Positions 1-33,511 of a DNA stretch of 33,511 nucleotides are shown here, piece after piece. Every line of letters begins with the position of its first letter. Position 1 is the stretch's first letter. Source of the stretch: a virus (Duplodnaviria > Caudoviricetes). Under the pieces are notes generated by a model. The model searched no databases. It worked only from the letters and a program-made list of their open reading frames with translations, and was not told where the DNA came from. Both the position numbers and the translations under genes were made by a program. Where the stretch lies: positions 1 to 33,511 of the IMG/VR virus record IMGVR_UViG_3300033983_000111. One strand, written 5' to 3'.

Positions 1-555
1 TCCCTGCGGCGCTTGCTTGACAATGAGCCGCCTGCACAACTGATCTGCCGGCAACGCGATTCCATTGAAGACGGCGGTGCCCACCGCGAAGGCATGCTTG
101 CGCAGCTCCTGTTTGCCGCGCGGGATCTGGCGGAGCAGAACATTCTTGGCGCCGGATGGCCGGCTGTGGTGGATATGCCAGCGCCGGCAAGTTGGTGCCG
201 TGAGTGTCAGATGACCGAGCGACTCGACCGGCTGCAGCACACGAATACTTGCCGGACCGGCCGCGTGCTGCGCATCGTCGATGAGCTTTGTTCGACTTTG
301 GATTTCAAACCTGGTGGAAAGGAGGCCGCGACAGGTGAGAAGACCGATCGCGCGGGCGACGGGATTCGCCTGCGCGGTCTCACTGAGCGCGTGTGTCTGA
401 AGTGCGGAGCGCACGGCGGTCATTGGATCATCGCTGAAGTGCCGGCGGCGACATTCGATGTTTCGCAGCTCGGACTCAACCAGTTGGTTGGCAACGCATG
501 GAAGAGTGACAAGGTTACGATCTTCACGCATCGCTGCGAAGGCGGTGCGCAATGA
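1..555 (+). CDS. Hypothetical phage protein with Cys/His motifs; probably 5'-truncated by the window edge
   Basis: Frame is open from base 1; WCREC..H..TC and CLKC motifs; stop overlaps next ATG (ATGA 552-555). Confidence 0.65.
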   Translation, partial: SLRRLLDNEPPAQLICRQRDSIEDGGAHREGMLAQLLFAARDLAEQNILGAGWPAVVDMPAPASWCRECQMTERLDRLQHTNTCRTGRVLRIVDELCSTLDFKPGGKEAATGEKTDRAGDGIRLRGLTERVCLKCGAHGGHWIIAEVPAATFDVSQLGLNQLVGNAWKSDKVTIFTHRCEGGAQ

Positions 556-2465
556 CGAAAGTTAGCGATGAGCGAGTGCAGCAGATCCCGCATGACAAGT
601 TGCACGTGTCTCCTGAAGAGACTCGCAAGACAATCGACGAGCAGGCGCTCTCCGAGCTTGCGGCGTCCATTCGGATTCATGGAGTGCAGGAAGCGCTTAT
701 TGTGCGCCCCCAAGGTGTGACGGGCGGCAATGGCATCGGCTATGAGATTGTGGCTGGCCAGCGGCGCTGGCTGGCGTCGAAGATCGCCGGTAAAAGCACG
801 GTTCCGTGCATTGTCCGCGACATGTCGGACGCGGATGCGGCTGAGCAGCGTATCAACAGCAACCTGCAGCGCGTGGATCTTCCTCCGCTCGAAGAGGCGT
901 TGGCTTTCTCCGCGCTGTTGAATGCGCCAGGCGCAACGGTTGAGACGGTGGCGGCAAAGCTGGCGAAGTCGCCCAGCTACGTCGGCCGCCGGTTGAAGCT
1001 GCTCGATGCCATCGAGCCGGTGCGCGAGGCATTGAAGGCCGGCGCAATCGAAGTGGGCCACGCGCTGGAGCTGGCCAGGCTGGATGAGAAACAGCAGATC
1101 CGACATCTGTCTCGGCTCAACTGCGGGTACATTACGAGCGCCGCTGAGAACAATCGATTCGCGCGCGAGGACGACGAAGAGTTCGACGAAGACGATGACC
1201 TGGACGGTGCCGAGGATGTCTTCGATGAGGATGAGGATGGCGAGGCGCCGGAGCGTCCGGAGCCTGTTGGCGCGAAGCAATCGCAATGGAAGCCCACCGA
1301 CGCCTCGGTCGCGGAGCTGCGCAGGGAGATCGCGCGGACCACGCTGAGAGTCCTGGCCGACGCGCCATTTCCGCTGGAAGACGAGCTGCCGCCGATGGCC
1401 TGCACGGAGTGCCCGAAGCGCAGCGGCAATGCGGCGTTGCTCTTCGACGACTGCGCCCAGGACACTTGCACGGACCGGGACTGCTTTGACGCGAAGGTCA
1501 AGGTCTGGATCAAGTACGAACTTAACGAGGCAGACAAGGAAAAGCGCAAGCTGCTCATGTTGTCAGATGGCTACTCCAGCGCTGCCGGTGTTATTCCGGA
1601 CTATTGGGTCGTGGTGGTTCCTGAGCAGCGGCCAGTGAAGCCGTGCGAAAGCCAGGAAGAGGCGATTTACATTGATGGCCCTAGAGCGGGCCATCGCACG
1701 ATGATTTGCCGCGATGCGAAATGCAAGACGCATAAGGGGCAGAGCATGTATTCGGGGCCCGCGTCTGATCCGGAGAAGGCGAAGGCTGATCGGAAAGAGA
1801 CCCTGGAGAAATTGAAGAGGGAAAAGGAGTATCGCGCGAGGCTGTTCACCGTGATCGCGCGGGCGAAAACTCCGGAGCCTAAAGGCGCTGTCCTGATCGA
1901 GCTTGTGGAGTATGCAATCGGTCGGTCTGACGGAACGCTGAAGGGGAAAGCGGCTGAACTCCTGGGCTGGGACAAAGCGCTCTTTCAGGGATACGGTGAT
2001 GTGGCAGACAAGCGGCTGCGGAATCACCTGTCGTCGTTGTCTGCCGGCGATGCGGTACGGGCCGCGCTGCTCTTCGCGGAGTCTTCGGAGTTGACGGTTC
2101 ACGAGTACTTGGTGAACGCAAAGCCGGAGGGACTGGAGAAGCTTGCGCGGCTCTTTGACGTGGACGTGGATGCGGTCCGCGCCGGGTTTGTGGATGGGAA
2201 GCCGATGCCCAGCTCCCGCTTGACGCCGGCGAAGAAAGCTGCCGGACATAAGCCTGGCTGCGAGCTTGCGGCTGCAATCGAGAAGGCCGCTAAGAAGGGC
2301 CAGCACTCGCCGAAATTGATTCTCAGCGCCGAGGCGAAGAAGCGGATTGCGGATGCGCAGAAAAAGCGCTGGGCGAATCTGAAGAAATCGACGGCGAAGA
2401 CCACTCCCAAAAAAGCTGCGAAGAAAGTTGTCGCGAAGGCTGCCAAGAAGGGCGGCGCGAAATGA
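552..2465 (+). CDS. ParB/RepB/Spo0J-family protein with acidic tract, Cys cluster and Lys/Ala-rich tail
   Basis: ELAASIRIHGVQEALIVRP, YEIVAGQRRWLAS (ParB box), NLQRVDLPPLEEA, HTH (VAAKLAKSPSYVGRRLKL), CTECPKRSG..CTDRDCF. Confidence 0.9.
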   Translation: MTKVSDERVQQIPHDKLHVSPEETRKTIDEQALSELAASIRIHGVQEALIVRPQGVTGGNGIGYEIVAGQRRWLASKIAGKSTVPCIVRDMSDADAAEQRINSNLQRVDLPPLEEALAFSALLNAPGATVETVAAKLAKSPSYVGRRLKLLDAIEPVREALKAGAIEVGHALELARLDEKQQIRHLSRLNCGYITSAAENNRFAREDDEEFDEDDDLDGAEDVFDEDEDGEAPERPEPVGAKQSQWKPTDASVAELRREIARTTLRVLADAPFPLEDELPPMACTECPKRSGNAALLFDDCAQDTCTDRDCFDAKVKVWIKYELNEADKEKRKLLMLSDGYSSAAGVIPDYWVVVVPEQRPVKPCESQEEAIYIDGPRAGHRTMICRDAKCKTHKGQSMYSGPASDPEKAKADRKETLEKLKREKEYRARLFTVIARAKTPEPKGAVLIELVEYAIGRSDGTLKGKAAELLGWDKALFQGYGDVADKRLRNHLSSLSAGDAVRAALLFAESSELTVHEYLVNAKPEGLEKLARLFDVDVDAVRAGFVDGKPMPSSRLTPAKKAAGHKPGCELAAAIEKAAKKGQHSPKLILSAEAKKRIADAQKKRWANLKKSTAKTTPKKAAKKVVAKAAKKGGAK

Positions 2466-2695
2466 AGGCGCTCGCCGATCGCAAGACGAAGCTGATCTTC
2501 GAGACCAGCGACCAGGTGCGCGAGCGCGGCGCGTACCGGCAGGTGGTTGTGGAGGCGCGGCCGAGTTACGCGGTGCTTCGCCTCAAGGGCCTGCGCACAT
2601 CGTTCCAGCTCTGCTACGGCACGGCGTACCAGATGGCCGCGCGCTTCGAGGCGGAACGTAAGCGGGCTGAGATGAAGGGAAAGAAGCGGTCATGA
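2462..2695 (+). CDS. Small basic hypothetical phage protein
   Basis: 77 aa; ATGA overlaps at both ends. Confidence 0.75.
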   Translation: MKALADRKTKLIFETSDQVRERGAYRQVVVEARPSYAVLRLKGLRTSFQLCYGTAYQMAARFEAERKRAEMKGKKRS

Positions 2696-2994
2696 GCCAG
2701 GTCGCGCCAGGCGTTTGCCGGTATTGCCATTGCACGGAGACGACGCCCTGCCGGGTGCCTCCGTATGGCAGCGACGATACCTGCGGCTGGCTGTCGGGGA
2801 CGATGCAGACGGTGTGCTCGTCTCCGCGCTGCATCTGCGCCTGGGATCGCGATCAGAGGGCGGCGCGGCCGGTGGCCGAGAAAGAGGCGCGGCGATCGAT
2901 GCGCAAACACGGCGACCGGTACGTAGGTTGGGCATACGGCGCGATCGTAGAGGATCTGCGCAAACGAAGCCGCAGAGGGCGGCGGAAAGGGTGA
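2692..2994 (+). CDS. Cys-rich (putative Zn-binding) hypothetical protein
   Basis: CRYCHCTETTPC..CGW..VCSSPRC; coupled to both neighbours. Confidence 0.7.
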   Translation: MSQVAPGVCRYCHCTETTPCRVPPYGSDDTCGWLSGTMQTVCSSPRCICAWDRDQRAARPVAEKEARRSMRKHGDRYVGWAYGAIVEDLRKRSRRGRRKG

Positions 2995-3392
2995 AGACAG
3001 TGAACAGTGAACAGTGGTCAGTGGCCAGTGGCCAGGGCGCGGGGATCAGTATGCCGCCGGCGATCGGCGTGTGCTGCGTGCAGGGTTGCGGCGGCGCGGC
3101 GACGGAGGACAGTGAAGTGGGGATCTTCTGCATGCGCTGCTGGGATGAGATTACGGCCTTGCGCGCGATGGCTGCCGCGGAGCGCGCAAAACATGAGGCA
3201 CGCGAGCTGCGCAGGCTGTGCCGGCGGGAAGAGCGGCGCCTGGCGCGGGAGAGCACGGTGAAGCAGTTCCGGCGCGTGGGCCGGTTCGTCGGCAAGTGGC
3301 TGTGGGTTCCGGAGCTGGTCTTCGTGGGCGGCGTGCTGCTGTATCTGGGCGCGGTGTATGGGTATGCGCTGCTCGATTGGCTGGGGTGGTAG
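2991..3392 (+). CDS. Hypothetical protein with CxxxxC/CxxC motifs and a C-terminal transmembrane helix
   Basis: GTG 2991 overlaps the upstream TGA (alternative ATG 3051); CCVQGC..FCMRC; hydrophobic LVFVGGVLLYLGAVYGYALL. Confidence 0.65.
   Translation: MKTVNSEQWSVASGQGAGISMPPAIGVCCVQGCGGAATEDSEVGIFCMRCWDEITALRAMAAAERAKHEARELRRLCRREERRLARESTVKQFRRVGRFVGKWLWVPELVFVGGVLLYLGAVYGYALLDWLGW
2998..3035 (+). repeat. Heptamer tandem array, copy 1
   Basis: cagtgaa-cagtgaa-cagtggt-cagtggc-cagtggc-cag. Confidence 0.9.
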
Positions 3393-3394
3393 CG

Positions 3395-3853
3395 ATGAGG
3401 TTCTTCGAGGATATGCGGCCGGAGATCTACATCCACGGCGCGAAGCTACGCCGGGATAAGAAGACCGGCAAACGGCTGTGGGGTCTGACGCTCATCAATA
3501 CGCTGCTGCCTGAGCAGGTCATCAAGTGCGACGGCACAATCGAGGCCGCGTACATTTACATGCTCACATTGGAGAACTGCGCCGTTGAAGTGATGCTCGG
3601 GACGATTGTCGAGAGCTGCGTAATCGAGTTCTTCGCAAAGGTTGAAGACAAGAAATCGACGCTTCGCCTGGAAGGTGTGGACCTGGGCGGCTTTCGTTTA
3701 ACGCGCGACGGCAAGGTTGCGGAGCGTTGGTTCCAGTTCGAGCTGGAGAACAGTGCAAGCCTGCACGCATTCATAAAGGAGTACGCGTACACGCGGCTGT
3801 GGGCTGAGTTCAAGCCGGCGGATTTGTTTACGCAGCCGGAAAAGAAGAGTTGA
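3395..3853 (+). CDS. Hypothetical phage protein
   Basis: ATG 3395 is 2 nt after the upstream stop; globular-looking 152 aa sequence. Confidence 0.75.
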   Translation: MRFFEDMRPEIYIHGAKLRRDKKTGKRLWGLTLINTLLPEQVIKCDGTIEAAYIYMLTLENCAVEVMLGTIVESCVIEFFAKVEDKKSTLRLEGVDLGGFRLTRDGKVAERWFQFELENSASLHAFIKEYAYTRLWAEFKPADLFTQPEKKS

Positions 3854-3854
3854 G

Positions 3855-3949
3855 TTTCGCGCCGTGAGTTGAGGGGCGAGCGGTGCGAAAAGGGTGCGGC
3901 GGTGATACCGTCCGGCTTCACAACCGGTTAGAGTTCCTCCCGCCGCACT
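3855..3949 (+). other. Two tandem intergenic RNA hairpins
   Basis: tttcgcgccg (3855-3864)/cggtgcgaaa (3881-3890); gtgcggcgg (3894-3902)/ccgccgcac (3940-3948) enclosing ccgg-cttcacaa-ccgg. Confidence 0.55.
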
Positions 3950-3954
3950 AAAAA

Positions 3955-3979
3955 CAGTGGTTAGTGAACAGTGGTCAGT
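3955..3979 (+). repeat. Heptamer tandem array, copy 2
   Basis: cagtggt-tagtgaa-cagtggt-cagt immediately before RBS aggag (3981). Confidence 0.85.
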
Positions 3980-3991
3980 CAGGAGCACGAG

Positions 3992-4252
3992 ATGGCACGG
4001 ACGCCGCCGGATTGGACCAGGACGGGGACTGTGGAAGGATACGCCGAGTATCTGCGCAAGCAGAGCGACGCGATCTGCGTCCTGGTCATCCGGCCGCACG
4101 ATTCGGTGTTTGCCGTGGATGGGCGCTGCGCACCGGCGGAGGCTGAGCGGCTCGTGAAGGATTATCTGCCGCGCCTGGCCGAGAGAGTGGAGGCCGCGCG
4201 GAAAGAGAAGAAGCCGGCGGCCAGGTTAGAGCTGGGGCTGAATAGGGAGTGA
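3992..4252 (+). CDS. Hypothetical phage protein
   Basis: AGGAG 3981-3985 then ATG 3992. Confidence 0.75.
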   Translation: MARTPPDWTRTGTVEGYAEYLRKQSDAICVLVIRPHDSVFAVDGRCAPAEAERLVKDYLPRLAERVEAARKEKKPAARLELGLNRE

Positions 4253-4255
4253 GCG

Positions 4256-4384
4256 ATGGAAGCGAAGGACAAAATTCCGATGCCTACGCTGGGTCAGTTT
4301 TGGCGCGCGCGCCAGGCGCTGGAGCGTCCCGCGGATCTGGCACGTCGCGAAGCGGAAGCCGCGCGGCAAGGAGTAAGGCAATGA
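4256..4384 (+). CDS. Small hypothetical protein (42 aa, MEAKDKIPMPTLGQFWRARQ...), not in the ORF track
   Basis: GGGAG before ATG 4256; its TGA overlaps ATG 4381. Confidence 0.55.
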   Translation: MEAKDKIPMPTLGQFWRARQALERPADLARREAEAARQGVRQ

Positions 4385-5082
4385 ACGAGCGGCCGATTCT
4401 CTTCAGCGCCCCGATGGTTCGCGGCCTGTTGAACGACAGCAAGACGAAGACGCGGCGCGTGATGAAGCGCCAGTGGCTCTGCGATAAGCCGGACGATTAC
4501 ACGATTGCAATGGCGCTTCGGCACTGTCCGTATGGCCTGCCAGGAGACCGTCTTTGGGTGAAGGAGACGTGGACTTCGTGCTGCTGGAATGAGCGTGATA
4601 AACGCATCGAGCGCGTGTGCTATGGCGCGGATGGCGCGTTCATAAACTGCGAGCCGGCGTCCGATTGGAATCGTCCGAAGGCTTCGCTGGGAAGCGGATG
4701 GGTAACGCCGCTCTTCATGCCGCGCTGGGCGAGCCGTCTCACGCTGGAATTGCTCGATGTGCGCGTGGAGAGGCTGCAAGAGATCAGCTTCGAGGATGTC
4801 CTGGCTGAGGGCATCGTTGGCAGCTCACACTGGCCGATGCATCCAGGGAGCGCGGCCATGCAGCGGTATGACGCGCTGGCGGCTGAACACACAACGCACA
4901 TCGACGCCAGCACACCTCCGGATGTTCTTGAGGCCTCAATTGATCAGGGTTGGGATGACTACGTGCACTGCGCCTTCAGCGGTCTGTGGGATGCGATCAA
5001 CGCGGACCGCGGCTACGGCTGGGATTTGAATCCATGGGTCTGGGTGTTGAATTTTCAGCGCGTCGTGGCGGTGGCTGCATGA
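4381..5082 (+). CDS. ASCH/PUA-like phage protein
   Basis: MNERPILFSAPMVRGLL..KTKTRR, CPYG..GDRLWVKETW, FMPRWASRLTLE..VERLQEIS, WDLNPWVWV; RBS aaggag precedes 4381. Confidence 0.8.
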   Translation: MNERPILFSAPMVRGLLNDSKTKTRRVMKRQWLCDKPDDYTIAMALRHCPYGLPGDRLWVKETWTSCCWNERDKRIERVCYGADGAFINCEPASDWNRPKASLGSGWVTPLFMPRWASRLTLELLDVRVERLQEISFEDVLAEGIVGSSHWPMHPGSAAMQRYDALAAEHTTHIDASTPPDVLEASIDQGWDDYVHCAFSGLWDAINADRGYGWDLNPWVWVLNFQRVVAVAA

Positions 5083-5240
5083 AGAAGAAGGCCGCAGTTG
5101 TGGATATGAGCCGGAAGGCGGTCGCGGAGGTTGCGGAACGAATGCGCGCGTTCTGCTTTGTGCGCGAGAGCGCAAGCCGGGAACTTATCCGGAAGTGGGC
5201 GCGGGAGATCGAGGCGGCGTTAAACGGTGAGGCTGACTGA
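5079..5240 (+). CDS. Small hypothetical protein (53 aa)
   Basis: ATGA overlap upstream and TGATG overlap downstream. Confidence 0.6.
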   Translation: MKKKAAVVDMSRKAVAEVAERMRAFCFVRESASRELIRKWAREIEAALNGEAD

Positions 5241-5563
5241 TGGCGACGGCGGCGGTGCACAAAGCGAAGCGGGAGCGGCCGGCGGATGGCGGGATCGTGT
5301 GGTACGAGGAGTGGAATGCGTTCGAGTGCTATGGCTGCGGGGAGTTCACGGAGATCCGCGGCAGCAGCAAGCGCACGCCGGACAAGCTGGCGGAGATGCG
5401 GGAGTTCCTCATCATCGATCACACCGAGTGCTGGCAGTTCGACGATCCGAAGATGGCGGCCGATGCGCGGAAGTACCGGAGCGAAAAGAGGCGGCGCGAG
5501 AACCTGAAGGCGCGGGCCTCGGGCGCTCTGGATCGGCAGGCGGTGAGCTGGCGCGGGCGGTAA
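5240..5563 (+). CDS. Hypothetical Zn-finger-like protein
   Basis: FECYGCGE...HTEC motif; coupled start. Confidence 0.7.
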   Translation: MATAAVHKAKRERPADGGIVWYEEWNAFECYGCGEFTEIRGSSKRTPDKLAEMREFLIIDHTECWQFDDPKMAADARKYRSEKRRRENLKARASGALDRQAVSWRGR

Positions 5564-5565
5564 GG

Positions 5566-5586
5566 CAGTGGGCAATTGTCAGTGAT
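5566..5586 (+). repeat. Degenerate heptamer array, copy 3
   Basis: cagtggg-caattgt-cagtgat at a gene junction. Confidence 0.5.
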
Positions 5587-5605
5587 CTGGGAAAGGCGGC
5601 GGGGG

Positions 5606-6235
5606 ATGAAGTTTCTGTGGATGCGGTTCGTGAAGTGGATGCGGGAGTGGATCACGCTCCCGGCGCGGTGGCGGCAGTACAAACAGTTTCTCGATATGCA
5701 GGATGTTTGGGCTGAGGAGCATCGCAGGCTCGCGAGCGAGATGGGTTACCTGGGCTGCCATCACCTGGAGGCCGGGGTGAAGATTGCCCGGCGGTGCATG
5801 GGCGCGGAGGAAGCGTTGAGGCGCTTGGCCGCGAGTCTGGAAGGCGAGCACGACTGGAAGCGCGAGTACGAGCGCGAGGCGGCGTTCTCGCGGGCCGTGG
5901 GCAAGCAGCTTAGCGACGCGAAGGAGAAGCTGCGGGCGCTGGAAGACGGCATGACCGCATCAGGATTGTCGCCGGCGGAAGTGGAGCGGCTGGCGCTGCT
6001 GGCGATGGCCGCCGGCAAGCTGGCGGCCGAAGCCGCGAAGGTGGTTTTGTACGGGTGGGACTCGCCTTCGCCGTGTACGGGGCGTCCGGCTTACGTGGAT
6101 ATAGAGCGCGGGATCGGGCGCTTGCAGGCGGCGGCGGAGTTGATGGACGAGGCCGGCGACGTGCGCGGGGGCGATGTGCGCGCGTATGGAGCCAGGGCGA
6201 AGGAACGGATCTGCGAGCAAGTGACGCGGCAGTAG
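5606..6235 (+). CDS. Coiled-coil protein with a degenerate MazG-like (NTP-PPase) C-terminal domain
   Basis: GLSPAEVERLALLA..GK...AAKVVLYGWDS..DIERGIGRL..A..LM..AGDV follows the phage MazG-like pattern but lacks the acidic metal ligands. Confidence 0.6.
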   Translation: MKFLWMRFVKWMREWITLPARWRQYKQFLDMQDVWAEEHRRLASEMGYLGCHHLEAGVKIARRCMGAEEALRRLAASLEGEHDWKREYEREAAFSRAVGKQLSDAKEKLRALEDGMTASGLSPAEVERLALLAMAAGKLAAEAAKVVLYGWDSPSPCTGRPAYVDIERGIGRLQAAAELMDEAGDVRGGDVRAYGARAKERICEQVTRQ

Positions 6236-6237
6236 GG

Positions 6238-6272
6238 TAGCGGTCAGTAGTCAGTGGTCAGTGGTCAGTGAG
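6238..6272 (+). repeat. Heptamer tandem array, copy 4
   Basis: tagcggt-cagtagt-cagtggt-cagtggt-cagtgag running into RBS gagg. Confidence 0.9.
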
Positions 6273-6278
6273 GAAGCG

Positions 6279-6962
6279 ATGACGTTGCGGCCGGAATTGA
6301 GTGTATTGAACGGGAAAAAGTGGACGGCCGGAGAGCGGCGCATCGTGCGCAAGTTCTACGTGGATATTCCAACGAGGGAAATCTGCGAGCACCTTGGCCG
6401 GTCACTCAGCTCCGTTTACTCCCAGGCTGCGAAGATGGGACTGCGCAAGAGTATTGAGTGTATCGCGGAGGAAGCACGGCAGCGGTGTTTGCAACCGGAC
6501 CACGGCGGCCGGCCCACCCGGTTTCAGAAAGGCCTCGTCCCGCACAACAAGGGACTGCGGCGGCCAGGGTGGGCGCCCGGACGTATGCGCGAGACGCAAT
6601 TTAGAAAGGGCCAGAAGCCGCACACGTGGAAGCCGCTTTACGCGACGCGGTTCAGCAAAGACGGCTACCTGCAGATGAAGATGTCGGACACCGGCTATCC
6701 GCCCCATGACTGGGTGGGCGTTCACATCTTGATTTGGGAAGACAAACACGGGCCGGTTCCACCAGGGTATGCCGTGGTTTTCAAGGACGGTGACAAGACG
6801 CGCATCCGGCTGCGCAATCTGGAATTGATTTCTCGTGCCGAGCTGATGCGGCGCAATTCGATCCATAACCGCTATCCGAAAGAGATGGTCGATACAATCA
6901 TGCTGCTGGGTGCGGTCAAACGAAAGCTGAGGGAGAAGCGTGCCAAAGAACACAATGACTGA
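6279..6962 (+). CDS. HNH endonuclease-family protein with an N-terminal HTH-like segment
   Basis: TRFQKGLVPHNKG, ETQFRKGQKPH, HILIWEDKHGPVPPGYAVVFKDGDK..NLELISRAELMRRN. Confidence 0.85.
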   Translation: MTLRPELSVLNGKKWTAGERRIVRKFYVDIPTREICEHLGRSLSSVYSQAAKMGLRKSIECIAEEARQRCLQPDHGGRPTRFQKGLVPHNKGLRRPGWAPGRMRETQFRKGQKPHTWKPLYATRFSKDGYLQMKMSDTGYPPHDWVGVHILIWEDKHGPVPPGYAVVFKDGDKTRIRLRNLELISRAELMRRNSIHNRYPKEMVDTIMLLGAVKRKLREKRAKEHND

Positions 6963-7215
6963 TCTGCGCAACCATCTGTTCGAAGTGATGGAAGCACTGA
7001 AGGATGAAGATAAGCCGATGGATGTTGCGCGCGCTAAAGCGGTTGTGGATGTGGCGCAAGCGTTGATCGATTCTGCGAAGGTCGAAGTCGATTTCCTTGA
7101 AGCGATCGACTCGAGCGAGGCAACGGGCTTCTTCGATATGCAGCGTGTGGAAGCGCGGCGCAGTCTAGCGACGGGCGGAGACCCAGAGCCGCGACTGCGG
7201 CGGCTGGCAAGCTAG
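6940..7215 (+). CDS. Small phage protein of the type usually found next to this HNH family
   Basis: KNTMTDLRNHLFEVMEALKD..ARAKAV..VAQALIDSAKVEVDF. Confidence 0.8.
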   Translation: MPKNTMTDLRNHLFEVMEALKDEDKPMDVARAKAVVDVAQALIDSAKVEVDFLEAIDSSEATGFFDMQRVEARRSLATGGDPEPRLRRLAS

Positions 7216-7277
7216 CAGGGAAAACCATTTAAACGTAGGCATCGCGAATGAGTTGAGGCGGTGCATGGGGAAGCGCT

Positions 7278-8525
7278 GTGTCCGAAGGGCAAGACAAATT
7301 GACGGGGCTGCGCGATGTGCGAAAGCCCTGTCATTTCTGGGTGGACAATGAGATTGCGGATTGTTACCAGCCTATCGTGGGCGCGGACGCGATCTGGGTG
7401 TACTGCCGCATTGCACGCAACGCGCACGGGGCCTGGATTGTCTCGCCGAAGGTGCGCGGCGGCGATACGCGGGTGAGCCTGCGCGAGATGGCGGATTGGT
7501 GCGGCAAGAGCGTGGACACTGTATCGCGCTGCCTGCAGGTGCTGGAACATGTGGGGCTGCTGCGGGCGGTGCGCGGCGCCAAAGCCAAGGGGCAATATGC
7601 GCTGGTGGATGTGAAGGACCTGGTCACGCGTGAGGGTGGTTTGTACGACCGTGAGATCGGAAGCTTCCAGTTGCCGGCGCAGCGCGTGGATGAGTTGAAG
7701 GAGCAGGTGAAGCTTTTGCGCACCAAGCTCGCGCGCAAAAGCAGTGAACAGTGGACAGTGAATAGTGGTCAGAAAGATGCCGCTGCAACTGTCGCTCAGA
7801 GCGACAGTTTGGAGAACGATCTTTTTGCTGTGCCCGCTGCCGGGTGCGACAGTTCTGTCGCTCGGAGCGACACATCTGTCGCACCCGGCGCGATTGCTTC
7901 TATTACTACAAAAAACAAGGAAGCAAAACTAGCTACCCCCCCCCAACCCCCGCTCGCCCACCCCAACGGGCAAAAAGCGCCCGCTGGGGACCCCGGAGCG
8001 GGGGCGTATGGCTTTGATGTGCTTGACGATCCACCGTTTACCGAAGAACAGCTCGCACACCTGGCGAGGCACGCCGACGATGCGAGCTGGACGGCGGAGT
8101 GGGAAGGCTACTACCGCGAAGTGAATCAAGCGGCTGCCCGCGAAGAAGCGAAGGCCGCGGAGGCTGAACGCGTGGAAGCGATGCGATTGGAGAGCCTGAA
8201 GACCGAGCTGGCCACGGTGCCGGCGGCGCAGGCCTGGGTGATGCGCCAGTGCGGGTTTGTGAAGAACCGGCGGCGGCGCGGTGTGGAACCGGTGATCGAA
8301 GCGGTGTTGGCGCAGGATCTGGCAACTGGCAAGCCGCTGTGGGAGACGGCGCCGAAGATGGCGGAGGCCTGGAAGAGTTACCAGAGCAACGGGGAGTTCC
8401 TCCGCGTGCAGTACGGGCCGGTGAAGTTTTTCGAGCTGGGCATCTGGCGCGATCCGCGCGGGTGGGCATGGAACGAAGAGAAGCTGGAGCGCCAGAGAGG
8501 CGCGAGAGTGGAGAGCGCACGATGA
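7278..8525 (+). CDS. Phage replication initiator (lambda O-like architecture, N-terminal winged HTH)
   Basis: FWVDNEI..IWVYCRIAR..VSLREMADWCGKSVDTVSRCLQVLEHVGLL; internal palindromic repeats; TPPQPP linker. Confidence 0.75.
   Translation: MSEGQDKLTGLRDVRKPCHFWVDNEIADCYQPIVGADAIWVYCRIARNAHGAWIVSPKVRGGDTRVSLREMADWCGKSVDTVSRCLQVLEHVGLLRAVRGAKAKGQYALVDVKDLVTREGGLYDREIGSFQLPAQRVDELKEQVKLLRTKLARKSSEQWTVNSGQKDAAATVAQSDSLENDLFAVPAAGCDSSVARSDTSVAPGAIASITTKNKEAKLATPPQPPLAHPNGQKAPAGDPGAGAYGFDVLDDPPFTEEQLAHLARHADDASWTAEWEGYYREVNQAAAREEAKAAEAERVEAMRLESLKTELATVPAAQAWVMRQCGFVKNRRRRGVEPVIEAVLAQDLATGKPLWETAPKMAEAWKSYQSNGEFLRVQYGPVKFFELGIWRDPRGWAWNEEKLERQRGARVESAR
7742..7772 (+). repeat. Heptamer tandem array, copy 5 (inside the replication gene)
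   Basis: cagtgaa-cagtgga-cagtgaa-tagtggt-cag, translated SEQWTVNSGQ. Confidence 0.85.
7787..7930. promoter_or_regulatory. Candidate replication origin: inverted TGTCGC iterons plus an A-rich tract
   Basis: aactgtcgctc-a-gagcgacagtt (7787-7809); nested palindrome 7839-7889; A-rich 7893-7930. Confidence 0.65.
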
Positions 8526-8734
8526 AAAAGGCAGCGATCAGAAAAGCGACGCGCAAGCAGTATGAGGATTGGTTCAAAGGCGAGATGATCTTGAGCCGGG
8601 CGATACTGCATGTTCAACAGCAATATGCCTTGTATCCCGGAGATTTTCCGTTGGGCGCCGAAGGCGACCCGCACACCTACCTGTCGAACGCGAGATGCGA
8701 GATCAGGCGCGAAAGACAGGCGGCAAGCCGATGA
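8522..8734 (+). CDS. Small hypothetical protein
   Basis: ATGA overlaps at both ends. Confidence 0.65.
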   Translation: MKKAAIRKATRKQYEDWFKGEMILSRAILHVQQQYALYPGDFPLGAEGDPHTYLSNARCEIRRERQAASR

Positions 8735-8979
8735 CAGGGTTTGTGGTGATTGCGACGATGAGGCGCGGTGCGCTGAAAAGGCCGGAGCCGCTGGACGATG
8801 CGAATCAGTGGCGCGCGTTCAGCGCCTGGCGTCAGGATGAGAGCCGGGAGATTCGTGTGGAGTGGGAGTTGGACGCCTTGAACGACACGCGCGTGGTATG
8901 GGCGAAGAAGCCGGGGAAGAGGACGGCGCTGACCCACATTGATCGGATGATGGAGCTGGCCGGACGGAGGGGGATCTGA
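8731..8979 (+). CDS. Small hypothetical protein
   Basis: ATGA overlap upstream, TGATG overlap downstream. Confidence 0.65.
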   Translation: MTGFVVIATMRRGALKRPEPLDDANQWRAFSAWRQDESREIRVEWELDALNDTRVVWAKKPGKRTALTHIDRMMELAGRRGI

Positions 8980-9251
8980 TGGCGCAGCGAGAGACGGATG
9001 CAATGCTGCGGCAGCGGATCGGGGCGCGCGTGTTCTTTCTGCGCAGGCAGAGGCGCATGACTGCTCTCGCATTGGCCGAGCGGGCCGATCTGCACCGGAA
9101 CACGATCTATCGCATTGAGGCTGGGCTGAGCCTGTGTTCGGTGGGCCAGATATGGCGCATAGCCGGGGCTCTTGGCGTGAAAATCGAGGATTTCATGCCT
9201 GATGCACCATCGTTGGTTCATTCCGCTATCGATAGAAGGAAAAGTGAGTAA
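8979..9251 (+). CDS. XRE-family HTH transcriptional regulator
   Basis: IGARVFFLRRQRRMTALALAERADLHRNTIYRIEAG..IAGALGV. Confidence 0.9.
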   Translation: MAQRETDAMLRQRIGARVFFLRRQRRMTALALAERADLHRNTIYRIEAGLSLCSVGQIWRIAGALGVKIEDFMPDAPSLVHSAIDRRKSE

Positions 9252-9422
9252 GATTGTCGATGGAACGGGGAAGGTTCCGGACCCGGCGCCAGCAGGCCTG
9301 GCGAGCACGCCCGATATGCGAGCCGTAGCAAGGTAAGCCGATCTGCGTCTCAATCCCGAGACTGGAAACAGCCTGAGCGCAGGAGGGCTGGAAACATCTC
9401 CTCATCTGCCGCGTAACCGCGG

Positions 9423-9923
9423 ATGCCAAAAACACAATCGGAACGGCGCAGGCTGAAAGGCTTGACCGTCAACTTGTTTTCAACCCACACACTTCTGGGG
9501 TGGAACGTGATCCGGCAGGTCACGGCACGCGAGGCCCTGGAAAAGGTCGCGCTTAAAAAATGGCGCGAGATCTGGTATGAGAACGGGGACCTGGCGGGCG
9601 TGCAGCCACTCAAAGCTGAACAACCCAAGACGCTGGGCGATGTGCTGACTGAGTGCTTGATCGGAGTAACGATCACGCTCAATGAAGTGCAGCGCAATGC
9701 CGGACTGTTTGGTCCCTCGCATACGATCGGCATGCCGGAGTGGAAGCGGCTCAAGCGGCACGCGCGATTCGACGAGAAACAAATACTGCCGCCGGAAGAT
9801 GCCACCGAGCGGGCGATTGAAAAAGTCAGGCAATGGCCGTATCCGGCGTCGAGGATTGACGACGGAAGCGGCCTTCCTGTGTACGGAGACCGCGCCGTAC
9901 GCTGCTATCCACATCCAGCCTGA
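9423..9923 (+). CDS. Hypothetical protein (late-regulator position)
   Basis: 166 aa ORF between the XRE gene and the membrane genes; no recognised motif. Confidence 0.65.
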   Translation: MPKTQSERRRLKGLTVNLFSTHTLLGWNVIRQVTAREALEKVALKKWREIWYENGDLAGVQPLKAEQPKTLGDVLTECLIGVTITLNEVQRNAGLFGPSHTIGMPEWKRLKRHARFDEKQILPPEDATERAIEKVRQWPYPASRIDDGSGLPVYGDRAVRCYPHPA

Positions 9924-9934
9924 AAGAGGTCGAC

Positions 9935-10159
9935 GTGAGCCCATGGGTGCAAGTGGTCGTTACGGTTGCGTTCAGCGCATTAGTACAGCTTGTGATTGGC
10001 GTTGCAATTGTGGCGGCGATGAAACAGCAGGTCGCGGATTTAGTTGGGTGGGTTAAAGGCCTGGCCATGGATGTGAAGGATTTGCAAAAAGGCCGGACAG
10101 ATCATGAGGGCCGAATTGCGCATGTCGAGGGAAGGCTCGGGATTCCGCGGGAATCCTAG
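9935..10159 (+). CDS. Small single-TM plus coiled-coil protein (holin-like)
   Basis: RBS agagg; hydrophobic VVVTVAFSALVQLVIGVAIVAA; tail DHEGRIAHVEGR; lysis-cassette position. Confidence 0.6.
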   Translation: MSPWVQVVVTVAFSALVQLVIGVAIVAAMKQQVADLVGWVKGLAMDVKDLQKGRTDHEGRIAHVEGRLGIPRES

Positions 10160-10171
10160 AAGGGGGCGGGG

Positions 10172-11008
10172 ATGTTGAATCCGTTCAAACTTTTGGCAAT
10201 TTACAGCGACCTCAACAAGATGGAGGGCGTGGCAAAGGAGAAGGCAACAATGAAGGTGAAGGTTCCGCAGTTATCGGCGCTGTTTGTGAGTTTGTCGGCG
10301 ACGATCGGATTGCCGACGATGGTGACAGGCTGGGTGCAGGCGCACTTTGCGATCTATCTAACAATTGTGGCGGCAGCGGTGGTGCTGCATGCGCTGATGC
10401 CTTCGGTATTTTCGGCTCCGAGCGCGGCGGATATGCAGGCGACGGGGCTGAACAAAGTCGGCTTGGTTCTGCTCATGATCGGACTGGGCGCATTGTGCGC
10501 GGGCCGTCTGCAGGCGCAGACAATGGTACCAATTCCGGGCACTCCGACTGTGACGGCGGCAACCTTCACTGGCGGTTCGGATGTGATCGCGCTGCACTAC
10601 GCCGGGACCTGGGGCACGGGCAATTTGACGACAGAGAGTTTTGATCTGATGGATTTCGGCAAGACGAAGAGCGAGCATCTTTTCCTTGAGGGTAAAGAAC
10701 TGATCGGCGCGCAGTCGGGGATCAACGCATATACCGGTGGCGTGAAGTTTCAGCCGGATCTGAGCAAGTTGCTCGCGAAGACCAACGTCTCGCCAAACAG
10801 CTTCGGCCTTTATTTCAGCGGATCCGGTGGTGTGGGAACGCTGAATGCGGGAGGTTCGCATCTAGCCTACATGGTTGGCGGCGGAATTGAATACCGGGCA
10901 AACTCGACGCTTAACTGGAATCCGCTGCAGGTGCAATTTGTGCGAATCGGGAATCAGAATGCCGCGGTAATCTCGACGGGGCTGTCGTTTTTGTTCGGGC
11001 AGAAGTAA
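10172..11008 (+). CDS. Fusion protein: two TM helices, internal signal peptide, outer-membrane beta-barrel-like domain
   Basis: Two hydrophobic segments, then KVGLVLLMIGLGALCAGRLQA|QT, then alternating strands (LAYMVGGGIEYR, ISTGLSFLF). Confidence 0.65.
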   Translation: MLNPFKLLAIYSDLNKMEGVAKEKATMKVKVPQLSALFVSLSATIGLPTMVTGWVQAHFAIYLTIVAAAVVLHALMPSVFSAPSAADMQATGLNKVGLVLLMIGLGALCAGRLQAQTMVPIPGTPTVTAATFTGGSDVIALHYAGTWGTGNLTTESFDLMDFGKTKSEHLFLEGKELIGAQSGINAYTGGVKFQPDLSKLLAKTNVSPNSFGLYFSGSGGVGTLNAGGSHLAYMVGGGIEYRANSTLNWNPLQVQFVRIGNQNAAVISTGLSFLFGQK

Positions 11009-11013
11009 CAAGG

Positions 11014-11211
11014 GTTTATCGAGATTCCATAAACAAAGAGAGGGATCGCAGTTCGGAAGAGAAAGATCGGGAGGATTCCCGTCCGGGAGATCGTCGAGAC
11101 TCGGATGCAGTACCAAGGACAAGCGACGAACCGGTCAATCTCGCAGTTTCCGAGATCCCAGTATCAGCAACAACGGCGGAGCTGAGTAGCGAAATGCGAA
11201 AGGCTCCGCCG
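11014..11211 (+). ncRNA. Candidate structured non-coding RNA
   Basis: Nested stems gggatc/gatccc, tcggaa/ttccga, gaga/tctc, gatcgg/ccggtc, tcgtcg/cgacga; separate hairpin cggcggagc/gctccgccg with an AGUA/GAA internal loop. Confidence 0.45.
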
Positions 11212-11351
11212 CGTGGGTTTGAGGGTGTGCAATGAACTGGACGTACTCGCAATCATCGGGCAAGGTGATGGCTGCTATGCAGGCGGAATTTCGATGATCT
11301 TAGCGAAAACCTTTGGAGGGGATTTACGCACTCGATTCCCGGTTCGTCGAT

Positions 11352-11858
11352 TTATTCGGCGCTGCTTTTTTGCGGTTTCTTCCGCTGGCGCGGCGACTTT
11401 TGTTTTGCGGATGGCCGATATGCGAGCACAGAATCGATGATCTTATCAAAAACCTTTGAAGTCGGCGGTGATGGCTTTTCAAATGCTTCACCGCAAGCCT
11501 CGCGCAAGCGATGGAGCATGAACCATGCCGATTTCTGCTGTATGCCGATTTCCTTGGCGATCTGCATGGAAGAGAGGCTCTCGCGGCCGGTGGCCAGCAG
11601 GGAGATGGCGTAGAGCCATTTGTGAAGCGGGATGTGCGATCGCTCGAAGATGGTGCCGGTACGGATGGTGAAATCGAGCTGGCAGCGATTGCAGCGATAG
11701 AAGCCAGCCTTGCGGGGTGTGATGCGGTCGGCGCTGGCGCAGGTATGGCAGGTCGCGCCTTCAGGCCAGAGGCGCGACTCCAGGTAGAGCCGCGCCGGCT
11801 CCTCAGCGGGGAACACTTCAAACAATTTGAAATGGGGGATGGTATTTTTTACGCACAA
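11352..11858 (-). pseudogene. IS1595-family transposase fragment (Zn ribbon plus HTH, DDE domain absent); ORF still open
   Basis: YLESRLWPEGATCHTC..YRCNRC..FTIRTGTIFERSHIPLHKWLYAI..SSMQIAKEIGIQQKSAWFMLHRLREAC; AAGGAG then TTG at 11858. Confidence 0.85.
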
Positions 11859-11900
11859 ATCATGCTCCTTGCAGTGCAGCCGCAACCATCGCGGCGGAGA

Positions 11901-12473
11901 TTAAAGGGTTCCACGCTTGAGCAGTGAACGCAAGCGCTGGGATGCTCCAATCGATATTCCGAATTTCTGGGCGACCCAACCATGTGGAAGATCGCTCATC
12001 AAGAGGGCTTTGATCGCGGGCTCAGAGTACCATCCGTTGGGCCGTTGCCGGGGGCCGAAAAATGCAGTGTGCGCGATGCTCACATCGGATTGCGCTACAC
12101 TGTGCCGGCGGGAGAACGCCGCGCCAGAGAGAGCGCAGAGATCTGTGAGCCGATCGATCCACCATTGCTCATTCGCCAGGTACAGGTTGCAGCCGAGAGC
12201 GGCGCGTACGCGCTTGAGGCAGCTCCGGCTGGCGGGCAGATTGTATATGCTGCCATCGCGCGCAAACTTATTCTTTTCCCAGTAGGCATAGAGGGCTTTC
12301 GTGGGGATCAAGCGCGGCCCTCCGCACCCTTTTCCTCGCTGGGCATCGCCCGCGATTACGGGCCATCCAAAGAAAAGATCGAATCCATGTGAGGTTTGGC
12401 GCACTTCGCGCACGTCCCACGGAAAACCATCGCTATCCTCGATTTGCCCGATGATGATTGCTTTACGTGCCAT
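11901..12473 (-). CDS. Hypothetical passenger protein, possible C-terminal HTH
   Basis: 190 aa; RBS aagga; C-terminal LPHGWVAQKFGISIGASQRLR. Confidence 0.65.
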   Translation of the reverse strand: MARKAIIIGQIEDSDGFPWDVREVRQTSHGFDLFFGWPVIAGDAQRGKGCGGPRLIPTKALYAYWEKNKFARDGSIYNLPASRSCLKRVRAALGCNLYLANEQWWIDRLTDLCALSGAAFSRRHSVAQSDVSIAHTAFFGPRQRPNGWYSEPAIKALLMSDLPHGWVAQKFGISIGASQRLRSLLKRGTL

Positions 12474-12476
12474 CGC

Positions 12477-12794
12477 CTATCCTTCGATGATCCGTAGAAC
12501 ACGCGCTTCGCGGATGAGAATGGCACCATCTTCGGGGAGGCCACCATTGCGGGCTGCATCACCTTCGAGCCCTTCGATCAAAAGGAAAGAGGAGGAATCT
12601 GGCCAGTAGGATTTGCAGGCGCGAATGCCTTCAGCGATCTTCTCCTCAGAATCATCGGCGATTTCAAAGCAGCATGTGCCATCAAGCTCAGTGAGTTCAT
12701 CCACCCAATCGCAGGAAATCGGATCATGAAAACTGTTCGGCATGATCTGCCCAATCTCTTCCGTTTCAGTTGCCGTGCGGATGCCGTATTTCAT
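12477..12794 (-). CDS. Small acidic hypothetical passenger protein
   Basis: GAGGGG RBS then ATG 12794, downstream of a sigma70-like promoter. Confidence 0.7.
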   Translation of the reverse strand: MKYGIRTATETEEIGQIMPNSFHDPISCDWVDELTELDGTCCFEIADDSEEKIAEGIRACKSYWPDSSSFLLIEGLEGDAARNGGLPEDGAILIREARVLRIIEG

Positions 12795-12819
12795 TGCCTG
12801 ATCCCCCTCGGATGTTTCT

Positions 12820-12848
12820 AAGGTATTTGATTCCCGCACGTTTGTCAA
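12820..12848 (-). promoter_or_regulatory. Sigma70-like promoter for the minus-strand cassette
   Basis: TTGACA (12848-12843), 17-nt spacer, TACCTT (12825-12820). Confidence 0.7.
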
Positions 12849-12866
12849 GAAAAAAATTAAGGAAAC

Positions 12867-13205
12867 GTGGAATTTGATGACAATGCGACTGGCGAAGTGG
12901 CGGCGATGCAGTTTGCCGGCGGCCTCTCGATTGAGCGCGTGGCCGCATTGTGGGAGCGGGATACGGATTGGGTTGAGGCGGCGATTCGGCGCGCATTGCT
13001 TGAATCGATTCCGAGGCGCGATGGTGGAACAAAGCTATCGCGGAGTGAGGCGCGCCAGGCGCAGAAGCTGGAGATCACGGCTGAGCGCGTGCCGCAGGCC
13101 GGGCTGGATTTTGGAGAGGCTCGGCTAGTTGAGGGTGCGAATCCCTCTAAAGGATTTCAGTATGAGGGGAAGGCTGACTCCCAGGCAGGCGATCTTTGCG
13201 GCTGA
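12867..13205 (+). CDS. Hypothetical HTH-like protein carrying a duplicated TerS segment
   Basis: GLSIERVAALWERDTDWVEAAIR (HTH-like); ARQAQKLEITAERV shared with TerS; start codon uncertain (GTG 12867 or ATG 12906). Confidence 0.5.
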   Translation: MEFDDNATGEVAAMQFAGGLSIERVAALWERDTDWVEAAIRRALLESIPRRDGGTKLSRSEARQAQKLEITAERVPQAGLDFGEARLVEGANPSKGFQYEGKADSQAGDLCG

Positions 13206-13381
13206 GTACCTGATCGATGGCAATGCTACGCGAGCGGCGATTTCCGCTGGCTTTGGAGTGGCAAGCGCGCACACTCAAGGCGCCCGGCTGCTTAAAAATG
13301 TAAAGGTTGCGGCGGCAATTGCGGATGGGCGGGCGCGCCAGGCGCAGAAGCTGGAGATCACGGCGGAGCGCGTGCTGCAGG
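13049..13381 (+). repeat. 50-bp direct repeat (13049-13098 and 13332-13381), 48/50 identical
   Basis: ggcgcgccaggcgcagaagctggagatcacggc[t/g]gagcgcgtgc[c/t]gcagg. Confidence 0.92.
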
Positions 13382-13701
13382 AGCTGGCTAAGCTGGCATT
13401 TTACGATGTGGGCGCGATCTTCGATGCGAATGGAAATCTGCTGCCATTGAATCGCCTGGATGAGGCGGAGCGGGCGGCGATCGCGGGGCTGGAGACGGAA
13501 ACGCGCGATGTGCCGGGGGCTGGCCCCTCACGGTGCGTGATACGCAAAATCAAGCTGGCGGACAAGGGCCAGAACCTCGAACGCTTGGGCAAGCATCTGC
13601 ACTTATTCGGAGATTCGGCGTTTAGCGCGGCGGTGGAAACGGGCGCGAATGGATTGCCGGCCGACTCGACGATCAAAATTGTACTTGTGCGTCCGGAATG
13701 A
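13162..13701 (+). CDS. terS: Terminase small subunit
   Basis: LTPRQAIFAAEYLIDGNATRAAISAGF..GARLLKNVKV..ITAERVLQELAKLAF..KIKLADK..LERLGKHL; directly upstream of terL. Confidence 0.92.
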   Translation: MRGRLTPRQAIFAAEYLIDGNATRAAISAGFGVASAHTQGARLLKNVKVAAAIADGRARQAQKLEITAERVLQELAKLAFYDVGAIFDANGNLLPLNRLDEAERAAIAGLETETRDVPGAGPSRCVIRKIKLADKGQNLERLGKHLHLFGDSAFSAAVETGANGLPADSTIKIVLVRPE

Positions 13702-14975
13702 ACATCGAGATCCCAGAGAAGGCTGCATTTCTGTTTGAGCCGGCACGGTTCAAGGTGTTGTGGGGCGGACGGGCGGGGATCAAGAGCTGGAGCTGCGCGC
13801 GGGCACTGTTGGCGCTGGCCAGGGCGCGCAAGCTGCGCATTGGTTGCGCGCGCGAGACGATGAAGTCGATCGAGGATAGCGTCCATCAGCTTTTGCAGGA
13901 TCAGCTTCTTGCGATGGGGATGGGAGACTTCTTTTTCGCGCAGAAGAAGGTGATTCGCGGGCTGAACGGCTCGACGTTTTCGTACCACGGTCTGCGAGAC
14001 CGCAGCGTGCATAACATCAAGTCGCTGGAGAGCGTCGACATCCTCTGGATTGAGGAAGCGCAGAACGTCAGCAAGAAGTCCTGGAACATCGTAATTCCCA
14101 CGATTCGCAAGCCGGGGTCGGAGATCTGGGCGAGCTTCAATCCGGAATTGGAGACGGACGAAACCTACCAGCGCTTTGTAGTGCATCCTCCGGAGGGTGC
14201 GGTAGTGATCAAGACGAGCTACCGTGACAATCCGTATCTCTCGAAGGAGATCAAGCAGGACATGGCGGATCTGAAGGAGAAAGACCCGCTTGAGTTCGAG
14301 CACGTCTACGAGGGCGTCTGCCGCCCGGCTGTGACGGGCGCGATCTATAAGGATCAATTGATCGCGGCGGAGAAGGAATCGCGCATTACGCGGGTGCCCT
14401 ACGACGCCTCGCGGCCGGTGGACACTTTCTGGGACTTGGGTTTTGGTGACAACACATCGGTCTGGTTTGCGCAGAGCATCGGGTTCGAGTTCCGGCTGAT
14501 CGATTTCGTGAGCGACTCGCTGAAGGATGTGAGTTTTTATCTGAAGGAGATAGGCAAGCGGCCATATCGCTACGGAACGGCCTATCTTCCACATGATGCG
14601 CGGGCGAAGACGCTGGCGGCCGGTGGGCGGAGTGTGCAGCAGTTGGTGGAGGCGGGCGGCTACAAGGTGCGCATCGTGCCGATGCTGAGCGTGGTGGATG
14701 GCATCGCGGCGGCACGCACGATCTTTAACCGCTGCTGGTTTGACGGGGAGAAGTGCGCTGAGGGCATCCAGGCGCTGAAGCACTACCGGTATGCGAGCGA
14801 TGAGCAAATGGGCGATTCAAACCACCAAGTGTTCAAGCGTGAACCTCTTCATGATTGGGCATCGCATCCGGCTGACGCGTTCCGAATGTTCGCAGTGACG
14901 ATCCGCGAGCCGGAGCGAGAAAAGGCGCGCGTAGAAGCGCAAACGCCGCCCGTAAGGGTGGGAGTCTGGAGTTGA
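13698..14975 (+). CDS. terL: Terminase large subunit (PBSX-type)
   Basis: Walker A VLWGGRAGIKS, CARE, Walker B ILWIEEAQ, PTIRKPGSEIWASFNP, nuclease FWDLGFGD, HDWASHPADAFR. Confidence 0.96.
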   Translation: MNIEIPEKAAFLFEPARFKVLWGGRAGIKSWSCARALLALARARKLRIGCARETMKSIEDSVHQLLQDQLLAMGMGDFFFAQKKVIRGLNGSTFSYHGLRDRSVHNIKSLESVDILWIEEAQNVSKKSWNIVIPTIRKPGSEIWASFNPELETDETYQRFVVHPPEGAVVIKTSYRDNPYLSKEIKQDMADLKEKDPLEFEHVYEGVCRPAVTGAIYKDQLIAAEKESRITRVPYDASRPVDTFWDLGFGDNTSVWFAQSIGFEFRLIDFVSDSLKDVSFYLKEIGKRPYRYGTAYLPHDARAKTLAAGGRSVQQLVEAGGYKVRIVPMLSVVDGIAAARTIFNRCWFDGEKCAEGIQALKHYRYASDEQMGDSNHQVFKREPLHDWASHPADAFRMFAVTIREPEREKARVEAQTPPVRVGVWS

Positions 14976-14977
14976 GC

Positions 14978-15181
14978 ATGGCAAAGCTGAAAGCTGCAAT
15001 ACGTAACAGGCTGCCCGGCAGTGAGTTCGGATTGCCGGGTTCGCGGAAGTATCCGATGGAAGACAAGAGCCATGCTGCTCGCGCAAAAGGCCGCGCGGCC
15101 GAGATGGTGGAGAAGGGCAAGCTGTCAAACTCGGCCGCGGCGCGGATTAGAGCGAAGGCTAACCGGATTTTGGGAGAGTAA
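14978..15181 (+). CDS. Small basic phage protein (DUF6582-like)
   Basis: RNRLPGSEFGLPGSRKYPMEDKSHAARAKGR pattern; family name recalled from memory. Confidence 0.7.
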   Translation: MAKLKAAIRNRLPGSEFGLPGSRKYPMEDKSHAARAKGRAAEMVEKGKLSNSAAARIRAKANRILGE

Positions 15182-15185
15182 CACG

Positions 15186-15503
15186 ATGAATCAATCAGAA
15201 GCAATGGACTTGAACGCGAAGACGCGCGAGAAGAAGAAGGAATTCCAACTGCACCACATCGAGATCCACCCGGAGCGGGATGCGCGCGGCAATACCGTGA
15301 AGGGTGGCGGTCACACGGTGCACACGATCTATCGCGAAAAGGGCGAGGAGTATGGCCGCAGCCGCGAGGCGGAAAAGCCCTTCAGCGCGGGCGAGCATGA
15401 GGAGATGCTGGCGCACGTGGCCAACGAGCTGAAGCTGCCCGAGCCTGGTGCAGGCGACGTGGACGCTGACGACAAGGACAGCGCTGCAGGGGCGGCGAAC
15501 TGA
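15186..15503 (+). CDS. Hypothetical His/Glu-rich protein
   Basis: GGAG RBS, ATG 15186; LHHIEIHP..GGHTVHT..HEEMLAHV. Confidence 0.7.
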   Translation: MNQSEAMDLNAKTREKKKEFQLHHIEIHPERDARGNTVKGGGHTVHTIYREKGEEYGRSREAEKPFSAGEHEEMLAHVANELKLPEPGAGDVDADDKDSAAGAAN

Positions 15504-15664
15504 TGGCCTGGACGCCTCCAATGATTCACGCACTGCTGCTGCGCACGCCGGCGCCGCCAGTCGCGGTTCCGGTGCGTGTGCCGATGGCGAACCGGCCTGC
15601 GCGCAGTCCTTCTCCGCGGGGCATGAGCGCCGATACGACCAGCGGCTACAAGGGGACGAAATGA
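15503..15664 (+). CDS. Small Pro-rich ORF (53 aa, MAWTPPMIHALLLR...), not in the ORF track
   Basis: TGATG overlap upstream and ATGA overlap downstream fill the gap exactly. Confidence 0.5.
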   Translation: MAWTPPMIHALLLRTPAPPVAVPVRVPMANRPARSPSPRGMSADTTSGYKGTK

Positions 15665-16197
15665 ACGCAGACGATAAGCGCCATCTTGAGAACGAGCTGA
15701 CGGTGATGGGCCTGCCTGGGCTCGACGATCCGGCGCTCGTGCAGGTGCTGGCCGACGTTGTGAATGGCTACCCGATTCCAGCGGAGCGTGCGGACTTCTT
15801 CTGCGAGATGCTGAACGAGTGCGAGGGAGCACGGCGGCGCGAGATGTACGAAGCGATGCGGCCGCGGCTTTCGTTCGATGTTCCATCGCTCGATGCGTGC
15901 GAGGCGCGGATCGCGGCCAGGGCGGAGCGCATGATCCGGCACAAGGGAGTACCGGAGCTGGTAAACGGCGATGCCGCGCCGGAGCGGACCATTGAGGTTG
16001 AGTGCGAGGGATGCGGAAAGAAAGAGCAGTTTACCGATGTGACCACGGCGAGCGCGATGCTCTTGGCGAGGAAAGCTGGATGGGGGCGCGGACCGCACAG
16101 GTGGAAAGAATACTGTGCTAAATGCCGGCTGGAAACCATGTTACCGCGGAACGTGGGGGCTGCGCTGACGAGGAGATGTCGCGATGGCGTGGCGTGA
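15661..16197 (+). CDS. Hypothetical protein with a C-terminal Zn ribbon
   Basis: AAGGGG RBS; ECEGC...ARKAGW..YCAKC. Confidence 0.7.
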   Translation: MNADDKRHLENELTVMGLPGLDDPALVQVLADVVNGYPIPAERADFFCEMLNECEGARRREMYEAMRPRLSFDVPSLDACEARIAARAERMIRHKGVPELVNGDAAPERTIEVECEGCGKKEQFTDVTTASAMLLARKAGWGRGPHRWKEYCAKCRLETMLPRNVGAALTRRCRDGVA

Positions 16198-16507
16198 AGT
16201 TTTGGAGTTGACGTCTGGGCCAGTCACTCGCGAGCAGATACAGGCGCAATATAGATCCCTTGCGAAAAGCAGGCATCCAGATTGCGGGGGTAGCACGGAG
16301 GCTATGGCTGCCCTTAACGCGGCGCGTGCGGAGGCGTTGCGCGAAGTGAGCCGTAACATTGGGGCGCAACGATTGCCTTTGCGCGTCGACTATCAAGAGG
16401 CCTGGATTCGGTACCGGGCAGAACAGAAGGCCCAGGCAACACAGCAGGCCATGAATCAGCAACGGGCTTGGAACCTAAAGCAGGCTGCGGGGGGAAATTG
16501 TGCCTGA
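16184..16507 (+). CDS. J-domain (DnaJ-like) protein
   Basis: WREVLEL..EQIQAQYRSLAKSRHPDCGGSTEAMAALNAAR with an intact HPD motif. Confidence 0.88.
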   Translation: MAWREVLELTSGPVTREQIQAQYRSLAKSRHPDCGGSTEAMAALNAARAEALREVSRNIGAQRLPLRVDYQEAWIRYRAEQKAQATQQAMNQQRAWNLKQAAGGNCA

Positions 16508-18623
16508 GAAGAGCGAGAATGGTCAGCCTAACTCGGCCGCGGATGAAGCGCTGCTGAAGGAGCTGCGGGAGGACTTTGCCTATGCGAAGGCCTACTGGGC
16601 GGAAAACTACGAAGAGGCGGAGAAGGACATCGATTGTGTGCTCTGTATCCCGCCCGAGGATTTCCGCAACGACCGCGCGGGGCGGCCGTGCCTGTGGCCG
16701 GACGAGGTTTCGCAGTACGTCAACCAGACCAACAACAATCTGCGACAGACGAAGAGGGCTATCAAGGTATCGCCGCGCAGCGAGGATGCGAAGGATGAGG
16801 ATGCCGAACATCGGCAGGCTTACATCCAGGGCATTGAGTATGCCTCGAAGGCGCAGTCGATCTATGCAACAGCCTTTGAGAGCTGCGTGGAGTGCGGTTT
16901 TGGCTACTGGCGTGTGCATCTGGTAGTGACAGGGCCGAACGGCGAGCAGGAGCCGAGGATTCGCCGCATTCCGAACTGGGCCACGGTGCTGCCGGATCCG
17001 GATGCGCGGGAGTCGGATTTCTCTGATTCGAATTTGTATTTTGTGACTGACTCGATGAGGCAGACGACCTTTGCGCAGCGCTATCCTGAGGCCAAGAAAC
17101 GGAGCTTTGATGGCGCGGACATTGAAAAGGCCCCCGGATGGCTGGAGGGAGACCACATCACGGTAGCTGAGTGGTGGAAGCGCGAAGAGAAGACAGACGG
17201 TGACGGCGTGAAGCACTACGAAGTGACGCAGCGCATCACTAACGGGCTGGAGATTCTGGAGACGAACAAGTGGATCGGGAGCTGGATCCCGATCATCGGA
17301 TGCTTTGGCCTGGAAAAGTACAAACGGGCTGGGGGAACATCGAAGCGGATCTTTCTCAGCCTGGTGCGACGCGCACGCGGATCGCAACAAATGCTGGCCT
17401 ACATTGCTTCGCAGGAGGCTGAGGAATTCGGCATGGCCCCGCGAGCGCCATTGCAGGGCTATAAGGGGCAGTTTGACTCCACACTGCACAAGCACCTGAA
17501 CAAGATTCCGCAGGCTTATGTGGAGTTTATGATTCCCGCGGACTGGGAGCCGCAATGGGGACCGCCACCACTGCCGACCCGGCCGCAGTTTGTGCCGAAC
17601 GCGCAGGCCTACGAGATCGCCTTCGAGCGCTGGCGGCGTTCGATTCAGGCATCCATGGGCGTAATGCCGCTGCCGACGGTTGCGCAGAACCAGAACCAGA
17701 AGTCGGGGATTGCGCTGACCAAGATCCAGAGCCAGGAATCCATTGGCAGCTTTCACTTCACAGACAACTTTGTGCGGGCGCTCACGAATACGGGCATCCA
17801 ACTGAACGAACTGATTACTGAGCTGGCGAAGCTCGATTCCCTGCCCGCCCAGGTGTTGGGCATCGATCAGAAGGGCCAGGATAAGGCAATCCATGTTGCG
17901 CCCCGAGTTGCGCCTGAAGCGCAACAGGGGTCCGGAGCTAGTGTCTCCTCTGTTCCCGATGGCGAGGGAGTGGGGGCAACCGCCGACTCGCAGCATTTGC
18001 CGGAAGCGGATCTCTTCTTTGCGCACCGTGGCGAGTTTGAGGTAGCGATTTCAGACGGTCCCAGCGATCTATCGCAGCGGGACGAAGTATCTGAATTTGT
18101 GGATACGCTACTGCAGACGCTACCCGCGCTGGGGCTGCCTCCGCAATTGATGCAGCAGATTATCGCGATCGCGATTCGCCTGAAGAACGTGGGCACGTAT
18201 GGGGATGAGATTGCCGATCTGCTGGCGCCGCCGAACGCGCAAGAGATTCCGCCGCAGGCGCGGGCGATGGTAATGCAGGCGCAGGGCCAATTGCAACAGG
18301 CCGTGGCTGAGATCCAGCAGCTCAAGCTGGAGAAGATGGGCAAGGTGATGGAGACCCAGGGCAAGATGGCCCTGGCCGACAAGGAGCAGGAAACCAAGAT
18401 GCTCGTTGCCGAGATCACCACGAAGGCGCAGAGCCTGAGCGAGCGCATGTCGGCTTTCGAAGACATGATGGCGCAGTGGCATAAGCAGGCGCACGAGTTG
18501 GCGATGCAGGGGCAGCAACAGCAGGCGGCTCAGCAGGCGCAACAGCAGGCACAACTGGCTCAGCAATCGGCTCCGGCGCAGCAGGTGCAGCCGGGAGCAG
18601 ACTCCACGCAGGTTTCACAGTAA
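16500..18623 (+). CDS. Portal protein, P22-like
   Basis: 707 aa after terL; GRPCL, IEYASKAQSIYATAFES..CGFGYWR, DPDARESDFSD, WIPII, SGIAL; Gln-rich coiled-coil C-terminus. Confidence 0.92.
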   Translation: MPEKSENGQPNSAADEALLKELREDFAYAKAYWAENYEEAEKDIDCVLCIPPEDFRNDRAGRPCLWPDEVSQYVNQTNNNLRQTKRAIKVSPRSEDAKDEDAEHRQAYIQGIEYASKAQSIYATAFESCVECGFGYWRVHLVVTGPNGEQEPRIRRIPNWATVLPDPDARESDFSDSNLYFVTDSMRQTTFAQRYPEAKKRSFDGADIEKAPGWLEGDHITVAEWWKREEKTDGDGVKHYEVTQRITNGLEILETNKWIGSWIPIIGCFGLEKYKRAGGTSKRIFLSLVRRARGSQQMLAYIASQEAEEFGMAPRAPLQGYKGQFDSTLHKHLNKIPQAYVEFMIPADWEPQWGPPPLPTRPQFVPNAQAYEIAFERWRRSIQASMGVMPLPTVAQNQNQKSGIALTKIQSQESIGSFHFTDNFVRALTNTGIQLNELITELAKLDSLPAQVLGIDQKGQDKAIHVAPRVAPEAQQGSGASVSSVPDGEGVGATADSQHLPEADLFFAHRGEFEVAISDGPSDLSQRDEVSEFVDTLLQTLPALGLPPQLMQQIIAIAIRLKNVGTYGDEIADLLAPPNAQEIPPQARAMVMQAQGQLQQAVAEIQQLKLEKMGKVMETQGKMALADKEQETKMLVAEITTKAQSLSERMSAFEDMMAQWHKQAHELAMQGQQQQAAQQAQQQAQLAQQSAPAQQVQPGADSTQVSQ

Positions 18624-18629
18624 GTAAAT

Positions 18630-18677
18630 TTCGCTGGCCCGGCGCAAGGGCAATTCGCAGGCCTGGCGTACGGGCAA
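18630..18677 (+). promoter_or_regulatory. Tandem 24-nt hairpin repeat in the scaffold-gene leader
   Basis: ttcgctggcccggcgcaagggcaa / ttcgcaggcctggcgtacgggcaa (20/24 identical) abutting RBS aagga. Confidence 0.65.
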
Positions 18678-18690
18678 AAAGGAACACATC

Positions 18691-19695
18691 ATGGCAGAAG
18701 AGACGGTAGTAGCGGAATCGTCCGCCGCAGCAACAGCAGAACCCAAGTTTACGCAGTATGACGGCTGGGACGAAGAGGGGACCCCGGTCGTGAGCAAAAA
18801 AGCAGAAACTCCCAAGCCGGAAAAGGCGGAGGCGGCGGCCGCTGACACGTCGAAAGAGACGAAATCCGAAGACGCGGCCGACTCGGCGGCCAAGAACAAG
18901 CAGGAGACACATCGCAAGCCTGGCGCGGAAGCCCGCATCCGGGAGCTAACTGCGCGCGCCAAGCAACTGGAGATGGAGCTGGAAGAGGCTCGGAAGCTGA
19001 AAGAGACGAAAGCGGACTCGTCGCCCGCACGGAAGACCGAGGCCAAACCAGTAGATCCGCCGCCAACGCGACCGAAGCCTACCCACGCAGACAAGGACGC
19101 AGAGGGAAAGCCCAAGTATGGATCGTATGAGGACTTTGTCGAAGACTTGGCTGACTGGAAGGCAGAGCAACGGCTGGCAGCACAGGCGCGCGAACAGCAG
19201 GTGACCCAGCAGCGGCAGGCGCTCGGCAAGCAGCTTGAGGAGGCGCGGGGACGTTACACGGATTTCGATTCGGTAACGAATCCGCTTATCCAGGAGATGT
19301 CGAAGCCGGGCATCTCGCGCGAAGTGCTTGCGGTGATCAACGATTCGCCTGTGTTGGCGGACCTTCTTTACACCATTGGCGGCACAGAGGCCAGCAAGGC
19401 TGATTTTCTGGAGGCCTGCCGTACCAACCCTGGAAAGGCGTTGCGCGTCGCCCTGCTGGTCGAGCAGGAGGTCGTGAAGGAGCTTGGCACGGCGAAGGCG
19501 GCGACAAAGAAGGCCGGCGATGGCGAAGCGGAGGCAACTCCTGCAGCTCTTAAACCCCGTGCGCCGAAACCTCCCGCGGAAGTGGGAGGACGAGGAGCGC
19601 CTGGAGAGGACGTTCTGATTTCGGCCGCAAAATCGGGCGATTTCCGCAGTTTTGAGGCGGAACAAACCCGGCGTGCACTGGCCTCACGAAGATAA
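18691..19695 (+). CDS. Scaffolding protein
   Basis: Between portal and coat; charged and helical; ARIRELTARAK, YEDFVEDLADWKAEQ, RAPKPPAEVGGR. Confidence 0.82.
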   Translation: MAEETVVAESSAAATAEPKFTQYDGWDEEGTPVVSKKAETPKPEKAEAAAADTSKETKSEDAADSAAKNKQETHRKPGAEARIRELTARAKQLEMELEEARKLKETKADSSPARKTEAKPVDPPPTRPKPTHADKDAEGKPKYGSYEDFVEDLADWKAEQRLAAQAREQQVTQQRQALGKQLEEARGRYTDFDSVTNPLIQEMSKPGISREVLAVINDSPVLADLLYTIGGTEASKADFLEACRTNPGKALRVALLVEQEVVKELGTAKAATKKAGDGEAEATPAALKPRAPKPPAEVGGRGAPGEDVLISAAKSGDFRSFEAEQTRRALASRR

Positions 19696-19712
19696 GGCCA
19701 AGGGAGTAAGCA

Positions 19713-20954
19713 GTGCCGAATAATTTTGCAACGACGAATTGGATCTCGATGAAGATCCTGTGGTTCTTGAAGAATTCCTGCGAGATCGCTTCGATGTTCA
19801 ACAGCGATTGGGAGTCGGAGTTCGGCAAGAGCTTTGCGGTGGGGTCTTCGGTCCAGATCAAGATGCCGCAGAGCTGGCTGGTAACGAGCGGCCTGGCTTA
19901 TCAGGAGCAGGGAATGTCGCGCCAGGTGACCACGGTCAACCTCGATACGACCCGCGGCATTCACTTTGGATGGGATTCCTACGAGCGCCTGGTGAAGATG
20001 GAACGCAGCGAGAAGGAGCTCGAAGAATCGTATCTCCGGCCCGCAGGGGCACAACTGTCGCAGCAGGTGGATTCGGATGCAGCCGCCTGGGCCGCGAACT
20101 GGACCAACAATGTGGTAGGCACGCTGGGTACGGATTCGACGACCATCGATTTCGCGCTGGCGGCCGAACAGGTGTTGTTCGCGCTCGCCTGCCCGCAGGA
20201 AGGCGAAAAGCATCTCTGCCTGAGCTCGAGTCTGAATCGGAGCTACGTGAAGAACAATGTCACGCAGTTCAATCCGGCTCCGGAGATCAGCAGGATGTTC
20301 CGCAAGGGCGTGATTGGCACGGCCGGCGGATGGGAGTGGTATCGCTCGAACTCGCTGGTGGCGCATACCTGCGGCACCGCGCCGACGGGTGGCGTGACGG
20401 TGGTGGGCGCAGGCCAATCTGGCGCGGCGCTGACGGTAATCGGCACAAACGGCCAGACGATCAACCCTGGCGACAAGTTCAGCATCGCGGCAGTGAATGC
20501 AGTGAACCCGCGGACTCGCGTCAAGTCTCCTCTGGGGCTGAAGCAGTTTGTCTACGCCGGCGGCGCTCCCTGGGTGCTGACGGGCGGAAACGACAATATC
20601 CCGATTTCGCCGGCGATCTTTGGGCCAGGCTCGCCGTACCAGAATGTGGATGCTCTGCCCGCGAATGCGGCAGCCTTCACTTTTTTCCCTGGCACTACGA
20701 CACCCTCAGGCCTGACCGGAACGATCAGCCTGGGGCTCTCGAAGTATGCGTTCGCCAAGGCGTTCGGCAAGTTCGAGAACCCGGAGAGCGTGGAGCGTGC
20801 AGAGATGGCGGTAGATCCTGAGACGGGCGCTTCGATCGCGTTTGTACGCGCCTGGGATCAGTTTAACCGCAAGATGACCAACCGCTTTGACATCTGCTAC
20901 GGATTCGGGAATTTGTATCCCGATAACGGAGCAGTTGCAGTGGCAGGAGCTTAA
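19713..20954 (+). CDS. Major capsid protein, P22 coat family
   Basis: MPNNFATTNWI..VGSSVQIKMP..YLRPAGAQL..GDKFSIAAVNAVNP..RFDICYGF; 413 aa after the scaffold. Confidence 0.93.
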   Translation: MPNNFATTNWISMKILWFLKNSCEIASMFNSDWESEFGKSFAVGSSVQIKMPQSWLVTSGLAYQEQGMSRQVTTVNLDTTRGIHFGWDSYERLVKMERSEKELEESYLRPAGAQLSQQVDSDAAAWAANWTNNVVGTLGTDSTTIDFALAAEQVLFALACPQEGEKHLCLSSSLNRSYVKNNVTQFNPAPEISRMFRKGVIGTAGGWEWYRSNSLVAHTCGTAPTGGVTVVGAGQSGAALTVIGTNGQTINPGDKFSIAAVNAVNPRTRVKSPLGLKQFVYAGGAPWVLTGGNDNIPISPAIFGPGSPYQNVDALPANAAAFTFFPGTTTPSGLTGTISLGLSKYAFAKAFGKFENPESVERAEMAVDPETGASIAFVRAWDQFNRKMTNRFDICYGFGNLYPDNGAVAVAGA

Positions 20955-20962
20955 TCAAACCC

Positions 20963-21010
20963 ATCTGTGACGGGCGCTTGGAGGATGAATTCCCAGGCGC
21001 CCTCACGGAT
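20963..21010 (+). terminator. Strong hairpin after the coat gene (attenuator or mRNA stabiliser; no U-tract)
   Basis: atctgtga-c-gggcgcttgg ... ccaggcgccc-tcacggat. Confidence 0.5.
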
Positions 21011-21034
21011 CACGGTAACGGGAGAGTAAGGACC

Positions 21035-22063
21035 ATGGAAACCTTGAAGAGATTTTCGCTGTTTCTCCTGGTTTGCGCCTTTGCCACGGCATTGCACGCG
21101 CAGACCATGCTGACCACTACCACGCTCACTTCGGCTGTTGGCAACACCGTTTCATCGGCGTTGACGACAGGCAACCTGGGCATGGTTGTGGTTGCCTCCG
21201 CCACCGGCATAAGCGCGCCGACGGCCAACAGTGGCAATGTGGCGGGATTGGCCACGTCCGGCGGATCCACTTATCTTTACGTCGATCGAGAGCTGATGCA
21301 GGTGGAGTCTGTGAGCGGCACCACGATCACAGTTATTCGCGGGGTAGGTTCGACCGCCGCTGCATCGCACGCTTCCGGAGCGCTGGTGTTTGTTGTTCCC
21401 GCTGCAGCCGCGGCCAATTGGGGGGTGCCCTTCGGCACCACGGACTGGGGACCGCAGGGAAGCTGCACGCGGGCGAATGAATTGTATTTGCCACGTATCG
21501 CTTTCACTTCGGGCAATATCTCCGATTGCCAGGGAGGCCAGTGGATGCAGGGCGATTCGGCCCAGACGACGCGGCCCGTATGGTACCGCGCTTACAGCCC
21601 GTCGCCAGGCGCGCAGGCCTCCAGTGCTGTGTTTGGCACCAACTCGACGCTCGTCCAGTACTCGACGTATTGCACCGAGATCGATGTGGGGTCGAGCAAG
21701 CTGCTGACTGGGCTGGCCCCGCACGTGGGAACAACCGGCGGCACAGACAAGTGGGTCGTCGGCCTCTATGACAATGGCGGCAACCTGCTGGTGGGTTCGG
21801 CGGCAGCTGGTGTGACGGTTGGATCCGCTTACGCGTGGCAGGCAACGGCTTTTACGGCGCCCTATTATGCGGTTGGACCGGCTCAGTATTACGGCTGCTT
21901 TACCACCAACGGGACAACGGCAACCGCTGATTTGGTCACAACTTCCAAGGGTGACTACGTGCTGACCCAGTCCAAGACCGGGACAGGTTTCGCACTTCCC
22001 GCATCCATTACGGTTCCGACCGGATTCACGAACGTCTCCGGCGCTTATCTGTACGCCTACTAA
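21035..22063 (+). CDS. Thr/Gly/Ser-rich beta-strand protein with a Sec signal peptide; putative capsid decoration or accessory protein
   Basis: AAGGA RBS; METLKRFSLFLLVCAFATALHA|QT; YVDRELMQV..TITVIRG..AASHASGALV; immediately after coat. Confidence 0.7.
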   Translation: METLKRFSLFLLVCAFATALHAQTMLTTTTLTSAVGNTVSSALTTGNLGMVVVASATGISAPTANSGNVAGLATSGGSTYLYVDRELMQVESVSGTTITVIRGVGSTAAASHASGALVFVVPAAAAANWGVPFGTTDWGPQGSCTRANELYLPRIAFTSGNISDCQGGQWMQGDSAQTTRPVWYRAYSPSPGAQASSAVFGTNSTLVQYSTYCTEIDVGSSKLLTGLAPHVGTTGGTDKWVVGLYDNGGNLLVGSAAAGVTVGSAYAWQATAFTAPYYAVGPAQYYGCFTTNGTTATADLVTTSKGDYVLTQSKTGTGFALPASITVPTGFTNVSGAYLYAY

Positions 22064-22070
22064 CTCTGAG

Positions 22071-22102
22071 CAGTGGTCAGTTGTCAGTGATCAGTGATTA
22101 GT
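22071..22102 (+). repeat. Heptamer tandem array, copy 6
   Basis: cagtggt-cagttgt-cagtgat-cagtgat-tagt. Confidence 0.88.
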
Positions 22103-22106
22103 CAAC

Positions 22107-22131
22107 CTGGGCGGCTCATCGAGCCGCCCAG
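22107..22131 (+). terminator. Perfect 11-bp GC-rich hairpin (no U-tract)
   Basis: ctgggcggctc-atc-gagccgcccag. Confidence 0.45.
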
Positions 22132-22153
22132 CACGTATTACGGAGCGTGAGCT

Positions 22154-22507
22154 ATGCCAACAACGATTGACGAAGAGAAGTTTGCGAGCCAGGAGACCCT
22201 GGATATGAGCAAGCCTCAGGGAACAGCCCAGGGATTGCCGGTGAAGCAGATCCCGCATCAAGAGTACCCGCGGTGCGTCTACAAGCATCCCGTGGAACCC
22301 TACTGCGAGGTGCTGCACCGCAACACTCGGCATGAGGTTGTGGATCGCGAGCTGGTGGCGACGGAACACCTGGTACACGTCTGCCAGCACGAACAGGAGT
22401 TCAAGAAGAAGCTGAGCGAGGGATGGGTTGCGGAGCCGTATATTCCAGTGGCTCCTCCCGATCCGACCGAGGCTCTTTACCGCAGAGAGGGAAAGGGCGG
22501 CAAGTAG
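22154..22507 (+). CDS. Hypothetical head-module protein
   Basis: GGAG RBS; HQEYPRCVYKH..LSEGW. Confidence 0.75.
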   Translation: MPTTIDEEKFASQETLDMSKPQGTAQGLPVKQIPHQEYPRCVYKHPVEPYCEVLHRNTRHEVVDRELVATEHLVHVCQHEQEFKKKLSEGWVAEPYIPVAPPDPTEALYRREGKGGK

Positions 22508-23284
22508 ATGGCTGTCGTCTTCAGCGGCTCGAGTGTGTCCGTTCTGGCCGCCGATTTGATTCAGTCGGCGGGCTATGAGATTGGCGCGTTTGCACCGGGC
22601 GAACTGGTGGAGGCGGACGAGGCCTTGTGGGCTCTCGAAGTGCTGCAGCGGATCATTGACCAGTGGAATGCGAAGCGGGCGATGATTTTCTCGATTGGAT
22701 TCGCCACCTATAACCTGGTGGCGAATCTCGCCCCGCATACGATTGGGCCCACGGGAACTTTCAGCACTGGACCCGCTGCCAACTATCGCCCTGTGCGCAT
22801 CGCGTCAGCCAGCTTTGTGCTGAATTCAGGCTCGATGAACGCCGTCGATCTTCCAGTGCAGATCCGCGACAAGGACTGGTGGGCGGCGAACCCGCTGAAG
22901 TCGATGACCTCGAGCATTATCACCGACCTCTACTATGATCCGGCGCAGCCCAACGGAAACCTGAATTTCTTTCCGATCTGCAACACGAACGGAGTGGTGC
23001 GGCTGGAGCAGTGGAATAGCCTCACGCAGGCGCTGACTTTGAAGACGGCTCTCGGCCTGGTGCAGGGCTACTGGGAAGCGCTGGTGACCACGCTGGCGCT
23101 GGCGCTGTGTCCTAGCTTTGAGAGGCAGCCTTCGCCCGTTCTTGTGGCGCGGCAGGCGGCGGCAATCAGAATCATCTTCGAGAATAACGATCCGGCTCCG
23201 CGCATCGACACGGCGAGCGGAATGCCGGGTACCGCGGGAATGGGCCGACCGGACTTCAACTTCCTGACGGGGATGAGGGAATAG
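22508..23284 (+). CDS. Head-tail adaptor (P22 gp4-like)
   Basis: AADLIQSAGYEIGAFAPGE..ALEVLQRIIDQWN..RPVRI..YYDP..GYWEAL..LALALCPSF. Confidence 0.8.
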   Translation: MAVVFSGSSVSVLAADLIQSAGYEIGAFAPGELVEADEALWALEVLQRIIDQWNAKRAMIFSIGFATYNLVANLAPHTIGPTGTFSTGPAANYRPVRIASASFVLNSGSMNAVDLPVQIRDKDWWAANPLKSMTSSIITDLYYDPAQPNGNLNFFPICNTNGVVRLEQWNSLTQALTLKTALGLVQGYWEALVTTLALALCPSFERQPSPVLVARQAAAIRIIFENNDPAPRIDTASGMPGTAGMGRPDFNFLTGMRE

Positions 23285-24871
23285 ATGCCGCGCTTTGGAT
23301 TTGTGGGCCCGACGTACACGTCGCAATCTGTGATAGCGGATAGCCAGCGGTGCATGAACTGGTATCCGGAATCGATTGAGAGCGGGCAGGGGAAGTCGCC
23401 ACTGGCGCTTTATCCCACGCCGGGGCTGAAGCTCTTTGCGACGATCGCGAATCCGGTGCGCGGCTGCCTTCCCTTTACTTCCGCGCTGGGCAACGGCGCC
23501 GGAGTTCAAGTTGCGGCATTTGTGGGGGCAGGCAATCTTTACCTGGTGAATGCCGCGGGGGCGGCATCGCTGATTGGGCAGGTTGGCAACGACTTCAAGC
23601 CGGTTTCGATGGCTGTGAACGGGAGCGCCGGAAATCAGCTCTGCATCTGCTCGGCGGGAAAGATCTACATATACAACCTGAGCGCCACGAAGCCCTGCGG
23701 CAGCATCCAGCTTGCTCCCAACACACTCAGCGGCACGATGGGCGGCTTGCAGGGGTTTGCGTCCAAGGTGGTGTTTTGCGACGGCTACTTTGTGGCCACG
23801 CTGGCGAACTCGAATATTTTTCAGGTCTCAGCGCTGGAAGATGGCACGAGCTGGAACCCGCTTTCTGTACAGCAAGTCTCGGTGTTTCCGGAGAATATCG
23901 GAGGGATGACCGCGGCCTACCGGCAGCTCTGGATCTTCGGCCAGGACGGCCACGCGCAGGTGTACTACAATAGCGGCGCGAATGCCTACACGCCCTTCGA
24001 TGTGATCGGCGCGGGCGGCGTGGGGTATATGGAAGAAGGGATCGACGCGCCCGACTCGCTGGCTGTGCTCGACAATGCGCCTTTCTGGATTGGCGGCAAT
24101 GCGAACGGAAGCGGAATCGCATGGCGCGCGAACGGCTACACGCCGCTTCGCGTTTCAAACCACGCAATCGAGTCTGCGTGGGCATCTTATCCAAAAAAAT
24201 GCAGCGACGCAGTCGGCTACAGTTATACGGACCAGGGGCACACGTTCTGGGTACTGCGCTTTCCGAGCGCGAACCAAGGCAACGGTGCGACCTGGGTGTA
24301 CGACACGGCCACGCAGATGTGGCATGAGCGCGGCTATTGGTCGCAAAAAGGCTTTACCGGCTATAGTGCGCATCTCTCAAGCTGCCACTGCTTCGCTTTC
24401 AACTCGCACCTGGTGGGCGACTGGAACAGCGGCAACATCTATACGATGGAGATCGGAAACCTGGACGACAACGGCCAGCCGATCCGGCGCTTTCGGCGCG
24501 CGCCGCATGTTTCGACGGAGCAGCAGCGTATTTACCATCATGAACTCGAGTTGGATATGGAAGTTGGAGATGGACCGATTCCAGCGCTCCTCGATGGGGT
24601 TGGGAATCCCCGCGATCCGCAGGTGATGCTGCGCTGGTCGGATGATGGTGGGCGCACCTGGGGAAACGAGCATTGGGTCGGAGCGGGACAGGCCGGCACC
24701 TATAAAACCCGCTTGCACTGGCACAGGCTCGGCAAGTCGCGTGATCGCGTGTATGAGGTTGCAGTAACCGATCCGATTGCATGGCGCATCGTGGAGGCCT
24801 ATCTGCGGGCAACGCCGGGCTTTGACCAGCCAACCGACCGGCTGAGCAAGATGTACGGGAAAATGAACTAG
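23285..24871 (+). CDS. Tail hub / packaged DNA stabilisation protein (P22 gp10-like)
   Basis: QRCMNWYPE, LYPTPGL, DGYFV, RVSNHAIE, YTDQGHTFWVL, TWVYD..WHER, PQVMLRWSDDGGRTW, RLGKSRDRVYEV. Confidence 0.9.
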   Translation: MPRFGFVGPTYTSQSVIADSQRCMNWYPESIESGQGKSPLALYPTPGLKLFATIANPVRGCLPFTSALGNGAGVQVAAFVGAGNLYLVNAAGAASLIGQVGNDFKPVSMAVNGSAGNQLCICSAGKIYIYNLSATKPCGSIQLAPNTLSGTMGGLQGFASKVVFCDGYFVATLANSNIFQVSALEDGTSWNPLSVQQVSVFPENIGGMTAAYRQLWIFGQDGHAQVYYNSGANAYTPFDVIGAGGVGYMEEGIDAPDSLAVLDNAPFWIGGNANGSGIAWRANGYTPLRVSNHAIESAWASYPKKCSDAVGYSYTDQGHTFWVLRFPSANQGNGATWVYDTATQMWHERGYWSQKGFTGYSAHLSSCHCFAFNSHLVGDWNSGNIYTMEIGNLDDNGQPIRRFRRAPHVSTEQQRIYHHELELDMEVGDGPIPALLDGVGNPRDPQVMLRWSDDGGRTWGNEHWVGAGQAGTYKTRLHWHRLGKSRDRVYEVAVTDPIAWRIVEAYLRATPGFDQPTDRLSKMYGKMN

Positions 24872-25216
24872 ATGGCGATCACGGCAAAACCCGTATTCGC
24901 GGCGATGAGCTACACGGATCCGAGGACGGGTGCGCTGACGGCCGGCGGCCAGCAGGCGCTGGCGCAGTGGGCGAACGCAATCAACTCGATCCCTATCTCG
25001 GTATCGGGCGAGCAGGTGAAGGGCGCGGGGAAGGCCTGGACTCTGGCCAACGTGCCAAGCGGCAACGTATCAGTGCTAGGGATCGGCGCAAACGGGCCGA
25101 CACCGCTGACGCTTGGCAAAGGAAATGCGTGGAACTTCAGCATCGACGGCGGCAACATTACCACTGAACAGGAATTTGAAGGAGTGACAGCATCCTATGA
25201 ATATGCGCAGAGTTAG
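24872..25216 (+). CDS. Small tail protein (needle/plug position)
   Basis: Abuts the gp10-like stop; TDPRTGALT N-terminal motif; short beta-rich C-terminus. Confidence 0.6.
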   Translation: MAITAKPVFAAMSYTDPRTGALTAGGQQALAQWANAINSIPISVSGEQVKGAGKAWTLANVPSGNVSVLGIGANGPTPLTLGKGNAWNFSIDGGNITTEQEFEGVTASYEYAQS

Positions 25217-27287
25217 AAAAACAGTGGTGAGTGGTGAGTGGTCAGTGGTGAGTCTGCTCTGTGGCCTTCTGATCGCGCTTGCCTGTGTGAGCGCCTCGTC
25301 CCAGGTTGCAGTGTCGCCCTTCAAGAGCCCGCATGTGACCTTTACGGACCAGAACGGCGTGGCGCTGGCGGGCGGATGTGTATTTACTTATTCGGGAGGA
25401 ACGTCGACGCCTCTGGCGACGTTCACTGATTACACCGGAGGAACCCCGAACTCGAATCCGGTGGTGCTGGACGCGACGGGAAGCGCAAACATCTGGCTCG
25501 GCCCATATACTTACAAGTTTGCGATCTGGAGCAACGGAGGCGCAAACTGCGCAAGCGGCGCACTGCAATGGACGGTGGACCAGGTTCCGGGAAACGTGTT
25601 CAACAATACAACGATCAACGGGGGGACCTGGAACGGAGGAACGATCACTGGCGCGGCTATCAGTGGGGGAACGATTACCGGCGCAACTATCACCAACAGC
25701 ACGATTGATTCGTCGCCGATCGGCCAGACAGTGCCAGCCTCCGGATCTTTTACGTCCGTGGCCAGCGCTGTGGACGCAATGAGCTTCAGCTCGACGCCCG
25801 TCTTTCCGGCCGGGTCTTACGGATACTTTACGATGACGCTGACGAATAACGTCACATCATCGAGCATTACCGGCGGAACGAATGGACAATTGATTACCTT
25901 TGATTTTTGCCAGAATGGCACGGGCCAGGTTGTTGGAGGGCAGACAACAGGCTTCACTTTCGCATGGCCGTCGAATTATACGAATCCACCCATCGTCAAC
26001 CCTGTTTTGAATTCCTGCACAATTGCAACGGCTTACTATAATGGAGGATTTTGGATAACGGTTACGAGCAACACGCAGTTGATGCTCGGCAATCTGGAGA
26101 TATTGAGCTTCACCTCGACGCCTGTTTTTCCTGCATCCAGTTATTCGAATTTCTACCTCACGCTGACTAACAATGTAACCTCCAGCACTATCACGGGCGG
26201 ATCGATAGGGCAAGTGGCGACGATTGACATCTGCCAGAATGCCACGGGAACCTATACGTTTGTCTGGCCGACGAACCTGATCAACGCTCCCCCGGTGCAA
26301 TCGAACGCGGGCAGCTGCACGAGCGTGGTAGCTGTTTACAACGGGACAAACTGGAACACGGTGTCAAGTTCCTCGACCGCGACGACGACGCCGCTGACGG
26401 GTAATTTTGATCAAATCCCCTTTACCGCGACTCCGATATTCAATGCCCAGAGCTACAGCGCATTTGCAATGACGCTTTCTGGAAATGTCACATCGAGCAC
26501 GATCGCCGGGGGCGCCAGCGGCCAATTGATCTCGATCATGCTGACGCAGGGATCATCCTCAACCACGGCCCCGGTATCAGCGCCCACCTATTCCACGCTG
26601 ACGACTGGCGGCAACCTTCCCGGAACTACGGCTTATTATGCCAAGTGCTCTTACCTGTTTGGCACGGTTGAAAGCCTCCCTAGCGCGGAGGCGACGGAGA
26701 TGACGGGATCGGGAGCGACGAACTCTATAACATGGAACTGCCCATCTTATGCGGGCGTGACTACTTACAAGTTTTACATCGGTACAGGGACGGGCGCGGA
26801 GAATTACTATTTTACGACATCGAGTTCCTCTTACATTCAGATCAACGTGCCGAGCGCCGGAACCGCGGGACAGCCGCTGACTACGGGAATTTACACGGTG
26901 GCATGGCCCGCCAATATGATCAACGCGCCGATCCTGGCTTCGGGCATCGGCAGTACGACGGGGTTGACGGCTGTATTCAACGGCACGAACTGGGTGGTGG
27001 TGGGTTCAAGTGGAACCCCAACGCAACAGGTCTCGCGCGCGTGCTCGGGAGGCAACTGCTACACGGTGCTTTGGGATGGAACCAAGCTGGAATGGGGGAC
27101 GATGTGCGTGGGCGGAAATGGATCGGTAACCTTTCCGCTTGCTTTCAACACCCAACCCGCGGTGATGATTCCACCCGCCGAGGGCGATTTGTTTCTCAAT
27201 GGACCCACGGTGATCACGGCGACCGGCTTCTCTATCACGTGCAGTTCGGCTTCGATCGCTAACCAGTGGTTTGCGATAGGCAACTGA
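25197..27287 (+). CDS. Tailspike/fibre-like protein: signal peptide, head-binding-like domain, three internal repeats, C-terminal fibre-tip domain
   Basis: FTDQNGVALAGGCVFTYSGGTSTPLATFTD..NSNPVVLDATG..IWL..YKF; three F..TP.F..LT.NVTSS.I.GG..GQ..WP.N..NG..W repeats; LEWG..VTFPLAF..WFAIGN. Confidence 0.8.
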   Translation: MNMRRVRKTVVSGEWSVVSLLCGLLIALACVSASSQVAVSPFKSPHVTFTDQNGVALAGGCVFTYSGGTSTPLATFTDYTGGTPNSNPVVLDATGSANIWLGPYTYKFAIWSNGGANCASGALQWTVDQVPGNVFNNTTINGGTWNGGTITGAAISGGTITGATITNSTIDSSPIGQTVPASGSFTSVASAVDAMSFSSTPVFPAGSYGYFTMTLTNNVTSSSITGGTNGQLITFDFCQNGTGQVVGGQTTGFTFAWPSNYTNPPIVNPVLNSCTIATAYYNGGFWITVTSNTQLMLGNLEILSFTSTPVFPASSYSNFYLTLTNNVTSSTITGGSIGQVATIDICQNATGTYTFVWPTNLINAPPVQSNAGSCTSVVAVYNGTNWNTVSSSSTATTTPLTGNFDQIPFTATPIFNAQSYSAFAMTLSGNVTSSTIAGGASGQLISIMLTQGSSSTTAPVSAPTYSTLTTGGNLPGTTAYYAKCSYLFGTVESLPSAEATEMTGSGATNSITWNCPSYAGVTTYKFYIGTGTGAENYYFTTSSSSYIQINVPSAGTAGQPLTTGIYTVAWPANMINAPILASGIGSTTGLTAVFNGTNWVVVGSSGTPTQQVSRACSGGNCYTVLWDGTKLEWGTMCVGGNGSVTFPLAFNTQPAVMIPPAEGDLFLNGPTVITATGFSITCSSASIANQWFAIGN
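25222..25253 (+). repeat. Heptamer tandem array, copy 7 (inside the signal-peptide coding region)
   Basis: cagtggt-gagtggt-gagtggt-cagtggt-gagt, translated TVVSGEWSVVS. Confidence 0.88.
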
Positions 27288-27745
27288 TGAGCGTGATCGA
27301 GATTTTGCCGGTTTCGCTGGCGGATGTTTTAGACGCTCCAAATGCCAAAGCACTCTTTGCGGAGTATGAGGCTGAGTGTTCGCTGCCCGAGTTGCGCCCG
27401 ATTGACCCGCAGAGAGATATATATGCGGCAATGGAGCGGACGGGGGCATTTCAGAGCTTCGGTGTCTATGTGAAGGGGGTGTTGGTTGGGTTTGCATCGG
27501 CGCTGACCTATATTGTGCCACACTATGGGAAGCGGATTGCGACGGTGGAAAGTCTGTTTCTGGCTGCTGGCCATCGCCGCGGCCGCACGGGAAACGAATT
27601 GCTGAACGCGATAGAAGAATACGCGCGAAAGCAGGGCTGCATAGTCGTCCTTTACAGTGCGCCGGCGGGCAGTCAGTTTGAGCGGCTGCTGAGGTTGCTG
27701 AAACCCTACCGGCATTCAAATACGGTTTTCCTGAGGAGCCTATGA
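27287..27745 (+). CDS. GNAT-family N-acetyltransferase
   Basis: TGATG coupling; LVGFA..ATVESLFLAAGHRRGRTGNELLNAIEEYARKQGC. Confidence 0.85.
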   Translation: MSVIEILPVSLADVLDAPNAKALFAEYEAECSLPELRPIDPQRDIYAAMERTGAFQSFGVYVKGVLVGFASALTYIVPHYGKRIATVESLFLAAGHRRGRTGNELLNAIEEYARKQGCIVVLYSAPAGSQFERLLRLLKPYRHSNTVFLRSL

Positions 27746-28230
27746 GCGATCTTGCGGGCCAACTCGCAACACGGGGAAACATGCTCCCGGCGACGTCTGC
27801 CGATGTGATGGCGCAAATTGCTGCCATTGAAGAAAAGATGCGAGGGATGGAGCAGATTCATCCTCAGATGGAGCATGTGCTGCACGGGGGCATGTACGCG
27901 CGGACGTGCAGGCTGGATGCGGGCGTGGCGATCGTGAGCGTGCTGATCAAGATTCCGACGATGTTGATCGTGAACGGGGGAGCGTATATCTTCGCCGGGG
28001 ACCGCTGGTACCAGATCGTTGGCTATCAATGCATGCCGGCGAGCGCGGGGCGCAAACAGGTTTACGTGACCTTTCAGCCGACCGAGATCACGATGATATT
28101 TCCATCGCAGGCGCGGACGGTGGAAGATGCAGAGCGAGAGTTCACGGACGAACCCGACGCTCTCCTTTCACGGCAGCAGGATAATCACGACATTGTCGTG
28201 GTGACGGGGGTCAACGCATGTCAGGGATAG
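27742..28230 (+). CDS. Cupin-like phage protein
   Basis: EHVLHGGMYART..AG..LIVNG..AGRKQV pattern, located before the ejection genes. Confidence 0.65.
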   Translation: MSDLAGQLATRGNMLPATSADVMAQIAAIEEKMRGMEQIHPQMEHVLHGGMYARTCRLDAGVAIVSVLIKIPTMLIVNGGAYIFAGDRWYQIVGYQCMPASAGRKQVYVTFQPTEITMIFPSQARTVEDAEREFTDEPDALLSRQQDNHDIVVVTGVNACQG

Positions 28231-29249
28231 GGACGGGAGCAGCGTTTATGATTGCCGCGGGGGTTGCGGCGGCCGGTTCGGTGGGCGCCGCGGCACTTGA
28301 ATCGAGCGCAGCGAAGAAAGCTGCCGCCACGCAGGCAAACGCAGCCGACTATGCGGCGAGCATACAGGGAGACCTGGGGCAGGAGTCGCTGGCCAATGAA
28401 GTTGAGACGCAGGAGCAGAACCAGGCGAACGAGCAGCCCTGGCTGCAGACGGGCGCGAACAGCCTAGCTACGCTTGGTTATCTGCTTGGCATTACCCCTG
28501 GAGGGACGGTCGGAAGCGGGACCTCTGGCGGAGGAACGGGGACGCCGGGCCAGACGCTCAGCATCCCTGGCGTAAACGGCTCCGTGCAACTGCCAGGCGT
28601 GACGCCGCTGACAGGAACCGCGAACACGAACCTGGGAAAGATGGGCTCGTTGATGGAGGCCTACCCTGGCGGCGCGTTTACGGCGCCCACGGCCGCACAG
28701 GCTGAGCAGACGCCCGGCTATAAGTTTGCGCTGAATCAGGGCGAAGGAGCGGTGCAGGCGGGAGCCGCTGCGAACGGCTCGCTGCTGACCGGGGGGACGC
28801 TGAACGCAGAGAATCAGTTTGCGCAGGGGCTGGCCGACACCAACTACAACACCACATACAACCAGGCGCTGGAGGGCTATAACACGAACTACAACACCTG
28901 GGCGAACAATCAAGCCAACCAGTTCAACCGGCTGGCGGCGATGGCGGGGATGGGCCAGATCAGCGCGCAGACGCTCGGCTCGCAGAACCTGCAATCGGCC
29001 GGGCAGATAGGGAATACGCTGGCGAATACCGGAGCGGCAATCGGTCAGGACTACCAGAATGCCGGCGCCGCAACTGCCTCCGGATATGTGGGGAGCGCCA
29101 ATGCATGGGCCGGCGGAATCACGGGCGCGATGAACAGCATGAGCCAGATGATGATGCTGCAACAGTTAATGAAGAACAACGGGGCTCAAAATCCTGGATC
29201 TTCCGACATAAATGATATGTTTAACGGCGCCGGTGCTTACGCCAGCTAA
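28218..29249 (+). CDS. DNA transfer/ejection protein (P22 gp7-like)
   Basis: Ala/Gly/Gln/Asn-rich; QPWLQTG, TPGYKFALNQG, GSLLTGGTL, AGAATASGYVGSANA. Confidence 0.82.
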   Translation: MSGIGTGAAFMIAAGVAAAGSVGAAALESSAAKKAAATQANAADYAASIQGDLGQESLANEVETQEQNQANEQPWLQTGANSLATLGYLLGITPGGTVGSGTSGGGTGTPGQTLSIPGVNGSVQLPGVTPLTGTANTNLGKMGSLMEAYPGGAFTAPTAAQAEQTPGYKFALNQGEGAVQAGAAANGSLLTGGTLNAENQFAQGLADTNYNTTYNQALEGYNTNYNTWANNQANQFNRLAAMAGMGQISAQTLGSQNLQSAGQIGNTLANTGAAIGQDYQNAGAATASGYVGSANAWAGGITGAMNSMSQMMMLQQLMKNNGAQNPGSSDINDMFNGAGAYAS

Positions 29250-29260
29250 GGAGAAAGAGT

Positions 29261-30985
29261 ATGGCAACCATTCCACTTCCCGCGCTGCATACAGCGCCGA
29301 TCGCGCCGCCAGCAAGCCCGCTCGAAATGTATGCGCAGATGATGGGCATCAAGAACGAGCAGCAGCAGATGGACCAACGGCAGGCGATGGCCCCGCTGCA
29401 GCAACAGGAGGCGCAGAACGCGGTGCAATCTGGTCAGTTAGATGTGGAGGCCAAGCAGCGCGCCGCCGCTGACCAGAAGGCCATGATGGCGACGATGCAG
29501 CAATGGTGGAAGGCTCATAGCGAAAGCGCTTCGCCTGCAGTGACTACAACCACCGGGGCGGTCATCGATCCGCAAACCGGAGAGCAGATTAGCAGCGGTT
29601 CCCCTGTAACTGTAAAAGGACCGGCCGGCGCTGGCGCTCAGGGAACATCGAGCAGCTCCATGCCGAGCTACGATGATCTGGTTCCGCTGGCGATCAAGAA
29701 TAGGGTATCTCCCTTGGCCGTTCAGGGACTCCAAGCCCATATTTTAGACATGAAAGCGAAAGCCGCAACGATAGTGAAGGATGATGCTCAGGCCGGGACA
29801 GCCAATGCTGATGCCATAAGAATAAAAAATGGCATGATCACCGACGCCATGACGGGTGTAAGCAGCCTGCCCGACGCTCAACTACCAATAGGCGTTCTCA
29901 GGGCCGCGCAGGAACTCTACGGGAAAGGCATCTTTGATCAGCAGCACTTGCAGATGGCACAACAACTCTCCAATCTCGCGATGACCGACCCGAACCAGGC
30001 GCGCCAGCAGCTCAACATTCAAAACCTGAGTCTAGGGGCGTTTTCAAAGGAGCTGGAGAATCAAGGGAAGCTACTGTTGAACCAAAAAGATCAGGCCACG
30101 CTTGGACAAGAGCAGGCGGAAAGCCAGTTCTACCAACAGAATGGCGGCGCACCGGGTGTGTCTGCCGAGATGATGCAGCAGGCGGATTGGCTGAAGAAGA
30201 ATCCCGGCAAGGGGGCGAGCGACTACAAGCTATGGACTCTGCAGCACACGCCTACGGCGATGATGATGAACAACCTTCTGGGCGGACCGGAGAACCAGGA
30301 TGCGCTGGACCTGGCCGCGAACAATTACCGCCAGACCGGGCAGATGCCGTCTGGTCTTGTTCGAAGCCCGGAGACCACCACGGCTGTCATTGCGCGCGCG
30401 GCTCAACTCGATAAGCAGCAAGGCGGCCAGGGTATCGCCGCCAACAAAGCGATTCTAGGGTCAAATGTCGCCTCGCTGAAAAAGCTGCAAACAAACTTCG
30501 ACCAGGTGCAGGCTTTTGAGGGGACCGCTGAAAGGAATATCGACCTCTTGCAGAAGACCGCGCAGAAGATTCCGGACCTTGGCGCGCGCTTTGCGAATGT
30601 TCCAGTGCGGATGATCAACGCGAGCATGATCGGTACTGATAATATGGCGGCCTTCAAAACTGCGCTGAATACGGCTCAGACAGAATCTGCGAAGGTGTTG
30701 AACTCTTCCAATGCCACGGGCGTGCTGAGTGACAGTGCCCGGCACGAGCTGCAGGAAGTGATCGATGGCAACATGCCCTACAGCGCAATGGTTGCCTCGC
30801 TAAACACGCTCAAGCAGGACATGGAGAACCGGACAAAGTCGTACCAGTTGCTGATTCAGGACATTCAGAACCGCCTCAAGCCGGCGCAAGCCGGGGTAGG
30901 TGCGGGCCAGCCGCAAAACAACGGGCAGAGCAGCGGCAACGGTTTGAATGATCCGTTTTCGCAGTTCGGAGGGGTGGCGCACTAA
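29261..30985 (+). CDS. Ejection protein (gp20 position)
   Basis: AAGGAG RBS; 574 aa Gln/Ala-rich helical protein following the gp7-like gene. Confidence 0.7.
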   Translation: MATIPLPALHTAPIAPPASPLEMYAQMMGIKNEQQQMDQRQAMAPLQQQEAQNAVQSGQLDVEAKQRAAADQKAMMATMQQWWKAHSESASPAVTTTTGAVIDPQTGEQISSGSPVTVKGPAGAGAQGTSSSSMPSYDDLVPLAIKNRVSPLAVQGLQAHILDMKAKAATIVKDDAQAGTANADAIRIKNGMITDAMTGVSSLPDAQLPIGVLRAAQELYGKGIFDQQHLQMAQQLSNLAMTDPNQARQQLNIQNLSLGAFSKELENQGKLLLNQKDQATLGQEQAESQFYQQNGGAPGVSAEMMQQADWLKKNPGKGASDYKLWTLQHTPTAMMMNNLLGGPENQDALDLAANNYRQTGQMPSGLVRSPETTTAVIARAAQLDKQQGGQGIAANKAILGSNVASLKKLQTNFDQVQAFEGTAERNIDLLQKTAQKIPDLGARFANVPVRMINASMIGTDNMAAFKTALNTAQTESAKVLNSSNATGVLSDSARHELQEVIDGNMPYSAMVASLNTLKQDMENRTKSYQLLIQDIQNRLKPAQAGVGAGQPQNNGQSSGNGLNDPFSQFGGVAH

Positions 30986-33357
30986 TGGGCACAATGGTTC
31001 CTATGCTGGCCCCAGATGGCACCTCGGGAGAGATTCCGCAGGGCCGCGTGGCGGACGCCGTCAATGCCGGTTTCAAGCTGGCCGTCAGGATGACCTCTCC
31101 GGATGGGCAGAATGGCTACATTCCGCAGGAGCGCGCGGCGGATGCGATAAAGGCCGGGTTCAAGCAGGTTGACGCGCTGGGCCTCACGGCCAACCCGAGA
31201 GGAGAAGGAACTTATGCGGTCAACACTCCCATCGGCGGTACGATCCAGGTTCCATATTCGAACGTCCCTGTGGCTCAAGGGCTTCAGGGCTACACGCTTG
31301 CTTCCGCCGACGCGGCGCGCTTTGAGAAAGACGCGGCGGCCGATCCGCATCACCCGAGCTTCTGGAATGCGCTGACGAACCCGGTAGGATCGGGAGGCCG
31401 GCAGCAGGGCGTGGTTGGTGGCGCGCTTCAGGTGGGCGGCCAGGCCATCAAGGCTATGGCGCAGCCTGTCCTGCATCCGATCAAGACAGCCGCGGGGATG
31501 GCAAAGGTCGCCGGAGATGTGGCGACACAGGGGCCTCAGGCGATCGGGCAGGATGTTGTAGAGCCGCTAGTGCAGCAGTACGTGCAGGATAAAGAGCAGG
31601 GAGGCAACGCGCTGGCGCTGGAGAACCTGGGCGGCCAAGTGCTGGGAACCGTGGAGGGCGGCCGCGTGATGGGCGCGGCGGCATCGGGCGTGAAGCCGTC
31701 GGCTGCTTTGGGGGCGGCTGGAGAAGCGCCTGTGGCAGGGGCGGAGGGTCCGGTCAACACAGTGAGCGGCGCAAACCGGTTGATTCCGGAGGCGGTGCGC
31801 AACGGCGCGCTGCCCTCTGCGTGGGATTTCGCGAAAAATCAGTGGAATCCGAAAGGCCTGCTCGCTGGGGATGTGAACGCGCCGATCGTGGGCACCGAGC
31901 CCCCGCTGACGCCGGCGGCGCGGTATGCGTCGATGCAGAATATGGGTTTGCAGCCGAACGCCGCGGAGGCAACGAACTCGACGCCGTTGAATATGGCTGA
32001 GAAGGTGAACCAAAACAGCCTGACGGCCGCGCCGACCTATGCAGCCGCGCGTGCTGCGAATTTGGCTGCGCTGAAGAGATTTACGGATCGCACGCTGGAT
32101 GCCATGTCGCCATATGGTCCCGAGGAGGGTGGCGCAGCCGTGCAGCAGGGGTTGCTACAAGGTCATGCGGATTTGAAAACGGCCGCGACGGAGGCTTTCA
32201 AAAATCTCGATGCGCAAGTGGGAGACCAGCCGATGCCGGGGGCGGCTGGATTGCGGCAGCAGGCGCAAGCGATATTGGACGAAAATGCGCCTTATTACAA
32301 GCTTCACCCCGAGCTTGAGCCTACAAAGGCGATGGCGATCGTGCGCGATCTGGCAGAGGCCAAGGCGCCCGCCAGGCCGGCCCCCGTAGTGATACCAGGC
32401 TTTACAGGCTCGCCCGCTGTTTCAGAGGTTGTGGAGCCGCGCGTGCCAACCTACAGCGAGCTTCATCGTGTCCGCTCGGATTTGCTCGATTTCAACAACA
32501 CGAACCCCGACCTGGTAAAGAACCAGGCGAATGGGTGGATTTCACAGCTCGCTGGCGCCGCGGACCAGGCGATCACCTCCGGAGAGGGTGCGTTGACTCC
32601 GGCGCAGCTCGACAACTTCCGGGACGCGAACGGGGCCTGGAAGTTCATGAAGGATACCTATGACAATCCATCGCATCCGTTCTACCAGGCCGTTCGCAAC
32701 CCATCACCGTCGACGCTGGTGAACGGTGGGTCGGGTATATCGAGAACGCCGGAAATGGTAAGGACGCTGGAGGGCATCTTAGGACCGGAAGGAATGGGGC
32801 CGATCCAGCGCGGGGTTGCTGAGCAGATGCTGCGCACGACCAAGGAGGGCGGCTATAACTTCAAGACTTTCCAGGGGCAGTGGAACAAGCTGAAGCCCGC
32901 ATACCGCGATGCACTATTCACGCCTGAGCAGCGGCAGCAGCTTGCGGACATTGGCAATGCGGGAACGGTATTGCATGAGGATCTGAATCCGAGCGGAACG
33001 GCAAAGCTGGGGCAGGGCCAAGCAGAGATGCTGGAGGGCAGCGGCGCGATCGGCGCGGCGGCGACGGGTCATCCAGGAGCGCTGGCCGGTACCGCGGCAT
33101 ACCATGCCACGCAATATGCGCTGGGCAAGCTGATGAACAGTCCGACATTTGTGGATTGGCTGATGCGGGACCAGGGACTGCCGGCGGCGGCACGGACGGG
33201 TACCACGCATCCAATGATTCCGGCGGCAGTGGCCAGCGGGGGGATGGCCACAGGGTGGGACTGGCAGAACAGCAAGCCAAAAGAGGGGCGGCCGGACGAC
33301 AGCCTATTTCAGCGCTCAAAGGCAGCGTTCAACGCTGAGCGGGATGCGGAGCGGTAA
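30985..33357 (+). CDS. Large ejection protein (gp16 position)
   Basis: TAATG coupling; 790 aa Ala/Gly-rich; N-terminal repeats; C-terminal NPSGTA..LGKLMNSPTFVDWL. Confidence 0.7.
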   Translation: MGTMVPMLAPDGTSGEIPQGRVADAVNAGFKLAVRMTSPDGQNGYIPQERAADAIKAGFKQVDALGLTANPRGEGTYAVNTPIGGTIQVPYSNVPVAQGLQGYTLASADAARFEKDAAADPHHPSFWNALTNPVGSGGRQQGVVGGALQVGGQAIKAMAQPVLHPIKTAAGMAKVAGDVATQGPQAIGQDVVEPLVQQYVQDKEQGGNALALENLGGQVLGTVEGGRVMGAAASGVKPSAALGAAGEAPVAGAEGPVNTVSGANRLIPEAVRNGALPSAWDFAKNQWNPKGLLAGDVNAPIVGTEPPLTPAARYASMQNMGLQPNAAEATNSTPLNMAEKVNQNSLTAAPTYAAARAANLAALKRFTDRTLDAMSPYGPEEGGAAVQQGLLQGHADLKTAATEAFKNLDAQVGDQPMPGAAGLRQQAQAILDENAPYYKLHPELEPTKAMAIVRDLAEAKAPARPAPVVIPGFTGSPAVSEVVEPRVPTYSELHRVRSDLLDFNNTNPDLVKNQANGWISQLAGAADQAITSGEGALTPAQLDNFRDANGAWKFMKDTYDNPSHPFYQAVRNPSPSTLVNGGSGISRTPEMVRTLEGILGPEGMGPIQRGVAEQMLRTTKEGGYNFKTFQGQWNKLKPAYRDALFTPEQRQQLADIGNAGTVLHEDLNPSGTAKLGQGQAEMLEGSGAIGAAATGHPGALAGTAAYHATQYALGKLMNSPTFVDWLMRDQGLPAAARTGTTHPMIPAAVASGGMATGWDWQNSKPKEGRPDDSLFQRSKAAFNAERDAER

Positions 33358-33511
33358 AATCTTCCTTCTGTTTGATGGAGCGTGCGAGTCGGTTCTTCTT
33401 GTCCTGGCGGCAGAAGTAAATGGCGGCCGGACAGATGATTGCGCAGATGGCACCAAACACGATTGTCATTGTCCATCCGACGGCGTCAAGAATTGCAAAG
33501 ATCTGGTGCAT
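33329..33511 (-). CDS. Convergent small membrane protein (moron-like); possibly 5'-truncated by the window edge
   Basis: Hydrophobic WTMTIVFGAICAIICPAAIYF followed by a basic tail; overlaps the end of the last ejection gene. Confidence 0.5.
   Translation of the reverse strand: MHQIFAILDAVGWTMTIVFGAICAIICPAAIYFCRQDKKNRLARSIKQKEDFTAPHPAQR

What the first reader, a model, noticed from the sequence alone, without database searches (positions are those of the whole stretch)
10172..11008. Holin-like TM pair fused through an internal signal peptide to an outer-membrane beta-barrel, in the lysis slot with no endolysin in view
Seen: two hydrophobic helices, then a third segment that looks like a cleavable signal (NKVGLVLLMIGLGALCAGRLQA|QT), then about 160 aa of amphipathic strands ending STGLSFLFGQK. 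It follows a small holin-like gene. No recognisable endolysin or Rz/Rz1 gene is present in the window. Inference: one polypeptide could yield both an inner-membrane part and an outer-membrane barrel after signal peptidase cleavage, or could bridge both membranes. This might be a new outer-membrane disruption, release or superinfection-exclusion device, and would fit with the exported virion parts.
Basis: partly seen in the sequence, partly recalled or inferred. Interest (0 to 1): 0.75.

Follow-up and report, generated by a model that had tools for sequence, protein, structure and literature searches.

The report
Holin-linked outer-membrane barrel replacing spanins
One gene of a peat bacterial virus joins a holin-like inner-membrane part, through a built-in export signal, to a predicted outer-membrane barrel; the chain is likely cut in two, and because relatives carry such barrels beside wall-cutting enzymes and not together with spanin-like genes, it is likely an undescribed way to breach the outer membrane when the cell bursts.

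Summary
Confirmed. ORF 10172-11008 of a P22-like Acidobacteriota phage encodes a 2-helix holin-like module, an internal signal ending LQA|Q, and a predicted 8-stranded OmpA/NspA-type barrel. The fusion is a family trait: 94 fused against 65 stand-alone barrel-A proteins. The same modules carry a second barrel with no detectable sequence homology, or a helical lipoprotein, and one near-identical phage pair swapped barrels at the predicted cleavage site. Relatives have a lysin within about 1.2 kb (67 of 85 loci). In 61 endolysin-anchored loci, barrel/lipoprotein cargo and spanin-like genes never co-occur (17, 16, both 0; p=0.003). The missing endolysin is peculiar to this record: a 1.86-kb insert fills its slot. 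Best reading (0.5): a polyprotein cut by signal peptidase, giving a holin part and an outer-membrane lysis factor in the spanin slot. Cleavage and function are untested. This scan noted the same design before on other DNA (five notes); no paper describing it was found.

The parts
10172..11008 (+). Polyprotein gene: holin-like module, internal signal, outer-membrane barrel (278 aa; 252 aa from Met27)
   Evidence: ORF; 50 homologs; 202 representatives at E<=1e-3; no Pfam or PHROG family, and only a sub-cut-off NCBIfam hit
10157..10249 (+). First ribosome site, Met1 and 26-residue N-terminal helix of the long form
   Evidence: anti-SD duplex -10.8 kcal/mol; extension conserved in frame; helix in model
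10235..10252 (+). Second ribosome site (AAGGAG inside the K-E codons) and Met27: dual-start motif
   Evidence: -8.7 kcal/mol; second start with a ribosome site in 22 of 22 and both starts in 20 of 22 non-redundant loci of this module family
10250..10432 (+). Two-helix inner-membrane module (residues 27-87), holin-like by size, topology and context; no holin family matched
   Evidence: hydropathy; other modules of this slot occur as separate genes beside stand-alone cargo
10451..10516 (+). Internal signal peptide, residues 94-115; predicted signal peptidase I cut after A115
   Evidence: A115 and Q116 nearly invariant; xA|Q motif in 91 of 94 fused and 59 of 65 stand-alone barrels against 34 of 234 control helices; natural cargo swap at this site
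10517..10564 (+). Thr/Pro/Ala-rich linker, residues 116-131
   Evidence: low pLDDT; median 13 aa in 91 fused barrel-A proteins
10565..10996 (+). Predicted 8-stranded outer-membrane beta-barrel (barrel A), loops of 2-5 residues on the inferred outer face, C-terminal S-x-G-x-x-F-x-F (beta-signal pattern recalled)
   Evidence: S268, G270 and F275 conserved
10754..10801 (+). Conserved 16-residue insert between strands 4 and 5 (PDLSKLLAKTN...), periplasmic by OmpA-type topology (inferred)
   Evidence: lowest mean entropy of 15 segments, 1.95 bits against 2.11-2.62, 155 sequences
9935..10159 (+). 74-aa one-helix coiled-coil protein, XhlA/BhlA-like by architecture; likely second holin component
   Evidence: phrog_5225 (unknown function) E 3.5e-4; homologs near the cargo gene in 12 other loci
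11009..12866 (-). 1.86-kb insert in the endolysin slot: IS1595-like fragment (11352-11885, inverted repeats 11204-11219 and 11884-11899) and two unknown reverse-strand genes (11901-12473, 12477-12848)
   Evidence: PF12760, phrog_12823, phrog_18666; repeats; the same slot is 633-881 nt and holds a lysin in L002, L006 and L029
12867..13205 (+). Conserved gene before terminase small subunit; right-hand marker of the lysis slot
   Evidence: cluster shared with L002, L006 and L029

Best explanation
The gene encodes a two-helix, holin-like membrane module joined by an internal signal-like segment to a predicted eight-stranded outer-membrane barrel; host signal peptidase I likely cuts the chain after Ala115, and the freed barrel likely carries out the outer-membrane step of lysis in place of spanins. 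Steps: (1) two ribosome sites likely give a 278-aa and a 252-aa form, the longer possibly an antiholin-like regulator (motif shown, use inferred). (2) Helices 1-2 form a hairpin, which puts helix 3 in signal-peptide orientation, so the barrel is exported and cleaved (inferred). (3) The barrel is inserted into the outer membrane by BAM, while the membrane part stays in the inner membrane and works with the 74-aa neighbour as a two-part holin, as in XhlA/XhlB (inferred). (4) After a lysin removes the wall, the accumulated barrel destabilises the outer membrane or draws it onto the inner membrane, in barrel A perhaps through the conserved periplasmic insert (weakest step). The fusion fixes co-expression of the two parts; it is not needed for function. 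This record has lost, or does not include, its endolysin.
For: Fold. Cleavage: motif in 91 of 94 fused barrels against 34 of 234 control helices, and a lipobox at the same place in 27 of 27 fused lipoprotein cargoes. Three hydrophobic segments in 145 of 153 fused proteins, which is the right parity for export. L012 and L074 are 99.3% identical over 1470 nt up to AQA|Q, carry different barrels, and resume at 94.9% after them. No internal start: a strong linker start in 5 of 58 fused loci against 38 of 45 stand-alone ones. Fused or split: a separate module gene in 20 of 47 non-fused loci (6 of 6 barrel A) and 1 spurious hit in 58 fused loci. Lysis context: a lysin within about 1.2 kb in 67 of 85 full-flank loci (62 by own HMMs; 5 more by Pfam), against 17 of 1090 distant control points. 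One cargo type per locus in 103 of 105. No Rz-like or o-spanin-like HMM hit in 105 cargo loci. Endolysin-first set: 17 loci with cargo only, 16 with spanin-like genes only, 0 with both, 28 with neither, Fisher p 0.0028. L218 and L221 are 83.6% identical through the endolysin, then carry an Rz-like gene or the barrel fusion. PMC6139136 section 15 leaves open that an OMP could act as o-spanin.
Against: There are no expression, cleavage or lysis data. No holin family matched any module. Small closed OmpA-type barrels are not known to break membranes (own knowledge), and no periplasmic tether was found. Barrel B's model has only short turns between strands, so the periplasmic-insert idea is not general, and the entropy difference behind it is small. 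The Rz-like label of the 'F' family is weak (PHROG E 0.0045-0.037, and one member's best hit is a holin). 28 of 61 endolysin loci have neither class. The 17 cargo loci include the 10 that seeded the search, and related loci are not independent, so p is optimistic. 18 of 85 loci show no recognised lysin nearby, including this one and L018. The L003/L004 lineage also lacks one but was merged into the L040 cluster before counting. Five of the 67 lysins are families I labelled by eye.
Confidence: 0.5

Rival explanations
1. Cleaved polyprotein, but the barrel is a late-made exclusion or receptor-blocking factor (Llp/Cor/Lom/Bor-like, recalled) that protects the cell or the progeny and merely rides on the holin's translation.
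For: The cargo is swapped as a cassette between near-identical phages, as specificity modules are. Barrels and lipoproteins are both known phage conversion products (recalled). The fold class is that of Lom/Ail/OmpX. The gene is intact here although no endolysin is seen.
Against: Outer loops are only 2-5 residues. The same barrel sits in phages with different packaging modules (P22-like portal here, HNH/terminase neighbours in L005, L016, L022). Exclusion does not explain why cargo and spanin-like genes never co-occur.
Confidence: 0.22
2. Uncleaved or slowly cleaved form bridges the two membranes as an inverse unimolecular spanin (inner-membrane helices at the N-terminus, outer-membrane barrel at the C-terminus) and fuses them once the wall is gone.
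For: 94 of 159 barrel-A proteins are fused, to many different modules. Leu at -3 in this copy is a suboptimal cleavage residue (sequence; own knowledge).
Against: The cleavage motif is as well kept as in stand-alone signal peptides. The median linker is 13 aa. 65 stand-alone barrels have no membrane module. Recombination falls at the cleavage site.
Confidence: 0.1
3. The barrel serves periplasmic finishing or release of virions: it stabilises or scaffolds the outer membrane while exported virion proteins are added.
For: Two virion-region genes here begin with signal-peptide-like segments (21035 and 25197), and so do large genes beside the cassette in many relatives.
Against: No link between the barrel and the exported proteins was tested. 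The linkage found is to lysins and holin-like genes.
Confidence: 0.1
4. Ordinary Lom-like gene with its own start at Met88; the upstream helices are an incidental read-through.
For: Met88 lies just before the signal in this copy, and stand-alone barrels exist.
Against: Met88 is mostly Thr in homologs and has a -3.5 kcal/mol site. A linker ATG occurs in only 8 of 58 fused loci. The module is 60-79% identical in close homologs.
Confidence: 0.03

Closest known systems
Spanins: two-component Rz/Rz1 and unimolecular T1 gp11 (PMC6139136; passages and section 15 read)
   Same: Position in the lysis cassette beside holin and endolysin; products aimed at both membranes; apparently alternative occupants of one slot.
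   Different: No lipoprotein anchor, no periplasmic coiled coil or beta domain linking the membranes, and reversed order (inner-membrane helices first). The outer-membrane part is an integral barrel and is likely cut free.
Disruptin gp28 of phiKT (10.1101/515445; abstract read)
   Same: [quoted passage not shown]
   Different: gp28 is a 56-aa cationic amphipathic peptide; this is an exported 8-stranded barrel fused to a membrane module.
Eight-stranded OM barrels: NspA, OmpA N-domain, OmpX/Ail, OmpW, PagL; phage lambda Lom (recalled)
   Same: Fold (Z 15-17) and C-terminal aromatic signal.
   Different: No Pfam Ail_Lom, OmpA or OMP_b-brl hit in 36 members; 8-17% identity; very short outer loops; a conserved periplasmic insert; located in the lysis cassette and fused to holin-like modules.
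Two-part holins XhlA/XhlB (PBSX) and SPP1 gp24.1/gp26 with dual starts (PMC6316719; passage read)
   Same: A one-helix coiled-coil protein plus a two-helix protein beside an endolysin; in-frame second start with its own ribosome site.
   Different: No sequence match to XhlB; only one relative's small protein hit XhlA weakly (E 0.006). Gram-negative host. The dual start is 26 codons apart. The two-helix protein carries an exported cargo.
FbcH cytochrome b/c1 precursor of Bradyrhizobium japonicum (recalled; the paper search did not return it)
   Same: A polytopic membrane protein followed by an internal signal that signal peptidase cuts.
   Different: Both FbcH products stay in the inner membrane; here the second product is an outer-membrane barrel or lipoprotein of a phage.

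Membership tests
Two-component spanin | Type II inner-membrane protein with periplasmic coiled coil plus outer-membrane lipoprotein | tested here: not met
   The protein has no lipobox and no coiled coil; no Rz or Rz1 family hit in the window
Unimolecular spanin | N-terminal lipobox and C-terminal transmembrane helix | tested here: not met
   The helices are N-terminal and the C-terminus is a barrel strand
Spanins (function) | Complements the lambda RzRz1 lysis defect | not testable with these tools
   bench test
Disruptin | Small cationic amphipathic peptide | tested here: not met
   278-aa helix-plus-barrel protein
Eight-stranded OM barrel class | Eight antiparallel strands matching solved OM barrels | tested here: met
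   (NspA Z 16.9, rmsd 2.1, 130 aligned); predicted model only
Eight-stranded OM barrel class | Export signal and C-terminal beta-signal | tested here: met
   motif counts (S268 85%, G270 87%, F275 83% of 155); pattern recalled; SignalP not run
Ail/Lom/OmpX family | Sequence match to family profile | tested here: not met
   0 of 36 members hit an OMP family at E<=0.1; best PDB profile hit is OmpA 2jmm at E 0.09
Ail/Lom/OmpX family | Long extracellular loops used for adhesion (recalled) | tested here: not met
   median loop lengths 2, 4, 5 and 3 residues with boundaries from DSSP
Holin | Small protein with 1-3 helices encoded beside an endolysin | tested here: met
   met in relatives, while this record lacks the lysin
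Holin | Match to a curated holin family | tested here: not met
Holin | Dual-start motif (found in some holins) | tested here: met
   20 of 22 loci; translation from both starts not shown
Holin | Timed lethal permeabilisation of the inner membrane | not testable with these tools
   bench test
Signal-peptidase-cleaved bacterial polyprotein (FbcH type, recalled) | Even number of helices, then n-h-c signal with small residue at -1 | tested here: met
Signal-peptidase-cleaved bacterial polyprotein (FbcH type, recalled) | Cleavage shown in vivo | not testable with these tools
   needs N-terminal sequencing or a western blot
OM barrel enzymes (PagL, PagP) | Invariant catalytic His/Ser/Asp cluster | tested here: inconclusive
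   no His above 57% in 155 sequences; side-chain geometry not examined

The most novel reading that the evidence does not exclude
Acidobacteriota phages use a new class of outer-membrane lysis factors, small integral barrels and helical lipoproteins, that work without any covalent or spanin-type link to the inner membrane. They are delivered as signal-peptidase-cleaved tails of a dual-start holin and are swapped as cassettes with spanin-like genes. Speculative extension: this may suit hosts rich in membrane-spanning iso-diabolic-acid lipids (27-49% of fatty acids in the Occallatibacter-Telmatobacter-Terracidiphilus strains tabulated in PMC12935467), which could hinder spanin-type fusion.
Probability: 0.33. 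Interest if true: 0.88.

Novelty: new variant of a known kind. Interest (0 to 1): 0.7.

Why it matters
About 13% of surveyed phage genomes lack spanins, and PMC6139136 leaves open how they breach the outer membrane, noting that an OMP could act as an o-spanin. This family gives concrete candidates: two barrels without detectable sequence homology and a lipoprotein, occupying the spanin slot and testable in the standard lambda RzRz1 complementation assay. It also points to one translation product supplying both membranes through internal cleavage by signal peptidase I or II, which tests how far Sec, BAM and the lipoprotein pathway accept cargo behind a polytopic protein.

Tried and rejected
Complex prediction of the N-module with the 74-aa neighbour gave no answer (score 0.00); it is not used either way. 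A search for stand-alone short forms of this N-module (30-151 aa) found 0 of 3 candidates; P0117 and P0161 (94 aa) may be cut by contig ends. Idea that a long helical neighbour ('E' family) is the barrel's obligate inner-membrane partner: rejected, because it occurs with barrels in 5 of 105 loci plus L182, and without barrels in L178-L180. No embedded Rz1-like lipoprotein was seen: a crude lipobox scan hit 14 of 105 loci, none Rz1-like by eye. Barrel A against barrel B by HHalign: probability 3.3%. No cultured phage carries the protein (0 of 50,697 records). As a host core gene it is unlikely: 7 of 401 genomes of the order matched, only 2 strongly, and the other 5 on the helices alone. The rest of this phage could not be fetched. 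No RNA holder was listed. Four DNA runs carry the insert and show no joint that removes it whole (contigs show presence only). The promoter/terminator scan was at chance level. The ESM Atlas gave unnamed clusters for the lipoprotein cargo. Paper searches returned no description of this architecture in titles or abstract starts (67, 113 and 133 returned no papers); subscription journals and supplements were not seen.

Full report
OBSERVATION. The window is a 33,511-nt virus record with a P22-like head module: terminase small and large subunits at 13129 and 13698, P22 portal at 16500 and P22 coat at 19713. Named homologs of the target come from Terracidiphilus, and the four listed DNA holders are peat metagenomes. 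ORF 10172-11008 has three hydrophobic segments and no Pfam or PHROG family (one sub-cut-off NCBIfam hit). AlphaFold2 gives N-terminal helices and eight strands at residues 132-275. Foldseek ranks NspA, OmpA, Ail and OmpX first, and VIA-align gives Z 15-17 for the top eight barrels.

THE FAMILY IS MODULAR. Searches gave 197 proteins, and searches gave 175 loci. After merging at 90% cargo identity (296 to 266 items), barrel A is fused in 94 and stand-alone in 65 (7 unclassified). A second cargo, barrel B, is also predicted as eight strands (Z about 15-16) but shows no sequence homology to A (HHalign 3.3%); it is fused in 31 and stand-alone in 20 (2 unclassified). A helical lipoprotein C is fused in 27 and stand-alone in 19, and a fourth cargo was seen once. 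The fused N-modules form 9 multi-member clusters and 12 singletons, and 8 of the 9 clusters carry more than one cargo type. The window's own module occurs with all four.

THE THIRD SEGMENT BEHAVES AS A SIGNAL PEPTIDE. A small-x-small|Q motif follows it in 91 of 94 fused and 59 of 65 stand-alone barrel-A proteins, against 34 of 234 upstream helices. Where the cargo is lipoprotein C, a lipobox takes its place in 27 of 27 fused proteins. 145 of 153 fused proteins have exactly three hydrophobic segments, which gives the signal the export orientation. Loci L012 and L074 are 99.3% identical over 1470 nt ending at AQA|Q, carry barrel A and barrel B respectively, and resume at 94.9% after the cargo, so the mature domain is the unit of exchange. 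SignalP was not available, and cleavage is inferred.

STARTS. Met88 is mostly Thr in homologs and has no ribosome site (-3.5 kcal/mol). A linker start at -4.5 or better occurs in 5 of 58 fused loci, against 38 of 45 stand-alone genes and a background of 15.7% of 1196 internal start codons. Met27 instead has AAGGAG nine bases upstream. All 22 non-redundant loci of this module family have a second start with a ribosome site 25-27 codons in, and 20 of 22 have both sites. The site persists while the encoded residues change (KE or EKG). Dual starts with their own ribosome sites are described for SPP1's two holins (PMC6316719, passage).

FUSED OR SPLIT. Of 105 non-redundant loci, 58 are fused and 47 are not. 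A separate gene resembling one of the N-modules lies within 3 kb in 20 of the 47 (6 of 6 for barrel A), and in 1 of the 58, a spurious hit. The 27 non-fused loci without a hit may use modules outside my profiles.

LYSIS CONTEXT. Neighbours include Tlde1, peptidase M15, SleB-like hydrolase, phage lysozyme and glucosaminidase (Pfam) and a family matching PDB lysozymes 1am7 and 3d3d. Among 85 loci with at least 1.5 kb on both sides (20 shorter ones dropped), 62 have a lysin within 1.2 kb by my HMMs. Of these, 57 are library-supported families and 5 are labelled by eye. Pfam adds 5 more nearby. Points at least 3.5 kb away score 17 of 1090. The lysin HMMs were seeded from barrel-A neighbours, which favours barrel A (19 of 21) over barrel B (17 of 28) and lipoprotein C (31 of 36). 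The L003/L004 lineage lacks a nearby lysin but was merged with L040 before counting. 103 of 105 loci carry one cargo type.

THE SPANIN SLOT. Starting from the endolysin instead (best 80 of 159 Tlde1 loci; 61 after merging), 17 loci have a barrel or lipoprotein C, 16 have an Rz-like 'F' gene or an o-spanin-like lipoprotein, none has both and 28 have neither (Fisher p 0.0028). L244 and L260 lipoproteins match a PHROG Rz-like spanin family at E 5.5e-21 and 3.7e-22. The F family matches Rz-like families only at E 0.0045-0.037, and the L259/L265 lipoproteins match an unnamed family. L218 and L221 share 83.6% identity over 1461 nt through the endolysin and then carry F or the barrel-B fusion. F and o-spanin profiles hit 0 of the 105 cargo loci. 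The test is biased by seeding and relatedness, so it is suggestive rather than decisive.

THIS RECORD'S MISSING ENDOLYSIN. No lysin was found in the window. In L002, L006 and L029 the 633-881 nt between this gene and the conserved pre-terminase gene hold a lysin. Here the gap is 1859 nt, with an IS1595-like fragment between 16-nt inverted repeats and two unknown reverse-strand genes. The lysin was displaced or lies outside the record, which could not be extended. Its absence is not evidence of endolysin-free release.

MECHANISM. Shown by sequence or computation: the architecture, the fold prediction, the motif statistics, the dual-start motif, the cargo swap and the gene context. Inferred: translation from both starts, cleavage after A115, BAM insertion, holin activity of the module with the 74-aa one-helix neighbour (XhlA/XhlB-like by architecture only), and outer-membrane disruption by the barrel. 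The barrel's outer loops are 2-5 residues, and its best-kept segment is a 16-residue insert on the inferred periplasmic side, which could grip the inner membrane once the wall is gone. The entropy margin is small, and barrel B's model lacks such an insert. I put the lysis reading at 0.5, exclusion or receptor blocking at 0.22, an uncleaved bridge at 0.1, periplasmic virion finishing at 0.1 and an ordinary Lom-like gene at 0.03.

COMPARISON AND NOVELTY. It fails the architectural tests for both spanin types and for disruptin (10.1101/515445, abstract), and has the fold but not the sequence or loops of Ail/Lom. PMC6139136 section 15 reports about 13% spanin-less genomes and says an OMP could act as an o-spanin. 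Internal cleavage of a bacterial polyprotein has a precedent in FbcH, which I recall and could not retrieve. Searches showed no description of this design in listings; most subscription journals and all supplements were unseen. Five earlier notes of this scan describe the same design on other DNA, and three describe cellular Acidobacteria fusions of inner- and outer-membrane proteins. They are unchecked leads, not support.

VERDICT. A real, conserved and undescribed lysis-cassette polyprotein. Interest 0.7; new variant of a known kind, with a 0.33 chance that it is a new class of outer-membrane lysis factor.

Noticed in passing
window 21035-22063 and 25197-27287 (+): Two virion-region genes start at a good ribosome site with signal-peptide-like segments (..ALHA|Q; ..SASS|Q). 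The second precedes what looks like a tail-fibre head-binding domain (recalled). Large signal-bearing genes also flank the cassette in many relatives.
   Followed up: partly
L114:6001-6900, P0046, P0048, P0104, P0154, P0176; loci L114-L175: Helical lipoprotein C family in lysis cassettes, fused through an internal lipobox or stand-alone, some with twin-arginine-like signals (L020, L149, L150). No family name; implies signal peptidase II cleavage behind two helices.
   Followed up: partly
L199:3060-3707, L203:2883-3515, L216:2543-3166: 'F' family: N-terminal helix, coiled coil and hydrophobic C-terminus, weakly Rz-like, with no o-spanin partner seen. It may be a single-gene spanin with another topology.
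   Followed up: partly
L024:5503-6204, L178-L180, L182, P0198-P0241: 'E' family: long helical protein with a conserved V-W-G-C after the N-terminal helix (possible unusual lipobox), found in lysis cassettes with or without a barrel.
   Followed up: partly
L005:2302-2670 and loci L188-L267: Tlde1-domain (L,D-transpeptidase-like) proteins sit in the endolysin position of many phages; 159 viral loci matched.
   Followed up: partly
L017:11090-11596, L045:337-732, L057:25-498: Two putative lysin families without Pfam or PHROG hit in the endolysin position (one weak T4-lysozyme hit, E 0.06).
   Followed up: partly
window 11204-11899: IS1595-like fragment with only the zinc-ribbon part recognised, between 16-nt inverted repeats; a 52-nt direct repeat at 11267 and 11410 (77%).
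   Followed up: partly
window 9423-9923: Unnamed 166-aa gene conserved just upstream of the lysis cassette in 10 loci; positioned like a late-gene regulator.
   Followed up: no
L134:6997-7695, L156:7351-8160, L173:3279-3965: Phospholipase D-like genes, some with export-signal-like N-termini, just downstream of lipoprotein C in several cassettes.
   Followed up: no
L020:7942-9276: A holin-like module fused to a subtilase (Peptidase S8) domain upstream of a lipoprotein and a stand-alone barrel: another cargo type.
   Followed up: no
L038, L013, L025, L026, L078, L081: A second N-module family also shows two ribosome sites, 12 codons apart.
   Followed up: partly
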